Part shown: one piece after another, positions 1 to 64,000 of the stretch | How positions within the stretch are numbered: position 1 is the first letter of the stretch | How the letters are laid out: each line of letters starts with the position of its first letter | Sequence record: MH051915 | DNA length: 64,000 nt | Reading direction: 5' to 3' (one strand) | Source: Enterobacteria phage vB_EcoM_IME339 | The notes under the pieces: generated by a model | The model's database searches: none | The model's input: only the letters and a program-made list of their open reading frames with translations | What the model was told of the DNA's origin: nothing | Made by a program: the position numbers and the translations under genes

Positions 1-204
1 ATGAAATCATATAAAGTAAATTTAGAACTTTTTGATAAAGCAGTTCATCGAGAATATAGAATCATTCAACGCTTTTTCGATATGGGAGAAGCCGAAGAGT
101 TTAAAAACCGCTTTAAGGATATTAGAGATAAAATTCAATCCGACACCGCAACTAAAGATGAACTACTAGAAGTTGCTGAAGTTATTAAACGCAATATGAA
201 TTAA
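1..204 (+). CDS. hypothetical protein at the rIIA.1 position; may be 5-prime truncated by the window edge
   Basis: ORF running from window position 1 to a stop 10 bp upstream of rIIA; position only. Confidence 0.35.
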
Positions 205-214
205 TGAGGAAATT

Positions 215-2392
215 ATGATTATCACTACTGAAAAAGAAACAATTCTTGGTAATGGTGCTAAATCAAAAGCATTTAGCATCGCAGCAAATCCTAAAGTATT
301 TAAAATTCTGTCATCTGATTTGTATACAAACAAGATTCGCGCAGTAGTCCGTGAATTGATTACCAACATGATTGATGCCCATGCTCTTAATGGAAATCCT
401 GAAAAATTTATCATTCAAGTTCCAGGACGATTAGATCCGCGATTTGTTTGCCGAGATTTTGGTCCAGGTATGAGCGATTTTGATATTCAGGGTGATGATA
501 ATTCTCCTGGGTTGTATAATTCATACTTTAGTTCATCTAAGGCTGAATCTAATGATTTCATTGGTGGATTTGGTTTAGGTTCTAAATCTCCGTTTAGTTA
601 TACTGATACATTTAGTATTACTTCATATCATAAAGGTGAAATTCGTGGTTATGTAGCTTACATGGATGGTGATGGTCCACAGATTAAACCTACATTCGTA
701 AAAGAAATGGGTCCAAACGATAAAACTGGTATTGAAATCGTAGTTCCAGTTGAAGAAAAAGACTTTAGAAACTTTGCTTATGAAGTTTCTTATATCATGC
801 GACCATTCAAAGATTTGGCTATCATTAATGGTCTTGACCGCGAAATTGATTATTTTCCGGATTTTGATGACTATTACGGTGTAAATCCAGAAAGATACTG
901 GCCAGATCGTGGTGGATTGTATGCTATCTATGGCGGTATTGTTTATCCTATTGATGGTGTTATTAGAGACCGTAACTGGTTAAGCATTCGCAATGAAGTG
1001 AATTACATTAAGTTTCCAATGGGTTCACTTGATATTGCTCCATCGCGCGAGGCTCTTTCACTAGATGATCGTACTCGTAAAAATATTATTGAGCGTGTTA
1101 AAGAGCTCAGTGAGCAGGCGTTTAATGAAGATGTAAAACGATTTAAAGAATCTACATCTCCTCGTCATACATACCGTGAATTGATGAAGATGGGATATTC
1201 TGCTCGAGATTATATGATTAGCAATTCAGTCAAATTTACGACTAAAAATCTGTCATATAAAAAGATGCAGAGCATGTTTGAACCTGACAGTAAGTTATGC
1301 AATGCAGGGGTTGTGTATGAAGTAAATCTTGACCCTCGACTGAAACGCATTAAGCAAAGCCATGAAACTTCAGCCGTTGCGTCAAGCTATCGCCTGTTTG
1401 GTATTAATACGACAAAAATTAATATTGTTATTGATAATACTAAAAATCGTGTTAATATTGTCCGTGGATTAGCACGCGCGTTAGATGATAGTGAATTTAA
1501 TAACACCTTAAATATTCATCACAATGAGCGTCTTCTGTTTATTAATCCGGAAGTAGAATCGCAGATTGATTTGCTTCCTGATATTATGGCAATGTTTGAA
1601 AGTGATGAAGTTAACATTCATTATTTGTCAGAAATCGAAGCTTTAGTTAAAAGTTATATTCCAAAGGTAGTAAAAAGTGCAGCTCCTCGTCCTAAAGCTG
1701 CTACTGCATTTAAGTTTGAAATTAAAGACGGGCGCTGGGAAAAAGAGGAACTGTTTACGCTCACATCAGAAGCAGATGAAATTACTGGCTATGTAGCATA
1801 CATGCATCGTTCTGATATTTTCTCTATGGATGGTACTACATCTCTTTGTAATCCGTCTACGAGTATTTTGATTCGTATGGCTAATCTTATTGGCATTAAT
1901 GAATTTTATGTTATTCGTCCACTTTTGCAGAAAAAGGTAAAAGAACTTGGTCAGTGCCAATGTATTTTTGAAACTCTGCGTGATTTATATGTAGATGCTT
2001 TTGACGATGTAGATTATGATAAGTATGTAGGTTATTCAAGTTCAGCTCAGCGATATATTGATAAAATTATTAAGTATCCTGAACTTAATTTTATGATGAA
2101 ATATTTCAGTACAGATGAAGTTTCCGAAGAATATACTCGCCTTGGTAATATGGTTAGTTCATTGCGGGGTGTATATTTCAATGGTGGAAAAGATACCATC
2201 GGTCATGACATCTGGACCGTAACTAATCTTTTTGATGAATTATCACGTAATGCTTTAAAAAACAGTGATAAAATGGTTGCTGAGTTTACCAAGAAATTCC
2301 GTATTGTTTCCGACTTCATCGGTTATCGCAATTCTTTAAGTGATGATGAAGTTTCCCAAATCGCTAAAACTATGAAGGCCCTTGCGGCCTAA
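215..2392 (+). CDS. rIIA: rIIA protein (membrane-associated, GHKL-like ATPase region)
   Basis: 725 aa, same length as T4 rIIA; lies immediately upstream of rIIB. Confidence 0.9.
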
Positions 2393-2403
2393 TAAGGAAA
2401 ATT

Positions 2404-3342
2404 ATGTACAATATTAAATGCCTGACCAAAAACGAACAAGCTGAAATTGTCAAACTGTATTCAAGTGGTAATTACACCCAACAGGAATTGGCTGATTGGC
2501 AAGGTGTATCGGTGGACACAATCCGTCGTGTTTTGAAAAATGCTGAAGAAGCTGAGCGCTCCAAAGTTACCATTAGCGGTGACATTACAGTTACAGTTAA
2601 GAGCGATGCAGCTATTGCTCCAGTTGCTAAATCTGACATTATTTGGAATGCATCTAAAAAATTCATTTCAATTACTGTTGACGGTGTAACTTATAACGCA
2701 ACTCCTAATACTCATTCAAACTTCCAAGAAATTCTTAATCTGCTTGTTGCAGATAAATTGGAAGAAGCGGCGCAAAAAATTAACGTTCGTCGCGCTGTTG
2801 AAAAATATATTTCCGGTGATGTTCGAATTGAAGGTGGAAGCTTGTTCTATCAAAATATTGAATTGCGGTCTGGTTTAGTTGATCGTATTCTCGATTCGAT
2901 GGAAAAAGGTGAAAACTTTGAATTTTATTTTCCGTTCCTGGAAAATCTGTTGGAAAACCCAAGCCAAAAAGCGGTATCTCGACTCTTTGATTTCTTGGTA
3001 GCAAACGATATTGAAATTACAGAAGACGGTTACTTCTATGCTTGGAAAGTAGTTCGCAGCAATTACTTTGACTGCCATTCAAATACTTTTGATAACAGTC
3101 CTGGTAAAGTAGTTAAAATGCCACGTACTCGTGTGAATGACGATGATACACAAACTTGTTCTCGTGGTCTGCATGTGTGTTCTAAATCTTATATTCGTCA
3201 CTTTGGCAGTTCAACCAGCCGAGTTGTAAAAGTTAAAGTACATCCTCGCGATGTAGTATCAATTCCGATTGATTACAACGACGCTAAAATGCGTACCTGC
3301 CAATACGAAGTAGTTGAAGACGTTACTGAACAATTTAAATAA
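2404..3342 (+). CDS. rIIB: rIIB protein
   Basis: 312 aa, same length as T4 rIIB; adjacent to rIIA. Confidence 0.9.
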   Translation: MYNIKCLTKNEQAEIVKLYSSGNYTQQELADWQGVSVDTIRRVLKNAEEAERSKVTISGDITVTVKSDAAIAPVAKSDIIWNASKKFISITVDGVTYNATPNTHSNFQEILNLLVADKLEEAAQKINVRRAVEKYISGDVRIEGGSLFYQNIELRSGLVDRILDSMEKGENFEFYFPFLENLLENPSQKAVSRLFDFLVANDIEITEDGYFYAWKVVRSNYFDCHSNTFDNSPGKVVKMPRTRVNDDDTQTCSRGLHVCSKSYIRHFGSSTSRVVKVKVHPRDVVSIPIDYNDAKMRTCQYEVVEDVTEQFK

Positions 3343-3369
3343 GGGCTTCGGCCCCTTACTGAGGAAAAT
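3343..3369 (+). promoter_or_regulatory. hairpin (GGGC-UUCG-GCCC) fused to a GAGG Shine-Dalgarno, ending 1 nt before the ATG; copy 1 of a 27-nt repeated cassette
   Basis: 27-mer gggcttcggccccttactgaggaaaat is identical to 41520..41546. Confidence 0.5.
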
Positions 3370-3370
3370 T

Positions 3371-3565
3371 ATGCTAGGTTATCAAGCACGAGTAAAAGAA
3401 GAATACGATCAATTAATGCTCAAAATTAATGCATTGAGCAAATTTTTAGAAAGTGAAAAGTTTTCAACGGTTAATGCAGTTGAGCAAGAATTACTGCTTT
3501 CGCAGTTTATCTCAATGAAATCTTATGCAGATTGTTTAGAGAAAAGAATTGCACAATTCAAATAA
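3371..3565 (+). CDS. small hypothetical protein (64 aa) between rIIB and denB
   Basis: ATG follows the hairpin/SD cassette; ORF is bracketed by hairpins; in frame with table ORF 3314..3565. Confidence 0.45.
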   Translation: MLGYQARVKEEYDQLMLKINALSKFLESEKFSTVNAVEQELLLSQFISMKSYADCLEKRIAQFK

Positions 3566-3568
3566 AAT

Positions 3569-3592
3569 AAAGGGCTTCGGCCCTTTTGTTTT
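3569..3592 (+). terminator. rho-independent terminator-like hairpin with UUCG loop and T-tract
   Basis: agggcttcggccct followed by tttgtttt. Confidence 0.6.
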
Positions 3593-3651
3593 AAGGGAAG
3601 TTATGATTTATTATATGAATATCAGTAATTCCGACGTAAAAGGAAAGTTTA

Positions 3652-4209
3652 ATGCAGAAAACGAATCCGGGTTTACAGAGACTATTTCAGATTCCGACAT
3701 TTACCCTATCAAACAATGACTTGACTAGTGAAATGAAGGTCAAAATTGCTGATACAGCAAGATACTCTTTAAAACAAAATCCTAATCAGGATAAAGCAGA
3801 AGTTATCGAAAGATGCCGTATTGCGGTGTACGCAGAATTTTTTGTAGCAGATTGGCTGAGCGGGTATGTTAACAAAGGCCAAGAGGATGTTAATGACCCG
3901 TATACATATGCGTGGGATGTACTGGCGCATCCAAAATACTGTGGGCTTCGTGTAGAAGTCAAAACACATCAAACTGACTCACGTTGGATTTCGGTAACAA
4001 CTGGATGCAGTGGAGAGTATCCATACGGTTCTGGAATAAATCTAGGGCCCATTCTGAATCATCAGGTCGCTGACTGTATAATTATATTCAACACTAAAGA
4101 AATTCATCCAGGTGTCATCCAGTACACTCCGAAGTTCATCGGTGATAGAGAAGACCTTCGTAAGGTTGTAAGAAAAAGCAACTACAACGGATGGTATCTT
4201 TCCATTTAA
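3652..4209 (+). CDS. denB: endonuclease IV (dC-DNA specific)
   Basis: 185 aa, same length as T4 DenB; synteny between rIIB and ndd. Confidence 0.75.
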   Translation: MQKTNPGLQRLFQIPTFTLSNNDLTSEMKVKIADTARYSLKQNPNQDKAEVIERCRIAVYAEFFVADWLSGYVNKGQEDVNDPYTYAWDVLAHPKYCGLRVEVKTHQTDSRWISVTTGCSGEYPYGSGINLGPILNHQVADCIIIFNTKEIHPGVIQYTPKFIGDREDLRKVVRKSNYNGWYLSI

Positions 4210-4225
4210 AAATTTTCACAAAACG

Positions 4226-4256
4226 GTTTACATACCACAAGGACTGTGGTACTATA
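4226..4256 (+). promoter_or_regulatory. T4-type early promoter (GTTTAC -35, TACTAT -10)
   Basis: aaacggtttaca...gtggtactatacaactatc matches the conserved early-promoter block seen repeatedly in this window. Confidence 0.5.
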
Positions 4257-4290
4257 CAACTATCAACTGATACGGATTTGGAGAATAAAA

Positions 4291-4496
4291 TGTTTACTAC
4301 AGCTGAATTAAAACGAGCAAAAGCTAAGAAAGGGCAAGGAAAATATAAAGCTGAATTAGTTAAAGAACTTCAGTTTGCTGAGGCTGAATTGAATTCGATG
4401 ATTATTCAAAATGCTCCAGAAACTGAAATTGCTCTTAAACGTATTGCGAATAAGTGTCTTCGTGATGCAATCGTCGATCTTTTAGCGGATTATTGA
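4291..4496 (+). CDS. hypothetical protein (68 aa)
   Basis: ATG downstream of early promoter with GGAGAA SD; internal start of table ORF 4191..4496. Confidence 0.45.
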
Positions 4497-4765
4497 GTAA
4501 AATGAAATTTAAATTTTATTACGCTAAACATAAAATAACTGATGAGTTTGTGTCAGTTGAATATTCTAGCGATGATGAAGGTATGATTTATACTCGCTTG
4601 GGACTATCGCATTGGGAGTCTGATACGCCTTATTTTTCAACTCCCGAAGAAATTACACGTTTAGTTAATGGTCATATGAATGACCACTGGAATGTAATTC
4701 TTTCAGATAGTCTTAAAGCGGCTATTAATAGTAATGAAATGAAAATCGCTGAGATTGAACTATGA
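4493..4765 (+). CDS. hypothetical protein (90 aa)
   Basis: ORF with ATGA start/stop overlap to the upstream gene. Confidence 0.5.
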   Translation: MSKMKFKFYYAKHKITDEFVSVEYSSDDEGMIYTRLGLSHWESDTPYFSTPEEITRLVNGHMNDHWNVILSDSLKAAINSNEMKIAEIEL

Positions 4766-4848
4766 GTTCATTGTGGTGGTGTTTTGTTTGGTTAATTAGT
4801 ATTCCATTAATTTGTTTAGTATTTACTTTTGTGATGAGGTTATTATGA
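4762..4848 (+). CDS. micro-ORF, hydrophobic peptide (28 aa)
   Basis: MSSLWWCFVWLISIPLICLVFTFVMRLL; ATGA overlap with upstream gene. Confidence 0.35.
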   Translation: MSSLWWCFVWLISIPLICLVFTFVMRLL

Positions 4849-4943
4849 AAATTTTGAATTCTGTACTTATTGCTTGTGCATGGTGGGTTGCGCAAGTTTC
4901 AGCAGTAGTAGTTGGTATTCACATTTATTACGAATATTTTTAA
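4845..4943 (+). CDS. micro-ORF, hydrophobic peptide (32 aa)
   Basis: MKILNSVLIACAWWVAQVSAVVVGIHIYYEYF; GAGG SD upstream. Confidence 0.4.
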   Translation: MKILNSVLIACAWWVAQVSAVVVGIHIYYEYF

Positions 4944-4950
4944 AAAAGTT

Positions 4951-4980
4951 GTTTACAAGACTGTTCCTCTGTGGTATTAT
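4951..4980 (+). promoter_or_regulatory. T4-type early promoter
   Basis: gtttacaagactgttcctctgtggtattat. Confidence 0.45.
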
Positions 4981-5008
4981 TACCCTATCAACTACGGAGG
5001 AACAGAAA

Positions 5009-5122
5009 ATGAAAAAGATTGTTAAAGCTATATGGAATGTAGTTATAATACTAATAGTTTTGAGTATATTCCCAATCGTTTTAATGATTGATGTATTAAA
5101 CGCTTACTTTGGATTTATGTGA
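5009..5122 (+). CDS. micro-ORF, predicted single-pass membrane peptide (37 aa)
   Basis: GGAGG SD then ATG; MKKIVKAIWNVVIILIVLSIFPIVLMIDVLNAYFGFM. Confidence 0.45.
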   Translation: MKKIVKAIWNVVIILIVLSIFPIVLMIDVLNAYFGFM

Positions 5123-5129
5123 GGAAAAT

Positions 5130-5327
5130 ATGAAGCGTAAACGTAGTGCTTTTACATTTATGGAATGGTTTTTCGATAATATTTTTCCAGCTTTATTCAT
5201 TTTCATGCTGATTTTCGCCTTAGGTTCAGTTGTAGTTGGAATCTATTTGATGGCAGTTGTCGGAATGGATATTCACCAAAATGGTTTGAAATCTGTGGTT
5301 GAAACAATTTGGAATGGCGTAAAATGA
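5130..5327 (+). CDS. small predicted membrane protein (65 aa)
   Basis: GAGG SD then ATG; hydrophobic stretch FIFMLIFALGSVVVGIYLMAVVG. Confidence 0.45.
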   Translation: MKRKRSAFTFMEWFFDNIFPALFIFMLIFALGSVVVGIYLMAVVGMDIHQNGLKSVVETIWNGVK

Positions 5328-5434
5328 TGAATTTGCTGAGTGGTTGGTTTTATATTCTCATGTTTTACATTGGTGCAAATTTCCCATATTGGATGGGATG
5401 GTCAACAACTGCATTTGGATTTTATACTCCTTGA
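5324..5434 (+). CDS. micro-ORF, hydrophobic aromatic-rich peptide (36 aa)
   Basis: MMNLLSGWFYILMFYIGANFPYWMGWSTTAFGFYTP; ATGA overlap. Confidence 0.35.
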   Translation: MMNLLSGWFYILMFYIGANFPYWMGWSTTAFGFYTP

Positions 5435-5442
5435 GGTGAATT

Positions 5443-5658
5443 ATGAAAATTTTTAAAGATGTAAAAGTTGGTGAAATTTTCTGTTTAGATAACGGTGATC
5501 AGTTAATTCGTATTTCACCTCTTAAGAGCACTAGCGAGAAACCGACAGTTAATGCTACTTTAGCAAATAATAGTAATGAACGTTTCTGTATTGAAAATGA
5601 TACTGAAACTTATACTGTAGAAGAGTTCTGGGAATTAAGCGTCGACTGCGACGATTAA
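5443..5658 (+). CDS. hypothetical protein (71 aa)
   Basis: ORF with GAGGTG SD. Confidence 0.5.
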   Translation: MKIFKDVKVGEIFCLDNGDQLIRISPLKSTSEKPTVNATLANNSNERFCIENDTETYTVEEFWELSVDCDD

Positions 5659-5718
5659 TTTAATGGCCGTGTGTATTCATGCGGCCTTGGAGTAGAAAAT
5701 AATTTAGAGGAAATTAAT

Positions 5719-6177
5719 ATGAAATATATGACTGTTACTGATCTGAACAATGCAGGCGCTACCGTTATTGGTACAATCAAGAACGGTGAATGGCTTTTGG
5801 GAGTTCCACATAAAGATATTTTATCTAAACCTGGATTTTACTTTTTAGTAAGTAAATTAGATGGTCGTCTATTTAGTAATCCATGTGTGTCTGCACGATT
5901 TTATGTAGGTAATCAACGTTCTAAGCAAGGATTCAGCGCAGTTCTAAGTCATATTCGCCAGCGTCGGTCTCAGCTTGCGCGTACTATTGCAAATAACAAT
6001 GTTACATACACGGTATTTTATTTACCTGCTTCTAAGATGAAACCTCTGACGACGGGATTTGGTAAAGGTCAGTTAGCTTTGGCGTTTACTCGTAATCATC
6101 ATTCTGAGTATCAAACGCTTGAAGAAATGAACCGTATGTTGGCTGATAATTTTAAATTTGTTTTGCAGGCATATTAA
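5719..6177 (+). CDS. ndd: nucleoid disruption protein
   Basis: Begins [13 protein letters not shown] as T4 Ndd does (about 151 aa); GAGG SD; table ORF upstream extension begins with GTG. Confidence 0.8.
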
Positions 6178-6257
6178 TGAGCAATTTCCATAACGAACAT
6201 GTGATGCAGTTCTATCGTAACAATCTTAAAACTAAAGGCGTCTTCGGACGCCAGTGA
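6177..6257 (+). CDS. stp: Stp peptide (26 aa), activator of host PrrC anticodon nuclease
   Basis: Translation [26 protein letters not shown] matches T4 Stp as I recall it; start overlaps ndd stop. Confidence 0.8.
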
Positions 6258-6264
6258 GGAAAAT

Positions 6265-6420
6265 ATGAATATTGCGAAACTATTAGGAGTTATTTCATTT
6301 ATTTGTTGGATAGTAGCATGTGTTTTAACTATCTGTATTGATGTCAGCAGCGTGTTTTCGCAAGCTTTAGCTCAGGGTATGTGTGCATATTTAACATTTG
6401 CGTTGTTATCTAATGATTAA
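6265..6420 (+). CDS. ac: small membrane protein at the ac (acridine sensitivity) locus, 51 aa
   Basis: Position between stp and 52; hydrophobic MNIAKLLGVISFICWIVACVLTICIDV... Confidence 0.6.
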   Translation: MNIAKLLGVISFICWIVACVLTICIDVSSVFSQALAQGMCAYLTFALLSND

Positions 6421-6553
6421 GAAAATCTTGGGCTACTCGGTAGCCCTTGCTATTTTATTGATAGCACTATATTATGGAGTAATGTTCGGATTAATTCAAG
6501 TCGTGCTTTTCATTTCTGATGTTATTATGGCACTACATTCACTAGTATGGTAA
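6413..6553 (+). CDS. small hydrophobic protein (46 aa) at the 52.1 position
   Basis: MIKKILGYSVALAILLIALYYGVMFGLIQVV...; overlaps ac stop. Confidence 0.45.
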   Translation: MIKKILGYSVALAILLIALYYGVMFGLIQVVLFISDVIMALHSLVW

Positions 6554-6557
6554 ATTT

Positions 6558-7886
6558 ATGCAACTGAATAATCGCGATTTAAAAAGTATCATTGATAATG
6601 AAGCACTGGCTTATGCCATGTACACGGTTGAAAATCGTGCTATTCCAAATATGATTGATGGATTTAAGCCAGTTCAACGATTTGTTATTGCTCGAGCTCT
6701 TGATTTGGCGCGAGGAAATAAAGATAAGTTTCACAAACTTGCTTCTATTGCAGGTGGTGTAGCTGACCTTGGATATCATCATGGTGAAAACTCTGCGCAA
6801 GACGCGGGGGCTTTGATGGCTAACACGTGGAATAATAACTTTCCTTTGTTAGATGGTCAAGGAAACTTTGGTTCTCGTACCGTTCAAAAAGCAGCAGCAA
6901 GTCGTTATATTTTTGCTCGTGTAAGTAAAAATTTCTATAGTGTATATAAAGATACTGAATATGCTCCGGTACATCAAGATAAAGAACACATTCCGCCTGC
7001 TTTCTATTTGCCTATTATTCCTACTGTTCTTCTTAATGGTGTTTCCGGTATTGCAACTGGTTATGCAACTTACATTCTTCCTCATAGTGTTTCTTCTGTC
7101 AAGAAAGCTGTACTGCAAGCTCTTCAAGGAAAGAAAGTAACTAAACCGAAGGTAGAATTCCCAGAATTTCGCGGTGAAGTCGTTGAAATTGACGGTCAAT
7201 ATGAAATTCGTGGAACGTACAAGTTTACTTCACGAACTCAAATGAATATCACTGAGATTCCGTATAAGTATGATCGTGAAACTTATGTGAGTAAAATCTT
7301 AGACCCGCTTGAAGATAAAGGCTTCATTACATGGGATGATGCTTGCGGTGAGCATGGTTTTGGCTTCAAAGTTAAATTCCGCAAAGAATATTCTTTGAGC
7401 GATAACGAAGAAGAACGCCATGCAAAAATCATGAAAGACTTCGGGTTGATTGAGCGTCGTTCTCAGAATATTACAGTCATCAACGAGAAAGGAAAGCTGC
7501 AAGTTTACGATAACGTAGTTGATTTAATCAAAGACTTCGTTGAAGTTCGTAAAACTTATGTCCAAAAACGAATTGATAACAAAATTAAAGAAACTGAATC
7601 AGCATTTCGTTTAGCCTTTGCCAAGGCGCATTTCATTAAGAAAGTAATTTCAGGTGAAATTGTTGTGCAGGGTAAAACTCGTAAAGAACTGACCGAAGAA
7701 CTTTCTAAAATTGAGATGTATTCTTCTTATGTTGATAAACTAGTCGGAATGAATATTTTTCATATGACTTCCGACGAAGCAAAGAAACTTGCTGAAGAAG
7801 CTAAAGCTAAGAAAGAAGAAAACGAATATTGGAAAACTACTGATGTAGTTACAGAATACACTAAAGATTTAGAGGAAATCAAATGA
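6558..7886 (+). CDS. 52: DNA topoisomerase II medium subunit (GyrA-like)
   Basis: 442 aa, same length as T4 gp52; synteny. Confidence 0.9.
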   Translation: MQLNNRDLKSIIDNEALAYAMYTVENRAIPNMIDGFKPVQRFVIARALDLARGNKDKFHKLASIAGGVADLGYHHGENSAQDAGALMANTWNNNFPLLDGQGNFGSRTVQKAAASRYIFARVSKNFYSVYKDTEYAPVHQDKEHIPPAFYLPIIPTVLLNGVSGIATGYATYILPHSVSSVKKAVLQALQGKKVTKPKVEFPEFRGEVVEIDGQYEIRGTYKFTSRTQMNITEIPYKYDRETYVSKILDPLEDKGFITWDDACGEHGFGFKVKFRKEYSLSDNEEERHAKIMKDFGLIERRSQNITVINEKGKLQVYDNVVDLIKDFVEVRKTYVQKRIDNKIKETESAFRLAFAKAHFIKKVISGEIVVQGKTRKELTEELSKIEMYSSYVDKLVGMNIFHMTSDEAKKLAEEAKAKKEENEYWKTTDVVTEYTKDLEEIK

Positions 7887-8032
7887 GTCCATTCATTGGT
7901 ATTACAAGCGCAGCATTAGTATCTGGTAGCATTTTACTGGCGGGTTTAGGTGTTGTTCCAGCCGTAGCAGGAGGTCTTCTTGCGTTCGGCATTCAACGTG
8001 TTATTATGACAGTTATCACTGTCATGCAGTAA
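7883..8032 (+). CDS. small hydrophobic peptide (49 aa)
   Basis: ATG overlaps gene 52 stop; MSPFIGITSAALVSGSILLAGLGVVPAVAGGLLAFGIQRVIMTVITVMQ; followed by terminator. Confidence 0.4.
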   Translation: MSPFIGITSAALVSGSILLAGLGVVPAVAGGLLAFGIQRVIMTVITVMQ

Positions 8033-8037
8033 TTTTA

Positions 8038-8063
8038 GGGAGAGCCGAGGCTCTCCCTTTTTT
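8038..8063 (+). terminator. rho-independent terminator hairpin with T-tract
   Basis: gggagagccgaggctctccc then tttttt. Confidence 0.65.
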
Positions 8064-8088
8064 ATTTCAAAAATTTTTTCACAAAACG

Positions 8089-8118
8089 GTTTACAACCAA
8101 AGCATACTGTGGTACTAT
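8089..8118 (+). promoter_or_regulatory. T4-type early promoter upstream of motA
   Basis: aaaattttttcacaaaacggtttaca...ggtactatacaactatc; same block as at 25286..25339. Confidence 0.55.
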
Positions 8119-8159
8119 ACAACTATCAACTACTGATACAGAATTACGGAGATTAGAAA

Positions 8160-8795
8160 ATGTCTAAAGTAACTTACATCATCAAAGCTTCTAACGATGT
8201 TCTGAATGAAAAAACTGCTGCGATTTTAATTACCATTGCTAAGAAAGATTTCATTACAGCCGCAGAAGTTCGTGAGGTGCATCCAGATTTAGGTAACGCA
8301 GTAGTTAATAGTAATATTGGGGTATTGATTAAAAAAGGCCTGGTGGAGAAATCTGGTGATGGATTAATCATTACTGGTGAAGCTCAGGATATTATTTCAA
8401 ATGCAGCAACTTTATACGCACAGGAAAATGCTCCTGAATTACTTAAAAAACGAGCAACTCGTAAAGCTCGCGAGATTACTTCTGATATGGAAGAAGATAA
8501 AGACTTCATGTTAAAACTTTTAGATGAAAATGGATTTGTTCTTAAAAAGGTTGAAACTTATCGTAGTAACTATCTCGCTATTTTAGAAAAACGCACTCAC
8601 GGAATTCGCAATTTTGAAATTAACAACAATGGAAATATGCGAATTTTTGGATACAAAATGATGGAACATCATATTCAGAAATTTACTGATATCGGAATGT
8701 CATGTAAAATCGCTAAAAACGGTAATGTGTATCTTGACATTAAACGCTCAGCAGAAAACATTGGAGCTGTAATTACTGTAGCATCTGAACTGTGA
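8160..8795 (+). CDS. motA: MotA, activator of middle transcription
   Basis: 211 aa, same length as T4 MotA; synteny next to gene 52. Confidence 0.85.
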   Translation: MSKVTYIIKASNDVLNEKTAAILITIAKKDFITAAEVREVHPDLGNAVVNSNIGVLIKKGLVEKSGDGLIITGEAQDIISNAATLYAQENAPELLKKRATRKAREITSDMEEDKDFMLKLLDENGFVLKKVETYRSNYLAILEKRTHGIRNFEINNNGNMRIFGYKMMEHHIQKFTDIGMSCKIAKNGNVYLDIKRSAENIGAVITVASEL

Positions 8796-8805
8796 GGAAT
8801 AAATA

Positions 8806-9135
8806 ATGAACAAGTTAGAAATTGTTAATGAACTTCGTCGTTGTGCAGAACCCACTCAAGAGGGGTGGGACATCTGGTACCATGGAGCTTATCTTGGAAC
8901 TATCGTAAAGATTAAGACTGGTAAATACATGATTATTCGTGAAAGTAAAGATGCTCCAGTAGGTATTCGCAATAATTTTATGGCAGCGATAAGTTCATTT
9001 ACGGATGCAGCTTACGAAATTTACCTTGCTGATTATAAAGAATTCCAGGAATCTCAACCAGTTATTCGCTCAATTGGTGTTAACAAAGCTCAACAGAAAA
9101 CTTTGTGGCAGCGTATTAAAGGATGGTTTAAATGA
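8806..9135 (+). CDS. hypothetical protein (109 aa), motA.1 position
   Basis: ORF with SD; position only. Confidence 0.5.
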
Positions 9136-9593
9136 ATCCATTTATTAATCGTTTAAAAATGCTGAATGTTCCTTTATCTCGTGAGACTCCAGAAAGTCTT
9201 GCTGAAAAATTTAAAGCACATGGTTATAAATGCACAGAAGAAGATATTCTAAAGGAAGTTCCTGAAATCTGTTGGCAGTCTGCATACTGGGATGAAAACC
9301 AAAAGTATCAACGACGAATTGTTTGTGCAGCCAACCGTTTTAAATTAAAAGATGGACGAACTCTTGTTATTCCAGGTGCTCGTCATTATTCTAAAGATAT
9401 GGCAGCAGTTTTAGATGTAGTTAAACCTCAATTAGTTACTCAGCAAGTTTGTGATGATGACCAAGGGTTTATTGACCAATATAGTAATTATTGGACACGT
9501 GAAGAAGCAATGATTATTGCAACTTACGCTGGACAAGTACGTATTGAACGCGGTGGTAGTGAAAAAGAACTTTACTCTGAGGACCTTTACTAA
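9132..9593 (+). CDS. hypothetical protein (153 aa)
   Basis: ORF with ATGA overlap to the upstream gene. Confidence 0.5.
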
Positions 9594-9889
9594 TGAATAT
9601 TAAAAAGTTTCAAATTGATGGAATTACTAATCAAATTCAAGCATTGGAATATGCTAATAAAATGATGTCAACCAAATGGGGAATTTATGCCAATGAACCG
9701 GCATTTCAGTTCTGTAATATGGAATTCACTAAAAAGCTCGTAGGAAAAGATTATGTATGTCCATTTAGTTCTCCAGTAAATGGAATGCTAAAACCTGCTT
9801 TACGTGATCTTTATATTGCGATGAACGAAGAAATGATAAAAGAACTAAAACGTCAACTGAAGGTGATTCAATTTGGCCAGGGAAATTAA
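9593..9889 (+). CDS. hypothetical protein (98 aa)
   Basis: ORF with TAATG overlap. Confidence 0.5.
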   Translation: MNIKKFQIDGITNQIQALEYANKMMSTKWGIYANEPAFQFCNMEFTKKLVGKDYVCPFSSPVNGMLKPALRDLYIAMNEEMIKELKRQLKVIQFGQGN

Positions 9890-10091
9890 TTCAAAATCCG
9901 ATTATTTTAATTCTCTCAATGATAAAGATAAAAATCTAATACGGCATTTTATTGTTGAGATGGGATATACTGACACACGTGATTTAAGAGAACATATATT
10001 TGAATGTGGTGTAGCTAAAAAGTTTTCATTCACATGCGAATGTTTAAGAGAGGTGATTCAGCACTATGAACAATTTAGTCGCAAAACATAA
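9873..10091 (+). CDS. hypothetical protein (72 aa), Cys-containing
   Basis: ORF overlapping the previous gene by 17 nt. Confidence 0.4.
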   Translation: MAREINSKSDYFNSLNDKDKNLIRHFIVEMGYTDTRDLREHIFECGVAKKFSFTCECLREVIQHYEQFSRKT

Positions 10092-10174
10092 TTTTAATAA
10101 AGCTTCTGTTCATAAAGATAAGAAGAAAGCGTTTAAAGAATCTAATCGCAAACAGAAACATAAGGGGAAGGTCT

Positions 10175-10453
10175 ATGATTATTGATTCTCAATCTGTGGT
10201 TCAATATACAATCAAAATTGATATTCTAGAAAAGCTATATAAGTTTCTACCAAATTTATACCACTCAATTGTCAATGAATTAGTTGAAGAACTACATCTT
10301 GAGAATAATGATTTCTTGGTTGGAACTTATAAAGATAACTCAAAGGCGGGATATTTTTATGTAATTCCAGCTCCAGGAAAAAGTATTGATGATGTATTAA
10401 AAACTATAATGTTTTACGTCCATGATTACGAAATTGAAGATTATTTCGAATGA
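10175..10453 (+). CDS. arn: candidate Arn (anti-restriction nuclease, DNA mimic) homologue
   Basis: 92 aa as T4 Arn, acidic C-terminus DYEIEDYFE, between motA and asiA. Confidence 0.5.
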   Translation: MIIDSQSVVQYTIKIDILEKLYKFLPNLYHSIVNELVEELHLENNDFLVGTYKDNSKAGYFYVIPAPGKSIDDVLKTIMFYVHDYEIEDYFE

Positions 10454-10602
10454 GTCATAATCTTGAAAAGGTAATCGAGCATAATGTAGCTCAGGAACGT
10501 GAGTCGTTCAAGGAATTCGTAGAAAAAATTTTTGAAGAAAATAACACAGACCAGTTTACAAATCAAGTGTCTGATGATATTATAATAAAGTCAACTAATT
10601 GA
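10450..10602 (+). CDS. small acidic hypothetical protein (50 aa)
   Basis: ATG overlaps the arn-like stop; MSHNLEKVIEHNVAQERESFKEF... Confidence 0.35.
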   Translation: MSHNLEKVIEHNVAQERESFKEFVEKIFEENNTDQFTNQVSDDIIIKSTN

Positions 10603-10614
10603 GTGGTATAGTTA

Positions 10615-10887
10615 ATGAATAAAAACATTGATACAGTTCGTGAAATTATTACTGTTGCGTCTATTTTGATTAAATTTTCCAGAGAAGATATTGTTGAAAA
10701 TCGTGCTAATTTTATTGCATTTCTGAATGAGATTGGAGTAACGCATGAAGGTAGAAAGTTAAATCAGAATTCATTCCGTAAAATTGTTTCTGAATTAACT
10801 CAAGAAGATAAGAAAACCCTCATCGACGAATTCAACGAGGGTTTTGAGGGTGTATATCGATATCTAGAGATGTATACAAACAAATAA
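10615..10887 (+). CDS. asiA: AsiA anti-sigma70 factor
   Basis: 90 aa, same length as T4 AsiA; synteny. Confidence 0.85.
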   Translation: MNKNIDTVREIITVASILIKFSREDIVENRANFIAFLNEIGVTHEGRKLNQNSFRKIVSELTQEDKKTLIDEFNEGFEGVYRYLEMYTNK

Positions 10888-11544
10888 TTATTTAGCCCTT
10901 CCTAATATTCTGGCCGCCTGAGCACATATTGATTCAAGGCGGTCATTACTTATATGATCATTTCTATACCAGTACATGGTTATTGTTCCAGCATAGATAT
11001 TATCCAAATTGAAATATGGACAACTGTACATGTAGTTTATTTCGGGAGTAGGCTTTTTAGTCGGTAAAAAAGCAAATTTTGAATTGGAATAATAATGACG
11101 TCCATTTAAATGGACTGTATATTCATCCATAGTTTTATCAACAGGATATCCTCCAAGTGATTTTTCACTTATTGTTGAAGGTAATTTTCCTTCATATGCT
11201 ATAATATCAACAAAATAGTTTAAGTTTTTAGGGCGGAAAGAATACACCGCACTAAAGTCTGCCTCAGATGATATGTGAACTATCTGGAGTTGTTCCAGGG
11301 CGACAGATTCAAAGCGTGCATTTCTTTCCTTTTCAATAATTTCACTGTATGTTTCATACTTTGATTGCTTATAGTACTCAAAGAAACTATCTCCCCTATA
11401 CCAAACAATCGCCATCATAAATAAAAGAATTACGACAGCTACTCGGGAAGCAAGAACATTCCCGGTAGCGTTATCTTTGAACAAGCGATCTAGAACACCC
11501 AACAGAATATCAGAGGGCGAAAATGATATTCTAGGTGCTGCCAT
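10888..11544 (-). CDS. t: holin
   Basis: 218 aa, same length as T4 holin T; N-terminal TM segment; downstream of gene 38. Confidence 0.85.
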   Translation of the reverse strand: MAAPRISFSPSDILLGVLDRLFKDNATGNVLASRVAVVILLFMMAIVWYRGDSFFEYYKQSKYETYSEIIEKERNARFESVALEQLQIVHISSEADFSAVYSFRPKNLNYFVDIIAYEGKLPSTISEKSLGGYPVDKTMDEYTVHLNGRHYYSNSKFAFLPTKKPTPEINYMYSCPYFNLDNIYAGTITMYWYRNDHISNDRLESICAQAARILGRAK

Positions 11545-11574
11545 AGACCCTCCTTTTAAGGATATTTATTCAAA

Positions 11575-12360
11575 TTATACTCTTGCACCATATATTGTAC
11601 CAACTTTAGTCCAAGTTGGAGCATTACCAGTAACAGCTTTACCTGCTGCACCGCCGTTATATTCTGATCCTTGACCGCGAATATTACATTTACCTCCTGC
11701 GGCACCGGCATCACCACCATTCCCGCCATTATAGATACCGTTGACAGACCCTTTACCGGGAGCAGAAATAGTACCAGCAGTAGCACCTTGTTCCATATTA
11801 GCAGACCCACCAGCAGCGCCAAATGGACGACCGCCGCCACCGCCAAAGGTTAATCTCATTTGTGAAAAAGGAGAATAATACCCGCCGCCACCGCCGCCAC
11901 CGCCGCCTGCGATAACACCATTGTTGTTAATACGTAATCTAGTTCCAATTCCGTTATTTATTGCAGTTCCTCCTGCTCCACCGGCAGAGTTATTTCCGCC
12001 ATTCCCGCCACGGCCCCAAACATGCACGCCTGAATTGATATTAAGTGTCACATATGCATTAGTTAATGAGCTAGGAAAATCTAAGCATGGAACACCAGTA
12101 GATTGAGAAACAATATTTCCTGTAATAGTAATAACAACAGGCGTGGACCCTTGTGCTTTTATCCAGTTTATTAATGTATCTTTATTATAAGAATTACTAG
12201 CACCAATGCTATAATATACTTCTTTAGATTGTCCGGCCATTGAGCTCATCCAACCGGGAACTGAAACACGGACTGCTCTCATTGCAGCATCCATCCAACG
12301 TTGTCCAGTTTCATTCACGGCAGATTCACCAATCCAGCCAGGAACACCTACAATTGCCAT
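11575..12360 (-). CDS. 38: gp38 receptor-binding adhesin, T2-type with glycine-rich motifs
   Basis: 261 aa; N-terminus MAIVGVPGWIGESAVNETGQRWM as in T2-family gp38; several poly-Gly blocks; T4 gp38 is a 183-aa chaperone instead. Confidence 0.8.
   Translation of the reverse strand: MAIVGVPGWIGESAVNETGQRWMDAAMRAVRVSVPGWMSSMAGQSKEVYYSIGASNSYNKDTLINWIKAQGSTPVVITITGNIVSQSTGVPCLDFPSSLTNAYVTLNINSGVHVWGRGGNGGNNSAGGAGGTAINNGIGTRLRINNNGVIAGGGGGGGGGYYSPFSQMRLTFGGGGGRPFGAAGGSANMEQGATAGTISAPGKGSVNGIYNGGNGGDAGAAGGKCNIRGQGSEYNGGAAGKAVTGNAPTWTKVGTIYGARV
11829..11907 (-). repeat. (GGN)n low-complexity repeat encoding poly-glycine motifs inside gene 38
   Basis: ccgccgccaccgcc runs on the plus strand; translated GGGGGGGGG on the minus strand. 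Confidence 0.7.
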
Positions 12361-12390
12361 TAAAAATCCTTAGAGGGCCGAAGCCCTCTT

Positions 12391-15300
12391 TTACATAAGT
12401 TTAGATTCAAGTTCTTTTACACGAGAAGAAAGCGTTTTCACAGCTTCAACCAGAAGAGCAATCTGGGCTTGAGAAGAAACAGTGAGTATTTTATTACCCT
12501 TTCTATCTTCTGTTTCACGGACAGCTTCTGGTAAAACGTCTTGTAACGTTTGAGCCACAATACCCGCTTCAGTTTCAATTGCCTCTCCACCGATGTATTC
12601 AGCTTTATCGTAAATGACACCGTTAAGTTTTTCAACTTTATCAAGTGCATTTTCGATAGGTTTGAAGTTGGATTTTAAACGAATATCAGAACGAATATAA
12701 ACGTTTGGAGCATTTATATTTTTGTATGAGTACAAATCACCATTTTGGAAACGGAATACTTGTACGCTGTTCGCATATATGTCTAATAATCCATCGCCAT
12801 TTTGCTTAATACCAGTATCGTTATCACCAAATGTTATACTGTTTCCACCGAGACCATTTGATGTATTGACACCAAAGGCACCTGTTTGTGGTAGCAGTAC
12901 TTTACCAGGGCAGTCTAGAGTACCGTCCATTGTAAAGCGCCATCTTGCTTGCTGGCCATTAGCATTGTCGCCACGTATACGAATAATACCATCACGCCAT
13001 CCAGCGGTGGTACCAGAGCCGACCCATCCAAATTCAAAGGTTTGGCGATAACCCGCCGAGCCGTAGTTACTGTATGCACCTACAATAGGATAATAACTGC
13101 CTGAATTAGATAAATCCCCATGGTCTGCCATAAAGGTGATTTTAGATTTCATTGTATCCGAGTTATCAGCCCAACCAGACGCTCCTCGCCAACCTGCTAC
13201 TACACGAGACGAGATATTACCTAAACTAGTATTACCACTAGTAACATTCAAGCCACCAGTAACATTCAAGCCACCGCCGGTAATATTTAGACCATGGTTC
13301 ATACCAACGCGACCATCAGCCATATTAATGGAGAAAGGTCTTAAATTATTCCAATCACCACTAGCCGCATTGGGTTTTTCTGACGTATTCTTGTCTGTAG
13401 CTAAAATATAAAAACTTCCACCATCATTTCGAATGATAGCAGCATTCGAATCAATATCATTACCTCTGGATTTAATACGTAAACCTTTTTGGTTATTGGT
13501 AACAAATTCACCACGAGTAACAACATCAGATTCGCCAGCAGCAAACATTCCATCGATGTTATTCAATAATCTTACAGTTTTACCTACTACATGACCTTCT
13601 GGAAGTGTTTCAACAATAGGTTGAATTCCTCCGTTAAGACCGACTACGGTTACTGTACTATTACTGGTGCATGAATATTCGATGACTAAAGCATTTGAAT
13701 ATCCTCCCACATAAACATAAACGTCATATGTATCATTGCTCGTGTTAACTGTGGCAATTTGTGAAAATGCTTCAGAAGTTCTGTTCCATAATGTAGCGTT
13801 AAGTCCTTTAGGATTATTATTTCCAGTTCTAAGAATTATTTCTGCGACAGAAGCTTGCCCATAACTTTTAAAATTAAATCCTGAACCGCCATATATTTTA
13901 AATGCTACTGTTCCAGTAGATTGAGGAATATTAACTGTCGCAAACTTATACCATCCAGTTGTGGCTCCGCCTGACCAACCACCAACATCGACTTTATTGT
14001 TTAACGTTGTATTTAAGTTGGCAAAATTACCAGTACCGCCTGTGATGTTGCCATCTGTACCAATTCGAATATTATTAATTTTAAGAGGCTTAGTAATATC
14101 GACAGTATCAGAGTTTAATGCAATACCATGTGAATAGGTGTAGTTATGCATACGAACGACGTTTCCGCCATCGCCAATACCTAAATACCATTTTGTAACA
14201 TCCGCTTTACGTCCTTGGATAAAGTTAGACGCTGCTTGAGAAGAAGCATTCAAAACAATACCGTCGGAATCCATGTTAACACGAAGTCTAACATCGGTTT
14301 GAACAAATTTTGATACGTTATCAATAGTAAGCAAATTTTTTCCAGCTTGTGTATGATTGCCCATCATAACACTGCCATTTGCGAGATTGATGGTAAATGG
14401 GCGTAAATTACTTATTCCACCACTTTCGCCAGCATCTTTAGGAGTTGGGATAATATAAAAGTTAGTTTCCGAACGACGGAAAATAGCACCGTATTCAGCA
14501 TTCCAAATTCTTAATGCATCAGCAGTTCCGCCAAATTTGGCTTGGCCGTTTATAGACATTCCGTTATTAGCAACTAAACTTGATTCAGTAACAATAGAAC
14601 CGGAAGCAGTAATACCACCAGAAGTTAATAAACCACCATTAACTCGGAGTTGAATAGGCCCGACAGTCGAACCAGGTGCAGGAGCTACGCGTTGAGAATA
14701 AAAATGGTAACCTTGCCCATCTGATACTTCAAAGACTGTTTCACGATTACGATCACCAGATGCGTTAAATGAATTTCCCCATGCTTTAACTGTAACAGGG
14801 CTTTTGTTTTGACCTGCGCGAGTACCACTGTTCCAGTATATACTTCTAGTACCATCTGCAGCCGTCGGGGCGTTAAACTGGAATCCCTGATTATCAGGTC
14901 CATCAATAATTATGCCTTTATTAAGACGAAAAGCTAATGTAGAATTAATACTTCCAGTTGCGGCATTAAAGCTAATACTTTCACCGCCGGTGGTTAACTT
15001 CAATATACCTGGGTTAACGTCTACACCTTCCTGAGTATTAATATTAGTTTTGCCTTTACCGCGGAAATAATGACTCATTTTACCGCCAGCATTGTACCCA
15101 ATATGCGTCTGGCCGTCTCCAGCATTGTTATTATCAGCTTGCGTTTGAACAGACAAGAAAGCGGCATTAGTGCCAGGCATAATCCATGTGGTGCCTTGGT
15201 CCTCGGAACGACCAAATATACCTTTACGAGTACTACGGAAACTGTCAGGAGTAATAGAAGCAACAGAATATCCACCGCCAACTAGATCAAATACACCAGT

Positions 15301-16239
15301 TTTTTTGTATGACAAGCCAGTTACAGTGTCACCGAGAACAAGATATTTATCGCCCATTACACCGACGTTGCCATAATCACTAGACGGGAAATTTGTAGTG
15401 AATGTACCTAATGCAAGGCTATTACGGCCTGCCATTCGTCCGTCATTACGAATGCCATATTGTTTAGATGATGGAGTATTACCTGTCCACCAAGACATTT
15501 CATCAGCCTGGCCAGTCTGAGCAGTACAAAGCTCATGCCACATAGTGCCACCTGATTTAGCTCGAACTTTACGAAGATAGTTTACACCATTTGTTTCACC
15601 GGTTCCAGGATAAACATACTGAACTAATGATTGTGAATCGTATTGTCCAAAGGCTTTAGAATCATGATTAATTAAATTAACACTAATAGTTGGTGTACTA
15701 ATAGAAGTTAAAGCAGTTAATTTGCGTGCCTGGAAGATACCACCATCAGTAGAAATGAAATGAAATTCTGAATTTTGAGCTCCCGCAGCGGTTCCTTGAC
15801 GAACACGCATTGTAATTACGCCTTCATTTTCAGACTGCGGTTTTGAATATAAAACGCCACGTTCTGAGCCATTTGTATTTTCAAACCAAAGATGGGCATT
15901 TGCAGTATCATTTATTGCTCTTGTATAAAATGAACCGGATGTTGATCTGAATACTGTAGCAGAAACAATATTACTTGCCGTAATAGTACCACTTGTAGAA
16001 AAATTTCCAAAGTTGTTTATTGGTCCATTGACGCGTAAAGTTCCATCAATAGTTACATTTCCATCAATTTGACCTCCTTTAGCAATACCTAGATCAATGA
16101 TATTTCCTGAATCATCTTTAGTAAAAATTGTTCTATCTTTTAAGTTTATAGCCAATTCACCTTCGGCTAATACTGAAGCAGCAGGACGTGCACCTGCGGT
16201 TTTGCTTCTTTTAAATTGTATTTGTTTTAAAGTAGCCAT
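12391..16239 (-). CDS. 37: long tail fiber distal subunit gp37 with C-terminal intramolecular chaperone (peptidase S74-like) domain
   Basis: 1282 aa (T4 gp37 is 1026 aa); C-terminal region carries [11 protein letters not shown]...LDKVEKL...[15 protein letters not shown]...LLVEAVKTL, matching the self-cleaving chaperone family. Confidence 0.85.
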
Positions 16240-16247
16240 AAGTCCTC

Positions 16248-16907
16248 TTAATAATAGCCGAAATCTTGAACAGAATCCTTAATTACGATTTGGTCAAATC
16301 GTGGAACATGTGAAGGTTGAGATGCGGGATTCTGTGAGAAAAAGTTTGGCGCTGTTAAATTACCTGTCATAGTATCGCCAGAACGCAACACTCTAGAGTT
16401 CGCATTTGCTGTAACAGTATTTATTGCTCCATCCACATAGTCCTTTCTAGTAAGGTCATTTGCGGCAATGGGCGCTGCGGCTTCGGCTCGCACCTGACGC
16501 TGTGAATTTATATTACCACGGGCCGAAATTTCACCGTCACGAACGTTAAAAACAATTGTCCTGGGTCCTGTTCCTTGAGATGATTTAAATCCGATACCAT
16601 ACCAAGATACTATATCAAGGTTAACCTTATCATAAGTTGCTCCATCACCTGGCCCAACAAACACCCCGGTCAGACCATTGCCAGCTGCCGGGACTTGAAT
16701 ACCCTTGTTAAAGATAACTCGGCCTAGATAAGTACCGCCATTAGCTTTAGAAACGAAATCGTTATCAGCAGCTTGTGGTTTATTATATTCTGAATATATT
16801 TTAAATGATTTATAGAGTACATCGTCACCGGCTGGATTCAATGGAAAATTTCCTTGATGCCAAATGACAGAGCCTCCAGTTGTTGAACCTACTTTTAAAT
16901 CAGCCAT
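16248..16907 (-). CDS. 36: long tail fiber hinge connector gp36
   Basis: 219 aa (T4 gp36 221 aa); synteny. Confidence 0.85.
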
Positions 16908-16930
16908 TGTATGCCCCTTTATTTTAATAG

Positions 16931-16938
16931 TATTTATA
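16931..16938 (-). promoter_or_regulatory. late promoter TATAAATA upstream of gene 36
   Basis: Plus strand reads tatttata, 24 nt upstream of the gp36 start. Confidence 0.55.
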
Positions 16939-16969
16939 AAGAAAAAGGGAACCCGAAGGCTCCCTCAAT

Positions 16970-18085
16970 TTATACTTCTCTAAATTCTTGCCCAAACACT
17001 TTACCAGTTTTAGACGATGCTTGCGTAGGAAGTACCATTATATCCGGAGGTGAAGCAGATTCACAGATATAATTAACACGAATGCCATTTACGCCAAATT
17101 CAGCAGGTTTCGAAATTCCGCCATTTCTTGACACTTCAGAAAAACTTAAATTCCTCATGCCACCTTGACCGGCTTGTGCAGTTCTTTGTGCGTATATCGT
17201 AAATCCTACTGCATTTTCTGGAACAACTACATAATCTTCCTTTAATTCCCAAGACCCAGCTTGTCCGGTAAACTCAGCTTGTGTCGAGGAAATATATCCA
17301 TTAGATGCGTTATAAAAACGGATAGATATATTTGTGGTTCCAAGCGCAAGTAAATCAGCATCGGCATATAATTGAGCTTTAAGATAAAGCACATCGCCAG
17401 GAATTAAATTATAATCAGAGAGTTTACTTATAGCAGCTGAAGTTGGTAATCGCGCAATTTCGTTATTAGTTCCACCAACCGCTGACATAAATTGCTCAAC
17501 GCTTTCGTATGTTCTTCTTGGAAAGCCGGTAGCTCCAACGTCTTCTAAACTGTCAAATACAACATCTAAAATAGTTTGATAATCATCTGTGCTTTTTCTA
17601 TTACTTAATTTAACATGCTCTAATGCAATAGCTCTTTTAGAAGAAGTGTAAAAAGCAGCATATGATACGTCGAATCTTGACAATATAGAATCAGATGGAA
17701 AAGCAGACGTTCCTGCGGTTCTTAGCCAAGATACTACTTCAGGAGGAAAATTAACCTTTCCGCTAGTTAATATAGCAACAAGTCTATTATTCGCCAAAGA
17801 ATTCATGAAACTAACAAAAGCAGCTGATGTAGTATCATTTGAAGTCGAAAAAGCATATGACTTACTATCAACTAATGCTCCTGTAGAAGGGTCAAAAACT
17901 CTTAAATGAAGACCTGCATTAAATGTTTGATTTCCGACAGGATTATCCTGAAATTTAACGTACGGTCCTGCTGTAGAAAGCGGGCAAGAACCCGCTATAC
18001 TTATTTTGTATCTTACTGAATTACTTTCCGATAAAAATGGCGTTTGGACGTATCCTTGTCCAAACTCTGCCATAAATTTTTCCAT
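16970..18085 (-). CDS. 35: long tail fiber hinge protein gp35
   Basis: 371 aa (T4 gp35 372 aa); synteny. Confidence 0.85.
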   Translation of the reverse strand: MEKFMAEFGQGYVQTPFLSESNSVRYKISIAGSCPLSTAGPYVKFQDNPVGNQTFNAGLHLRVFDPSTGALVDSKSYAFSTSNDTTSAAFVSFMNSLANNRLVAILTSGKVNFPPEVVSWLRTAGTSAFPSDSILSRFDVSYAAFYTSSKRAIALEHVKLSNRKSTDDYQTILDVVFDSLEDVGATGFPRRTYESVEQFMSAVGGTNNEIARLPTSAAISKLSDYNLIPGDVLYLKAQLYADADLLALGTTNISIRFYNASNGYISSTQAEFTGQAGSWELKEDYVVVPENAVGFTIYAQRTAQAGQGGMRNLSFSEVSRNGGISKPAEFGVNGIRVNYICESASPPDIMVLPTQASSKTGKVFGQEFREV

Positions 18086-18093
18086 AATACCTC

Positions 18094-21000
18094 TTATTCA
18101 ACCCATTCAAATTTAACAGATTTATTCACTGGGTCAGGAATAATGCGAACATTACCAATTCGCAAGAAATCACGAATAGTAAGATTCCCCATTGTAGCAT
18201 TATCAGATGGTAAAGCACCAATATCAGATGGTTGTGGAGGGTTACCTCCGTCAAATACCTGAACAAAACTTGACCAAGAGTTTTTGGTTTTCTGCCATGT
18301 ACGTGTCCAGCGAGTGGTACGCGCTTCTGGAGTCGTTGGATAAGTAATCCAATCTTGGTAAAGCGAATCAAGTGTGTTACCAAATTGAGTCAATGTACCA
18401 GGAGATTTAACCTCTTCTCCACGTTCTAAGTATGGAAGTCCAGTCACTTCATTAGTTTTTTCAACCATTTTAAAATAACCTGGGAACTGGTTATAAGTAG
18501 CTGAATCATTAATGTCAATTGACCAGAATCCTACAGTATCAGATGTTGGCGCACGGGTGTATAGGTCAGCAGTTTTAGTGCCCTGAGAACGAATTCTCGA
18601 GTTAACAGTTAAACCACCTGAATTTATAGTAGCACCTTTGGCAATGATTAAGCTTTCACCAATCGTTACTTGACCAGATGCATTATTAATAGATAAAGGA
18701 CGTAATCCATTAAATCCGCCAGTCTGATCACCCGATGCAGTGAGCATAAAATATGTGCTGCCGCCATCATTCCTGATAAAGAATCCATAATTACCACTTA
18801 TTGCTCTAAAAGCATTCGATGATTTGCTGATGAATTCACCATTAGCAGTAACTGAACTACCAAATGTTGCAACGCCGTTCGCGTTCAAAGAACCCGAAGC
18901 ATTGACATTTATCGGCATCACAGTACCATTGATACTAAACGTTATATTCCCAGCTTTATTACGTTGAGAATAAAAGTGATTAGACGTTTCATCACCAACT
19001 TCAAATACAGTAGAACGTGTTGTATCTGAACCGCCGCCAAACTGATTTCCCCAAACTCTGATAGTCATCGTCTGTACTGGGTTAGTTCCAGTTTGAGGTC
19101 CTTTCTCAAAAATCAGACGAGTTGCCGTTCCAGTATTAGAAATAGTTAATGTACTATTTGCCGAAACTGATCCACCAAACGTAGCAGTACTAGATGATAC
19201 AAGAGGGGCATTCAGATTCGTTTGTTGGGTTAAGGTTAGTGAACCATTAACCGTCTGTGCAATATCCCTACGAATGAACTGAGATGAATCTAGACCATCT
19301 AATAAATTCGCGTCAGCAGCTTTTGCTTTTAACGGCAAATAATTTGCTAATACACGGTTTAATTCATATGGTGATACTGCATAGCTATTTTTCTCGTATA
19401 GCTCTAAGCTCTGTGTAGAACCAACTGTATCATTACCAACGAATGTAATTGAACCAGATGAAGTTTTAACAAAGCCTCTTATTGCAGTAGTAGCTGCCCA
19501 AGTAGGTTCACTCTGCACAATCCATTTTAAATTTTTTGGAGATACAGCAGTATTTGCTGACGTTCCAGCCACAGTTTCAGACTGAGTCGCAACTTTAATA
19601 ACACCTTCCTGTGCTTCAGTAGATTTAGTACCTAAAAGCTTTTTAGGAGTTATTAAAACATTATCCAATGTTCCTGCAGCAGCTTCAACTTGTGTAGCTA
19701 CACGAAGTGTACCACGCTGTGTCTCATTTGCTTCAAGAATATTAAGGGTATAATGGTCCCAGAGAGTTCCTGATTCAACTAATCCAGATAGAGCAACAAC
19801 AGAAGTACGATCAGTACTATTAAATCTGGTTTTAATTTTTAATGGTGTAGAGATACGAGTATCGTCGACGCCTGCGTCGAATTCAACTTGCGTAGCAATT
19901 TCAGCTATACCACTTAAACTTTCAGTTGCTATACGGTCATTTAAAGTTTTAGGAGTGACTGCACGAGTATAATCAGTTCCTGTATTAACTTCACTTTGTG
20001 TAGCAATTTCAATTAAACCAATTCTTGCATCAGTTGATGTCTTTTTATGTAACGTTTCTGGCGTTACAACAGCATTTGCCCATCCTTCTTGACTCTGTCC
20101 AGCAATTACTTCACTTTCAACTGCTAAAATTACTGCACCTTGTTGCGTTGGAGTAGCTTTATACTGATCCAAAGCTTTAGGCGAAACGACTAAATTATTA
20201 GTGTTTTTATTATAAACGTTTGTACCATTTAATTCACGACTAGAAGCTGGAGTAGCTCCTGTAGTAGATACAAAAGTTACAATACCAGATAATGACTCAG
20301 AACCTTGTCGAGCTTGAAGCTTTTTAGGAGTGATGATTGTAGTATCATCAGTACCTGCATTAGTTTCCTGCTGCGTAGCAATTTCAGCAACACCTCTACG
20401 AGTTTCTGTAGCAGTTCTTTCATTCAGCTTTTTAGGAGTGATGATAATATCGTCAGCAAAAGAGAATGTAGTGTTCTGATTCACTTGAGCAGTAGTTGCT
20501 ATTCTTGCGATACCTCTACGAGTTTCTGTAGCAGTACGGTTAGCTAATGTTTCTGGAGTAATTGCTAATTCTTTTTGTGGAGAATTTTCTAAATCAGCAT
20601 TAGCTTGAGCTTGTGTAGCTAAAGCAATTACGCCTAATCTTGCTCTAGTAGAATCATTTAAAGAATCAACTCTTTCTACAGTTGGAACGTTTTGCTGTAC
20701 AACCCAGTATTTTCCGTCAGAATCTTCTATATAAGCAAGTTGTAAAACTGGAACATAATTAGTTTCACCGTTAAAAACTAATTCTTGAACAGTTACCCAT
20801 TCAGCTTCAGGCGGATATTCTGAACGTTTTGGGAACTGCAGCAATTGAACTGAAGAAGCAATTTTATCTTCACCGGCAGCTTTGATTTTAACTGTTTGTC
20901 CTTTTCTCATGTAATTCATGGAAATTTTAACAGTATCACCAACAGAAATATTAGTTGGAAGCTGGAGTTCAATTGTTTGAGTTATTCCATTATTCGCTCC

Positions 21001-21963
21001 AAATACCATAACTTCTTCATTTGGACGAATGTTTGAATTAGTCGTTATGATACGTAAACGTGCTTTACTGTCTCCGTCAAACAATCTCCACAATTTTTCA
21101 TTATCATCATACATCAAGAAACCGTCAATAGATGTACGGCCTTCAATAGAATGAGTTCCATCTTCTTGTACTGATGTAGTTTCATCGTATGTAGTAACAA
21201 TTGTATGATAAAGAGGATTTAATTTATCCAAATCGACGAAATTAATAATATCGCCGTGATTAGCAAATCTCGGAAGTTTAATATTTATCGGTGCAGCAGA
21301 AGTAAATCTACGTACGATAAAATCGTTGGATTGTGCTTGATAAGTATTCGCTGGTGTTACAATTACAGCTTCTCTACTATAATCAGCAACATACATTTGC
21401 CACAGACGATTACTAAAAATTAAAACTAACTGTGACTTTGGATGAGTCATTAGTACTGAACGTACTTGTTCGCCTCTAAAGTTTACAATACTTTGCACTG
21501 GAGCTACAATTAAAACTTGGTTAACTCCAGGTTTTCCTCCAATGTCTTGGAGAACGATAGTATCACCGTCAATTGGAGTAGATGGTAAAGTAAATGTAAT
21601 ATCATTACCAGCTGCAGTGTTAACCGAAATAGCTTCACCGGATTTTAATTGATATGAACCAGATGAAACTGTAATCCAGTTAGCATCAGTACGTAATGCT
21701 CTCCAGCGCCCGCTATTAAAAGCTCCTGCCGGTTTTGGAATATCATTTATAGCAGCCCAAAAGCGGTTATCATAAATGATTACAAAATCTTTTAAATATC
21801 CACGAGTTGGATCGTATTGTTGAACTGTGTTTTCTTGAATTAGGTAATCAACGTTAACACCGTCAGTTCCTACGGTACGATCAGCTAAAGCTACGTTGAT
21901 TATTTTATCGCCACCTGCGTCCAGACCGTCTTCTGCTCTGAACTTTCTTTTAATCTCGGCCAT
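18094..21963 (-). CDS. 34: long tail fiber proximal subunit gp34
   Basis: 1289 aa, same length as T4 gp34; internal repeated ATQ...TPKKL motifs. Confidence 0.9.
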   Translation of the reverse strand: MAEIKRKFRAEDGLDAGGDKIINVALADRTVGTDGVNVDYLIQENTVQQYDPTRGYLKDFVIIYDNRFWAAINDIPKPAGAFNSGRWRALRTDANWITVSSGSYQLKSGEAISVNTAAGNDITFTLPSTPIDGDTIVLQDIGGKPGVNQVLIVAPVQSIVNFRGEQVRSVLMTHPKSQLVLIFSNRLWQMYVADYSREAVIVTPANTYQAQSNDFIVRRFTSAAPINIKLPRFANHGDIINFVDLDKLNPLYHTIVTTYDETTSVQEDGTHSIEGRTSIDGFLMYDDNEKLWRLFDGDSKARLRIITTNSNIRPNEEVMVFGANNGITQTIELQLPTNISVGDTVKISMNYMRKGQTVKIKAAGEDKIASSVQLLQFPKRSEYPPEAEWVTVQELVFNGETNYVPVLQLAYIEDSDGKYWVVQQNVPTVERVDSLNDSTRARLGVIALATQAQANADLENSPQKELAITPETLANRTATETRRGIARIATTAQVNQNTTFSFADDIIITPKKLNERTATETRRGVAEIATQQETNAGTDDTTIITPKKLQARQGSESLSGIVTFVSTTGATPASSRELNGTNVYNKNTNNLVVSPKALDQYKATPTQQGAVILAVESEVIAGQSQEGWANAVVTPETLHKKTSTDARIGLIEIATQSEVNTGTDYTRAVTPKTLNDRIATESLSGIAEIATQVEFDAGVDDTRISTPLKIKTRFNSTDRTSVVALSGLVESGTLWDHYTLNILEANETQRGTLRVATQVEAAAGTLDNVLITPKKLLGTKSTEAQEGVIKVATQSETVAGTSANTAVSPKNLKWIVQSEPTWAATTAIRGFVKTSSGSITFVGNDTVGSTQSLELYEKNSYAVSPYELNRVLANYLPLKAKAADANLLDGLDSSQFIRRDIAQTVNGSLTLTQQTNLNAPLVSSSTATFGGSVSANSTLTISNTGTATRLIFEKGPQTGTNPVQTMTIRVWGNQFGGGSDTTRSTVFEVGDETSNHFYSQRNKAGNITFSINGTVMPINVNASGSLNANGVATFGSSVTANGEFISKSSNAFRAISGNYGFFIRNDGGSTYFMLTASGDQTGGFNGLRPLSINNASGQVTIGESLIIAKGATINSGGLTVNSRIRSQGTKTADLYTRAPTSDTVGFWSIDINDSATYNQFPGYFKMVEKTNEVTGLPYLERGEEVKSPGTLTQFGNTLDSLYQDWITYPTTPEARTTRWTRTWQKTKNSWSSFVQVFDGGNPPQPSDIGALPSDNATMGNLTIRDFLRIGNVRIIPDPVNKSVKFEWVE

Positions 21964-21997
21964 TCTCCCGGGCTCCTATTGTGTTTTCAATAATAAG

Positions 21998-22005
21998 TAT
22001 TTATA
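21998..22005 (-). promoter_or_regulatory. late promoter TATAAATA upstream of gene 34
   Basis: Plus strand reads tatttata, 35 nt upstream of the gp34 start. Confidence 0.6.
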
Positions 22006-22008
22006 CTT

Positions 22009-22038
22009 GTTTACTTTAAGATTCGGATGGTATATAAT
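22009..22038 (+). promoter_or_regulatory. T4-type early promoter upstream of rnh
   Basis: gtttac -35, 18-nt spacer, tataat -10. Confidence 0.5.
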
Positions 22039-22067
22039 AGAAATCTCACTAATTGAACGAGGTTCAT

Positions 22068-22985
22068 ATGGATTTAGAAATGATGCTGGATGAAGATTAC
22101 AAAGAAGGAATCTGCTTAATTGACTTTAGTCAAATTGCGCTTTCAACTGCTTTGGTAAACTTCCCAGATAAAGAAAAAATTAATTTATCAATGGTTCGTC
22201 ATTTGATATTGAACTCAATTAAGTTTAATGTCAAAAAAGCAAAAACTCTTGGATACACTAAAATTGTACTGTGTATCGATAACGCGAAATCTGGATACTG
22301 GCGTCGTGATTTCGCTTATTACTATAAGAAAAACCGTGGAAAAGCACGAGAAGAATCTACTTGGGACTGGGAAGGTTATTTTGAATCCAGTCATAAAGTT
22401 ATAGATGAATTGAAAGCTTATATGCCATACATCGTTATGGATATTGATAAGTATGAAGCAGATGACCATATTGCTGTTCTTGTTAAAAAGTTCTCTTTAG
22501 AAGGGCATAAGATTTTAATCATTTCATCGGATGGTGACTTTACTCAACTTCACAAATACCCAAATGTTAAGCAATGGTCACCGATGCACAAGAAATGGGT
22601 TAAAATTAAAAGCGGTTCTGCTGAAATTGACTGTATGACTAAAATCCTTAAAGGCGACAAAAAGGATAACGTTGCTTCAGTTAAAGTACGGTCTGACTTT
22701 TGGTTTACCAGAGTTGAAGGTGAACGAACTCCTTCAATGAAAACCTCTATTGTTGAAGCTATTGCTAATGACCGCGAGCAAGCTAAGGTGCTTCTCACTG
22801 AATCTGAATATAATCGGTATAAAGAAAATTTAGTTCTAATTGATTTTGATTATATTCCTGATAATATTGCTTCAAATATTGTGAATTACTATAATTCATA
22901 TAAATTACCACCGCGTGGCAAAATTTATTCATATTTTGTAAAAGCGGGTCTTTCTAAATTAACTAATAGCATTAATGAATTTTGA
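22068..22985 (+). CDS. rnh: RNase H (5-prime to 3-prime exonuclease, FEN family)
   Basis: 305 aa from MDLEMM, same length and N-terminus as T4 RNase H. Confidence 0.9.
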   Translation: MDLEMMLDEDYKEGICLIDFSQIALSTALVNFPDKEKINLSMVRHLILNSIKFNVKKAKTLGYTKIVLCIDNAKSGYWRRDFAYYYKKNRGKAREESTWDWEGYFESSHKVIDELKAYMPYIVMDIDKYEADDHIAVLVKKFSLEGHKILIISSDGDFTQLHKYPNVKQWSPMHKKWVKIKSGSAEIDCMTKILKGDKKDNVASVKVRSDFWFTRVEGERTPSMKTSIVEAIANDREQAKVLLTESEYNRYKENLVLIDFDYIPDNIASNIVNYYNSYKLPPRGKIYSYFVKAGLSKLTNSINEF

Positions 22986-22993
22986 GGTGAATA

Positions 22994-23263
22994 ATGGCTA
23001 AAAAAGAAATGGTTGAATTTGATGAAGCTATCCATGGCGAAGACTTAGCTAAATTTATTAAAGAAGCATCTGACCATAAACTGAAAATTTCCGGTTATAA
23101 TGAATTGATTAAAGACATTCGAATTCGCGCCAAAGATGAACTCGGTGTTGATGGCAAGATGTTTAATCGTCTATTAGCTTTGTATCATAAAGATAACCGT
23201 GATGTGTTTGAAGCTGAAACTGAAGAGGTAGTTGAACTTTATGACACAGTTTTCTCTAAATGA
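22994..23263 (+). CDS. dsbA: DsbA, dsDNA-binding protein enhancing late transcription
   Basis: 89 aa, same length as T4 DsbA; synteny. Confidence 0.8.
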   Translation: MAKKEMVEFDEAIHGEDLAKFIKEASDHKLKISGYNELIKDIRIRAKDELGVDGKMFNRLLALYHKDNRDVFEAETEEVVELYDTVFSK

Positions 23264-23579
23264 TATTCGTCCGGTCGATGAGACCGGTCTTTCAGAAAAA
23301 GAACTTTCAATTAAGAAAGAAAAGGATGAAATAGCAAAGCTTCTTGACCGCCAAGAAAATGGATTTATTATTGAAAAAATGGTAGAAGAGTTTGGAATGA
23401 GTTATCTTGAAGCTACAACAGCATTCTTGGAAGAAAATTCTATTCCTGAAACTCAATTTGCTAAATTTATTCCTTCGGGTATAATTGAAAAAATTCAGTC
23501 AGAAGCTATTGACGAAAATCTTTTACGTCCTTCTGTTGTTCGTTGTGAAAAAACTAATACATTAGATTTTCTACTATGA
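23241..23579 (+). CDS. 33: gp33 late transcription co-activator
   Basis: 112 aa from MTQFSLNDIRPV, same length as T4 gp33. Confidence 0.85.
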   Translation: MTQFSLNDIRPVDETGLSEKELSIKKEKDEIAKLLDRQENGFIIEKMVEEFGMSYLEATTAFLEENSIPETQFAKFIPSGIIEKIQSEAIDENLLRPSVVRCEKTNTLDFLL

Positions 23580-24229
23580 TTAAACTCCGCATGCCTGCTG
23601 GTGGTGAAAGATACATTGATGGTAAATCAGTTTATAAATTATACTTAATGATAAAACAACATATGAATGGAAAGTATGATGTAATTAAGTATAATTGGTG
23701 CATGCGGGTGTCTGATGCCGCTTATCAAAAGCGAAGGGATAAGTATTTTTTCCAGAAGTTATCAGAAAAATATAAATTAAAGGAACTTGCTTTAATTTTT
23801 ATAAGTAATTTGGTTGCTAACCAAGATGCTTGGATTGGTGACATCTCTGACGCTGATGCACTTGTGTTTTATCGTGAATATATCGGACGCTTAAAGCAAA
23901 TTAAATTTAAGTTTGAAGAAGATATTCGCAACATTTATTATTTTAGTAAAAAAGTTGAAGTTTCTGCTTTTAAAGAAATCTTTGATTATAATCCAAAAGT
24001 TCAATCAAGTTATATTTTTAAACTACTTCAATCGAATATAATTTCGTTTGAAACGTTTATCTTGCTTGATTCGTTTTTAAATATAATCGATAAACATGAT
24101 GAACAGACTGATAATTTAGTCTGGAATAATTATTCTATAAAGTTAAAGGCTTATAGAAAAATTTTAAATATTGACTCACAGAAAGCTAAAAGTGTTTTTA
24201 TTGAAACTGTGAAATCTTGCAAGTATTAA
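23576..24229 (+). CDS. 59: gp59 helicase loader
   Basis: 217 aa, same length as T4 gp59; synteny. Confidence 0.9.
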   Translation: MIKLRMPAGGERYIDGKSVYKLYLMIKQHMNGKYDVIKYNWCMRVSDAAYQKRRDKYFFQKLSEKYKLKELALIFISNLVANQDAWIGDISDADALVFYREYIGRLKQIKFKFEEDIRNIYYFSKKVEVSAFKEIFDYNPKVQSSYIFKLLQSNIISFETFILLDSFLNIIDKHDEQTDNLVWNNYSIKLKAYRKILNIDSQKAKSVFIETVKSCKY

Positions 24230-24230
24230 T

Positions 24231-24328
24231 TGCTTATTATAAATAGATTATAATTATCTCACTGACCAGCTATGAGGTCATACATCGTCATAGCACCAAC
24301 TGTTAATTAAATTAAAAAGGAAATAAAA
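24231..24328 (+). promoter_or_regulatory. gene 32 control region: MotA box plus -10 (middle promoter), overlapping TATAAATA late promoter, and AU-rich 5-prime leader matching the gp32 autoregulatory translational operator
   Basis: tgctta at 24231..24236, tataaata at 24238..24245, tataat at 24249..24254, leader ...uuaauuaaauuaaaaaggaaauaaaaAUG. Confidence 0.65.
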
Positions 24329-25237
24329 ATGTTTAAACGTAAATCTACTGCTGAACTCGCTGCACAAATGGCTAAACTGGCTGGAAATAAAGGTGGTTTT
24401 TCTTCTGAAGATAAAGGCGAGTGGAAACTGAAACTCGACAATGCGGGTAACGGTCAAGCAGTAATTCGTTTTCTTCCGTCTAAAAATGATGAACAAGCAC
24501 CATTCGCAATTCTTGTAAATCATGGTTTCAAGAAAAATGGTAAATGGTATATTGAAAACTGTTCATCTACCCACGGTGATTACGATTCTTGTCCAGTATG
24601 TCAGTACATCAGTAAAAATGATTTGTATAACACTGACAATAAAGAGTACGGTCTTGTTAAACGTAAAACTTCTTACTGGGCTAACATTCTTGTTGTAAAA
24701 GACCCAGCTGCTCCAGAAAATGAAGGTAAAGTATTTAAATATCGTTTCGGTAAGAAAATCTGGGATAAAATCAATGCAATGATTGCAGTTGATGTTGAAA
24801 TGGGTGAAACTCCGGTTGATGTAACTTGTCCGTGGGAAGGTGCTAACTTTGTACTGAAAGTTAAACAAGTTTCTGGTTTTAGTAACTACGACGAATCTAA
24901 ATTCCTGAATCAATCTGCGATTCCAAACATTGATGATGAATCTTTCCAGAAAGAATTGTTCGAACAAATGGTTGACCTTTCTGAAATGACTTCTAAAGAT
25001 AAATTCAAATCGTTTGAAGAACTGAGCACTAAGTTCAGTCAAGTTATGGGAACTGCTGCTATGGGTGGTGCCGCAGCGACTGCCGCTAAGAAAGCTGATA
25101 AAGTTGCTGATGATTTGGATGCATTCAATGTTGATGACTTCAAAACAAAAACTGAAGATGATTTTATGAGCTCAAGCTCTGGCAGTTCATCTAGTGCTGA
25201 TGACACGGACCTGGATGACCTTTTGAATGACCTTTAA
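24329..25237 (+). CDS. 32: gp32 single-stranded DNA-binding protein
   Basis: Same length as T4 gp32 (301 aa) with acidic Ser/Asp-rich C-terminal tail; sequence matches my recall of T4 gp32. Confidence 0.95.
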
Positions 25238-25259
25238 TAGATTATATTACTAATTAATT

Positions 25260-25285
25260 GGGGACCCTAGAGGTCCCCTTTTTTA
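25260..25285 (+). terminator. rho-independent terminator after gene 32
   Basis: ggggaccctagaggtcccc then ttttttt. Confidence 0.7.
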
Positions 25286-25309
25286 TTTCAAAAATTTTTT
25301 CACAAAACT

Positions 25310-25339
25310 GTTTACAAGCATAAAGCTTTATGGTACTAT
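25310..25339 (+). promoter_or_regulatory. T4-type early promoter
   Basis: gtttacaagcataaagctttatggtactat; leading block identical to 8059..8088. Confidence 0.55.
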
Positions 25340-25385
25340 ACAACTATCGGCAATACTGCTGATGATGATTAAAGAGGAAAATAAC

Positions 25386-25613
25386 ATGGCTAAAATTGAT
25401 ATTGATGTTGTTGATTTTGAATATATTGAAGAAATTATTCGTAATCGTTATCCTGAACTCCGTATTACAAGCGCACTAAATGACCCCAATTGCAATGTTT
25501 CAGTTGTTATTGAAGGTCCTTTAAATCGTCTTAAACAGTTTATGGTTAATGAATACTGTGATGGTATGGATGCTGAAGATGTAGAATTTTACACAGGATT
25601 TATTGAGCAGTAA
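25386..25613 (+). CDS. hypothetical protein (75 aa), frd.x region
   Basis: GAGGAAAA SD then ATG; internal start of table ORF 25362..25613. Confidence 0.45.
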
Positions 25614-25657
25614 TTATCAAGGGGCTATCAAGCCCCTATTAAAATGAGGAAAACGCA

Positions 25658-26020
25658 ATGTATACTGGTAGAAAATATGAACTTGTTCCAAGACTTATTG
25701 ATACATTTATTAATTATCGCCCGCGTTCTAATTCATTAATAGTTAAAATTATTCAAGAAAATGGCGGATGGTTTGAAGTTAAAGAAGCTTTCTTTGCTGA
25801 TGGATTTAGAGTAATAAAACACATTGAATGCGCAAATGGAAAGCATTTTTACTTCAACGTCTGTGAAGACGAATTTCATTGTTTTCGTGAGTATAAAGAA
25901 CCGACTTCTGAAGATGAAGTCGAAGACAAGGTTTCTGGCGTAACAAAAATTCACTGCATTGTTGACGAAAACAATGTAGATGAAATCATTGAACTTTTAC
26001 GAAAAACTTTCAAAAAGTAG
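25658..26020 (+). CDS. hypothetical protein (120 aa)
   Basis: ORF with SD. Confidence 0.5.
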   Translation: MYTGRKYELVPRLIDTFINYRPRSNSLIVKIIQENGGWFEVKEAFFADGFRVIKHIECANGKHFYFNVCEDEFHCFREYKEPTSEDEVEDKVSGVTKIHCIVDENNVDEIIELLRKTFKK

Positions 26021-26074
26021 TTTACAGTAGGGTAGTAGTGTGATACTATTACCCTATCAACTAAGGAGAATAAA

Positions 26075-26317
26075 ATGAGATTACAACGTCAGAGCATTAA
26101 AGATTCAGAAGTTAGGGGTAAATGGTATTTTAATATCATCGGTAAAGATTCTGAACTCGTTGAAAAAGCTGAACGTCTTTTGCGTGATATGGGATGGGAA
26201 GATGAATGCGATGGATGTCCTCTTTATGAAGATGGAGAAAGCGCAGGATTCTGGATTTACCATTCTGATGTTGATCAGTTTAAAGCTGATTGGAAAACTG
26301 TGAAAAAGTCTGTTTAA
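26075..26317 (+). CDS. hypothetical protein (80 aa)
   Basis: ORF downstream of an early promoter-like block at 26021..26060. Confidence 0.5.
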   Translation: MRLQRQSIKDSEVRGKWYFNIIGKDSELVEKAERLLRDMGWEDECDGCPLYEDGESAGFWIYHSDVDQFKADWKTVKKSV

Positions 26318-26327
26318 GGAAAATAAT

Positions 26328-27359
<1,032 letters not shown>

Positions 27360-27360
<1 letters not shown>

Positions 27361-28220
27361 TGAAACAATACCAATTTTTAATTAAAGATATCCTGGAAAA
27401 CGGTTATGAAACCGATGACCGAACAGGCACAGGAACAATTGCTTTGTTCGGTACTAAATTACGCTGGGATTTAACTAAAGGTTTTCCTGCAGTAACGACT
27501 AAGAAGCTTGCCTGGAAAGCTTGCATTGCTGAGCTCCTTTGGTTTTTATCAGGAAGCACAAATGTTAATGATTTACGATTAATTCAACACGATTCATTAA
27601 TTCAAGGCAAAACAGTCTGGGATGAAAATTACGAAAATCAAGCAAAAGATTTAGGATATCATAGCGGTGAACTTGGTCCAATTTATGGAAAACAGTGGCG
27701 TGATTTTGGCGGTGTAGACCAAATTGTAGAAGTTGTTGATCGTATTAAAAAACTGCCAAATGATAGACGTCAAATTGTTTCAGCATGGAATCCGGCAGAA
27801 CTCAAGCAGATGGCATTGCCACCTTGTCATATGTTCTATCAGTTTAATGTGCGTAATGGCTATTTGGATTTGCAGTGGTATCAACGTTCGGTAGATGTTT
27901 TCCTCGGTCTTCCATTTAATATTGCATCATATGCTACGTTAGTTCATATTGTAGCTAAGATGTGTAATCTTATTCCAGGAGATTTGATATTTTCTGGTGG
28001 TAATACTCATATCTATATGAATCACGTAGAACAATGTAAAGAAATTTTACGTCGTGAACCTATGGATTTATGTGAATTACAATTAAAATTTCCAGATGAA
28101 TTTGATGAATGGGGCACAGAATCTCAGGTATTTTGGTTGAGTCAATTCGCAAAGCCACATAATTTTGTTCTTAACAACTATGTATCTCATCCGCCAATTA
28201 AAGGAAAGATGGCGGTGTAA
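27360..28220 (+). CDS. td: thymidylate synthase, uninterrupted (no group I intron)
   Basis: 286 aa from MKQYQ; one continuous frame where T4 carries the intron. Confidence 0.9.
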
Positions 28221-28231
28221 TTTTAATTTAA

Positions 28232-28507
28232 TTGAGAGGATATATGATTTTACGATTTAAGGATACTTCTGGTGTCGTTCTTTTTACACTTCCTAATCCA
28301 AGTGAACTGGAAGTTCCAGGGCCAGAACAGCCTATTATCATTTATGGCAAAAAATATTATACTCATAAAATGACTCGTGAGTATTTTGATAATAAAATTT
28401 CTACAGTTAAAACTTCTTCTGATTGTTATTATGATATTACTGTTTTAACGGAAAAACAATATGACGAACTATTACCACGCGGGCCGTCTATGCCGGGTAG
28501 TGAATAA
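28232..28507 (+). CDS. hypothetical protein (91 aa)
   Basis: ORF with SD. Confidence 0.45.
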
Positions 28508-28787
28508 ATATAAATCCGACTTTGATGTTAATATTCACCGTGGTACATTTTGGGGAAATTACGTCGGTAAAGATGCTGGCAGCCGGGAGGCTGCCATTGA
28601 ATTATTCAAAAAAGATTTTATACGTCGAATTAAATCCGGAGAAATAACTAAAGCACATTTAGAGCCTTTACGTGGAATGAGGCTAGGATGCACATGTAAA
28701 CCAAAGCCGTGTCATGGTGATATAATAGCTCATATAGTTAACCGATTGTTTAAAGACGATTTTCAAGTTGAGGACTTATGCAATTAA
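28461..28787 (+). CDS. hypothetical protein (108 aa) with Cys/His motif
   Basis: [12 protein letters not shown] motif; ORF overlaps neighbours. Confidence 0.45.
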
Positions 28788-31042
28788 TTAATGTTATCAA
28801 AAGTAGTGGTGTTTCTCAGAGCTTTGACCCGCAAAAAATTATTAAAGTTTTATCTTGGGCAGCTGAAGGAACATCTGTAGATCCTTATGAATTATATGAA
28901 AATATTAAATCATATCTCCGTGATGGAATGACAACTGATGACATTCAGACTATTGTCATTAAGGCTGCTGCGAATTCTATTTCAGTTGAAGAGCCTGATT
29001 ATCAATATGTAGCTGCACGCTGTTTAATGTTCGCTCTTCGTAAGCATGTTTATGGGCAGTATGAACCACGTTCATTTATTGATCATATTTCTTACTGTGT
29101 AAATGAAGGTAAATACGACCCTGAATTGTTGTCAAAATATTCTGCCGAAGAAATTACATTTTTAGAATCAAAAATTAAGCATGAGCGGGATATGGAATTT
29201 ACTTATTCCGGGGCGATGCAATTAAAAGAAAAATATCTAGTTAAAGATAAAACCACTGGTCAAATTTATGAAACTCCACAGTTTGCATTTATGACTATTG
29301 GAATGGCATTGCATCAAGATGAACCTGTTGATAGATTAAAACACGTTATCCGTTTTTATGAAGCAGTATCTACTCGACAGATTTCATTGCCAACTCCTAT
29401 TATGGCTGGTTGTCGTACTCCAACTCGACAGTTTAGTTCATGCGTTGTTATTGAAGCAGGTGATTCGCTGAAGTCTATCAATAAGGCTTCTGCTTCAATT
29501 GTTGAGTATATTTCTAAACGAGCTGGAATTGGCATTAACGTTGGTATGATTCGTGCTGAAGGTTCTAAGATTGGCACAGGTGAAGTGCGTCATACTGGCG
29601 TTATTCCTTTTTGGAAACATTTTCAGACTGCTGTTAAATCATGTTCACAAGGCGGAATTCGTGGCGGCGCTGCTACTGCTTATTATCCTATTTGGCATTT
29701 GGAAGTTGAAAATCTTCTCGTTTTGAAAAATAATAAAGGTGTAGAAGAAAACCGTATCCGTCATATGGATTATGGTGTTCAGCTGAATGATTTGATGATG
29801 GAACGATTCGGAAAGAACGATTACATTACTTTATTCAGTCCGCATGAAATGGGTGGCGAGCTTTATTATTCTTATTTTAAAGACCAAGACCGTTTCCGCG
29901 AATTATACGAAGCAGCAGAAAAAGACCCTAATATTCGCAAAAAGCGTATTAAAGCCCGTGAACTATTTGAATTACTTATGACTGAACGCTCAGGAACAGC
30001 AAGGATTTATGTACAGTTCATTGATAATACGAATAACTATACTCCATTTATTCGTGAAAAGGCACCTATTCGTCAGAGTAACTTGTGCTGTGAAATTGCT
30101 ATTCCAACAAATGATGTGAATAGTCCTGATGCCGAAATTGGATTGTGTACGTTATCTGCATTTGTGTTAGATAACTTCGATTGGCAAGACCAAGATAAAA
30201 TTAATGAATTAGCAGAAGTCCAAGTTCGTGCTCTTGATAATCTTTTGGATTACCAAGGATATCCAGTTCCTGAAGCAGAAAAGGCTAAAAAGCGTCGAAA
30301 TCTTGGTGTAGGTGTTACTAACTATGCAGCTTGGTTGGCAAGTAACTTTGCTTCTTATGAAGATGCTAACGATTTAACACATGAACTATTTGAGAGATTA
30401 CAGTATGGACTCATTAAAGCATCCATTAAGCTCGCCAAAGAAAAAGGACCTTGCGAATATTATTCAGACACTCGTTGGTCTCGAGGCGAATTACCTATCG
30501 ACTGGTACAATAAAAAGATTGACCAAATCGCAGCTCCAAAATACGTTTGTGACTGGTCGGCGCTGCGGGAAGACCTTAAGCTCTTTGGCATCCGTAATAG
30601 CACATTATCAGCACTTATGCCATGTGAGTCATCTTCCCAAGTTTCTAACAGTACAAACGGTATCGAGCCTCCACGTGGACCAGTCTCTGTTAAAGAGTCA
30701 AAAGAGGGTTCCTTTAATCAAGTCGTGCCCAATATTGAACATAACATAGACCTCTATGATTATACGTGGAAATTAGCTAAGAAAGGTAATAAACCTTATC
30801 TTACGCAGGTAGCTATTATGCTGAAATGGGTATGTCAATCAGCTTCAGCGAATACATATTATGACCCGCAGATTTTTCCAAAAGGAAAGGTTCCAATGTC
30901 AATAATGATTGATGACCTTTTGTACTTTTGGTATTTTGGCGGAAAAAATTTCTATTATCATAATACCCGCGATGGTTCTGGTACTGATGATTATGAAATA
31001 GAAACTCCAAAAGCTGAAGATTGTTCATCCTGTAAATTATGA
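28778..31042 (+). CDS. nrdA: aerobic ribonucleotide reductase large subunit
   Basis: 754 aa, same length as T4 NrdA; N-terminal ATP-cone. Confidence 0.9.
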   Translation: MQLINVIKSSGVSQSFDPQKIIKVLSWAAEGTSVDPYELYENIKSYLRDGMTTDDIQTIVIKAAANSISVEEPDYQYVAARCLMFALRKHVYGQYEPRSFIDHISYCVNEGKYDPELLSKYSAEEITFLESKIKHERDMEFTYSGAMQLKEKYLVKDKTTGQIYETPQFAFMTIGMALHQDEPVDRLKHVIRFYEAVSTRQISLPTPIMAGCRTPTRQFSSCVVIEAGDSLKSINKASASIVEYISKRAGIGINVGMIRAEGSKIGTGEVRHTGVIPFWKHFQTAVKSCSQGGIRGGAATAYYPIWHLEVENLLVLKNNKGVEENRIRHMDYGVQLNDLMMERFGKNDYITLFSPHEMGGELYYSYFKDQDRFRELYEAAEKDPNIRKKRIKARELFELLMTERSGTARIYVQFIDNTNNYTPFIREKAPIRQSNLCCEIAIPTNDVNSPDAEIGLCTLSAFVLDNFDWQDQDKINELAEVQVRALDNLLDYQGYPVPEAEKAKKRRNLGVGVTNYAAWLASNFASYEDANDLTHELFERLQYGLIKASIKLAKEKGPCEYYSDTRWSRGELPIDWYNKKIDQIAAPKYVCDWSALREDLKLFGIRNSTLSALMPCESSSQVSNSTNGIEPPRGPVSVKESKEGSFNQVVPNIEHNIDLYDYTWKLAKKGNKPYLTQVAIMLKWVCQSASANTYYDPQIFPKGKVPMSIMIDDLLYFWYFGGKNFYYHNTRDGSGTDDYEIETPKAEDCSSCKL

Positions 31043-31093
31043 TATAATTTGACTCACGGACGAGTCACTATCTATTAACTAAGCGGAAAATTT

Positions 31094-32272
31094 ATGAGCA
31101 CAGTTTTTAATACAAATCCAGTTGATGTTTTAAAAGAACCTATGTTCTTCGGTTCAGGTCTTGGTATTGCACGTTATGATATTCAACGCCATAAAGTTTT
31201 TGAAGATTTAACCGAAAAGCAATTGTCATTTTTCTGGCGTCCTGAAGAAGTAAACTTGATGATGGATGCTGCACAATTTAACAAGCTTCCTCAATATCAG
31301 CAAGATATTTTTACTAATAACCTGAAGTATCAATCACTTTTGGATAGCATTCAGGGTCGTGCGCCGTCTGCTGTACTTATATCATTAATTTCAGACCCAA
31401 GTCTTGATACATGGGTTGCTACATGGACTTTTAGTGAAACTATTCACAGCCGTTCATATACTCATATCATGCGAAATCTTTATACTGATCCGTCAAAGGT
31501 ATTTGATGAGATTGTACTAGATAAAGCTATTATGAAACGTGCTGAGTCCATTGGTCGCTATTACGATGATGTTCTTAAGAAGACCCGTGAATGGGAAAAT
31601 GCTAAAGAATTTGTAGAACTAGCTAAAGAATCTCCTGATGCTGATTTTCGTTTAAATCGAGCTATTAAACAAGAAGCCGAAGCTAAACGAGCACTAATGA
31701 AATCTCTTTACCTCTGCCTGCATGTAATCAACGCATTGGAAGCTATTCGTTTTTATGTATCTTTCGCATGTACCTTTAACTTCCATAAGAACATGGAAAT
31801 CATGGAAGGTAATGCCAAGATTATGAAGTTCATTGCTCGTGATGAACAGCTACACCTTAAAGGCACCCAATATATTATTCGTCAACTTCAGCTTGGCACT
31901 GATGGTGATGAATGGGTTAAAATCGCCCAAGAGTGTGAACAAGAAGCAGTTGATATTTTCATGGAAGTTAACCGTCAAGAAAAAGACTGGGCAGTTCATT
32001 TATTTAAAGATGGCGATGTTCCTGGATTAAATACAAATAGCATGTGGAGCTTTATTGATTACTTAACTGTATCTCGTATGAAACAGTGCGGTCTTCCATG
32101 CCCAATTACTGATGCTCCGGTTAAACATCCGTATCCTTGGATTCGTGAATATCTTAATTCTGATAATGTTCAATCAGCGCCACAAGAAGTAGAACTGTCA
32201 TCTTACCTTGTTGCACAGATTGATAATGATGTTGATGATAAAGTTATGATGAGTTTTAAAAAATATTTTTAA
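31094..32272 (+). CDS. nrdB: aerobic ribonucleotide reductase small subunit, uninterrupted (no intron)
   Basis: 392 aa continuous frame; only about 50 bp between nrdA and nrdB. Confidence 0.9.
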   Translation: MSTVFNTNPVDVLKEPMFFGSGLGIARYDIQRHKVFEDLTEKQLSFFWRPEEVNLMMDAAQFNKLPQYQQDIFTNNLKYQSLLDSIQGRAPSAVLISLISDPSLDTWVATWTFSETIHSRSYTHIMRNLYTDPSKVFDEIVLDKAIMKRAESIGRYYDDVLKKTREWENAKEFVELAKESPDADFRLNRAIKQEAEAKRALMKSLYLCLHVINALEAIRFYVSFACTFNFHKNMEIMEGNAKIMKFIARDEQLHLKGTQYIIRQLQLGTDGDEWVKIAQECEQEAVDIFMEVNRQEKDWAVHLFKDGDVPGLNTNSMWSFIDYLTVSRMKQCGLPCPITDAPVKHPYPWIREYLNSDNVQSAPQEVELSSYLVAQIDNDVDDKVMMSFKKYF

Positions 32273-32299
32273 GGAGTGGGCCGCAAGGCCCATTTTATT

Positions 32300-33887
<1,588 letters not shown>

Positions 33888-33890
33888 GCT

Positions 33891-33944
33891 GTTTACAAGT
33901 CCCTCGTGTTGTGTTATAGTAATTTTACTGACATAACATGAGGA
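33891..33944 (+). promoter_or_regulatory. early promoter-like element, copy 1 of a 54-nt exact repeat
   Basis: gtttacaagtccctcgtgttgtgttatagtaattttactgacataacatgagga, identical to 49669..49722. Confidence 0.5.
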
Positions 33945-33948
33945 CTTT

Positions 33949-34455
33949 ATGATGGATTTGCAGCTTATTACTACTGAGATGGTCGTTGAAGCATACGGTG
34001 ATACTACAGATGGGATTTCTGTATTTAAAGGAAATCGTCGAGTTGGATATATCACCGATCTTAAGAAAGATTTAGCTAAGCAAGTCAAGCGGAAAACGAC
34101 CATTAAAGAATATCGAAATCGTCGTCTTGAGCAAGCCCGTGATATGCTTCCTGATGCAGTTGAGGAGATGAAAGTCTTTTTAGAAAATCAGCTTGCGAAA
34201 TATGATTGTGATGTGTTCATTAATCAGACTCAACCTAATGTTCATATCAATAATTGTAAATGCTACATCATCGTTAATCCTTTGACGGGAAAACATCGTC
34301 TTGGAATCAGTAATCCAAATCGTAGCGCATCGGATATGGCAGAAGATGTTGAGGCATGCTTTAAAATTTCTAAATCTCCTGCTGAACATCATATTTTAAT
34401 TAACGGTCTTTCTCAAGACGATATTATAGAGGTTATTAAAACTTTATGCAATTAA
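33949..34455 (+). CDS. alc: Alc, inhibitor of host (dC-DNA) transcription
   Basis: About 167 aa as T4 Alc; synteny after rnlA. Confidence 0.8.
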   Translation: MMDLQLITTEMVVEAYGDTTDGISVFKGNRRVGYITDLKKDLAKQVKRKTTIKEYRNRRLEQARDMLPDAVEEMKVFLENQLAKYDCDVFINQTQPNVHINNCKCYIIVNPLTGKHRLGISNPNRSASDMAEDVEACFKISKSPAEHHILINGLSQDDIIEVIKTLCN

Positions 34456-34799
34456 ATAATACGACAGCAGGCTTGCTATTAATTGTAATTGCATTGGGCG
34501 GAACTTCTTTAATTTTAAAAAGTAAAATTGAAAGATTAGAAACGTCTGTTGTAGAAATTACAAAAACGGCCAATGAAAACGCTTTAGCATTAGATAATTT
34601 GCGAATTCAGTATAATTATATTGATGCGATGAATAATAAAAATCGTGAGGCAATTGCTGCTATTGAGCGTGAAAATGAAAAACTGCGCAAAGACGCAAAG
34701 AAGGCGGATGTGGTGGCTCATAAGCCAGGATTGGTTGAAAAACAAATCAACAACTCCTTCAACAAGTTCGCAGAAGACATCCAGGACCTTTCTAAATGA
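34446..34799 (+). CDS. pseT.3: i-spanin (inner-membrane spanin subunit)
   Basis: N-terminal TM helix then coiled-coil-rich domain; adjacent lipoprotein gene; position matches T4 pseT.3. Confidence 0.7.
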   Translation: MQLNNTTAGLLLIVIALGGTSLILKSKIERLETSVVEITKTANENALALDNLRIQYNYIDAMNNKNREAIAAIERENEKLRKDAKKADVVAHKPGLVEKQINNSFNKFAEDIQDLSK

Positions 34800-35095
34800 T
34801 TAAACTATCAGCAGTAATATTATCTATTGGTCTTCTAGTTGGTTGTTCGACAAAGCCTCTAGAAGTAAAGAAAGAAACAGTTCATCCTAATTGGCCTGTG
34901 CAGATAAAGTCATATGATGAAGCTAAACTATCCTGGCAAGTTAAAGTTATTGATGGTAAAGCTTGGGTCGGTATGCCATTCGAAGATTCCCAGGAATTTC
35001 GTATTTGGCTTAATGATGTAAAACGATATGTACATGACCAAAAAACTATGATATGTTATTATCGCCAAGAGTTAAAAGAGGATAAATGCAAATGA
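34796..35095 (+). CDS. pseT.2: o-spanin (outer-membrane lipoprotein spanin subunit)
   Basis: Signal peptide with lipobox LVGC (MIKLSAVILSIGLLVGC); position matches T4 pseT.2. Confidence 0.7.
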   Translation: MIKLSAVILSIGLLVGCSTKPLEVKKETVHPNWPVQIKSYDEAKLSWQVKVIDGKAWVGMPFEDSQEFRIWLNDVKRYVHDQKTMICYYRQELKEDKCK

Positions 35096-35318
35096 TTTCA
35101 TGGCATCAATTTGAACATCTCAAAGGATTGATTTATGAATCCGAGATGGCTGCAATGATTTATGGACGCCAGATTCAACGATTAGAATCTTTACCTCCAA
35201 CCAATGATGTTTTATTAGCTCAATCACGTGCTAATCTTAAAAATGAATATCAAAATAAGTGGGGTAAAGCATCTAAAGACCTGCATGATTATATTCAATC
35301 ATTAGTTGAGAAAAATAA

Positions 35319-35322
<4 letters not shown>
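35086..35322 (+). CDS. hypothetical protein (78 aa)
   Basis: ORF overlapping neighbours. Confidence 0.5.
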
Positions 35323-36525
<1,203 letters not shown>

Positions 36526-36526
<1 letters not shown>

Positions 36527-36723
36527 TGGCGTGGCATCATGAAACTTGGTCTATTGTTATTGTAAATAGCGGTTTAGTTGGTACTAGTAATGGGCAATTT
36601 TGCGTATTCACTAGTGAAATTAGAGCTTGGGAGGAATGTCTTAAATTAAGAGAAAAGAATCCTGATGTTGAACTAACAGTAAAGAAAACTAAACTGCCTT
36701 TACCATGGAAAACTTATGAATAA
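36526..36723 (+). CDS. hypothetical protein (65 aa)
   Basis: ATG overlapping the pseT stop. Confidence 0.4.
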
Positions 36724-36916
36724 CATAGAAAAGATTTATCGACTTTGTGATAAAATTGAAAAAGAAAAGAAATATCTATTTTGTTTATGGCCTATTGTTG
36801 ATGGAAGAGTAGGCTTAGATGTTCTTGATTATGAAACAGAAGACAAAGTAGATGGTTCAACTTTTGATAATGCGTTGGATGTTATTGATTGGCTTGAAGA
36901 AAATTATGTGAGGTAA
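36716..36916 (+). CDS. hypothetical protein (66 aa)
   Basis: ORF from table. Confidence 0.45.
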   Translation: MNNIEKIYRLCDKIEKEKKYLFCLWPIVDGRVGLDVLDYETEDKVDGSTFDNALDVIDWLEENYVR

Positions 36917-36918
36917 AT

Positions 36919-37194
36919 ATGTTTCCGACTTATTCTAAAATCGTAGAAGTAGTGTTTAGCCAAATTATTGCTAATAATATGTTTGAAAAGCTTGATAACG
37001 CAGCTGAGCTTCGAATTCATGCTCAGGTGACTCATGTATTGAACGCTTTGCTTCCAGACCAAGTGGATTCTATTGCAATTACGCTGTATCCAGGTTCCGC
37101 GCATATCATTGTCGTATTCGGTTTTGATGCTGAGCTAGTCATCAAAGGCGATATTCGCTTTGAATCACAGACATCAGAATTCAAAGCAATTTAA
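36919..37194 (+). CDS. hypothetical protein (91 aa)
   Basis: ORF from table. Confidence 0.45.
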   Translation: MFPTYSKIVEVVFSQIIANNMFEKLDNAAELRIHAQVTHVLNALLPDQVDSIAITLYPGSAHIIVVFGFDAELVIKGDIRFESQTSEFKAI

Positions 37195-37256
37195 TAGTTT
37201 ACTTTAAGGTAGAGTTGTGATATTATAGCTCTACCAAAACAAATGAGGAAATTGAA

Positions 37257-37784
37257 ATGAGCGAATGGTTTGAAGAAGATAAGGTTTATCGCTTTAAAGC
37301 TGGGTATAAAGATATTTTTAATGAAACCTGCGGGGCTAATAAACGAATTGCCCAGTTTATTGGGGAAAATTCATTTAAAGTAAAAATAGATCCTGCGAAA
37401 AATGTTATTAGCATTAAACGTGAAATTGATGATTGCTGGTATAAAGCTGTTGATGTAATGGGCGAATCCTATAAAGTTAGCCCGTTATTTTCAATTGCTT
37501 ATATGTTAGAATATTCTTTTTTCGAAGAAGTTCAAAAAGATGATTCTACAAGTAAATTTGAAATTAAAACTGATAAAGAAATTAAGTGGAAAGTAGTAGG
37601 TATTACTGGTTGTATGTTTTATATCTATGCTCAAACTGATACGAAGGAAGAAGCTAAAAAGAAAGCTCTAGAATATCTTGAAGAGTATGAAGAAGGCCCG
37701 GTAATGATTACCCAAGATGCCGAATTAGTTTCTGTCAAATTAGTTAAAAACGTTGAAAGTAAGGAGCTGGGATCAACATGCTAA
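37257..37784 (+). CDS. hypothetical protein (175 aa)
   Basis: ORF downstream of an early promoter-like block at 37196..37240. Confidence 0.55.
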   Translation: MSEWFEEDKVYRFKAGYKDIFNETCGANKRIAQFIGENSFKVKIDPAKNVISIKREIDDCWYKAVDVMGESYKVSPLFSIAYMLEYSFFEEVQKDDSTSKFEIKTDKEIKWKVVGITGCMFYIYAQTDTKEEAKKKALEYLEEYEEGPVMITQDAELVSVKLVKNVESKELGSTC

Positions 37785-38014
37785 GTGAAAAACCAATTAC
37801 TACTAAAGAATTCCAAGAAAAAGTTAAACTATTTGCTCAAGAATTGGTAAATAAGGTTTCTGAACGATTTCCTGAAACGTCGGTTCGTGTTATTACCGAA
37901 ACTCCTCGTTCAGTATTAGTAATTGTGAATCCAGGTGATGGTGACCAAATAACACATCTTAAACTGGATTTTGATGGATTAGTTGAAGCACAAAGGGTGT
38001 ATGGCGTACTATGA
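37778..38014 (+). CDS. hypothetical protein (78 aa)
   Basis: ORF from table. Confidence 0.45.
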   Translation: MLSEKPITTKEFQEKVKLFAQELVNKVSERFPETSVRVITETPRSVLVIVNPGDGDQITHLKLDFDGLVEAQRVYGVL

Positions 38015-38349
38015 TGAATTTAACTGATATAATTGATAATTGTCTTGAAAATGATACTGGCGATCATAGAGCGCTTGATTCTGAAACAGCACAGTTCATT
38101 AGAATAACTTTAATGAATGATACTCTAGTGAATAGTATTCATCCTTCTGTGTATGATGCTATTATTGTGACGAAGTATCCAGTTGAGCTTCACAAAAAGA
38201 TGGCTGGTGCAATTTTTATTGATAAGAAAAACCGCTTTAAAGATGGGCAGAATATAATTAGTTCTGTTATTAAAAGTATAACTAAACTTCGTCACGAAAT
38301 TTATCGTGTTGAAACTGCTAAATCTGCTTATCTGGTGATTATGAAATGA
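38011..38349 (+). CDS. hypothetical protein (112 aa)
   Basis: ORF from table. Confidence 0.45.
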   Translation: MMNLTDIIDNCLENDTGDHRALDSETAQFIRITLMNDTLVNSIHPSVYDAIIVTKYPVELHKKMAGAIFIDKKNRFKDGQNIISSVIKSITKLRHEIYRVETAKSAYLVIMK

Positions 38350-38927
38350 AAGCGAGTACAGTACTTCAAATTGCATATTTAGTATCACAAGAATCAAAAT
38401 GTTGCTCCTGGAAGGTAGGAGCAGTAATTGAAAAGAATGGACGTATTATTTCTACCGGATATAATGGTTCTCCGGCAGGTGGTGTGAATTGCTGCGATTA
38501 TGCTGCCGAGCAAGGTTGGTTGCTGAATAAGCCTAAACATACTATCATTCAAGGTCATAAGCCTGAATGCGTATCGTTTGGTTCAACTGACCGTTTTGTT
38601 TTGGCGAAAGAACACCGCAGCGCTCACTCTGAATGGTCGTCTAAAAATGAAATTCATGCTGAACTAAATGCGATTTTGTTTGCTGCACGAAACGGTTCTT
38701 CAATTGAAGGTGCTACTATGTATGTAACACTTTCTCCTTGCCCGGATTGTGCAAAAGCCATAGCTCAATCTGGAATTAAAAAACTGGTTTATTGCGAAAC
38801 ATACGATAAGAATAAACCTGGCTGGGATGATATTCTGCGAAATGCAGGTATTGAAGTGTTTAATGTTCCTAAGAAAAACTTGAATAAGTTAAATTGGGAA
38901 AATATCAACGAATTCTGTGGTGAATAA
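38346..38927 (+). CDS. cd: dCMP deaminase
   Basis: 193 aa, same length as T4 Cd; zinc-binding HAE and PCxxC motifs. Confidence 0.9.
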   Translation: MKASTVLQIAYLVSQESKCCSWKVGAVIEKNGRIISTGYNGSPAGGVNCCDYAAEQGWLLNKPKHTIIQGHKPECVSFGSTDRFVLAKEHRSAHSEWSSKNEIHAELNAILFAARNGSSIEGATMYVTLSPCPDCAKAIAQSGIKKLVYCETYDKNKPGWDDILRNAGIEVFNVPKKNLNKLNWENINEFCGE

Positions 38928-39163
38928 TGAAATTTCGTTTGGTACAGCTCACAGCAATTAGTTCTTATTCTAACGAGAACATTTCATTTGCTGTAGAGTA
39001 TAAGAAGTATTTTTTCTCTAAATGGAAACAGTATTATAAGTCAGAATGGGTTTGTATTGATAGGCCGTATAGTTGGAAATCTGATTTAGAAAAATGCCAA
39101 AAGTTGCTTTCCACTCTTAAAGAACGTGGAACAACCCATATTAAAACTGTAATAGGTAAATAA
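38927..39163 (+). CDS. hypothetical protein (78 aa)
   Basis: ORF from table. Confidence 0.45.
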   Translation: MKFRLVQLTAISSYSNENISFAVEYKKYFFSKWKQYYKSEWVCIDRPYSWKSDLEKCQKLLSTLKERGTTHIKTVIGK

Positions 39164-39472
39164 ATGAAATTGACAACTGAACAGAAAGTAGCAATTCGTG
39201 AAATTTTGAAAACTAAATTGTCCATGGGTATTTCAAACGTGGTTTTTGAAAAGTCTGATGGTACTATTCGTACTATGAAAGGCACTCGTGATGCTGACTT
39301 TATGCCAACTATGCAAACCGGTAAATTGACTGAATCTACTCGGAAAGAATCTACTGATATGATTCCAGTATTTGATGTTGAACTCGGTGCATGGCGAGGT
39401 TTTTCTATTGACAAATTGATTTCCGTTAATGGCATGAAAGTTGAGCATTTGCTCCAATTTATTGGTAAATAA
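39164..39472 (+). CDS. hypothetical protein (102 aa)
   Basis: ORF from table. Confidence 0.5.
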   Translation: MKLTTEQKVAIREILKTKLSMGISNVVFEKSDGTIRTMKGTRDADFMPTMQTGKLTESTRKESTDMIPVFDVELGAWRGFSIDKLISVNGMKVEHLLQFIGK

Positions 39473-39528
39473 ATGCTTTAAGAATTATTTGTTATTATTA
39501 ATTCATCTGTTAACAAAAAGGAAAAACG

Positions 39529-39864
39529 ATGTCTGAAGTACAACAGCTACCAATTCGTGCTGTCGGTGAATATGTGATTTTAGTTTCTGAACCTGCACAA
39601 GCCGGTGATGAAGAAGTTACAGAATCAGGACTTATTATTGGTAAACGTGTCCAAGGTGAAGTTCCTGAACTGTGTGTAGTTCACTCTGTTGGTCCTGATG
39701 TTCCTGAAGGTTTCTGCGAAGTTGGTGATTTGACTTCTCTTCCAGTTGGTCAAATTCGAAACGTTCCTCATCCTTTTGTAGCTCTGGGTCTTAAGCAGCC
39801 AAAAGAAATTAAACAAAAATTCGTAACCTGTCACTATAAAGCTATTCCGTGTTTTTATAAGTGA
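39529..39864 (+). CDS. 31: gp31 co-chaperonin (GroES functional analogue)
   Basis: 111 aa, same length as T4 gp31; synteny beside rIII. Confidence 0.9.
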
Positions 39865-39872
39865 TATAAATA
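39865..39872 (+). promoter_or_regulatory. late promoter TATAAATA between gene 31 and rIII
   Basis: tataaata immediately after the gene 31 stop. Confidence 0.45.
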
Positions 39873-40011
39873 ATAATATGAATTGGGTGTCGGAATAATA
39901 AGTTAACCGAACAATTCTATGTGGTAGTCTACAACTGAGAGATCTGTCGAAAGAAGATGAAATTCAGAAGAACGTGACTACCGAGTTTTAATCTCTAACG
40001 AGAATTTTTAA

Positions 40012-40260
40012 ATGATTAAACAATTACAACACGCTCTTGAACTGCAACGAAACGCATGGAATAATGGTCACGAAAACTATGGCGCATCTATTGATGTTGA
40101 AGCCGAAGCTCTTGAAATCCTGCGTTATTTCAAACATCTGAATCCTGCTCAAACTGCATTAGCTGCTGAGCTTCAGGAAAAAGATGAACTTAAGTATGCT
40201 AAGCCTCTGGCTTCTGCTGCACGAAAAGCAGTTCGTCACTTTGTGGTAACACTGAAGTAA
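40012..40260 (+). CDS. rIII: rIII lysis-inhibition accessory protein
   Basis: 82 aa, same length as T4 RIII; synteny. Confidence 0.8.
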   Translation: MIKQLQHALELQRNAWNNGHENYGASIDVEAEALEILRYFKHLNPAQTALAAELQEKDELKYAKPLASAARKAVRHFVVTLK

Positions 40261-40454
40261 TTTATTGGAGAGTCACTGCCTTAGTGTGAAGTTAAAACGA
40301 GGAGCCGTCGAACTTTGTTTTACGGTGTACCTCTTGAATGTTGACGAGGTTTATGGTTATCCTGTCGGTAAATATTCAAAACCTAAGTACCCCTTGAGGG
40401 CTTTCGCAGGCAATGCCAATAAGTCCTGCATTTTCATTTAAAAGAGAATTTATA

Positions 40455-40631
40455 ATGGCAAAACAAGCTAAAGCAAAGAAAGCAGTTGAAAAGAAAGTTG
40501 GTGATTCTAAACGCGCTGGTTACAAGCGTGGGTCGAACTCTCGTATCAATCAAACTGTTGAGAAGATCATGCGCCGAGCACGTGCGGTTCTTCGAGATGA
40601 TGCTTCTCGTTTTGGTAAGCAGAAAGCATAA
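40455..40631 (+). CDS. small basic hypothetical protein (58 aa)
   Basis: MAKQAKAKKAVEKKVGDSKRAGYKRGSNSR...; internal start of table ORF 40413..40631. Confidence 0.45.
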   Translation: MAKQAKAKKAVEKKVGDSKRAGYKRGSNSRINQTVEKIMRRARAVLRDDASRFGKQKA

Positions 40632-40635
40632 GTTG

Positions 40636-40660
40636 AGGACTCCTTCGGGAGTCCTTTTTT
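40636..40660 (+). terminator. rho-independent terminator
   Basis: aggactccttcgggagtcct then tttttt. Confidence 0.65.
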
Positions 40661-40741
40661 ATTTTCCAAAGATTGCATAAAGTTGTTTACAGTATAGTTC
40701 CTTTGTGATAGTATTATCTTACACAAACAAAGGAGAATAAA

Positions 40742-41074
40742 ATGAAAACGATTAATCTGAACGCTACAGTTAAAACTAAATGCTTCAATGGTAAATATGA
40801 TGAAACTATGTGGTTCTTAATGGCAGTTGAAGGTGATATTATTGAAGTAGAAACAACAGAAGGTATGGGAACAGATTTCACCTTTACAATTCAAGTTCAT
40901 AATTTCTTTACTGGTTGGATTTATGAATTGAATACAGTAATCGTTGGAAAAATTGAACAAAATGAATTGGGTGAATGGTATTATGTTACAGCCCGCCAAC
41001 GTGCCGAACGCTTAATTGAGAAGATGAAAAAAGTTGGTAAACTTGACATGCAACATTGGAAAGTAGTAAAATAA
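40742..41074 (+). CDS. hypothetical protein (110 aa)
   Basis: ORF downstream of an early promoter-like block at 40670..40720. Confidence 0.5.
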   Translation: MKTINLNATVKTKCFNGKYDETMWFLMAVEGDIIEVETTEGMGTDFTFTIQVHNFFTGWIYELNTVIVGKIEQNELGEWYYVTARQRAERLIEKMKKVGKLDMQHWKVVK

Positions 41075-41142
41075 TTGTTTACTTTGGTACAGGATATGAT
41101 ATTATATACCTGTACCGCAATTAAACATCTCGGAGAATAAAA

Positions 41143-41508
41143 ATGAACTACATCAACTTTGAACGTAAATATGTTTCTAATGGTATTGTAGGTTCTATTG
41201 ATACTATCTGCCTTTGGAAACATCAAAATGGATCAGTATGCGAAATTGAACAGTATATGACTCCTAACTACGTTTATATGCGATTTGAAAATGGCATCAC
41301 GGTTTCAATCACGAAAGAAGGTTCTTCTTTTAAAATCGCATTAGATGATGATTTCCGTCAACGCGATTTAGGTACTCATCCTTGCTGGAATGGCGTCAAT
41401 CGTAAGCTTCTGGTTAAAACTTGGATTCGTCATATTCTGAGTAACAGAGCTAAACCTGAGCATCTTGAAGCGATCTTTGATGTAGTTCTTAACGAATTTG
41501 ATATTTAA
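41143..41508 (+). CDS. hypothetical protein (121 aa)
   Basis: ORF downstream of an early promoter-like block at 41075..41130. Confidence 0.5.
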   Translation: MNYINFERKYVSNGIVGSIDTICLWKHQNGSVCEIEQYMTPNYVYMRFENGITVSITKEGSSFKIALDDDFRQRDLGTHPCWNGVNRKLLVKTWIRHILSNRAKPEHLEAIFDVVLNEFDI

Positions 41509-41519
41509 AATAAAATGAG

Positions 41520-41546
41520 GGGCTTCGGCCCCTTACTGAGGAAAAT
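41520..41546 (+). promoter_or_regulatory. hairpin plus SD cassette, copy 2 of the 27-nt repeat
   Basis: gggcttcggccccttactgaggaaaat identical to 3343..3369. Confidence 0.5.
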
Positions 41547-41549
41547 ACT

Positions 41550-41837
41550 ATGTTTATGACTACTTATTTTGATACCCGCAAAAATTTCTGTGAAGTGGTT
41601 TTCTCTAAGGCACCTAAAGACCTTCCTGCTCATTTGCAACCTACCAGTGAATCAATTAAAAACTACGTTAATGTAGTCTGCCCTTTAGAGTTCCGTACTG
41701 TAAATGGGCGTGATACTCTAGCTATTACTAAACTCAATCGTGAAATTGACATTGACCCTTCAATTGCGCGCGAAATTAATATTTCTGATATTGGCGGCGG
41801 TAATGTTAAATCGCACGGTTTTCAGATGAGGTTTTAA
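41550..41837 (+). CDS. hypothetical protein (95 aa)
   Basis: ORF following the hairpin/SD cassette. Confidence 0.5.
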   Translation: MFMTTYFDTRKNFCEVVFSKAPKDLPAHLQPTSESIKNYVNVVCPLEFRTVNGRDTLAITKLNREIDIDPSIAREINISDIGGGNVKSHGFQMRF

Positions 41838-42034
41838 TGAAATTCTTTTTAGGTCAAACTGTTGAATTAAAGGGAGTTGGTATACCTGGATTAATTTCTA
41901 AGGTTCTACCTCCATTTAAATGGAGTGGTATTCAAATAAAAGAGGCTTATATTGTTTCCTGGGTAGATGGAAATGAAGACCTTCGTATGGGTGATGAATT
42001 ATCTCCTATCTATGGATTAAAGGAATTAATATGA
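41837..42034 (+). CDS. hypothetical protein (65 aa)
   Basis: ORF with TAATG overlap. Confidence 0.45.
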   Translation: MKFFLGQTVELKGVGIPGLISKVLPPFKWSGIQIKEAYIVSWVDGNEDLRMGDELSPIYGLKELI

Positions 42035-42237
42035 ATATAATTAATAAGATTTTTGGAATTCAGTACATTAAGGTCACATATAAAGTAACGTATAAAGGTC
42101 CGTATACCGATGAACATGAAGAGCCACAAGTTCAGTCTATTATATTAGAAAAGGACCCTAACTGGCCAGTTGAATTTCGTCTTCCTTGCTATGGTCATTG
42201 GGCTGATGTTGAAATTATAAGTATTGAAAATGTCTGA
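42031..42237 (+). CDS. hypothetical protein (68 aa)
   Basis: ORF with ATGA overlap. Confidence 0.45.
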   Translation: MNIINKIFGIQYIKVTYKVTYKGPYTDEHEEPQVQSIILEKDPNWPVEFRLPCYGHWADVEIISIENV

Positions 42238-42688
42238 GTTAGAGATTAGAAGCAATTTTAGATGGCCATCATGTGCATTAAGTAATTTCGCCCAATGGCC
42301 TTTTGTTATGGATGGTATCCAATTTGGAGGTCTCGAAGGATTCCTCCAAGGATGCAAGGTGAAAAATGTTGAACAACAGCGTCGTATATTTGGGTTATCC
42401 GGGCTTGCCGCCCAACAAGCTGGAAGGTCTTATGCAAGAGCTCAGGACCGTGGCACGTTGTTCTGGCTTGGAACTCCGTTTTCAAGATATTCCGAAGCAT
42501 GGAAAGAATTATACACAAATGCATATTTTGAAGCAGCGATCCAAAACAAGGGATTTCGCAATGCATTACAAGCCTCGAAAGGAAAAGTTTTGAAGCATAG
42601 CATGGCTAGTGGTCTAACAAAAGATGATACAATACTAACCGAAGCTGAATTTATTGATGTGTTAAACCTATTAAGAGACTCTCTATGA
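42224..42688 (+). CDS. NADAR/YbiA-like (DUF1768) protein, candidate ADP-ribose-processing hydrolase
   Basis: N-terminal block CALSNFAQWPFVMDGIQFGGLEGFLQGCKV resembles the YbiA/NADAR signature; about 154 aa, typical family size. Confidence 0.5.
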   Translation: MKMSELEIRSNFRWPSCALSNFAQWPFVMDGIQFGGLEGFLQGCKVKNVEQQRRIFGLSGLAAQQAGRSYARAQDRGTLFWLGTPFSRYSEAWKELYTNAYFEAAIQNKGFRNALQASKGKVLKHSMASGLTKDDTILTEAEFIDVLNLLRDSL

Positions 42689-43548
42689 AGCCAACTATTT
42701 TGACTGATATTGATGGAGTATGTTTAAGCTGGCAATCAGGCCTTCCTTATTTTGCTCAGAAATATAATCTTCCATTAGAACATATTTTAAAAATGATCCA
42801 AGATGAGAAATTTATTTCTCCAGGTAAACTCTTTAATTGTGACGAAGAACTTGGCGTCAAGTTAATTGAAAAATACAATCGTTCAGATTTTATTCGTTAT
42901 TTGTCTCCGTATAAAGATGCCCTGTGTGTAATTAACAAATTAAAAGAAGATTATAATTTTGTAGCTGTTACAGCATTGGGTGATTCTATTGACGCTCTGT
43001 TGAATCGTCAATTTAATTTGAATGCTCTTTTTCCTGGTGCCTTCTCAGAAGTAATGATGTGTGGTCATGATTCTTCAAAAGAAGAGTTATTCAAAAAGGC
43101 AAAAGAGAAATATAACGTAATTTGTTATATTGACGATCTCGCTCACCACTGCGACCATGCGAGTGAAATATTAAATGTTCCGGTTTATTGGATGGCTCGA
43201 GGAGAGCGTGATAAAATTCCAAAAACTGCGCAGCGAGTTTATACATGGAATGATGTAGAAAATAAGCTTTTTTCACCAAAGGAAAATAAAGAAAGTTTTG
43301 ATAGTGAAAAAGCTATAAAAGATGTAATTGAGAAGATGGTTAAAAACGATTCTTTTCGTTGGAACACTACCTGGAGAACTCCTGGATTTAATCCGTATAA
43401 TCCATATTATACACATCCATATAATCCATATTATACACACCCGTATCATATGAATCCATTCCATACGTGGAGTTATACCAAGCCTGGCGATGCAGGGTAT
43501 TTTAATAGATTTACTAGTGGTGATAATATTTTCCAAGGAGCATTCTAA
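42685..43548 (+). CDS. HAD-superfamily hydrolase-like protein (nucleotidase-like N-terminus) with Tyr/Pro/His-rich repeat tail
   Basis: HAD motif I LTDIDGV near the N-terminus; C-terminus NPYNPYYTHPYNPYYTHPYHMNPFHTW. Confidence 0.5.
   Translation: MKPTILTDIDGVCLSWQSGLPYFAQKYNLPLEHILKMIQDEKFISPGKLFNCDEELGVKLIEKYNRSDFIRYLSPYKDALCVINKLKEDYNFVAVTALGDSIDALLNRQFNLNALFPGAFSEVMMCGHDSSKEELFKKAKEKYNVICYIDDLAHHCDHASEILNVPVYWMARGERDKIPKTAQRVYTWNDVENKLFSPKENKESFDSEKAIKDVIEKMVKNDSFRWNTTWRTPGFNPYNPYYTHPYNPYYTHPYHMNPFHTWSYTKPGDAGYFNRFTSGDNIFQGAF
43393..43440 (+). repeat. 24-bp tandem repeat (2 copies, near-identical) inside the HAD-like ORF
   Basis: ccgtataatccatattatacacat / ccatataatccatattatacacac. Confidence 0.7.
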
Positions 43549-43817
43549 TGTTTGTCGTTCACACTATTTATGAAAATGAAGGTAATACTACGCGTGATTA
43601 CGGTCACGTAAATCAATTTTTTAGATGCAATCCAGAGTTCCGAGCTCAAAAGGATGAACGAATTTTTAAAAAATGTGTAGAGCAAGGTTTCATTTATATC
43701 AAGCACTGGATGCAAGGAAATAAAGTTAGAACTACATATCATAGGTCTTTAACTGAGCTTAATGATGAATTGATTTATAATAGAGCTGTAAATCAAACTC
43801 TGAAGGATGAACAATGA
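43548..43817 (+). CDS. hypothetical protein (89 aa)
   Basis: ORF with TAATG overlap. Confidence 0.5.
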   Translation: MFVVHTIYENEGNTTRDYGHVNQFFRCNPEFRAQKDERIFKKCVEQGFIYIKHWMQGNKVRTTYHRSLTELNDELIYNRAVNQTLKDEQ

Positions 43818-45277
43818 TTCTTAAAATTCTGAATGAAATAGCATCTATTGGATCAACTAAGCAGAAGCAAGCAATTCTTGAAAAGAATAAAGATAATGAA
43901 TTGCTTAAACGAGTATATCGTCTGACTTATTCTCGTGGGTTACAGTATTATATCAAGAAATGGCCTAAACCTGGTATTGCTACCCAGAGTTTTGGAATGC
44001 TGACTATTACCGATATGCTTGACTTCATTGAATTCACGTTAGCTACTCGGAAATTGACTGGAAATGCTGCAATTGAGGAATTAACTGGATATATCACTGA
44101 TGGTAAAAAGGATGATGTTGAAGTTTTGCGTCGAGTTATGATGCGAGACCTTGAATGTGGTGCTTCAGTATCTATTGCAAACAAAGTTTGGCCAGGTTTA
44201 ATTCCTGAACAACCTCAAATGCTAGCAAGTTCTTATGATGAAAAAGGCATTAATAAGAATATCAAGTTTCCAGCTTTTGCACAGCTAAAAGCAGATGGAG
44301 CTCGGTGTTTTGCTGAAGTTCGAGGTGATGAATTAGATGATGTTCGTCTTTTATCACGAGCTGGTAATGAATATCTAGGATTAGATCTTCTTAAGGAAGA
44401 GTTAATCAAAATGACTGCTGAAGCCCGCCAGATTCATCCAGAAGGTGTGTTAATTGATGGCGAATTGGTATACCATGAGCAAGTTAAAAAGGAACCAGAA
44501 GGCCTAGATTTTCTTTTTGATGCTTATCCTGAAATTAGTAAAGCTAAAGAATTCGCCGAAGTAGCGGAATCTCGTACTGCTTCTAATGGAATCGCCAATA
44601 AATCCTTAAAAGGAACCATTTCTGAAAAAGAAGCTCAATGCATGAAGTTTCAGGTCTGGGATTATGTCCCGTTGGTAGAAATATACGGTCTTCCGGCATT
44701 TCGTTTAAAATATGATGTACGTTTTTCTAAACTAGAACAAATGACATCAGGATATGATAAAGTAATTTTAATTGAAAACCAAGTAGTAAATAACCTAGAT
44801 GAAGCTAAGGTAATTTATAAAAAGTATATTGACCAAGGTCTCGAAGGTATTATTCTCAAAAATACCGATGGATTGTGGGAAAATGCTCGTTCAAAAAATC
44901 TCTATAAATTTAAAGAAGTAATTGATGTTGATTTAAAAATTGTAGGAATTTATCCTCACCGTAAAGACCCTACTAAAGCGGGTGGGTTTATTCTTGAATC
45001 AGAGTGTGGAAAAATTAAAGTAAATGCAGGTTCAGGCTTAAAAGATAAAGCCGGTGTAAAATCGCATGAACTTGACCGTACTCGCATTATGGAAAACCAA
45101 AATTATTATATTGGAAAAATTCTAGAGTGCGAATGCAACGGTTGGTTAAAATCTGATGGCCGCACTGATTACGTTAAATTATTTCTTCCGATTGCGATTC
45201 GTTTGCGTGAAGATAAAACTAAAGCTAATACATTCGAAGATGTATTTGGTGATTTTCATGAGGTAACTGGTCTATGA
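43814..45277 (+). CDS. 30: ATP-dependent DNA ligase
   Basis: 487 aa, same length as T4 DNA ligase; N-terminus MILKILNEIASIGSTKQKQAILEKNKDNELLKRVYRLTYSRGLQYYIKKWPKPG matches T4 ligase; catalytic KADG motif. Confidence 0.95.
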   Translation: MILKILNEIASIGSTKQKQAILEKNKDNELLKRVYRLTYSRGLQYYIKKWPKPGIATQSFGMLTITDMLDFIEFTLATRKLTGNAAIEELTGYITDGKKDDVEVLRRVMMRDLECGASVSIANKVWPGLIPEQPQMLASSYDEKGINKNIKFPAFAQLKADGARCFAEVRGDELDDVRLLSRAGNEYLGLDLLKEELIKMTAEARQIHPEGVLIDGELVYHEQVKKEPEGLDFLFDAYPEISKAKEFAEVAESRTASNGIANKSLKGTISEKEAQCMKFQVWDYVPLVEIYGLPAFRLKYDVRFSKLEQMTSGYDKVILIENQVVNNLDEAKVIYKKYIDQGLEGIILKNTDGLWENARSKNLYKFKEVIDVDLKIVGIYPHRKDPTKAGGFILESECGKIKVNAGSGLKDKAGVKSHELDRTRIMENQNYYIGKILECECNGWLKSDGRTDYVKLFLPIAIRLREDKTKANTFEDVFGDFHEVTGL

Positions 45278-45462
45278 AAGCTTACTTAGAAACAATTGTC
45301 GTTGCTCAAAAAGAAGGTGGAGATGTTTCTACTTCTGTATCACAAATTATGATTGAATTTATAGATGCATATGCTTATAATAAATTCACAGAAACATTTG
45401 ATGCCTATGAAAAAGGTCCAAAGTTTGAAATATACCGTACTCTCTTACCAATAGATTATTAA
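45274..45462 (+). CDS. hypothetical protein (62 aa)
   Basis: ORF with ATGA overlap to ligase. Confidence 0.45.
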   Translation: MKAYLETIVVAQKEGGDVSTSVSQIMIEFIDAYAYNKFTETFDAYEKGPKFEIYRTLLPIDY

Positions 45463-45485
45463 AGGCCTTCGGGCCTTTAATTTTA
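45461..45485 (+). terminator. terminator-like hairpin
   Basis: aaaggccttcgggccttt followed by A/T-rich tract. Confidence 0.5.
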
Positions 45486-45514
45486 TAAATAGAATAAACA
45501 CTAGAGAGGATATG

Positions 45515-47608
45515 ATGGAACTCATTACAGAATTATTTGACGAAGATACTACTCTTCCGATTACAAACTTAAATCCAAAGAAGAAAATACCACAAATTTT
45601 TTCAGTTCATGTTGATGACGCAATTGAACAACCAGGCTTTCGTTTATGTACCTATACATCTGGAGGTGATACTAACCGTGATCTAAAGATGGGCGATAAA
45701 ATGATGCATATTGTTCCTTTTACATTAACTGCTAAAGGTTCAATTGCTAAATTAAAAGGTCTCGGTCCAAGCCCAATTAATTATATCAATTCAGTTTTTA
45801 CTGTTGCGATGCAGACGATGCGTCAGTATAAAATTGATGCCTGTATGCTCCGTATTCTTAAGTCTAAAACTGCTGGTCAAGCTCGTCAAATTCAACTTAT
45901 TGCTGATAGACTTATCCGTAGTCGCTCAGGCGGCAGATACGTCCTTCTTAAGGAACTTTGGGATTACGATAAAAAGTATGCATATATTCTTATACATCGC
46001 AAAAATGTATCACTAGAAGACATTCCAGGAGTTCCGGAAATTAGTACCGAGCTCTTTACTAAAGTTGAATCGAAGGTCGGTGATGTTTATATCAATAAAG
46101 ATACTGGAGCTCAAGTAACTAAAAATGAGGCAATTGCTGCATCTATTGCGCAAGAAAATGATAAACGTTCTGACCAAGCTGTAATCGTTAAAGTTAAAAT
46201 TTCCCGTAGAGCAATTGCACAAAGTCAATCATTAGAATCTTCTAGATTTGAAAGTGAATTATTCCAGAAGTATGAATCTACCGCAGCTAATTTCAATAAA
46301 CCTGCTACCGCTCCTTTAATTCCCGAAGCGGAAGAAATGAAACTTGGAATTAATTCAATAGCTTCTAAAACTAAGGCAGCAAAAATCATTGCCGAAGGAA
46401 CTGCAGATGAACTTCACTATGATTATAAATTCTTTTCAAAAAGTGAGGTTAATGAAGTTTCTGAAAAAATTAAAGATGTAATTCTTAATGCGATTAAAAA
46501 TGAACCAACTACTTCAATAAAATGTTTAGAGAAATACGCAGCAGCTGTTAATCAATTCTTTGAAGAATATAAAGATAATTGGCTTGATAAACATAATAAA
46601 ACTCGTAAAGGGCAGCCAGATGAAGTCTGGGAAGAAATAACTAAAAATTCCTGGAATGCAGCAAAAACTAAATTCCTTAAAAGAATGATTTATAGCTTTT
46701 CTGGAATTGGTGCAGGTCCAATGATTGATATTACTATTGCCCGTGATGGTTCTAAATATACTCCATCACAAAAGCGCGGCATTAGAGAGTATTGTGGTTC
46801 AGGATATACTGACATCAATAATCTTCTTTTGGGTCGTTACAATCCAGAACGATATGATGTAATGAGTGAAAAAGAAATTGAATCTGCTATAAATAACTTA
46901 GATTCAGCTTTTGAAAATGGCGACCGTATACCAGAAGGCATTACAGTTTATCGTGCTCAAAGCATGACTGCTCCTATATACGAAGCATTAGTTAAAAATA
47001 AAGTATTCTATTTCAGAAATTTTGTATCTACTTCTTTAACTCCTATCATTTTTGGACGTTTTGGAATTACGCATGCTGGTATTGGTCTTTTAGAACCAGA
47101 AGCTCGTAATGAATTGACAGTTGATAAAAATGAAGAAGGAATAACTATTAATCCAAACGAAATAAGAGCGTATAAAGAAAATCCTGAATACGTTAAAGTT
47201 CAAATAGGATGGGCAATTGATGGAGCTCATAAAGTTAATGTTGTATATCCAGGAAGTCTCGGAATAGCAACAGAAGCTGAAGTTATTCTACCACGCGGAT
47301 TGATGGTCAAAGTTAATAAAATAACTGATGCTTCTAATAACGATGGAACAACATCTAATAATACAAAACTCATTCAAGCTGAAGTTATGACTACGGAAGA
47401 ACTCACCGAATCGGTAATTTATGACGGTGACCGTCTAATGGAAACTGGTGAAGTAGTTGCAATGACAGGTGATATTGAAATAGAAGACAGAGTTGACTTT
47501 GCATCATTTGTTTCATCAAATGTTAAACAAAAAGTAGAATCATCTCTTGGAATTATTGCGTCTTGCATAGATATTACAAACATGCCTTACAAGTTCGTTC
47601 AAGGATAA
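45515..47608 (+). CDS. alt: Alt ADP-ribosyltransferase (packaged, modifies host RNA polymerase)
   Basis: About 697 aa from MELITELFDEDTTLPITNLNPKKKIPQIF (T4 Alt N-terminus as I recall it); C-terminal R / STS / ExE ADP-ribosyltransferase motifs (YRAQ, FVSTSL, EAEVILPRG). Confidence 0.85.
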   Translation: MELITELFDEDTTLPITNLNPKKKIPQIFSVHVDDAIEQPGFRLCTYTSGGDTNRDLKMGDKMMHIVPFTLTAKGSIAKLKGLGPSPINYINSVFTVAMQTMRQYKIDACMLRILKSKTAGQARQIQLIADRLIRSRSGGRYVLLKELWDYDKKYAYILIHRKNVSLEDIPGVPEISTELFTKVESKVGDVYINKDTGAQVTKNEAIAASIAQENDKRSDQAVIVKVKISRRAIAQSQSLESSRFESELFQKYESTAANFNKPATAPLIPEAEEMKLGINSIASKTKAAKIIAEGTADELHYDYKFFSKSEVNEVSEKIKDVILNAIKNEPTTSIKCLEKYAAAVNQFFEEYKDNWLDKHNKTRKGQPDEVWEEITKNSWNAAKTKFLKRMIYSFSGIGAGPMIDITIARDGSKYTPSQKRGIREYCGSGYTDINNLLLGRYNPERYDVMSEKEIESAINNLDSAFENGDRIPEGITVYRAQSMTAPIYEALVKNKVFYFRNFVSTSLTPIIFGRFGITHAGIGLLEPEARNELTVDKNEEGITINPNEIRAYKENPEYVKVQIGWAIDGAHKVNVVYPGSLGIATEAEVILPRGLMVKVNKITDASNNDGTTSNNTKLIQAEVMTTEELTESVIYDGDRLMETGEVVAMTGDIEIEDRVDFASFVSSNVKQKVESSLGIIASCIDITNMPYKFVQG

Positions 47609-47611
47609 ATC

Positions 47612-49669
47612 ATGGAACTTATTACAGAATTATTTGACGGCGCTTCGGCGCCGGTTGTTAACTTAAATCCTAAGCATAAAATACCTCAAATTTTTGCTAT
47701 TCAAGCTGGTGAAGAAAGCGTGCTTCCTGGATTTAGATTTTGTACATACACCTCTGGCGGTGATACAAATAAAAACGTTAAGCCAGGCGATAAAATGATG
47801 CATATCGTAATGATAGGTGTTAATGAGAAACTATCATTAGTTAAACTTAAAAACTTGGGTGGAAATCCAATTGGTGTCATTAATGCGGTTTTTGATACTG
47901 CTCTTCAAACAATGAAACAGTATAAAATTGATGCATGCTTATTCCGCGTACTAAAAAGTAAAACAAATGGCGCTGCTCGTCAAATGCAAGTTATTGCTGA
48001 CCGTTTAGTACGTACTAAAGGAGCAGGTCGATATGTTCTTTTAAAGGAAATCTGGGATTATGATAAAAAGTATGCATATATTATGGTTTACCGTAAAAAT
48101 GCCAATTTAGAAGACATTCCAGGTGTACCTCCTATTTCAACTGAGTTATTCACAAAAGTTGAATCAAAGGTTGGTGATGTTTATGTAGATGTTAAAACAG
48201 GTAATGCTGTTCCTAAAGCTGTTGCTGTTGCTGCTTCTATTGCTTTAGAAAATGATAAGCGCACGGATCAAGCTGTTATTCAGAAAACTAAAATTAGTCG
48301 TCGATTAGCAGCACAAGCTCAATATTCTACTGTCGATGCTTCACTACAGGGTGATAGCTTCGCTGCCAAGAAATATCAAGAGTTTGAATCTAAAGTTCCG
48401 GTATATAAAGCAGAAGGACCAATGAACTCTGGCGTTATTCAGATTGGTTCAAACTTCGGCAAAGGAGCTATCGGTGGTATGAGAAGTGCTTCTCGTTTTA
48501 AATCTAACGATTATGAACTAGAAAGCTTCCGAAATCATATTGCATTGGCCCATGCACGTTTACGTGATCCGTCTATCAGGCTGCAGAGCGATATAACACA
48601 TCAAGGTTCTCAAGAATATTTAAAGAATAAAGAATTCTTTGATTATAAAACCGATAAAATTTTGAGCGATCTCGCTGACATTAATATTTCTAATAGCTTT
48701 GATGTTATTAAGAAAATTATCAATGATTTAGTTAAAGGTTCTAAAGCCACGCCAGATGAAAAGGTAGCTATTATTCAATTTGTCATGAATGGCATTTATA
48801 AATTGATTAATGAATCTGCTGCTCAGGCATATGAATACGCAAGCACCGAAGTAACTCCAAAAGGACTGACTCAGGCTGAGTCTAATGTAATTGAAGATTA
48901 TTGTGCAGATTCATATGTTGAAATGAACTCGTTCCTCTTGGGTAAACCAGATTCTACCCGTGAAGAATACATGGAACGAGCTATTAAACACATCGAGACG
49001 CTGGATTCTGCATTCGCCAAAGGATCAGTTCTTCCTCCAGGAACTACGCTTTATCGTGGACAAGAAGTTACTTTTAAAACTTTACGCCATAATATTGAAA
49101 ATAAAATGTTCTATTTCAAGAACTTCGTATCAACATCGCTTAAACCAAATATCTTCGGTGAGCATGGTAAAAACTATATGGCTCTAGATGATTCCGGCGC
49201 AGTATTTTCTGGTGAAGGAGAAGGTTCTGTTGATGCTGAAGATTTAATGCATATGGGTAGTCATTCTGCATATGCTAATGAAGATGCTGAAACTAGCGTA
49301 GGTATGGTAATTAAAGGGGCTGAGCGAATCAAAGTTATCGTTCCAGGTCATTTATCAGGATTTCCATCAGAAGCTGAAGTTATTCTACCGCGTGGAATTT
49401 TGTTGAAGATTAATAAAGTAAGCACGTATATGATGAAAGAAACTGCTTATAACAAGTATCTAATCGAAGGCACAATCGTTCCTCCTTCTGAACAATTAGA
49501 AGAATCGGTATATGATGGCGATCATCTAATGGAAACTGGCGAAGTTCGTCCAATGGCTGGGTTTAATCAATTCCTTGTAGAAGAATCAAAAGAAGAGGAA
49601 AACGAAGTTTCTCAAATCTTGGCTTCTTTGGTTAACATCAACGGAATGTCTAAAAAGTTCAAGATGTAG
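47612..49669 (+). CDS. Alt-like ADP-ribosyltransferase paralogue (tandem)
   Basis: 685 aa; N-terminus MELITELFDGASAPVVNLNPKHKIPQIF and C-terminal YRGQ, FVSTSL, EAEVILPRG shared with alt; central region diverged. Confidence 0.8.
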   Translation: MELITELFDGASAPVVNLNPKHKIPQIFAIQAGEESVLPGFRFCTYTSGGDTNKNVKPGDKMMHIVMIGVNEKLSLVKLKNLGGNPIGVINAVFDTALQTMKQYKIDACLFRVLKSKTNGAARQMQVIADRLVRTKGAGRYVLLKEIWDYDKKYAYIMVYRKNANLEDIPGVPPISTELFTKVESKVGDVYVDVKTGNAVPKAVAVAASIALENDKRTDQAVIQKTKISRRLAAQAQYSTVDASLQGDSFAAKKYQEFESKVPVYKAEGPMNSGVIQIGSNFGKGAIGGMRSASRFKSNDYELESFRNHIALAHARLRDPSIRLQSDITHQGSQEYLKNKEFFDYKTDKILSDLADINISNSFDVIKKIINDLVKGSKATPDEKVAIIQFVMNGIYKLINESAAQAYEYASTEVTPKGLTQAESNVIEDYCADSYVEMNSFLLGKPDSTREEYMERAIKHIETLDSAFAKGSVLPPGTTLYRGQEVTFKTLRHNIENKMFYFKNFVSTSLKPNIFGEHGKNYMALDDSGAVFSGEGEGSVDAEDLMHMGSHSAYANEDAETSVGMVIKGAERIKVIVPGHLSGFPSEAEVILPRGILLKINKVSTYMMKETAYNKYLIEGTIVPPSEQLEESVYDGDHLMETGEVRPMAGFNQFLVEESKEEENEVSQILASLVNINGMSKKFKM

Positions 49670-49722
49670 TTTACAAGTCCCTCGTGTTGTGTTATAGTAA
49701 TTTTACTGACATAACATGAGGA
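49669..49722 (+). promoter_or_regulatory. early promoter-like element, copy 2 of the 54-nt exact repeat
   Basis: Identical to 33891..33944. Confidence 0.5.
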
Positions 49723-49729
49723 ACACAAA

Positions 49730-50020
49730 ATGAAATCTTCTTTACGCTTTTTAGGTCAAGAACTTGTAGTTGAAGGCGTTATTCCTGCTGATAACGCTTT
49801 TAATGAAGCAGTTTATGATGAATTTATCAAAATTTTTGGAACAGATAAAAAGTTCGGAATTTTTCCTTCTGAAAATTTTTCAAAGCCAGAACAGACTGAA
49901 AGCATTTTCCAAGGTGTAGTAACAGGCAAATTTGAGTCAGAAGCTCCGGTAAAAATTGAAGTTTATATTGAAGACAGTTTAGTTGCTTCAGTTGCTGCTT
50001 TTATTTCATTCCGTAAATAA
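49730..50020 (+). CDS. hypothetical protein (96 aa)
   Basis: ORF following the promoter repeat; GAGGAACA SD. Confidence 0.5.
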   Translation: MKSSLRFLGQELVVEGVIPADNAFNEAVYDEFIKIFGTDKKFGIFPSENFSKPEQTESIFQGVVTGKFESEAPVKIEVYIEDSLVASVAAFISFRK

Positions 50021-50026
50021 AAATAT

Positions 50027-50044
50027 GGGGACCTTTCGGTCCCC
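50027..50044. terminator. bidirectional terminator hairpin between convergent genes
   Basis: ggggacctttcggtcccc. Confidence 0.6.
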
Positions 50045-50048
50045 ATTG

Positions 50049-51014
50049 TTATATTGCTCCTAATATTTTACTTTGCGAATTGACAATTCCTGTCATAGTA
50101 TTAATGTTTGAAATACTTCCAGCAGTTCCCCCTAATCTACTAAGTCGTGAAAGCGAATTAGATAATCCAGTAACACCTCCACTATTTCCGAGAACGCTTT
50201 GAATGCCATTTATAGCAGCAGATTCAAGCCACTCAAGCGCAGCTTGTCTATCAACCGACCCAGCCTGCATGACTCTATACGCAAAAGTAACATCAAATGT
50301 AGTTATTTGGTTATCTCCATCATATGATAACTCAGGAGCGCTCACTGACACTGGAATGCATCCGGTGAACATCACCGCAGTATGAGGTAATCCATTACGA
50401 GCATGAAGATTAACCTGAATATCTGCCTCGACATCTTGTGGCAAAGCACGCAGTCCAGTTACTGGGTCTTGAACAGCGTTAACCCAGTCTTGCATCGCAC
50501 GATAGTTACAAGCTTCTGAATCCATTCTAAATGAAATAACCAAAGGGTCCAATTCTCTCCCAGTTATACGAATATTAGGAGAGTTATAGTTCCAGTCAGT
50601 TTCATAGGATAATCTATTCTCTGGCATTTTTACAGAATATATCATCAATCCAGATGAATTATATGCCATATTAAAGAAATCAATTAAATATGTACCAACT
50701 GTAAATGAGCCCAATAAACTTTGAACTGTACGTTGACTCATGGCACCAATAAGATATTTACTAACCCCTGATTTTCTTATCAGTTTTTGTGTGCCAGCGG
50801 TAATTAGCGTGGTAATTCCCTGATTAATATCGCCTTGAGTCAATCCTAACCAATCTGAATTTAGGCCCAAGTTATTATAAGAAAAGTTGCTAATTGAACT
50901 TATCAACGAAGAGCTTTTAGTTGATGGAGTTGTCGCAAAAACACAGCTAAACATATTATTACGTTGGAAATCTGCGTTTATTGCTTGATTATTAAATTCC
51001 TCTAAAGAATACAT
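50049..51014 (-). CDS. 54: baseplate tail-tube initiator gp54
   Basis: 321 aa (T4 gp54 320 aa); synteny. Confidence 0.85.
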   Translation of the reverse strand: MYSLEEFNNQAINADFQRNNMFSCVFATTPSTKSSSLISSISNFSYNNLGLNSDWLGLTQGDINQGITTLITAGTQKLIRKSGVSKYLIGAMSQRTVQSLLGSFTVGTYLIDFFNMAYNSSGLMIYSVKMPENRLSYETDWNYNSPNIRITGRELDPLVISFRMDSEACNYRAMQDWVNAVQDPVTGLRALPQDVEADIQVNLHARNGLPHTAVMFTGCIPVSVSAPELSYDGDNQITTFDVTFAYRVMQAGSVDRQAALEWLESAAINGIQSVLGNSGGVTGLSNSLSRLSRLGGTAGSISNINTMTGIVNSQSKILGAI

Positions 51015-52108
51015 TAAAAAGTCCCCGCATATAAAGAAGCACGGTTTAACGTGATAATTTCTCTCATAGTAATCTCAAGAGTAAATGTACTAGGGAGGTT
51101 TGGAGCAATAGCTAATCCGTTAAAGTTACCATTAGGTGTTTTATCAAATCTGATGCTCTGTATTTGGCATGGGCCAAATATTTCCGTTTTTCCATCAAAC
51201 TTAGATGTTGCACCAAAGTTTTTCACCATCCAAATTGTCGGGTTTGAAACCACTAGAACGTTAGTTAAGCTCGATGTCATTTTCTCAAATAGTGTTTTAT
51301 TTTTAGCTGCATCTTCCGGAGATAAAGGTTCAATTAACGTAGAACGATACCAATCATCTAAATACCCCTTTATTTCAGCAGCATATTGAGATTTACCAGT
51401 TTCACCATAAGAAAAATAGTTAAAATATTGATAGATATTGATAATAGCCATTAAATCTTCTGTTGAACGTGGAGTCAAATCCCATGTAAACACTTTAGTT
51501 CTATTCTCAGCACCACCATACATACTTCTGGCTGTCGTATAAATCTGTTCATTATTATCAGCCATTATACCCTGTGTTATACTTTCCAGTGCCCCAAATA
51601 CTGCAGTTGAAGCAATATTACTTAACACACCAGTAGCAGTACCTCCGCCTCTGCTGATAAGACTTTCTTGAACATCATTAAATCTGTGTGATGATGTATC
51701 AACATCAGATTTAGATCTCGGTAAAAGAATGTTTGCGACAGGAGCTTTACTTATTGTTCCTGAATTGTTATTTGATATTAATCCATTTGATAGTTTTGAT
51801 ACTGTACTACTAATAGTGTTTCTAGCTGTACTTAAAATACTCGAAGATGAAGAAGAGTAGTTAGATCTCATCGATCTAAGACTTCCAGAATCCCTAGATG
51901 ACATATTGTATGCAGTAAATAATAATCCATTCTTATATAGATCTGTTACCTGGAAGTCCCCTGTAGTGTCATTACCACTAGCACGCCCAGTTGGAAACTG
52001 GGCAGTGTATGTTTTAGTTGCTACTTCTGATTTAGTACTCTGTCCGGCTGAAATTTTCTCACCAGACTTTTTAATTAAATCAGCAGTTATTTCTTTAACA
52101 ATTGCCAT
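51014..52108 (-). CDS. 48: baseplate tail-tube cap gp48
   Basis: 364 aa, same length as T4 gp48. Confidence 0.85.
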   Translation of the reverse strand: MAIVKEITADLIKKSGEKISAGQSTKSEVATKTYTAQFPTGRASGNDTTGDFQVTDLYKNGLLFTAYNMSSRDSGSLRSMRSNYSSSSSSILSTARNTISSTVSKLSNGLISNNNSGTISKAPVANILLPRSKSDVDTSSHRFNDVQESLISRGGGTATGVLSNIASTAVFGALESITQGIMADNNEQIYTTARSMYGGAENRTKVFTWDLTPRSTEDLMAIINIYQYFNYFSYGETGKSQYAAEIKGYLDDWYRSTLIEPLSPEDAAKNKTLFEKMTSSLTNVLVVSNPTIWMVKNFGATSKFDGKTEIFGPCQIQSIRFDKTPNGNFNGLAIAPNLPSTFTLEITMREIITLNRASLYAGTF

Positions 52109-52116
52109 ATTATTCC

Positions 52117-53889
52117 TTAATTAACTCCAGTCGCATCAAATACACCAGGAGCAGTCGTGCTCGTTACGGGTGTCATATTATGAACGACAGTATTTTTCTT
52201 AATAACATTATTAGTATTATTGATCGAAGGAGATGCTTGTTGAACAGGAGCTTGCTGTGCTTTGTTCTTTTCTATTACCTGGACTTGTTTTGCTTCTGGC
52301 GATTTAGCAGAAGTTTCAGGCTTGGCATTAGGCTGATTTTTCTTGAGCTCTTGATAAGTAGCATCAATTTTAGAAAATCTAGCAGCAAGTTCTTTTTTAA
52401 CTGCCGGTGAATTATTTAAATCCGGGTCATCCATTCGTTTTTTAAGGTCTTCATAGGCAGCTTCAACTGATTTAACCGTTGAGTCTTTACTCATATCAGC
52501 CGAATCAGCGTATTTTTCAAAACGAATCATCGCGGCACGGGCTTCATTAGCCTTCATTAAAGCATTTTTTCTTTCTTCTGGTGAAAGTTGCTTTAATTTT
52601 TCTTCTTCTGCTGCACGTTCTTCGTCGGTAGTTAGTGCTTCTTTATTATCAACGCCACGAATCCAGTTAGATGCACGTGTTTTCCAATTAGCAATTTTAT
52701 CTAATCCTTTTGCTATCGGACCAAGGTCTCCGTTCATTCGTTTATCTTGATAATTTGCAACTTTTTCCTGGTCTTCTTTATTGAGAGATGCTCCAGTAGA
52801 ATTTTGGAAATTTTCCAGCGCTCTTCCTTCTACTTCATCAGCAGTATCCTTCATACCAGGAATGACTCGAAGAATTGCAGCAGATAATTTAGCCATTCCA
52901 AGCTGAATAAGTTCTCCTAAATTATAAAGAACCTTTCCAAGCCCTTCTACAATAGCTACCGTCAAACCGCCCCAATCTCCCTCTTCCCAGAATTTTTTAA
53001 TTTCATCAATAGAACTAAAGATGCTCTGTAATAAAGGACCCCATGTTCCGGTTTCGCTAGAGAATTTAGTAAAGTCTGTACTAAACAAATCCCAAGCCTG
53101 CGAAAATTTATCTGACCAATATTTGAAATGAACCATCAGCAGATCTATTCCAACAACAACAGCCAATATCATTGCAGTCATTTTAGCGGCTTCAATAGCA
53201 GCACTGACGGTATACTTAAATAACATGCTTGATATTTTATCAGTAATTGAAATAGATTTCTTAAATCCGAAATCAACAGTCTTTGTTAATTTATCTAAAG
53301 CTTGAGATAATTTTAAGTTAAATGCGTCTTTTTTCTGTTTTTCTTCTGGCGATTCTTGTTTAGGTTCAACTGGCTGAGGGGTAGGGAAAAAATCAGCATC
53401 AGGATCATTATTAACTGCTTCAGGAGCTGGTAATAAAGGACCAACAGATTCAGCTGTATCGTCCTCAACAACTTTAACAGGAATAGCGCTTTCAACCGTA
53501 GCTAAACTAGTTCCAGTCTGTTGAATTCCGGCTGTCTGGATTTTTTGCTCAAGTAAACTCGTTAATTTATCTAATTTACTTCCGAGCGATTCACCGATTT
53601 CTTTATTAATATTATTGCCAATTTCGACAGTTTCAGCAATTAACTCAGAACCAGCAGTAGTATCACTCACTGCGCTTTCTACATTGTCAATTGCTCCAAT
53701 TATTTCATTCGATTTTTCTTCAACAGTTTGAGCAATTAATTCAGAAGCAGCTTGAGCATCATCCAATTTCGTAGATATATCGTTAAGTCCAGATAAAGTG
53801 TTAGAAGCGGATTTAGCCGCTTCCTGTGTTGGTTTATTATCTGAAATAACTTTTCTACGCATCGTTTGCATTTCTTGTGGCTTTTTCAT
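52117..53889 (-). CDS. 29: tail tape-measure / baseplate hub protein gp29
   Basis: 590 aa, same length as T4 gp29. Confidence 0.85.
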   Translation of the reverse strand: MKKPQEMQTMRRKVISDNKPTQEAAKSASNTLSGLNDISTKLDDAQAASELIAQTVEEKSNEIIGAIDNVESAVSDTTAGSELIAETVEIGNNINKEIGESLGSKLDKLTSLLEQKIQTAGIQQTGTSLATVESAIPVKVVEDDTAESVGPLLPAPEAVNNDPDADFFPTPQPVEPKQESPEEKQKKDAFNLKLSQALDKLTKTVDFGFKKSISITDKISSMLFKYTVSAAIEAAKMTAMILAVVVGIDLLMVHFKYWSDKFSQAWDLFSTDFTKFSSETGTWGPLLQSIFSSIDEIKKFWEEGDWGGLTVAIVEGLGKVLYNLGELIQLGMAKLSAAILRVIPGMKDTADEVEGRALENFQNSTGASLNKEDQEKVANYQDKRMNGDLGPIAKGLDKIANWKTRASNWIRGVDNKEALTTDEERAAEEEKLKQLSPEERKNALMKANEARAAMIRFEKYADSADMSKDSTVKSVEAAYEDLKKRMDDPDLNNSPAVKKELAARFSKIDATYQELKKNQPNAKPETSAKSPEAKQVQVIEKNKAQQAPVQQASPSINNTNNVIKKNTVVHNMTPVTSTTAPGVFDATGVN

Positions 53890-54419
53890 TCAAATAATCC
53901 AATAATATTGCCAATTCCGGTTATTGGACCATTAGGGCCAGGAATTGCTAAAGTTGTAAAAATATCATTTGCCCATTTTAAAACGAATGCTGGCATCTCA
54001 AGAAAATTAATTTCTTTAACTTCATCATTGACCTTAAGCAAGCATTTGGATAACATATCGCTCACCGTTAAAAATTGTTCAAATTTTCCAGGAGGTCTAA
54101 AATAAAATGTATTTCCTTGGTATTGAAATTCTAATCTTTGGCATACATAAACATCATTAATGTCATAAGTATAACCATCTATTTCTTTACGAGATTTAAT
54201 CTTTCCATTAAATTCCAATAAATGAATGGAAACGAAATCAACTTCTGCTGGTGATAAATTCGGACAAATAGAATCAATAAGAAGTTTTAAATTTTCATCA
54301 GGACCTTTAACATCTTTTAAAATGTTATAATGTTTAAGACCCATTTTAGGAATAGAAACTTCTTTATTGCTTATTGGAAGAACTACTTTCTTCAGTGGTA
54401 GTATCAGATTTAAATTCAT
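53886..54419 (-). CDS. 28: baseplate hub distal subunit gp28
   Basis: 177 aa, same length as T4 gp28. Confidence 0.8.
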
Positions 54420-55539
54420 TTTTAACCTTAACTGGGTCTATTGTTTCCAGTTTCGTTGCATTAGTGAACATATATAGATGAGTTACTGAATTATTATTGG
54501 ATAATTCATGGATAACTTCATCAACGTAAAATTCTGTTTTAAATTGGTTTTTACTATCATTAAAAATAATTTTAACGCCAGGAGTCAAGTTAAAATTACC
54601 GACAGTAGAACATTTAGCATAGCCATCGTATTGTGCCATAGTTTGAAGACGAATAGCTTCTTCATATCCATTCCTATAAGTCATTTCAGAATAAGCACCT
54701 GACCTTGATACTACAATAGAGTTTTCGCCCTTTCCTGTAGTAATCATTGGCAATGAAGAATCTAAAAATGAATGAGCATAGATAGTAGCATTTTTCATTG
54801 GGTCGCGTTTATGAGGATTCGATTTAGTCAACCAAACGAAATCATATGCTAATGGATATTTTAATTCTTGGATGAATTGACCTATTAAAGATGGCTCACC
54901 GACAATCATTGGATATGGTTCTTGATTTATCATCATATCATAGTCCATCATGTTAACTCCCATGATGTCTTGCCACACAAATACAAATTTGTCACTTCCT
55001 ACAGCTAGAGCAACTTCCCTGACATACGACAAATAGTTTTCAAATGTGCTAGTCCATGGAATATCAGGAACATAGGCATTTATGGCATTTATAGCTGGAG
55101 TTAATAACGTGCGATCCTGATAAATGACACCAAGCATTTCCTTTATAGATTCACCCGCATCAGAGAAAAACGGTCTGCCAAATTTAAGATTTTCTATAGA
55201 ATGAATAGTTCCCAATTCAATAGCAATGATGTTATCACCCTTTGAATCTACTGACACGGAAAAATGCTTACATCCATAAATTCGTGTTTTAACATTATTA
55301 ATATCGTTTGCGTTAGCTACAGAAATCTGAATTATTTCATTTCCATCCATTTTTGTATGGATATTTTTAGAATCATAAAACTGCAGCATTCCTTCATTTC
55401 GGCCATAAAGAGAATCCCGCATAGTTAATGTGGTAATAGTAGCAGCTAATTCAACAAATCTATTATTACTCCAAGCGTCGTAGCTATCAAATAATTTAAC
55501 GCTGAGATTTGGATATCCTGGGCGTTGCAACATACTCAT
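54364..55539 (-). CDS. 27: baseplate hub subunit gp27
   Basis: 391 aa, same length as T4 gp27. Confidence 0.85.
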
Positions 55540-56288
55540 TATTGTTTATCCTTCTCAATCAGTTTTAATACGAATCCGCGCTCAGCAGGAATCATTTTCA
55601 TTATTGAATTTAAGCTATAATTACTTTTTACGAGCGTGTGATTGATTTGATAAAAAGTAAATATTTCATCTGGGTTAACTAATAGCTTAAACACATCTAC
55701 TATATCAGTGTATTTTTTTACATACTTATTACAACATGACATATGCAATGTTAAATTAATAGGATTCATTGCATCGAGAATTTTTTCTAATGTTTCTATC
55801 TCGATGGCATCAACAAGTTCTATTTGACTTGATTCGCTAATTTCCTTCCAATCATACCACATTTCATCTACTTGAACGGAATGAATATTTTCAGTAATCA
55901 TCTTTGCTTTATTTTCATAAAACTCAGAAGGAAACTTTAATTTAATTTTAACATTAGCTACATCAAAAACAGGTTCCTTTAATTCTTTTTGATATATTTC
56001 AAATGGAACTGTCTTTTCTTTTTTACATTTTGGACATACAAATGTGACCGGTACTTTAGTTTTACCTATTGACCCTACAAATACCTGCAAAAATATAAAT
56101 GGTTGCCAAGTCTTCGGATAGTCTCCAAAATAATCGGCAATTAAATCAGCAATTATTTCTTTTTGTTCTTGTGGTGACCGATGTTCTATATCGTTTCGAA
56201 CTAACAAAAAATCTCGATAATCTTCTACCGTAAATGGTTTAAAACGATGAACACCATCTGGTAATTTACAACGAATAATGTTTGCCAT
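55539..56288 (-). CDS. 51: baseplate hub assembly catalyst gp51
   Basis: 249 aa, same length as T4 gp51. Confidence 0.85.
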
Positions 56289-56305
56289 AGATGCTCCTTT
56301 TATTC

Positions 56306-56317
56306 TATTTATAAATA
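56306..56317. promoter_or_regulatory. divergent overlapping late promoters (TATAAATA on both strands) between genes 51 and 26
   Basis: tatttataaata: minus-strand TATAAATA at 56306..56313, plus-strand TATAAATA at 56310..56317. Confidence 0.55.
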
Positions 56318-56338
56318 TGATAAATAAAGGAGCTAAAT

Positions 56339-56965
56339 ATGTATGAATACAAATTTGATGTGAGAGTTGGTTCTAAAATAATCAACTGTCGCGCATTTAC
56401 TCTTAAAGAATATCTAGAACTTATTACTGCTAAAAAGAACGGTTCAGTAGAAGAGATCGTTAAAAAGCTAATTAAAGACTGTACAAATGCAAAAGATTTA
56501 AACCGTCAAGAATCAGAACTACTGCTGATTCATTTATGGGCGCATTCTCTTGGAGAAGTTAATCACGAAAACTCCTGGAAGTGCACCTGTGGAACTGAAA
56601 TACCAACCCATATAAATCTATTACATACACAAATAGATGCACCAGAAGACCTCTGGTATACACTGGGTGACATTAAAATTAAGTTCCATTACCCTAAAAT
56701 TTTTGATGATAAAAATATAGCCCACATGATAGTATCATGTATAGAAACGATTCATGCTAACGGTGAAAGCATTCCAGTTGAAGACTTAAATGAAAAAGAA
56801 TTGGAAGATTTATATTCTATCATCACAGAGTCAGATATTGTAGCTATAAAAGATATGCTTTTAAAGCCTACTGTTTATTTGGCTGTTCCAATTAAGTGTC
56901 CAGAGTGTGGAAAAACTCACGCTCATGTAATAAGAGGACTCAAAGAATTCTTTGAGCTATTGTAA
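56339..56965 (+). CDS. 26: baseplate hub subunit gp26
   Basis: 208 aa, same length as T4 gp26. Confidence 0.85.
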
Positions 56966-57363
56966 TGGCAAATATTAATAAGCTTTATTCTGACATTGAC
57001 CCAGAAATGAAAATGGATTGGGACAAAGACGTTTCCAGATCTCTTGGATTAAGGTCAATTAAAAATAGCCTTTTAGGAATTATTACAACCAGGAAAGGGT
57101 CAAGGCCATTTGACCCGGAATTTGGATGTGATTTATCTGACCAGCTTTTTGAGAATATGACTCCTCTTACTGCTGATACTGTTGAGCGTAACATTGAAAG
57201 CGCAGTAAGAAACTACGAGCCGCGTATTGATAAATTAGCAGTTAATGTAATACCGGTTTATGATGATTATACTCTAATAGTAGAAATACGCTTTTCAGTC
57301 ATCGATAACCCTGATGATATTGAGCAGATAAAACTGCAACTGGCTTCTAGTAACAGAGTATAA
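56965..57363 (+). CDS. 25: baseplate wedge subunit gp25
   Basis: 132 aa, same length as T4 gp25. Confidence 0.85.
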   Translation: MANINKLYSDIDPEMKMDWDKDVSRSLGLRSIKNSLLGIITTRKGSRPFDPEFGCDLSDQLFENMTPLTADTVERNIESAVRNYEPRIDKLAVNVIPVYDDYTLIVEIRFSVIDNPDDIEQIKLQLASSNRV

Positions 57364-57389
57364 TGCTTCACGTATAAACGTGGTATAAT
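57363..57389 (+). promoter_or_regulatory. MotA-dependent middle promoter upstream of uvsY
   Basis: MotA box atgcttca at 57363..57370, then tataat at 57384..57389. Confidence 0.55.
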
Positions 57390-57429
57390 GAATCTAAGTC
57401 CATCCAATAACAATTGAATAGAGAACAAT

Positions 57430-57843
57430 ATGAAATTAGAAGATCTTCAAGAAGAATTGAAGAAAGATGTGTTTATAGATTCGACTAAATTACAGTATGA
57501 AGCAGCTAATAACGTAATGTTATATAGTAAATGGCTTAATAAGCATTCAAGTATTAAAAAGGAAATGCTTAGAATTGACGCGCAGAAAAAAGTTGCTCTT
57601 AAAGCTAAATTAGACTACTACTCGGGACGAGGAGATGGTGATGAATTTAGTATGGATCGTTATGAGAAATCAGAAATGAAGACAGTTCTATCAGCTGATA
57701 AGGATGTTTTAAAAGTTGATACTTCATTGCAATATTGGGGAATTTTATTGGATTTCTGTAGCGGAGCTCTTGATGCTATTAAATCACGCGGATTTGCTAT
57801 TAAGCATATTCAAGACATGCGAGCATTTGAGGCTGGAAAATAA
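57430..57843 (+). CDS. uvsY: UvsY recombination mediator
   Basis: 137 aa, same length as T4 UvsY. Confidence 0.85.
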   Translation: MKLEDLQEELKKDVFIDSTKLQYEAANNVMLYSKWLNKHSSIKKEMLRIDAQKKVALKAKLDYYSGRGDGDEFSMDRYEKSEMKTVLSADKDVLKVDTSLQYWGILLDFCSGALDAIKSRGFAIKHIQDMRAFEAGK

Positions 57844-58067
57844 TGAAATATAGCATTGATGATGCTTTTAATTATGAAGAAGAATTTGAAACGGAAATTC
57901 AATTCTTAATGAAAAAGTATAATCTCAAGCGTCAGGATATTCGTATCCTGGCCGACCATCCATGCGGTGAAGATGTACTTTATATTAAAGGAAAATTTGC
58001 CGGATATCTTGATGAATATTTTTATTCTAAAGATATGGGCATTGATATGCATATGAGAGTTATATAA
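57843..58067 (+). CDS. hypothetical protein (74 aa), uvsY.-1 position
   Basis: ORF with TAATG overlap. Confidence 0.5.
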   Translation: MKYSIDDAFNYEEEFETEIQFLMKKYNLKRQDIRILADHPCGEDVLYIKGKFAGYLDEYFYSKDMGIDMHMRVI

Positions 58068-58095
58068 ATAGATATATAATTTAGAGGAGACAATC

Positions 58096-58263
58096 ATGTC
58101 AGATAAGATTTGTGTTGTCTGTAAAACTCCAATCGATTCTGCATTGGTTGTTGAAACAGACAAAGGTCCTGTACATCCTGGGCCTTGCTATAATTACATT
58201 AAAGAACTACCAGTTTCAGAAAGTTCGGAAGAACAATTAAATGAAACACAACTTTTGCTATAG
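58096..58263 (+). CDS. small Cys-rich hypothetical protein (55 aa), uvsY.-2 position
   Basis: MSDKICVVCKTPIDSALVVETDKGPVHPGPC...; GGAGA SD. Confidence 0.4.
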   Translation: MSDKICVVCKTPIDSALVVETDKGPVHPGPCYNYIKELPVSESSEEQLNETQLLL

Positions 58264-58318
58264 TGTGACCTTTAGTCTATAGTTTTGGCCCTTCCTTTTT
58301 GGTTGGGCCTTTTTTAAT

Positions 58319-58621
58319 TTAAAAGCTTTCTTCTACTTCATCGTCTGAATCTTCTAATTCAGCTCTTTTTCCTGCCAAAGCATCTCTCACAGAGATGTCA
58401 TCAGTATCTTTTAATTCAGTTTCTTTAACTCTTTTCTTATAATAAGCTTCAAGTTCTTCTAGACCTTCTAATGTTTGACAATCTTTAACTCTTTTCTTAT
58501 AATAAGCTTCAAGTTCTTCTAGACCTTCTAATGTTTGACAAGAGGCAATTTTACCCATAAATTCATCAATAGAAGCTTCATAAAGAAATTGTTTAAATTC
58601 TAGTAACATCTTTTTCTCCAA
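58319..58621 (-). CDS. uvsW.1: UvsW.1-like small acidic protein with internal 20-aa tandem duplication
   Basis: 100 aa immediately downstream of uvsW on the same strand; duplicated CQTLEGLEELEAYYKKRVK block. Confidence 0.65.
   Translation of the reverse strand: MEKKMLLEFKQFLYEASIDEFMGKIASCQTLEGLEELEAYYKKRVKDCQTLEGLEELEAYYKKRVKETELKDTDDISVRDALAGKRAELEDSDDEVEESF
58422..58541. repeat. perfect 60-bp tandem duplication (2 copies), in frame within uvsW.1
   Basis: 58422..58481 is identical to 58482..58541. Confidence 0.85.
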
Positions 58622-58634
58622 AGGGCCGAAGCCC

Positions 58635-60146
58635 TTATAAATTAACTGTTTTCATTACGTAATTAAATTTTTCATCTGCGTAGCGCTGAATACGATCAAT
58701 ACCGTGTTTTAAAAGATAGTTCAAATGAACATATTTCTTTTTCGTATTAGCAGATTTTGGCTTAACACCGCAATCATCAATGAGGTCCCAGACCGTTGCG
58801 ATTGTTTTAGAACCGTGCTTACGTAATACGCGACCTATTGTTTGCAATACAATAATTTTAGATTTAACACCGTGCGCTAAAACAACGTGATGTAGATTTT
58901 TAACTGAAATACCAGTAGAAAATACACCATAACTAGCTACTATAATTATTCCTTTACCGTTTTCAGCTAAGGTTTTCATTACGTTGCGTGTTTCGGTATC
59001 AACTTCCCCTGATACGTAATAAACTTTATCGTATTCATTTTTAATTAAATCGAAAATAGCTTTACCGTGCGATACGTGTTTAAACATGACAAAAGCGTTT
59101 TCATCTTTTTGTGCAAGTTTAATAGCTAATTTAGCGATCCATTTATTTCTTTTACTGAGCCCAGTAATAATTTTTATTTCTTCTTGGTAAGTTTTTCCCT
59201 TTAATTTAGTAGTGAACTCATCGGGATAGCGAAGAAAAATACTATTAATTTTTAGCTCAGTTACTTGTCCATCTTCCATTAATTTAGAAGTCGTTACTGG
59301 CTTAAATATTTCACCAAACATTCCAACATACTGCATGATATTGGCTTTGCCATCACGTAATGAACCAGACAAACCGAATTTGAACATGCAGTTATTTAAA
59401 CCTGATATGATAGATGAAATACTTTTTCCTGTAGCAAGATGGCATTCATCATTCATCATCATTCCAAACTGTGAGAACCATTCTTTTGGTTGTTTTACTA
59501 CAGTTTGCCATGTACCAACAATTACCGGTGCATCATTTTTATATTTATCATCTTTTGATGCTCCGCCGCCGATTTTCTTTATCATTGCATGACTGAATAA
59601 ACGATAATCAACAAAGTCATCAGCCATCTGAGTTGTTAAAGCAGTTGTTGGAACAATGATAAGAATTTTACCTTCATAATTTTCCAAATAATAACGTGCA
59701 AGCAAAGCTTGAATTAAAGATTTACCTGCGGATGTTGGAAGATTAAGAATTCTACGACGATTAACTAATCCTTCGAACACTGCATCTTTTTGATACCAGT
59801 GTGGTTCAATTCTTTTATTTCCTGAATAGATTTCTAACTTAGAAAGCCATTCATCAAAATCTTTTCTTGATAATTCTTCTTTTTCGTTAATTTGCGGGTC
59901 AATCCAAGCTTTATAGCCAAAGTTATCGCAGAACTTTTTAATTTGCCCGACTAAACCAAACGGAAGAAGGCGATTATAATCTAATAGACGGATTCGTCCA
60001 TCCCAGTGACCATACTTGTATTTCGGATTAAAACGATACCCATCAGCTTCGAAGCTAAAGAAATCACGGAGTTCATGAAATGTACTTTCTTCACAATCAA
60101 TTCTCACGTGACTAAAATCATAAAAATGCACTTTAATGTCAGTCAT
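58635..60146 (-). CDS. uvsW: UvsW RNA-DNA / DNA helicase (SF2)
   Basis: 503 aa (T4 UvsW 502 aa); helicase motifs; sequence matches my recall of T4 UvsW. Confidence 0.9.
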   Translation of the reverse strand: MTDIKVHFYDFSHVRIDCEESTFHELRDFFSFEADGYRFNPKYKYGHWDGRIRLLDYNRLLPFGLVGQIKKFCDNFGYKAWIDPQINEKEELSRKDFDEWLSKLEIYSGNKRIEPHWYQKDAVFEGLVNRRRILNLPTSAGKSLIQALLARYYLENYEGKILIIVPTTALTTQMADDFVDYRLFSHAMIKKIGGGASKDDKYKNDAPVIVGTWQTVVKQPKEWFSQFGMMMNDECHLATGKSISSIISGLNNCMFKFGLSGSLRDGKANIMQYVGMFGEIFKPVTTSKLMEDGQVTELKINSIFLRYPDEFTTKLKGKTYQEEIKIITGLSKRNKWIAKLAIKLAQKDENAFVMFKHVSHGKAIFDLIKNEYDKVYYVSGEVDTETRNVMKTLAENGKGIIIVASYGVFSTGISVKNLHHVVLAHGVKSKIIVLQTIGRVLRKHGSKTIATVWDLIDDCGVKPKSANTKKKYVHLNYLLKHGIDRIQRYADEKFNYVMKTVNL

Positions 60147-60175
60147 GTCTAAATACCATGTAATAAATATATCTA

Positions 60176-60183
60176 TATTTATA
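60176..60183 (-). promoter_or_regulatory. late promoter TATAAATA upstream of uvsW
   Basis: Plus strand reads tatttata, 30 nt upstream of the uvsW start. Confidence 0.5.
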
Positions 60184-60196
60184 CTGAGGAAATATT

Positions 60197-60877
60197 ATGA
60201 TAGATAAAGATTATATTGCAGAGCTGAAGGCTCTTGATGATAATAAAGAAGCTAAGGCTAAATTAGCTGAATATGCTGAACAGTTTGGTATAAAGGTCAA
60301 AAAGAATAAATCTTTTGATAATATCGTTATTGATATTGAAGAAGCCCTCCAGAAGCTCGCTAGTGAACCTATGCCAGAGACTGATGGGTTATCTATTAAA
60401 GACTTAATCAATGCTGCTGATGCCGCAGACGGATTAAAATATGACGATGAAGAAGTCAATCCAGAGGCAGCACTTCTGATTGATTCTCCGGTTAAATCTG
60501 ACATTAAAATTGAAGTAGTCGAAACGGATAAAATTCCCGAAAATACCGATGTTTTGATTGAAGATACTCCTTTTGTTGAAGAAAAATTCGAGAAGGCTGT
60601 AGCTGAGATTATTGAATCTGAAAAGCCGTCTGTATTTACTCTTCCGGAAAACTTTAGTCCGAATCTTCAGCTGATTGGAAAAAATCCAGGATTCTGTACT
60701 GTTCCTTGGTGGATTTACCAGTGGATTGCTGAAACTCCGGATTGGAAATCTCACCCAACTAGTTTTGAACACGCGTCGGCACATCAAACTTTATTTAGCT
60801 TAATTTACTACATTAACCGTGACGGATCAGTTCTAATTCGTGAAACACGCAACTCTTCTTTCGTAACATTAAAATAA
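60197..60877 (+). CDS. inh: Inh, inhibitor of prohead protease
   Basis: 226 aa, same length as T4 Inh; synteny beside hoc. Confidence 0.8.
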   Translation: MIDKDYIAELKALDDNKEAKAKLAEYAEQFGIKVKKNKSFDNIVIDIEEALQKLASEPMPETDGLSIKDLINAADAADGLKYDDEEVNPEAALLIDSPVKSDIKIEVVETDKIPENTDVLIEDTPFVEEKFEKAVAEIIESEKPSVFTLPENFSPNLQLIGKNPGFCTVPWWIYQWIAETPDWKSHPTSFEHASAHQTLFSLIYYINRDGSVLIRETRNSSFVTLK

Positions 60878-60886
60878 GGATAACTT

Positions 60887-62017
60887 ATGGCTTTTACAGT
60901 TGATATAACTCCTAAAACACCTACTGGAGTTATAGATCAGACTCAGCAGTTTACTGCTACACCCAGTGGTGAAACTGGAGGTGGAACTATTACCTATGCT
61001 TGGACTGTAGACGATGTTCCACAGGATGGAGCTGAAGCAACTTTTAGTTATGTACTAAAAGGACCTGCCGGTCAAAAGACTATTAAAGTAGTTGCAACAA
61101 ACACAGTTCCAGATACTGATGCTGAAACAGCAGAAGCTACTACAACTATCACAGTTCAAAATAAGACACAGACAACTACCTTAGCTGTAACTCCTGATAG
61201 TCCTGCTGCTGGAGTGATTGGAACTCCTGTTGAATTTACTGCTGCTTTAGCTTCTCAACCATCAGGCGCATCTGCTACGTATCAGTGGCATGTAGATGAT
61301 TCTCCTGTTAGTGAAGCAACTTCCGCTACATTTAACTATACTCCAACTACAAGTGGAGTAAAAAGAATTAAATGCGTAGCCCAAGTAACTGCAGAAAATT
61401 ATAATGAAAAGGAAGTTACTTCCAATGAAGTATCATTGACAGTTAATAAGAAGACAATGAATCCACAGGTTACATTGACTCCTCCTTCTATTAACGTTCA
61501 GCAAGATGCTTCGGCTACATTTACTGCTAACGTTACGGATGCTCCGGAAGAAGCACAAATTACGTATTCATGGAAGAAAGATTCTTCTCCTGTAGAAGGG
61601 TCAACTAATGTATACACCGTTGATACATCATCTATTGGAAGTCAAACTATTGAAGTTACTGCAACTGTTACTGCCACTGATTATGATAGCAAAACTATTA
61701 CAGCAGAAGGTCAAGTTCAGGTAACTGATAAAGTTGCTCCGGAACCAGAAGGTGAATTACCTTATGTTCATCCTCTTCCACATCGCACTTCAGCTTATAT
61801 CTGGTGCGGTTGGTGGGTTATGGATGAAATCCAAAAAATGACTGAAGAAGGTAAAGATTGGAAAACTGAAGATCCAGACAGTAAATACTACCTGCATCGT
61901 TACACTCTTCAGAAGATGATGAAAGACTATCCAGAAGTTGATGTTCAAGAATCGCGCAATGGATACATCATTCATAAAACTGCTTTAGAAACTGGTATCA
62001 TCTATACCTATCCATAA
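60887..62017 (+). CDS. hoc: Hoc, highly immunogenic outer capsid protein (Ig-like domains)
   Basis: 376 aa, same length as T4 Hoc; repeated Ig-like segments and conserved C-terminus ...NGYIIHKTALETGIIYTYP. Confidence 0.9.
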   Translation: MAFTVDITPKTPTGVIDQTQQFTATPSGETGGGTITYAWTVDDVPQDGAEATFSYVLKGPAGQKTIKVVATNTVPDTDAETAEATTTITVQNKTQTTTLAVTPDSPAAGVIGTPVEFTAALASQPSGASATYQWHVDDSPVSEATSATFNYTPTTSGVKRIKCVAQVTAENYNEKEVTSNEVSLTVNKKTMNPQVTLTPPSINVQQDASATFTANVTDAPEEAQITYSWKKDSSPVEGSTNVYTVDTSSIGSQTIEVTATVTATDYDSKTITAEGQVQVTDKVAPEPEGELPYVHPLPHRTSAYIWCGWWVMDEIQKMTEEGKDWKTEDPDSKYYLHRYTLQKMMKDYPEVDVQESRNGYIIHKTALETGIIYTYP

Positions 62018-62021
62018 TCTC

Positions 62022-62043
62022 AGGGGCTTCGGCCCCTTTCTTC
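62022..62043 (+). terminator. rho-independent terminator after hoc
   Basis: aggggcttcggcccct then tttctt. Confidence 0.6.
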
Positions 62044-62105
62044 ATTTTGAAAGCACACAAAACACACTCAGAAAATGATGTATATAATGGCACCAACTCG
62101 ATAAC

Positions 62106-62321
62106 ATGAGATTGATTATGAGAACTGAGGTTGTGGTGTTTACACTCCATGAGTCTGGAAAGTCATTCATTGAAATTGCTCGTGAATTGAACTTACAGGC
62201 GAAAGAAGTGGCTGTATTATGGGCTCGAGCTATGACTGCTAAGAATAAATTTGAGACTCGAGAAAAAGTTGTCTATAGAAAAAGACATATTAATAAGAAG
62301 GTGAAAAATGGAACAGTATGA
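62106..62321 (+). CDS. hypothetical protein (71 aa)
   Basis: ORF from table; possible helix-turn-helix-like segment. Confidence 0.4.
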   Translation: MRLIMRTEVVVFTLHESGKSFIEIARELNLQAKEVAVLWARAMTAKNKFETREKVVYRKRHINKKVKNGTV

Positions 62322-62586
62322 TCTTTATGAAAATGAATCTTTTGCTAATCAATTACGCGAAAAAGCACTTAAAAGTAAACAGTTTAAGCTAGAGTGTTTT
62401 ATTAAAGATTTTTCGGAACTTGCTAATAAAGCAGCTGAGCAAGGTAAAACATATTTTAGTTATTATTGCACTGCTCGCGATAAATTGATTACTGAAGAAA
62501 TTGGTGATTGGCTGAGAAAAGAAGGATTTAGCTTTAAAGTCAATAGTGATCAGCGTGATGGTGATTGGTTAGAAATTACATTTTGA
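62308..62586 (+). CDS. hypothetical protein (92 aa)
   Basis: ORF with GGTGAAAA SD. Confidence 0.5.
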   Translation: MEQYDLYENESFANQLREKALKSKQFKLECFIKDFSELANKAAEQGKTYFSYYCTARDKLITEEIGDWLRKEGFSFKVNSDQRDGDWLEITF

Positions 62587-62595
62587 GGATTAATT

Positions 62596-63600
62596 ATGTT
62601 TAAAAAGTATAGCAGTCTTGAAAATCATTATAATTCTAAATTCATTGAAAAACTTTACAGCTTAGGATTGACTGGCGGCGAATGGGTAGCTCGTGAAAAG
62701 ATTCATGGCACAAATTTCTCACTGATTATTGAACGCGATAAAGCAACTTGTGCTAAACGTACTGGACCGATTCTTCCTGCTGAAGATTTCTTTGGGTATG
62801 AAATTATTCTAAAGAATTACGCTGATTCCATTAAAGCAGTACAAGATATTATGGAAACTTCGGCAGTTGTATCTTATCAAGTCTTCGGCGAATTCGCTGG
62901 ACCTGGCATTCAGAAGAATGTCGATTATGGTGATAAAGATTTTTATGTATTTGACATTATTGTTACTACAGAAAGTGGTGATGTGACTTATGTCGATGAT
63001 TATATGATGGAATCATTCTGTAATACATTCAAATTTAAAATGGCTCCACTTTTGGGTCGTGGTAAATTTGAAGAACTTATTAAATTGCCAAATGATTTAG
63101 ATTCTGTCGTCCAGGATTATAATTTTACAGTAGACCATGCTGGATTAGTTGATGCAAATAAATGCGTTTGGAATGCCGAAGCAAAAGGCGAAGTATTTAC
63201 TGCTGAAGGATATGTATTGAAACCTTGTTATCCTTCTTTGATGCCTAATGGCAATCGTGTCGCTATTAAATGCAAGAATTCTAAATTCAGTGAAAAGAAA
63301 AAGTCCGATAAGCCTATTAAAGCTAAAGTTGAGCTATCAGAAGCTGATAATAAATTGCTGGGAATTTTAGCTTGCTACGTTACACTGAACCGAGTAAATA
63401 ACGTTATTTCTAAAATTGGCGAAATTGGTCCGAAGGATTTTGGAAAGGTGATGGGACTAACTGTTCAAGATATTTTGGAAGAAACTTCTCGTGAAGGTAT
63501 TACTCTAACTCAAGCGGATAATCCTTCTCTGATTAAAAAGGAATTAGTTAAAATGGTACAAGATGTACTTCGTCCGGCTTGGATTGAATTGGTAAGTTAA
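62596..63600 (+). CDS. rnlB: RNA ligase 2
   Basis: 334 aa, same length as T4 Rnl2; ligase motif I K-x-H-G (REKIHGTN). Confidence 0.9.
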
Positions 63601-63603
63601 ATA

Positions 63604-63628
63604 AAAAGGGACCGAAAGGTCCCTTTGT
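63604..63628. terminator. bidirectional terminator hairpin between rnlB and gene 24
   Basis: aaagggaccgaaaggtcccttt flanked by A-run and T-run. Confidence 0.65.
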
Positions 63629-63629
63629 T

Positions 63630-64000
63630 TTATTCATCAACGATAATTTTTGGTAGCTTAACACCTAATAAAACAGACAAATCTGAACGACCCGCCATTT
63701 TATCCATGTCTCCACCATCAATTATTCTTGCTTCTTTTTCATCTTTTGCTACAGTGTAAGGATTTGCAGATAAAGCATATCTAACTAATAAACCGATAGA
63801 TGGCTGCAAACTTTCTGGATCAACTACAACTTTAAATGCACCTACATGTTCAGGGTCATCTAAGTCAAGACCTTCTGTATACGGAGCATAGAAAATTGAT
63901 CCAACAATTTCTTTTTCGCCAATATTTTCTACTACGCCAACGATTACATAATCTAATGGGCTGTTAGTATCGCAATAAAGCGGTAAACCATTAGCTAAGA
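63630..64000 (-). CDS. 24: head vertex protein gp24, C-terminal part (gene continues beyond the window)
   Basis: Minus-strand ORF open to the window edge, ending ...KLPKIIVDE; position after rnlB as in T4. Confidence 0.65.
   Translation of the reverse strand, partial: LANGLPLYCDTNSPLDYVIVGVVENIGEKEIVGSIFYAPYTEGLDLDDPEHVGAFKVVVDPESLQPSIGLLVRYALSANPYTVAKDEKEARIIDGGDMDKMAGRSDLSVLLGVKLPKIIVDE

What the first reader, a model, noticed from the sequence alone, without database searches (positions are those of the whole stretch)
42685..43548. HAD-like hydrolase ORF with a Tyr/Pro/His-rich tandem-repeat tail
The ORF starts with a HAD motif I (LTDIDGV), suggesting a phosphatase or nucleotidase-like enzyme. 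It ends in an unusual low-complexity tail, NPYNPYYTHPYNPYYTHPYHMNPFHTW, encoded by a 24-bp tandem repeat at 43393..43440. Repeat-encoded aromatic tails are atypical for HAD enzymes and could be a metal-binding or interaction module whose copy number can change by slippage. It overlaps the NADAR-like ORF by 4 nt, implying translational coupling.
Basis: seen in the sequence. Interest (0 to 1): 0.45.

Follow-up and report, generated by a model that had tools for sequence, protein, structure and literature searches.

The report
T4 gene 30.2: HAD phosphatase, variable tail
This is the T4-like phage gene 30.2: a phosphatase-type (HAD) enzyme of untested function with a floppy, fast-evolving C-terminal tail in which this phage lineage carries an extra 8-residue duplication, making it a tidy case of repeat-driven length variation but not a new kind of system.

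Summary
The window is a Tequatrovirus (T4-like phage). ORF 42685..43548 is the orthologue of T4 gene 30.2. It lies between 30.3 (AdfN, the published NADAR anti-DarTG1 enzyme) and 30.1, just upstream of DNA ligase.

Residues 1 to about 195 form a confidently modelled HAD fold with a helical cap. All four catalytic motifs are conserved across 61 relatives: D8, D10, K132 and D150-D151 invariant, T96 in at least 90%. The nearest family is NT5C 5'(3')-deoxyribonucleotidase, but scores stay below Pfam's threshold and the substrate is unknown.

The tail is predicted disordered after one helix. The 24-bp tandem duplication at 43391..43438 (23/24 identical) is real. Related phages form an allelic series of one copy (D5505), two copies (the window and about 57 other records) and two copies plus 9 bp (RPN226). 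At least eight in-frame indels fall in the 175-nt tail and none in the 690-nt core.

The two-copy allele is inherited stably, so this is slow slippage-type change and not a phase-variable switch. The tail's one semi-conserved His gives no support for metal binding. The tail is an old module: distant orthologues share W-x-x-P, P-W/Y-Y-x-H-P and a terminal GxGIEYLxRQPT peptide, which is degenerate here. It is best read as a disordered tether carrying a docking motif. Interest is modest.

The parts
42685..43548 (+). CDS (287 aa plus stop), orthologue of T4 gene 30.2 (NP_049815, annotated 'hypothetical protein')
   Evidence: ORF list. megablast finds 653 phage records, including T4 30.2 at 94% identity. 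T4 annotation. PHROG 420, E=3e-89.
42685..43269 (+). HAD catalytic core plus cap, residues 1 to about 195
42700..42720 (+). HAD motif I, L-T-D8-I-D10-G-V (nucleophile Asp8, acid/base Asp10)
   Evidence: D8 and D10 are invariant in 61 sequences. They lie at the end of strand 4-7 in the model.
42730..42942 (+). Helical C1-type cap, residues about 16-86, inserted between motifs I and II
   Evidence: Helices 16-26, 32-40, 46-49, 54-65, 68-72 and 77-86 in the model. Top structural matches are C1-capped HADs.
42970..42972 (+). HAD motif II, Thr96 (FVAVTALG)
   Evidence: Conserved in at least 90% of 61 sequences. At the end of strand 91-96.
43078..43080 (+). HAD motif III, Lys132
   Evidence: Invariant. 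Precedes helix 133-142.
43132..43137 (+). HAD motif IV, Asp150-Asp151 (YIDDLAHH)
   Evidence: Invariant. At the end of strand 145-150.
43303..43344 (+). Amphipathic helix at the start of the C-terminal extension, residues 207-220 (EKAIKDVIEKMVKN)
   Evidence: Helix in the AF2 model; the 10-residue block covering 211-220 has mean pLDDT 87. The equivalent long helix 194-223 appears in the Klebsiella-phage orthologue model.
43366..43545 (+). Predicted disordered Tyr/Pro/Thr/Asn/Phe/His-rich tail, residues 228-287
   Evidence: pLDDT below 56. The same result in a second orthologue. Composition. At least 8 in-frame indel events among close relatives.
43391..43438 (+). Tandem duplication, 2 x 24 bp (ATCC[G/A]TATAATCCATATTATACAC), encoding PYNPYYTH twice
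   Evidence: TRF. The repeat finder reports 96% identity. T2 and D5505 lack exactly one 24-bp unit, and RPN226 has an extra 9-bp NPY unit. Present in about 58 phage records.
43480..43515 (+). Degenerate copy (KPGDAGYFNRFT) of the family's conserved terminal peptide GxGIEYLxRQPT
   Evidence: Tail alignments A2 and A4. T4 has the canonical KPGGIEYLYNRPT.
43535..43540 (+). AAGGAG Shine-Dalgarno of gene 30.1, embedded in the last codons of 30.2 (Q-G-A), 7 nt before ATG 43548
   Evidence: Read from the sequence. This stretch is almost invariant among the 14 aligned alleles.
42685..42688 (+). ATGA start/stop overlap between 30.3 (adfN) and 30.2
   Evidence: The same arrangement is annotated in T4.
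42230..42688 (+). Upstream gene 30.3 = adfN (NADAR DNA ADP-ribosylglycohydrolase). Context only, not part of the enzyme.
   Evidence: Pfam Phage_30_3, E=6e-69. PMC11257639. Start placed by the length of the T4 annotation.

Best explanation
The ORF is the T4 gene 30.2 orthologue. It is an early-region, Mg2+-dependent, HAD-type phosphomonoesterase with a DxD motif I and a helical C1 cap. That architecture points to a small phosphorylated metabolite as substrate. The most likely substrate is a (deoxy)nucleoside monophosphate or a related sugar phosphate, because the nearest relatives are the NT5C 5'(3')-deoxyribonucleotidases.

A roughly 90-residue C-terminal extension follows the enzyme and is not needed for catalysis, since about a third of the family lacks it. 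It consists of one amphipathic helix and then an intrinsically disordered, aromatic/Pro-rich tether. In many genera the tether ends in a conserved short peptide, GxGIEYLxRQPT. I infer that this peptide is a docking or regulatory motif (partner binding, oligomerisation or auto-regulation) and that the repeat region is a length-tolerant spacer.

The 24-bp tandem duplication is a replication-slippage or unequal-recombination event that doubled a P-Y-Y-T-H-P element in one Tequatrovirus sub-lineage. That lineage has since inherited it stably.

Shown: gene identity, the HAD fold and motifs, predicted disorder of the tail, the in-frame length polymorphism and the conservation of the motif. Inferred: the substrate class, the docking role of the tail and the slippage mechanism.
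For: Identity and context.

HAD assignment:
- D8, D10, K132 and D150-D151 are invariant and T96 is conserved in at least 90% of 61 sequences.
- AF2 core pLDDT exceeds 92, with each motif at the expected strand end.

NT5C as nearest family:
- The best PDB profile hit is 2jao, a 5'(3')-deoxyribonucleotidase.
- 9 of 61 members hit Pfam NT5C and 12 of 61 hit Hydrolase.
- P0099 aligns with NT5C end to end at 22.4 bits.
- 3bwv, 2jao, 2i7d and 4yih give the best rmsd and TM-scores.
- Some GenBank records already call the gene a HAD-like hydrolase or 5'-3' deoxyribonucleotidase.

Tail dispensable for catalysis: many family members are only 196-220 aa.

Tail disordered: two independent AF2 runs.

Tail is an old module: anchors are shared with orthologues of about 47-50% identity, and E42, Y43 and T48 of the terminal peptide are at least 90% conserved.

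Length polymorphism:
- The series is 1 copy, 2 copies and 2 copies plus 9 bp on one tail type.
- At least 8 in-frame indels fall in 175 nt and none in 690 nt, p about 3e-6 under a uniform rate.
- A 1-nt frameshift in the repeat would truncate the protein at 246-255 aa and remove the terminal motif. No allele I translated shows this.
Against: - No biochemical data exist for gp30.2; three literature searches found nothing.
- The window protein matches no Pfam or NCBIfam model.
- A dNMP phosphatase looks counter-productive for a phage that salvages host dNMPs (my own knowledge of T4 biology).
- The terminal motif is degenerate in this window's haplotype (GDAGYFNRFT). That haplotype is common: 149 of 384 matching records align over at least 80% of the window-type tail end, a rough count that also includes some T4-type records at low identity. 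This weakens the claim that the motif is essential here.
- AF2 gives no docking pose, and no partner is known.
- Part of the extreme C-terminal conservation in Tequatrovirus is explained by the embedded ribosome-binding site of 30.1.
Confidence: 0.6

Rival explanations
1. The tail is essentially functionless. It is a relaxed, indel-tolerant appendage. The reading frame is preserved only because ribosomes must arrive at the TAATG junction and because the AAGGAG ribosome-binding site of 30.1 lies in the last codons. The repeat is neutral junk produced by slippage.
For: About a third of the family has no tail. Tails fall into at least six unrelated-looking classes. The tail is disordered in AF2. 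The terminal motif is degenerate in the window/T2 haplotype. The SD for 30.1 lies in the final codons. The tail profile finds no other scaffold.
Against: The GxGIEYLxRQPT peptide and the W-x-x-P and P-W-Y-E-H-P anchors are kept across orthologues whose cores are only about 47-50% identical. The downstream genes differ among these: no DUF3045 was recorded next to the homologues. 30.1 has its own strong SD, so it does not need upstream ribosomes. All indels seen are multiples of three.
Confidence: 0.25
2. One reading: the His/Tyr-rich repeat is a metal-binding or interaction module whose copy number changes frequently by slippage, giving phase-variable tuning of the enzyme.
For: Copy number does differ between phages: 1, 2, and 2 plus a 9-bp unit. 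Nested 9-bp and 24-bp repeats provide substrates for slippage. The tail has 7% His.
Against: About 57 records share the same two-copy allele. On the window's tail type only one one-copy variant and one +9-bp variant were seen. No allele has three or more 24-bp copies. His residues are not conserved apart from one H-P position. T4 has two His in this segment and most other tail classes have none in register.
Confidence: 0.07
3. The enzyme is not a nucleotidase. It acts with its conserved neighbour DNA ligase, for example as a DNA 3'-phosphatase that heals ends. Alternatively it acts with AdfN, processing a phosphorylated ADP-ribose-derived product.
Against: The large helical C1 cap (residues 16-86) encloses the active site, as in small-molecule HADs, whereas polynucleotide phosphatases are capless (established HAD classification, my own knowledge; model). 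T4-like phages already encode PseT, which is seen as a separate gene in the same loci. 30.3 is absent next to 4 of 5 distant homologues. AdfN alone is sufficient against DarTG1. Synteny with ligase may simply reflect the conserved T4 core gene order.
Confidence: 0.12

Closest known systems
Bacteriophage T4 gp30.2 (NP_049815; PHROG 420, 'unknown function')
   Same: Direct orthologue. 94% nucleotide identity over the alignable part. Same position between 30.3 and 30.1 upstream of DNA ligase, with the same ATGA and TAATG junctions.
   Different: T4 is 278 aa. Its tail reads FNPYNPYHPYQTHPFQTWNYIKPGGIEYLYNRPT, with no 24-bp duplication and the canonical terminal motif. The window is 287 aa with PYNPYYTH doubled and a degenerate motif, GDAGYFNRFT.
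NT5C family 5'(3')-deoxyribonucleotidases (Pfam PF06941; human/mouse cdN and mdN, PDB 2jao, 2i7d, 4yih; S. epidermidis 3bwv)
   Different: Sequence similarity is below Pfam's gathering score. The window protein has no hit, and the best relative scores 22.4 against 24.8 bits. The 30.2 family has its own invariant cap residues: W16, S18, Y64, S67, Y76, D78, N84, R108 and N111. No substrate data. NT5C enzymes lack the disordered C-terminal extension (my own knowledge).
T4 polynucleotide kinase/3'-phosphatase (PseT) HAD domain (PDB 1ltq)
   Different: PseT's phosphatase domain is capless and acts on nucleic-acid ends (my own knowledge). 30.2 has a roughly 70-residue helical cap. PseT is a separate gene in the same genomes.
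Intrinsically disordered tails carrying short linear motifs on phage replication and transcription proteins, such as the C-terminal clamp-binding peptides of T4 gp43, gp55 and gp33 (my own knowledge, used only as an analogy)
   Same: A flexible C-terminal tether ending in a short conserved peptide. The tether tolerates indels and the peptide is conserved.
   Different: No sequence resemblance was tested or shown and no partner is known. The analogy is functional only.

Membership tests
HAD (haloacid dehalogenase) superfamily, phosphatase type | Motif I hhhhDxDx[TV] with a nucleophile Asp and an Asp+2 general acid/base | tested here: met
   ILTD8ID10GV. D8 and D10 are invariant in 61 sequences and lie at the end of beta-strand 4-7.
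HAD (haloacid dehalogenase) superfamily, phosphatase type | Motif II (Thr/Ser at a strand end), motif III (Lys/Arg) and motif IV (acidic DD or DxxxD) | tested here: met
   T96 is at least 90% conserved. K132 and D150-D151 are invariant. Their positions fit strands 91-96 and 145-150 and helix 133-142.
HAD (haloacid dehalogenase) superfamily, phosphatase type | Rossmannoid alpha/beta core fold | tested here: met
HAD (haloacid dehalogenase) superfamily, phosphatase type | Mg2+-dependent phosphoryl transfer through an aspartyl-phosphate intermediate | not testable with these tools
   Needs an enzyme assay and a D8N/D10N control.
HAD subfamily I (C1 cap) | Helical cap inserted between motif I and motif II | tested here: met
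   Six helices spanning residues 16-86 lie between strands 4-7 and 91-96. The best matches are C1-capped enzymes.
NT5C 5'(3')-deoxyribonucleotidase family (PF06941) | Score at or above Pfam's gathering cut-off (24.8 bits) | tested here: not met
   The window protein has no hit at E<=1. The best relative, P0099, scores 22.4 bits with a full-length alignment. 9 of 61 members hit at E<=0.1.
NT5C 5'(3')-deoxyribonucleotidase family (PF06941) | Closest structural neighbour among HAD subfamilies | tested here: inconclusive
NT5C 5'(3')-deoxyribonucleotidase family (PF06941) | dNMP phosphatase activity | not testable with these tools
Contingency / phase-variable simple-sequence-repeat locus | Frequent, reversible copy-number change, usually switching the frame or expression | tested here: not met
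   All alleles are in frame. The same two-copy allele occurs in about 57 records, with only two variants on that tail type and no allele with three or more 24-bp copies. The within-population frequency was not measurable.
Translationally coupled 30.3-30.2 pair | Overlapping stop and start (ATGA), conserved across the family | tested here: inconclusive
   The overlap is present here and in T4. 30.3 is absent next to 4 of 5 distant homologues. Coupling itself needs a reporter assay.

The most novel reading that the evidence does not exclude
The C-terminal extension of the 30.2 family may be a rapidly diversifying interaction tether. Its conserved GxGIEYLxRQPT peptide would dock the phosphatase onto a still unknown phage or host partner, such as a nucleotide-metabolism or replication complex, or a host factor involved in phage-host conflict. 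The many tail classes, the recombinant alleles and the degenerate T2/window haplotype would then be the trace of an arms race. In that reading gp30.2 would be a targeted nucleotide-pool or anti-defence enzyme sitting next to the anti-DarT enzyme AdfN.
Probability: 0.15. Interest if true: 0.55.

Novelty: new member of a known kind. Interest (0 to 1): 0.27.

Why it matters
gp30.2 is one of the many conserved T4 genes that still have no known function. It sits in an early-gene block that has just yielded an anti-defence enzyme, AdfN (gp30.3). Showing that it has a complete HAD active site, an NT5C-like cap and a conserved C-terminal peptide gives a concrete set of experiments: substrate panels, D8N controls and tail pull-downs. 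The tail also offers a clean natural allelic series for studying how disordered linkers grow by short duplications. As it stands, though, this is a catalogued gene. The HAD nature is already noted in some GenBank records, and the repeat is an ordinary in-frame polymorphism.

Tried and rejected
- Direct Pfam and NCBIfam scans of the window protein gave no hit. The HAD signal needed family members, a profile and structure.
- phmmer against PDB sequences gave only a chance hit.
- I asked whether the TATAAT strings created by Tyr-Asn codons in the repeat form a promoter. The sigma-70 scan found 11 sites against 9.1 +/- 2.8 expected, so no enrichment. No terminators were found.
- An Rfam scan of 42000-44500 at E<=1 found nothing. 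Inverted repeats in the tail are weak, 72-76% complementary.
- A tail-only profile (A4) searched against 1.84 billion representative proteins returned only a family member and a fragmentary call of this same tail. There is therefore no evidence that the module sits on other scaffolds. A 40-position profile has limited power.
- A motif regex over all ORFs of the window matched only this gene.
- A second AF2 run on a canonical-motif orthologue did not dock the tail. It stayed below pLDDT 50, with only a short helical turn at IEYLN.
- Literature searches for gp30.2, NP_049815 and HAD plus T4 found nothing on this gene.
- IMG/VR gave only 10 related loci, so the allele census relied on the GenBank phage collection.
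- The antisense ORF 43273..43536 and the +1-frame ORF 43328..43453 were considered. I dismissed them as mechanical by-products of the AT-rich repeat, with no supporting evidence.

Full report
**What is there.** It starts MKPTILTDIDGV and contains NPYNPYYTHPYNPYYTHPYHMNPFHTW. Tandem Repeats Finder reports a 24-bp period with 2.3 copies at 43391..43446. The two full copies, 43391-43414 and 43415-43438, differ at one synonymous position. A nested 9-bp Asn-Pro-Tyr unit is also detected. This is one of only two tandem duplications of this kind in the 64-kb window, and none occurred in 20 shuffles. The ATGA overlap with the upstream ORF (42685-42688) and a TAATG overlap with the downstream ORF (43546-43550) are both present.

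**Identity and context.** The window is a Tequatrovirus. The gene matches 653 phage records, including T4 gene 30.2 (NC_000866.4 127474..128310, 'hypothetical protein'). The gene order is 30.3, 30.2, 30.1 (DUF3045), then gene 30 DNA ligase.

Gene 30.3 has been characterised experimentally as AdfN. It is a NADAR DNA ADP-ribosylglycohydrolase that is necessary and sufficient to overcome the DarTG1 defence system (PMC11257639). That paper mentions 30.2 only in a figure legend. I found no publication on gp30.2 itself.

**The enzyme.** The window protein hits no Pfam or NCBIfam model. It belongs to PHROG 420, 'unknown function'. Homologues are confined to T4-like phages of many hosts and range from 176 to 347 aa.

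- In an alignment of 61 members, D8 and D10 (motif I), K132 (motif III) and D150-D151 (motif IV) are invariant. T96 (motif II) is conserved in at least 90%.
- AlphaFold2 models residues 1-190 with pLDDT 92-98. Each motif sits at the expected strand end, and a six-helix cap (residues 16-86) lies between motifs I and II.
- The DxD motif marks a phosphatase or phosphomutase type of HAD, as opposed to a dehalogenase (established HAD knowledge).

The nearest curated family is NT5C, the 5'(3')-deoxyribonucleotidases:
- The best profile hit in the PDB is 2jao.
- 9 of 61 members hit PF06941.
- P0099 aligns end to end with that model at 22.4 bits.
- The tightest Foldseek superpositions are 3bwv, 2jao, 2i7d and 4yih.

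**The tail.** About a third of the family ends right after the core, at 196-220 aa. The rest carry extensions of 40-170 residues that fall into several classes. In the window protein the extension has one helix (residues 207-220). From residue 228 it is predicted disordered, with pLDDT below 56. An independent model of a Klebsiella-phage orthologue gives the same picture, with only a short helical turn at its IEYLN motif.

The tail is not arbitrary. Orthologues whose cores are about 47-50% identical share three elements: a W-x-x-P anchor, a P-[WY]-Y-x-H-P element and a terminal G-x-G-I-E-Y-L-x-R-Q-P-T peptide. T4 has KPGGIEYLYNRPT. The window, T2 and their relatives have a degenerate KPGDAGYFNRFT. 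The 8-residue unit duplicated in the window (PYNPYYTH) lies on the conserved P-Y-Y-T-H-P element.

A profile of the tail finds no other protein scaffold among 1.84 billion representatives.

**Length variation.** Among 16 Tequatrovirus alleles whose first 690 nt are 95-99% identical and contain no indels, the last 175 nt or so contain at least eight indel events. All are multiples of three. The chance of this under a uniform rate is about 3e-6.

On the window's own tail type (PYYTHPYHMNPFHTW) there is a clean series:

| Allele | 24-bp units | Protein length |
|---|---|---|
| D5505 | one | 279 aa |
| Window and about 57 other records | two | 287 aa |
| RPN226 | two, plus an extra 9-bp NPY unit | 290 aa |

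. On the DNA alignment T2 equals the window minus exactly one 24-bp unit, although it differs from the window at other tail sites. Other events include a 6-bp SG duplication and 3-bp and 9-bp NPY/HPY changes. The Ozark allele is a recombinant of the two tail haplotypes.

The same two-copy allele is shared by dozens of phages, however, and no allele has three or more copies. This points to rare slippage or unequal-recombination events that are then inherited, not to a phase-variable switch.

A 1-nt frameshift in the repeat would end the protein at 246-255 aa. None of the alleles I translated shows that. This argues that the distal tail is under selection.

One caveat applies. The last codons (CAA GGA GCA) contain the AAGGAG ribosome-binding site of 30.1. 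That explains part of the nucleotide invariance of the extreme C-terminus within Tequatrovirus.

**How it most likely works.** The core is a Mg2+-dependent phosphomonoesterase acting on a small phosphorylated metabolite, most plausibly a nucleotide. The fold and motifs are shown; the substrate is inferred. The extension is a disordered tether that tolerates indels. Its conserved terminal peptide probably mediates an interaction or regulation (inferred). Metal binding by the His/Tyr-rich repeat is not supported, because only one His position is semi-conserved.

The link to 30.3 is lineage-specific. Only 1 of 5 distant homologues has 30.3 next to it, whereas DNA ligase is adjacent or within two genes in all 5. 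That may simply be conserved T4 gene order.

**Other checks.** The repeat's TATAAT strings do not amount to promoter enrichment. There are no Rfam matches and no strong hairpins.

**Verdict.** This is a catalogued but uncharacterised T4 gene. It is a divergent member of a well-known enzyme superfamily, with an ordinary though nicely documented in-frame repeat polymorphism in a disordered tail. The conserved terminal peptide and the unknown substrate are the only points that merit follow-up.

Noticed in passing
window 13235-13270 (within ORF 12391..16239, minus strand): The only other tandem duplication of this type in the window. It has an 18-nt unit and lies inside the 1282-aa long-tail-fibre (gp34-like) ORF, encoding [12 protein letters not shown].
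   Followed up: partly
window 42230..42688 (+): Gene 30.3 is full length. It is the published AdfN NADAR enzyme that reverses DarT1 ADP-ribosylation of DNA, so this phage is predicted to resist DarTG1. The RB69 copy is truncated by a frameshift and that phage is sensitive (PMC11257639).
   Followed up: partly
window 42366..42593 (+): A 75-aa ORF in another frame inside 30.3. It is the counterpart of T4 30.3', annotated as internal translation in a different reading frame.
   Followed up: no
window 43535-43540: The AAGGAG Shine-Dalgarno of gene 30.1 lies inside the last codons of 30.2 (…F-Q-G-A-F*). This gives a dual coding and regulatory constraint on the extreme C-terminus.
   Followed up: yes
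P0013 (metagenomic contig of 1378 bp); P0066/P0068 (Yersinia phage phiR1-RT type); P0082: The C-terminus of this HAD family is a hotspot for added modules. P0013 is an in-frame fusion to DUF3045 (30.1), which may be an assembly frameshift. P0066 and P0068 carry an unrelated domain of about 120 aa. P0082 has a Cys-rich end.
   Followed up: no
L023-L027 (distant homologues): The 30.2 homologue is adjacent to, or within two genes of, ATP-dependent DNA ligase in all five distant contexts. This includes one (L026) where the ligase lies upstream and not downstream.
   Followed up: partly
L013 (phage Ozark), L022 (phage RPN226): The Ozark tail is a recombinant of the T4-type 5' half and the window/T2-type 3' half. 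In RPN226 gene 30.1 is annotated as two short CDSs, which suggests a frameshift.
   Followed up: no
P0002 (220 aa, 39 member sequences): A 30.2 homologue that ends abruptly in ...FDSRSEEHTSELQSQN. This looks like a chimeric or contaminated assembly end and not a true truncated allele.
   Followed up: no

Follow-up and report, generated by a model that had tools for sequence, protein, structure and literature searches.

T4 Alt is the textbook injected phage enzyme that reprograms its host, and its biochemistry, including the modification of Arg265 of RNA polymerase alpha and of other targets, comes entirely from the T4 allele. In Enterobacteria phage vB_EcoM_IME339 (record MH051915; the 64,000-nt stretch analysed here is called the window), two Alt-type genes stand in tandem. 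What is the second one for: more of the same enzyme, a copy without activity, or an enzyme with a host target of its own?

Two full-length Alt genes in the alt slot

A sequence-only reading of this DNA had proposed tandem Alt-type ADP-ribosyltransferase genes with shared ends, and both parts of that description hold. ORF1 (45515..47608, 697 aa; all features given here are on the + strand) is the alt orthologue by position, in a T2-type allele, and ORF2 (47612..49669, 685 aa) is a second Alt paralogue, the full-length form of T4 alt.-1/alt.-2. The longest frame listed for ORF1 (45512..47608) would encode 698 aa; we set its start at the second ATG, 45515, to obtain the 697-aa protein beginning MELITE, as in the T4 and T2 annotations. 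With the ORF1 stop at 47606-47608 and the ORF2 ATG at 47612, 3 bp lie between the genes, and the pair occupies the slot of T4 Alt, with gene 30/alt.1 on one side and alt.-3/gene 54 on the other. The translated proteins start alike (MELITELFD...NLNPK.KIPQIF) and share YDGD.LMETGEV near the C-terminus. Their likeness is far above chance, since BLASTP aligns them at 41% identity with an E-value of 7e-158. Both also match positions 2-674 of the Alt profile phrog_802 (ORF1 aa 1-696, E 2.6e-272; ORF2 aa 1-685, E 1.4e-255) and score above the gathering score of Pfam PF03496, ADPrib_exo_Tox (E 1.6e-37 and 2.4e-20). ORF1 and ORF2 are intact, full-length Alt-family ADP-ribosyltransferases. An Rfam scan of the window returned no matches.

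A shared architecture and an intact catalytic signature

Four parts are common to the two proteins: an Alt-specific N-terminal alpha/beta domain (~237 aa), an all-helical middle, a C3/VIP2-type R-S-ExE ART domain and a disordered C-terminal tail. The AF2 model of ORF1 has the same architecture as that of ORF2. In ORF1, the N-terminal domain (aa 1-237, with ITE-6; AF2 model and alignment) spans 45515..46225, the helical middle (about aa 238-410; AF2 secondary structure) 46226..46744, the ART domain (about aa 411-628; PF03496 and motifs) 46745..47398, and an LTE-632 protease motif with the C-terminal tail, a proposed propeptide by alignment to T4, 47402..47605. The corresponding parts of ORF2 are the N-terminal domain at 47612..48322 (aa 1-237, with ITE-6; AF2 model and alignment), the helical middle at 48323..48886 (aa 238-425; AF2 and phrog_802), the ART domain at 48887..49495 (aa 426-628; motifs), and an LEE-631 protease-type motif with the tail, proposed as a propeptide from motif and pLDDT, at 49496..49666. 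According to a precomputed Pfam listing, PF26846 accompanies PF03496 in nearly all homologues, except some N-truncated forms.

The R / S-T-S / E-x-E signature announced for both proteins is present in each. In ORF1, it consists of YR480AQ (R480, 46952-46954), S505-T506-S507 (47027-47035) and E587-A-E589 (47273-47281); in ORF2, of YR482GQ (R482, 49055-49057), S507-T508-S509 (49130-49138) and E587-A-E589 (49370-49378). None of these residues varies in alignments of 21 diverse Alt sequences. Within the R-S-E clade, E-x-E marks arginine-specific enzymes and Q-x-E asparagine-specific ones. The ARTT region reads EAEVILPRG in both proteins, which is E-x-E and not Q-x-E, and by this motif ORF1 and ORF2 would both modify arginines.

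Could ORF2 nevertheless be enzymatically dead, or a structural copy such as a core or scaffold accessory that has the Alt fold and no catalysis? Its PF03496 score (73 bits) falls short of the 129 bits of ORF1, and by sequence it matches no PDB chain at an E-value of 0.01 or better (ORF1 itself finds weak matches only, to CdtA and iota Ia). We consider this very improbable, however: R482, S507-T508-S509 and E587/E589 are present and invariant, and the ART fold of the ORF2 model is confident, matches active toxins and can be superposed on solved C3/VIP2/iota-like members. The whole-gene dN/dS of ORF2 against T2 is 0.046 (0.039 for ORF1), which indicates purifying selection. A second ORF without the catalytic Glu or Arg had been named beforehand as the case that would make it a degenerate copy; that reading fails because the catalytic residues are all kept and the gene is under purifying selection.

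Conserved ends around strongly diverged middles

ORF1 and ORF2 are 68% identical over the N-domain (aa 1-237) and 18% over the helical region (aa 238-425). Over the ART domain (aa 426-628), where islands around the motifs are conserved, the figure is 37%, and over the tail 42%; between S-T-S and E-x-E, it is only 7-15%. The earlier claim that some 300 central residues differ strongly is correct as to the degree of divergence but needs refining, since the middles are still homologous and the ART domain keeps its motif islands. Both middles match phrog_802 at about positions 245-423 (E 2.5e-22 for ORF1 and 1.1e-27 for ORF2, the latter at 247-422): they are diverged homologues rather than unrelated inserts. 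Insertion of a foreign cassette was considered as the source of the divergence and rejected, given the same profile positions and the same helix pattern in the models. The ORF2 helical region (aa 238-425) had no phmmer match among 1.84 billion representative proteins; only the Alt family profile recognises it, and phmmer gave no hint of a partner or function.

Recent gene conversion, a candidate explanation for the shared ends, was rejected by codon comparison of the N-domains. Identical residues use the same codon in only about 55-60% of cases, rising to 82% only in the first 40 codons; the similarity is old, and it is the protein sequence that has been maintained. The N-domains may have undergone concerted evolution in the distant past.

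A mosaic ORF1, and a relic of ORF2 in T4

The pair can be followed into another genus. Dhakavirus IME341 carries Alt proteins of 694 and 707 aa in the layout seen here: ligase, alt.1, two Alt genes 3 nt apart, alt.-3 and gene 54. By position, its copy 2 corresponds to ORF2 as an orthologue, with 46% identity over the helical part and 58% over the ART domain; the DNA of the two is uniformly 55-65% identical, which fits vertical descent. Its copy 1 is 67% identical to ORF1 in the helical region and 95% in the ART domain (83-94% at the nucleotide level), while neighbouring genes reach only 59-66% (protein). N-domains follow another rule: in the Tequatrovirus and Dhakavirus pairs, the two N-domains of one genome share 66-68% identity and those of different genera 42-46%, so that the Alt N-domain tracks the phage genus and not the effector.

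T4 Alt (gpAlt, NP_049811, 682 aa) resembles ORF1 in its slot, four-part architecture, R-S-ExE signature, ITE-6 and L-T-E. The two are 72% identical overall, but this figure averages an N-domain at 99% and a tail at 94% with a helical part at only 35% and an ART domain at 65%, the identity changing sharply at breakpoints near aa 235 and 619. ORF1 is a mosaic with T4-like ends and a Dhakavirus-like catalytic domain. Against ORF2, T4 Alt is 68, 14, 36 and 42% identical in the N-domain, helical part, ART domain and tail.

Whether T4 has a second large alt-like ORF had been left in doubt; it has none, only the annotated relic alt.-1/alt.-2 (61 and 67 aa), which is the same gene as ORF2. T4 DNA is nearly identical to the first 348 nt of ORF2 and resumes at its last 11 nt (49659 onward). 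In the DNA alignment, T4 is without 47960-49658 (1,699 bp), a segment bounded by 9-bp direct repeats, CTAAAAAGT, at 47951..47959 on the left and 49650..49658 on the right. An A5 run at 47771..47775 is A4 in T4, and this one-A frameshift splits alt.-1 from alt.-2. In the T4 record, alt.-1/alt.-2 are described as arising when the first part of alt was duplicated long ago; they are the remnant, by deletion, of a full-length paralogue. That T4, the laboratory model, had lost ORF2 through this 1.7-kb microhomology deletion may be why the gene escaped notice over six decades.

Most T4 relatives normally carry the tandem pair, and it has already been annotated in them; it is not new, as the sequence-only reading had cautioned it might not be. 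ORF2 occurs at an identity of at least 95% in about 400 phage records, T2 included. T2 alt and its 'alt.-1' (AYD82792 / AYD82791) are the same two genes, with 697 and 685 aa and the 3-bp spacing, and such T2-type pairs differ from the pair in the window only at strain level (dS about 0.16-0.20 against T2); ime09, Shfl2, HY01 and about 400 other Tequatrovirus records carry the pair, annotated as Alt-like, with these lengths and this spacing and with at least 95% identity in the ORF2 middle. Tblastn of a phage collection placed the ORF2 N-domain in 1,200 records (1,817 places), against 1,221 records for the ART part; the two are distributed alike, and in this collection N-domains are not in surplus as they would be if they also had other effector partners. 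Both genes bear Alt-like annotations in the databases, across hundreds of genomes, and the paralogues are noted in print (Nolan 2006 and a 2026 genome paper). For ORF2 the literature searched yielded genome-annotation remarks and no experimental work; among the papers covered, alt.-1 appears in a phage context only in Nolan 2006, and PMC12373910 and PMC9958956 contain no whole-word occurrence of 'Alt'.

The T4-type deletion is found in 91 records (T4 and 90 others) and truncated ORF2 forms of 415-624 aa exist: the gene has been lost repeatedly, so there must be at least some conditions in which phages can do without it. The 91 records that lack it fit a redundant dosage copy, which would share the targets of Alt, RNA polymerase alpha Arg265 above all, and do no more than raise the amount of injected enzyme, and the common architecture, catalytic signature and arginine-type E-x-E point the same way. 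Yet such a copy would hardly be expected to share so little with ORF1 in the helical and ART domains and between the motifs, and the two lineages have been separate since before the Tequatrovirus/Dhakavirus split, under purifying selection, which is unexpected for plain redundancy. We regard a dosage role as unlikely.

Candidate signals for late expression and packaging

The T4 late-promoter consensus, TATAAATA, which is the motif of T4 late genes, is matched exactly at 45484..45491, 23 nt before ORF1 begins. The octamer is not enriched in the window over chance (10 found against 9.3 expected), so position is the sole argument for a late promoter at 45484. Just ahead of it, a terminator-like G+C-rich hairpin read from the sequence (AAAGGCC-TTCG-GGCCTTT, 45461..45478) overlaps the alt.1 stop codon. 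The hairpin is absent from the output of the consensus terminator scan, whose rule demands that five or more of the 8 bases following the stem be T. A Shine-Dalgarno sequence of its own precedes ORF2, and the best sigma-70-like match ahead of it in the promoter scan reached 9/12. The scan places a sigma-70 / T4-early-type promoter for alt.-3 (TTTACA-17-TATAGT with TG) at 49670..49698, which marks the end of the ORF1-ORF2 unit. These signals suggest late co-transcription of the two genes.

About 40 copies of T4 Alt lie inside the phage head, and the protein is ejected into the host cytoplasm (PMC9026906); elsewhere it is described as an ejection protein (PMC5694885). The protease gp21 cleaves it at ITE-6 and LTE-619, the latter cut removing 63 residues (PMC5694885). 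ORF1 has ITE-6 and an LTE at aa 630-632 that aligns with LTE-619, and ORF2 has ITE-6 and an LEE at aa 629-631, at positions homologous to the T4 Alt sites; E6 and E631/E632 are invariant in Alt alignments. The regions past the second motif are low-confidence or disordered in both models (pLDDT low from about aa 650 in ORF1, below 50 at 630-636 and 643-685 in ORF2). Cleavage of both proteins by gp21 at ITE-6 and L-x-E is thus predicted from the motifs, and we infer that ORF2 is packaged and processed like Alt. We further propose that the N-domain (aa 1-237) is a capsid-addressing module.

Alternatively, ORF2 might stay unpackaged and serve as a late intracellular modifier in the manner of ModA/ModB, in which case the shared N-domain would not be for capsid targeting. 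No report of ORF2 packaging, and no virion proteomics of its product, was found in the literature searched, and PMC9026906 and PMC5694885 contain no mapped capsid-targeting determinant of Alt. Such a role is quite unlikely, in our view, for a protein with both gp21 motifs at the T4 Alt cleavage positions and a conserved N-domain that goes with the genus rather than the effector, encoded 3 bp from alt and downstream of the candidate late promoter. It is probable that both enzymes are carried in the head and, once injected, modify host proteins.

Two injected enzymes with different targets?

The reading that we favour with good confidence is that ORF1 and ORF2 are two late-expressed, head-packaged and injected arginine ADP-ribosyltransferases with different targets. 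Both genes would be transcribed late as a single unit from the TATAAATA promoter at 45484, ORF2 being without a promoter of its own; the prohead protease gp21 would trim both proteins behind ITE-6 and behind the L-x-E near 631; and the trimmed proteins would be injected along with the phage DNA and use NAD+ for mono-ADP-ribosylation of arginines in proteins of the host. Given how far the helical and catalytic parts have diverged, the host proteins on which they act most likely differ between the two enzymes; the sequence-only reading had likewise suggested another specificity for the second copy, which is plausible given these two diverged regions.

The window thus represents the commoner natural state: two enzymes of the injected type, with an 'Alt' whose ART domain is just 65% identical to the one that has been studied. 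A target particular to ORF2 would constitute a new host-takeover or anti-defence step, and could be one reason why T4 and T2-like phages differ in phenotype. More tentatively, as an idea that we are not ready to favour, most T-even phages might inject two different ADP-ribosyltransferases, ORF2 with its own host target, perhaps a protein of defence or stress response, and Alt might be a delivery chassis. Here a genus-specific capsid-addressing N-domain may be kept alike in the tandem copies while ART cassettes are swapped between genera; swapping is suggested because the ORF1 ART DNA is far closer to the Dhakavirus copy than the neighbouring genes are. Constant ends and exchangeable catalytic cassettes suggest Alt as a natural chassis for protein delivery from the phage head.

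Comparison with known systems

T4 ModA and ModB are small proteins of about 200 aa that are expressed early and are not known to be packaged; they are set apart here by description. Like the Alt pair, they are phage ADP-ribosyltransferases of the R-S-E clade that act on host proteins, but unlike Alt they are deployed later in infection and are not injected (PMC9503650). Phage ARTs and polymorphic toxins fused to MuF resemble the Alt pair in logic alone, in that a conserved head-association part is coupled to an ART effector that evolves fast and can be exchanged (PMC9503650); they carry a MuF domain, whereas Pfam finds none in either ORF1 or ORF2.

The Alt locus and its neighbours

The window comes from a T4-like phage (Tequatrovirus), its best DNA matches being Escherichia and Shigella Tequatrovirus records at ~98% identity. 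On the plus strand, the DNA ligase gene 30 (43814-45277) is followed by alt.1 (45274-45462), ORF1 (45512/45515-47608), which is the alt orthologue by position, ORF2 (47612-49669), a second Alt paralogue, and alt.-3 (49730-50020, 96 aa, DUF5498), after which genes 54, 48 and 29 lie on the minus strand. The second ATG of ORF1 (45515), the start used by the T4 and T2 annotations, yields a 697-aa MELITE... protein. The sequence-only reading had described two adjacent ORFs of about 697 and 685 aa, 3 bp apart, and this is confirmed by the ORF listing and by the positions of the ORF1 stop (47606-47608) and the ORF2 ATG (47612).

Several neighbouring features deserve mention. The 62-aa product of alt.1, the gene that separates ORF1 from the ligase gene, has a Pfam match to Phage_blade ('Phage blade protein', PF24647, E 7.5e-29). 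Downstream of ORF2, alt.-3 has its own sigma-70/early-type promoter (49670-49698, plus strand), which starts right after ORF2, and a bidirectional terminator (50025-50046); C-terminal extension mutants of T4 alt.-3 evade the CmdTAC defence system (PMC11618068). Upstream of gene 30.1, at the T4 30.2 position, a 287-aa ORF (42685-43548) exceeds by 9 aa the length implied by the T4 30.2 annotation (837 nt) and carries a terminal short tandem peptide repeat, NPYNPYYTHPYNPYYTHPY. An Rfam scan found no RNA family in the whole window, and so no group I intron; T4 has introns in both td and nrdB, and the ORFs at the expected positions of these genes (27348-28220 and 31094-32272) look uninterrupted, as judged from position and size only. 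At the expected gene 37/38 position, a 1,282-aa ORF is followed by a 261-aa ORF (11575-16239, minus strand), sizes that we take to resemble the T2-type arrangement of tail fibre and gp38 adhesin, not that of T4.

Two intact but diverged ADP-ribosyltransferases

Sequence and models show ORF1 and ORF2 to be intact Alt-type ADP-ribosyltransferases. The proteins share 41% identity (E 7e-158), each matches the Alt family profile phrog_802 over its full length (E 2.6e-272 for ORF1, 1.4e-255 for ORF2) and each scores above the Pfam ADPrib_exo_Tox threshold (E 1.6e-37 for ORF1, 2.4e-20 for ORF2). The R / S-T-S / E-x-E signature that had been read in both is indeed complete, in ORF1 (R480, S505-T506-S507, E587-x-E589) as in ORF2 (R482, S507-T508-S509, E587-x-E589), and when 21 diverse Alt proteins are aligned, none of its residues varies. 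AlphaFold models (pLDDT 76 and pTM 0.58 for ORF1, 78 and 0.71 for ORF2) share one architecture, in which an alpha/beta N-domain (to ~aa 237) is followed by a purely helical middle, an ADP-ribosyltransferase (ART) domain (to ~aa 628) and a low-confidence tail. ORF2 could instead be a decaying copy; this is ruled out by its dN/dS against phage T2, which at 0.046 (0.039 for ORF1) marks it as a maintained gene.

Shared ends and a diverged middle, also proposed from the sequence, are borne out: identity is 68% in the N-domain (aa 1-237) and 42% in the tail, against 18% in the helical middle and 37% in the ART domain. The minimum, 7-15%, falls between S-T-S and E-x-E, the site of the substrate-recognition loops in this toxin clade. 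The two middles are still homologous, since they align to the same phrog_802 positions (~245-423; E 2.5e-22 for ORF1, 1.1e-27 for ORF2) and share a helix pattern in the models. Recent gene conversion as the source of the shared ends was rejected, as codons agree at only ~55-60% of the identical residues there.

Predicted expression and packaging

About 40 copies of T4 Alt reside in the prohead core, and the protein reaches the host cytoplasm by ejection (PMC9026906); the prohead protease gp21 cuts it after ITE-6 and after LTE-619, removing 63 C-terminal residues (PMC5694885). Corresponding motifs are found in ORF1 (ITE-6, LTE-632) and ORF2 (ITE-6, LEE-631); the Glu residues of ITE-6 and L-x-E are invariant across the Alt family, and the segments past the motifs are disordered in both models. 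Upstream of ORF1, at a distance of 23 nt and just past a hairpin overlapping the alt.1 end, is the late-promoter octamer TATAAATA; ORF2 follows ORF1 after 3 bp with a ribosome-binding site (AAGGA), and a terminator stands after alt.-3. Both proteins would be made late from one transcription unit, enter the prohead through their common N-terminal and terminal parts, be trimmed by gp21 and then be injected, whereupon they may ADP-ribosylate arginines on different host proteins, arginine being the expected acceptor because of the E-x-E motif. For ORF2, we infer packaging, processing and targets alike.

Modular evolution of alt

Relative to T4 alt, ORF1 is a mosaic, with DNA identity of 93-100% at codons 1-235 and from ~codon 619 on, 40-75% between, and breakpoints near 46220 and 47370. 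The ORF1 ART domain (aa 404-625) matches that of copy 1 of the tandem Alt pair of Dhakavirus IME341 at 83-94% DNA and 95% protein identity; the two N-domains share 46%. Set against the 59-66% protein identity of the neighbouring ligase, gp54 and gp48, the ART values point to a fairly recent movement of the position-1 catalytic cassette between phage genera. ORF2 shows a uniform 55-65% DNA identity to IME341 copy 2, which fits vertical descent.

The two N-domains of one genome resemble each other (68% and 66%) more closely than do those of positional orthologues (42-46%). Old concerted evolution could account for this pattern, as could co-adaptation to the phage's own head, and it supports assigning capsid addressing to the N-domain and the effector role to the helical and ART region. 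Across the phage collection, the distribution of the N-domain (1,200 records, 1,817 places) is the same as that of the ART part (1,221 records, 1,799 places).

The T4 relic and the distribution of the pair

Next to alt (682 aa), T4 (NC_000866) has two short genes, alt.-1 (61 aa) and then alt.-2 (67 aa), which its record describes as the first part of alt, duplicated long ago; protein and DNA alignments identify them as ORF2 itself. T4 is near-identical to the window over the first 348 nt of ORF2, save one A missing from an A5 run (47771-47775), then lacks 1,699 bp (47960-49658), and the match restarts 11 nt ahead of the ORF2 stop. A 9-bp direct repeat, CTAAAAAGT (47951-47959 and 49650-49658), bounds the missing segment, and the 5-kb region contains no further copy of it. 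What T4 carries is therefore the relic that a microhomology deletion left of a full-length second Alt gene.

This deletion junction occurs in one piece in 91 records. Public assemblies also contain shortened versions of ORF2, with 624, 528 and 415 aa (P0006, P0008, P0010; 98% identical to ORF2, up to 36 member sequences), which, besides the T4-type deletion, suggest repeated inactivation of ORF2. Position 1 has two major alleles, the window/T2 type (312 records at >=95%) and the T4 type (162); these reassort with the relic, as in VEc20, where a T2-type ORF1 and a T4-type relic occur together.

The tandem pair is real, was correctly interpreted from the sequence and is nothing unusual in this group of phages. 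Both genes are annotated in databases as Alt-like ADP-ribosyltransferases; alt paralogues were catalogued by Nolan et al. 2006, among them a full-length duplicate in phage 44RR (PMC1524935), and a 2026 genome paper reported a Tequatrovirus with two paralogous Alt-like proteins, 43% identical, suggesting functional divergence (PMC13600099). The pair is therefore known already, at annotation level; literature searches turned up no experiments on the second copy. At least 80% of the whole 4.9-kb region is covered in 343 records (megablast), and the ORF2 middle and ART region is found at >=95% identity in 400 phage records (tblastn), T2 among them. The earlier caveat that the pair might be family-conserved rather than new is thus upheld, by these 400 records, by T2 and by Dhakavirus IME341, which is like the window in layout, its 694-aa and 707-aa genes lying 3 nt apart.

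Follow-up and report, generated by a model that had tools for sequence, protein, structure and literature searches.

Junction promoters are known from the circles and tandem dimers of insertion sequences such as IS911, IS30, IS21 and IS2, in which a -35 element in one end abuts a -10 element in the other. In T4 infection, uvsW is expressed late. UvsW.1 is a conserved protein of the T4 family whose function is still unclear; Nelson and Benkovic are said to have found in 2007 that it forms a complex with UvsW and inhibits the annealing activity of UvsW. [quoted passage not shown] Among phages assembled from short reads only, repeats of ~79 bp were described in 7/10 phages, and most of them were confirmed as artefacts by Sanger sequencing (PMC10438801).

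Here we analysed a stretch of 64,000 nucleotides (hereafter the window) from Enterobacteria phage vB_EcoM_IME339, whose genome of 164,366 bp is deposited as GenBank MH051915 (PMC6499177). Its uvsW.1 gene agrees with that of T4, which encodes a 76-aa protein (2JPN, PF11637), in position and strand, in the ribosome-binding site and in the UUCG hairpin between the cistrons. The IME339 protein has 96 aa and carries the loop and helix 2 twice, with D in place of E at the joint; this form was not found in any other member searched. By sequence and position it belongs to the UvsW.1 family, but it departs from the uniform single-domain length of 74-79 aa. We lean towards the view that the repeat behind this difference is a real and very young tandem duplication that occurred in IME339 only.

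The original prediction had placed a perfect in-frame tandem duplication of 20 codons in uvsW.1, adjoining uvsW downstream, and TRF, the ORF list and the alignment to 2JPN bear this out. Positions 58422-58481 are identical to 58482-58541 (60 nt each, 100% identity, by TRF and repeat search). TRF reported a single array at 58422-58541 with a period of 60, 2.0 copies, 100% matches, 0 indels and a score of 240. An exact scan of the window showed that the matched run at period 60 is exactly 60, so that there is no microhomology beyond the 60-nt unit. An exact repeat of 60 nt is expected by chance at about 4^-60 per position, which excludes chance, and the array is the sole exact tandem duplication with a period of at least 30 in the 64-kb window. 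The repeat search detected no inverted repeats flanking the unit.

uvsW.1 starts with ATG, has GGAG 6 nt upstream and begins 25 nt downstream of uvsW on the same strand, and the uvsW to uvsW.1 layout is common to KAW1E185, IME340, IME281 and IME341. In comparison with KAW1E185, the nearest relative, the 60-nt insertion is the sole difference in 451 nt. The frame of uvsW.1 stays open because 60 is a multiple of three, and the codon at the joint reads GA/T because the unit starts at a third codon base. Therefore the claim that 20 residues are duplicated holds for the DNA copies, which are identical, and needs refinement for the peptide copies CQTLEGLEELEAYYKKRVKD and CQTLEGLEELEAYYKKRVKE, which are 19/20 identical: the first ends in Asp and the second in Glu, a Glu to Asp change at the joint. 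The product is acidic, as had been stated, with 27 D/E versus 14 K/R and a pI of 4.4. The features of the locus are collected in Table 1.

Table 1. Features of the uvsW-uvsW.1 locus of IME339, in positions of the window.
Feature	Position	Strand	Description	Basis
uvsW.1 ORF	58319..58609	-	stop codon included; 96 aa, ordinarily 76 aa	ORF list, PF11637, 2JPN
Copy 1 of unit	58422..58481	-	second on coding strand, residues 44-63 CQTLEGLEELEAYYKKRVKE	TRF, translation
Copy 2 of unit	58482..58541	-	first on coding strand, residues 24-43 CQTLEGLEELEAYYKKRVKD, last codon GAT	
Predicted -35 hexamer	58475..58480	+	TTGACA; end of copy 1; antisense of Cys-Gln codons (TGT CAA)	
Predicted -10 hexamer	58498..58503	+	TATAAT; near start of copy 2; antisense of Tyr-Tyr-Lys codons	
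Weaker promoter-like site	58535..58563	+	TTGACA-17-TAAATT, 10/12; also in single-copy allele	promoter scan
Hairpin	58623..58634	- (RNA)	GGGC-UUCG-GCCC, C(UUCG)G tetraloop	minimum-free-energy fold
uvsW helicase ORF	58635..60146	-	503 aa; upstream of uvsW.1	ORF list, homologous-locus annotations
T4 late-promoter motif	60176..60183	-	TATAAATA; 30 nt upstream of uvsW ATG	motif search

Three shorter-period repeats lie elsewhere in the window. At 11882-11907, CCGCCGCCA is repeated 2.9 times in a 261-aa ORF at the position of the gp38 adhesin; at 13235-13275, an 18-nt unit occurs 2.3 times (exact 18+18 at 13240) in a 1282-aa ORF at the gp37 position; and at 43391-43446, a 24-nt unit occurs 2.3 times (90%) in a 287-aa ORF.

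The duplication occurs in a single deposited sequence, that of IME339 (MH051915). The uvsW.1 locus was found in 498 phage records, and among the matches listed all span 391 nt, which corresponds to one copy. A 70-nt query over the copy-copy joint gave 0 matches in phage genomes at E <= 1e-14; as a positive control, a query of equal length over the ordinary left boundary retrieved 497 records at the same threshold. Thirteen of these 497 relatives are 100% identical over the query, yet single copy. Moreover, the 34-nt joint was not found in IMG/VR, JGI metagenome or GTDB genome contigs, and no second copy of the 96-aa protein was found in Logan or ENA, the only occurrence being the NCBI-derived record. 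The IME339 product, which a search of 5.8 billion proteins showed to be identical to AWD91499.1 / YP_010094506.1, is the only 96-aa protein in 75 homologue clusters from that collection, in which the other full-length members have 74-79 aa.

The original prediction had read the zero divergence between the copies as the mark of either a very recent event or an unstable, copy-number-variable locus. The first part stands, with an assembly artefact beside it. The second did not hold up: 497/497 relatives have the ordinary boundary and 0 the joint, and IME339 itself has exactly 2.0 copies that are 100% identical. The comparison of uvsW.1 length in T4 and relatives that had been proposed as a check likewise revealed no variation in copy number (76 aa in T4, 74-79 aa in the other full-length homologues). 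An alignment of 35 diverse UvsW.1 members contains no core indels, and the extra 20-residue block is missing from all 35; the lack of core indels in this alignment indicates that the length of the family is under purifying selection. A profile search of 1.84 billion representatives found no true internal repeat of the UvsW.1 domain. Two profile matches of four stretches each, considered as natural domain repeats, were rejected as false positives (a plant PPR/DYW protein and an Fn3-repeat protein).

The protein is a clear member of its family apart from the insertion. IME339 UvsW.1 matches PF11637 (UvsW.1 domain) with E = 1e-38 and 131.7 bits (cut-off 25), and PDB 2JPN (T4 UvsW.1) with E = 1.9e-47. 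The alignment to 2JPN consists of two collinear stretches, each fully identical, that share 20 T4 residues; outside the 20-aa insertion, the product is 100% identical to T4 UvsW.1. A model of an ordinary 75-aa homologue has helices at 4-22, 26-42 and 47-68 (pLDDT 72.8, pTM 0.53) and superimposes on the NMR structure 2JPN with a TM of 0.73. In this ordinary-length model, the duplicated block, T4 residues 24-43, comprises the H1-H2 loop and all of helix 2, and many invariant residues of the family fall within this block in the alignment of 35 diverse members.

Modelled at equal alignment depth, the 96-aa form has four helices at low confidence (pLDDT 51, pTM 0.26), and a structure search with this low-confidence model no longer retrieved 2JPN. 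With the extra helix, helix 3 would run in the opposite direction with respect to helix 1, unless one of the copies is looped out. The models thus far suggest that the three-helix fold is probably disturbed by the 20-aa insertion, and that the function of UvsW.1 is probably weakened or altered as a result. The proposal that repeat number modulates the interaction with UvsW fits these models less well, as they suggest that the effect of the insertion is disruption of the three-helix fold rather than tuning of UvsW binding.

The UvsW.1 domain also occurs in longer proteins. It is N-terminal in proteins of 260-301 aa (P0094, P0096-P0100, P0102-P0104, P0106 and P0107) and C-terminal in proteins of 121-145 aa (P0088 and P0089). 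The remaining ~220 residues of P0094 and P0096, the two that were scanned, gave no Pfam family match. These fusions might hint at a partner or function of the domain.

Unexpectedly, and beyond what the original prediction had noted, the joint between the copies carries a perfect match to the sigma-70 consensus, TTGACA-17 nt-TATAAT (12/12), at 58475-58503 on the plus strand, as revealed by a promoter scan and scripts. The 17-nt spacer spans the joint 58481/58482: the -35 hexamer ends 1 nt before it and the -10 hexamer starts 16 nt after it. From the usual distance between -10 and +1, transcription is predicted to start near 58510-58511. Because the -35 hexamer comes from copy 1 and the -10 hexamer from copy 2, the junction promoter exists only through the duplication. 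With one copy only, the order of the hexamers is reversed, TATAAT preceding TTGACA by 37 nt, and the single-copy allele has 3/6 matches at the corresponding -35 position. Since the spacer equals the period minus 43, only a period of 60 yields the optimal 17.

We estimated how often such a site would arise by accident. The joint is the 1 site with 12/12 matches in the 64-kb window, and none was found in the complete genomes of IME340, IME281 and IME341 (508 kb). The analytical probability that a random tandem duplication (random start, period 30-300) creates a 12/12 site is 1.1-2.3e-5. A Monte Carlo simulation of 400,000 trials gave 2.5e-5 for 12/12, 1.0e-3 for at least 11/12 and 1.8e-2 for at least 10/12. 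The promoter was noticed post hoc, and the P-value was therefore discounted about ten-fold for the look-elsewhere effect.

We also considered that the duplication merely strengthened a conserved antisense promoter. This candidate was rejected, as the hexamers differ at synonymous sites (TGC in IME340, both hexamers in IME281), from which it follows that the family has no conserved antisense promoter. The weaker promoter-like site downstream (Table 1) lacks conservation in IME340 and IME281 and is probably a by-product of codon choice; at its -35-like position 58535, IME340 has TTGGCA and IME281 CTGACA. A search for literature usable here on duplication-junction promoters in T4, or on T4 start-site maps, found none.

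By analogy, the closest mechanistic counterpart of the putative promoter is the insertion-sequence junction promoter. As in those elements, the -35/-10 pair of IME339 exists only where the end of one unit joins the start of the next copy. In contrast to them, the IME339 unit is 60 nt of uvsW.1 coding sequence with no transposase or mobile element, and the site is antisense to its host gene. The likeness to T4 early promoters (PMC2988021) lies in the predicted sigma-70 type and in the early strand and direction, and no natural site in the window comes as close to the consensus as the junction hexamers do. Unlike T4 early promoters, however, the site has neither TGn nor an A-tract (A-rich) UP element, the elements that give resistance to AsiA (PMC2988021). 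Without them, the promoter should be silenced quickly by AsiA.

The early genes rIIA, rIIB, 52 and motA lie on the plus strand of the window, and the late-promoter motif ahead of uvsW is consistent with uvsW and uvsW.1 being late, minus-strand genes. With the plus strand as the early strand and a late motif upstream of uvsW, the putative junction promoter would fire early and antisense to two late genes. From the junction promoter to inh (60197), neither strand was found to contain an intrinsic terminator.

Two RNA structures frame uvsW.1. The UUCG hairpin immediately follows the stop codon of uvsW, 3 nt ahead of the Shine-Dalgarno sequence GGAG of uvsW.1, and may stabilise the mRNA, or couple and regulate translation of uvsW.1. 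On the other side, between the convergent uvsY.-2 and uvsW.1, a hairpin of GGCCC...GGGCC followed by T6 occupies 58287-58315; owing to its long loop, it was missed by the simple terminator scan. A conserved bidirectional terminator has been described between uvsY.-2 and uvsW.1 (Nolan et al. 2006). Elsewhere in the window, at 56306-56317, two overlapping TATAAATA late-promoter motifs on opposite strands lie between the divergent genes 51 (-) and 26 (+) and form a compact back-to-back late promoter pair.

Based on these data, we propose the following course of events for a real duplication. A 60-bp segment of uvsW.1 would have been copied head to tail without microhomology at its ends, and the product would have gained a second H1-H2 loop and helix 2. 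The joint would place TTGACA 17 bp upstream of TATAAT on the early-transcribed strand, and the resulting promoter would point towards inh and hoc, reading uvsW.1 and uvsW in antisense. Host RNA polymerase would presumably fire from it right after infection, until AsiA blocks -35 recognition. Slippage-type duplications usually show microhomology at their ends. The missing microhomology counts weakly against a slippage event. Evidence apart from the promoter is weak overall and pulls both ways.

Whether such a duplication was also kept because of its promoter, that is, whether it represents de novo birth of a sigma-70 promoter of maximal strength in a conserved phage gene, is a separate matter; we consider this less likely than not, although it makes up about half of our estimate for a real event. 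If the duplication was retained for a reason, the promoter is the most likely one, as the spacer reaches exactly 17 at no period other than 60. Early antisense RNA would then cover uvsW.1 and uvsW, the late gene for an R-loop helicase; such RNA could reduce UvsW or postpone its appearance, which would extend origin-dependent replication, or it could instead seed a new R-loop. The same duplication would also remodel the UvsW.1 protein. We know of no benefit of an early antisense transcript at uvsW.1/uvsW, and the lack of recurrence in 497 relatives means that any advantage is not general. The coincidence of ~2.5e-5 is equally unlikely for a scar and for a neutral duplication, and is expected only if the promoter was the reason for retention. 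We assumed a prior of 1e-4 to a few 1e-3 that a private duplication is an adaptive creation of a promoter. With this prior and the discounted P-value, selection for the promoter comes out anywhere between improbable and fairly probable, and the value that we chose lies in the lower half of this range, where it reads as unlikely but worth entertaining.

The strongest alternative is that the repeat is a scar of assembly or curation, which we regard as quite possible, short of probable. The first codon of the window is the ATG of rIIA.1, and rIIA and rIIB follow at 215..2392 and 2404..3342. The rIIA and rIIB coordinates are equal in the sister genome IME340, and IME281 and IME341 likewise start at the ATG of rIIA.1. 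This shared start implies that position 1 of the window is position 1 of the record, that the T4-like records of the study were rotated by hand, and thus that the original contig ends were joined somewhere inside the record. A 60-nt overlap of the contig ends of the circularly permuted genome might have been pasted twice when the record was re-opened at the rIIA.1 ATG; in a variant of this explanation, two contigs shared a 60-nt overlap. In either case, the promoter and the kept frame would be coincidental. The original prediction had named an assembly error without such a concrete route.

Several properties of the record suit such a scar. It was re-opened by hand after assembly, and its perfect identity, occurrence in one record only, arbitrary position and zero microhomology all fit an untrimmed overlap. 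In these respects, a perfect repeat of tens of bp in one record of a genome re-oriented by hand, it resembles the spurious repeats of about 79 bp known from 7/10 phages (PMC10438801). The study used short reads only, from Illumina MiSeq, and Newbler 3.0 with default settings, and paired 300-nt MiSeq reads are stated for its host-strain libraries (PMC6499177). In favour of a real duplication, reads of 300 nt would span the 120-bp array and could have allowed it to be assembled correctly. Against a scar, Newbler works by overlap, and de Bruijn assemblers do not typically use a k-mer length of 60.

Against a scar stand the sister genomes. In the rebuilt complete genomes of IME340, IME281 and IME341, which were handled identically, we found no exact tandem duplication (period 12-600) and no terminal overlap; this comparison took in the three T4-like sisters and left out the four smaller phages of the study. 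Moreover, a random scar yields a perfect sigma-70 promoter with a probability of about 2.5e-5, and an in-frame outcome is expected 1/3 of the time. Unlike the repeats of PMC10438801, the IME339 repeat has clean sisters, and its joint looks functional in a way that hardly any random scar would.

Two further observations concern the records of the sister genomes. In IME281 (MH051913), at 16648-17778, the CDS of gp35 is only 657 nt long, and ~470 unannotated nt separate it from gp34; in IME340 and IME341, gp35 has about 1.1 kb, and the IME281 gene may contain a frameshift or truncation in the record. Two regions of IME340 (MH051916), 115764-124097 and 154526-155344, contain series of neighbouring ORFs that are unrelated to each other but share the name 'thioredoxin' or 'molybdenum ABC transporter'; these errors of annotation propagation imply limited curation of the submission batch.

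A further alternative takes the duplication as real and as a neutral or mildly harmful private mutation that was fixed by a single-plaque bottleneck; it forms part of our estimate for a real event and seems unlikely to us. The laboratory would have tolerated a UvsW.1 hypomorph, and the promoter would be coincidental and without consequence. The identical copies in a single isolate and the relatives without recurrence fit this explanation, as do the poorer model of the 96-aa form (pLDDT 51 and pTM 0.26, versus 72.8 and 0.53 for the ordinary form) and its failure to retrieve 2JPN. However, it needs the same coincidence of ~2.5e-5 as the artefact does, and the invariant residues in the block, together with the absence of core indels in the 35 members, point to purifying selection on length. 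A contingency-type, copy-number-variable repeat whose unit number tunes the UvsW.1-UvsW interaction is very improbable, as nothing but the identity of the two in-frame units speaks for it, whereas the 497 relatives are all single-copy, no alleles with at least 3 or with degenerate copies were found, and the remaining full-length homologues all have 74-79 aa.

Taken together, the IME339 repeat would be a young mutation that occurred once or else an error of curation. The perfect promoter at the joint is the sole feature that lifts the duplication above the ordinary. If the repeat is an artefact, the IME339 RefSeq/GenBank record (MH051915) is wrong by 60 bp and lists a 96-aa 'DNA helicase' that is spurious (AWD91499.1, YP_010094506.1); a correction would then be due, and the record would be an instructive case of the residue of hand rotation in permuted phage genomes. 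If the duplication is real, IME339 carries a natural insertion variant of UvsW.1 in which the most conserved helix is doubled, and which would be a ready-made probe of the relationship between UvsW.1 and UvsW. It would also be a clean natural case in which a lytic phage gained a promoter from the joint of a short tandem duplication.
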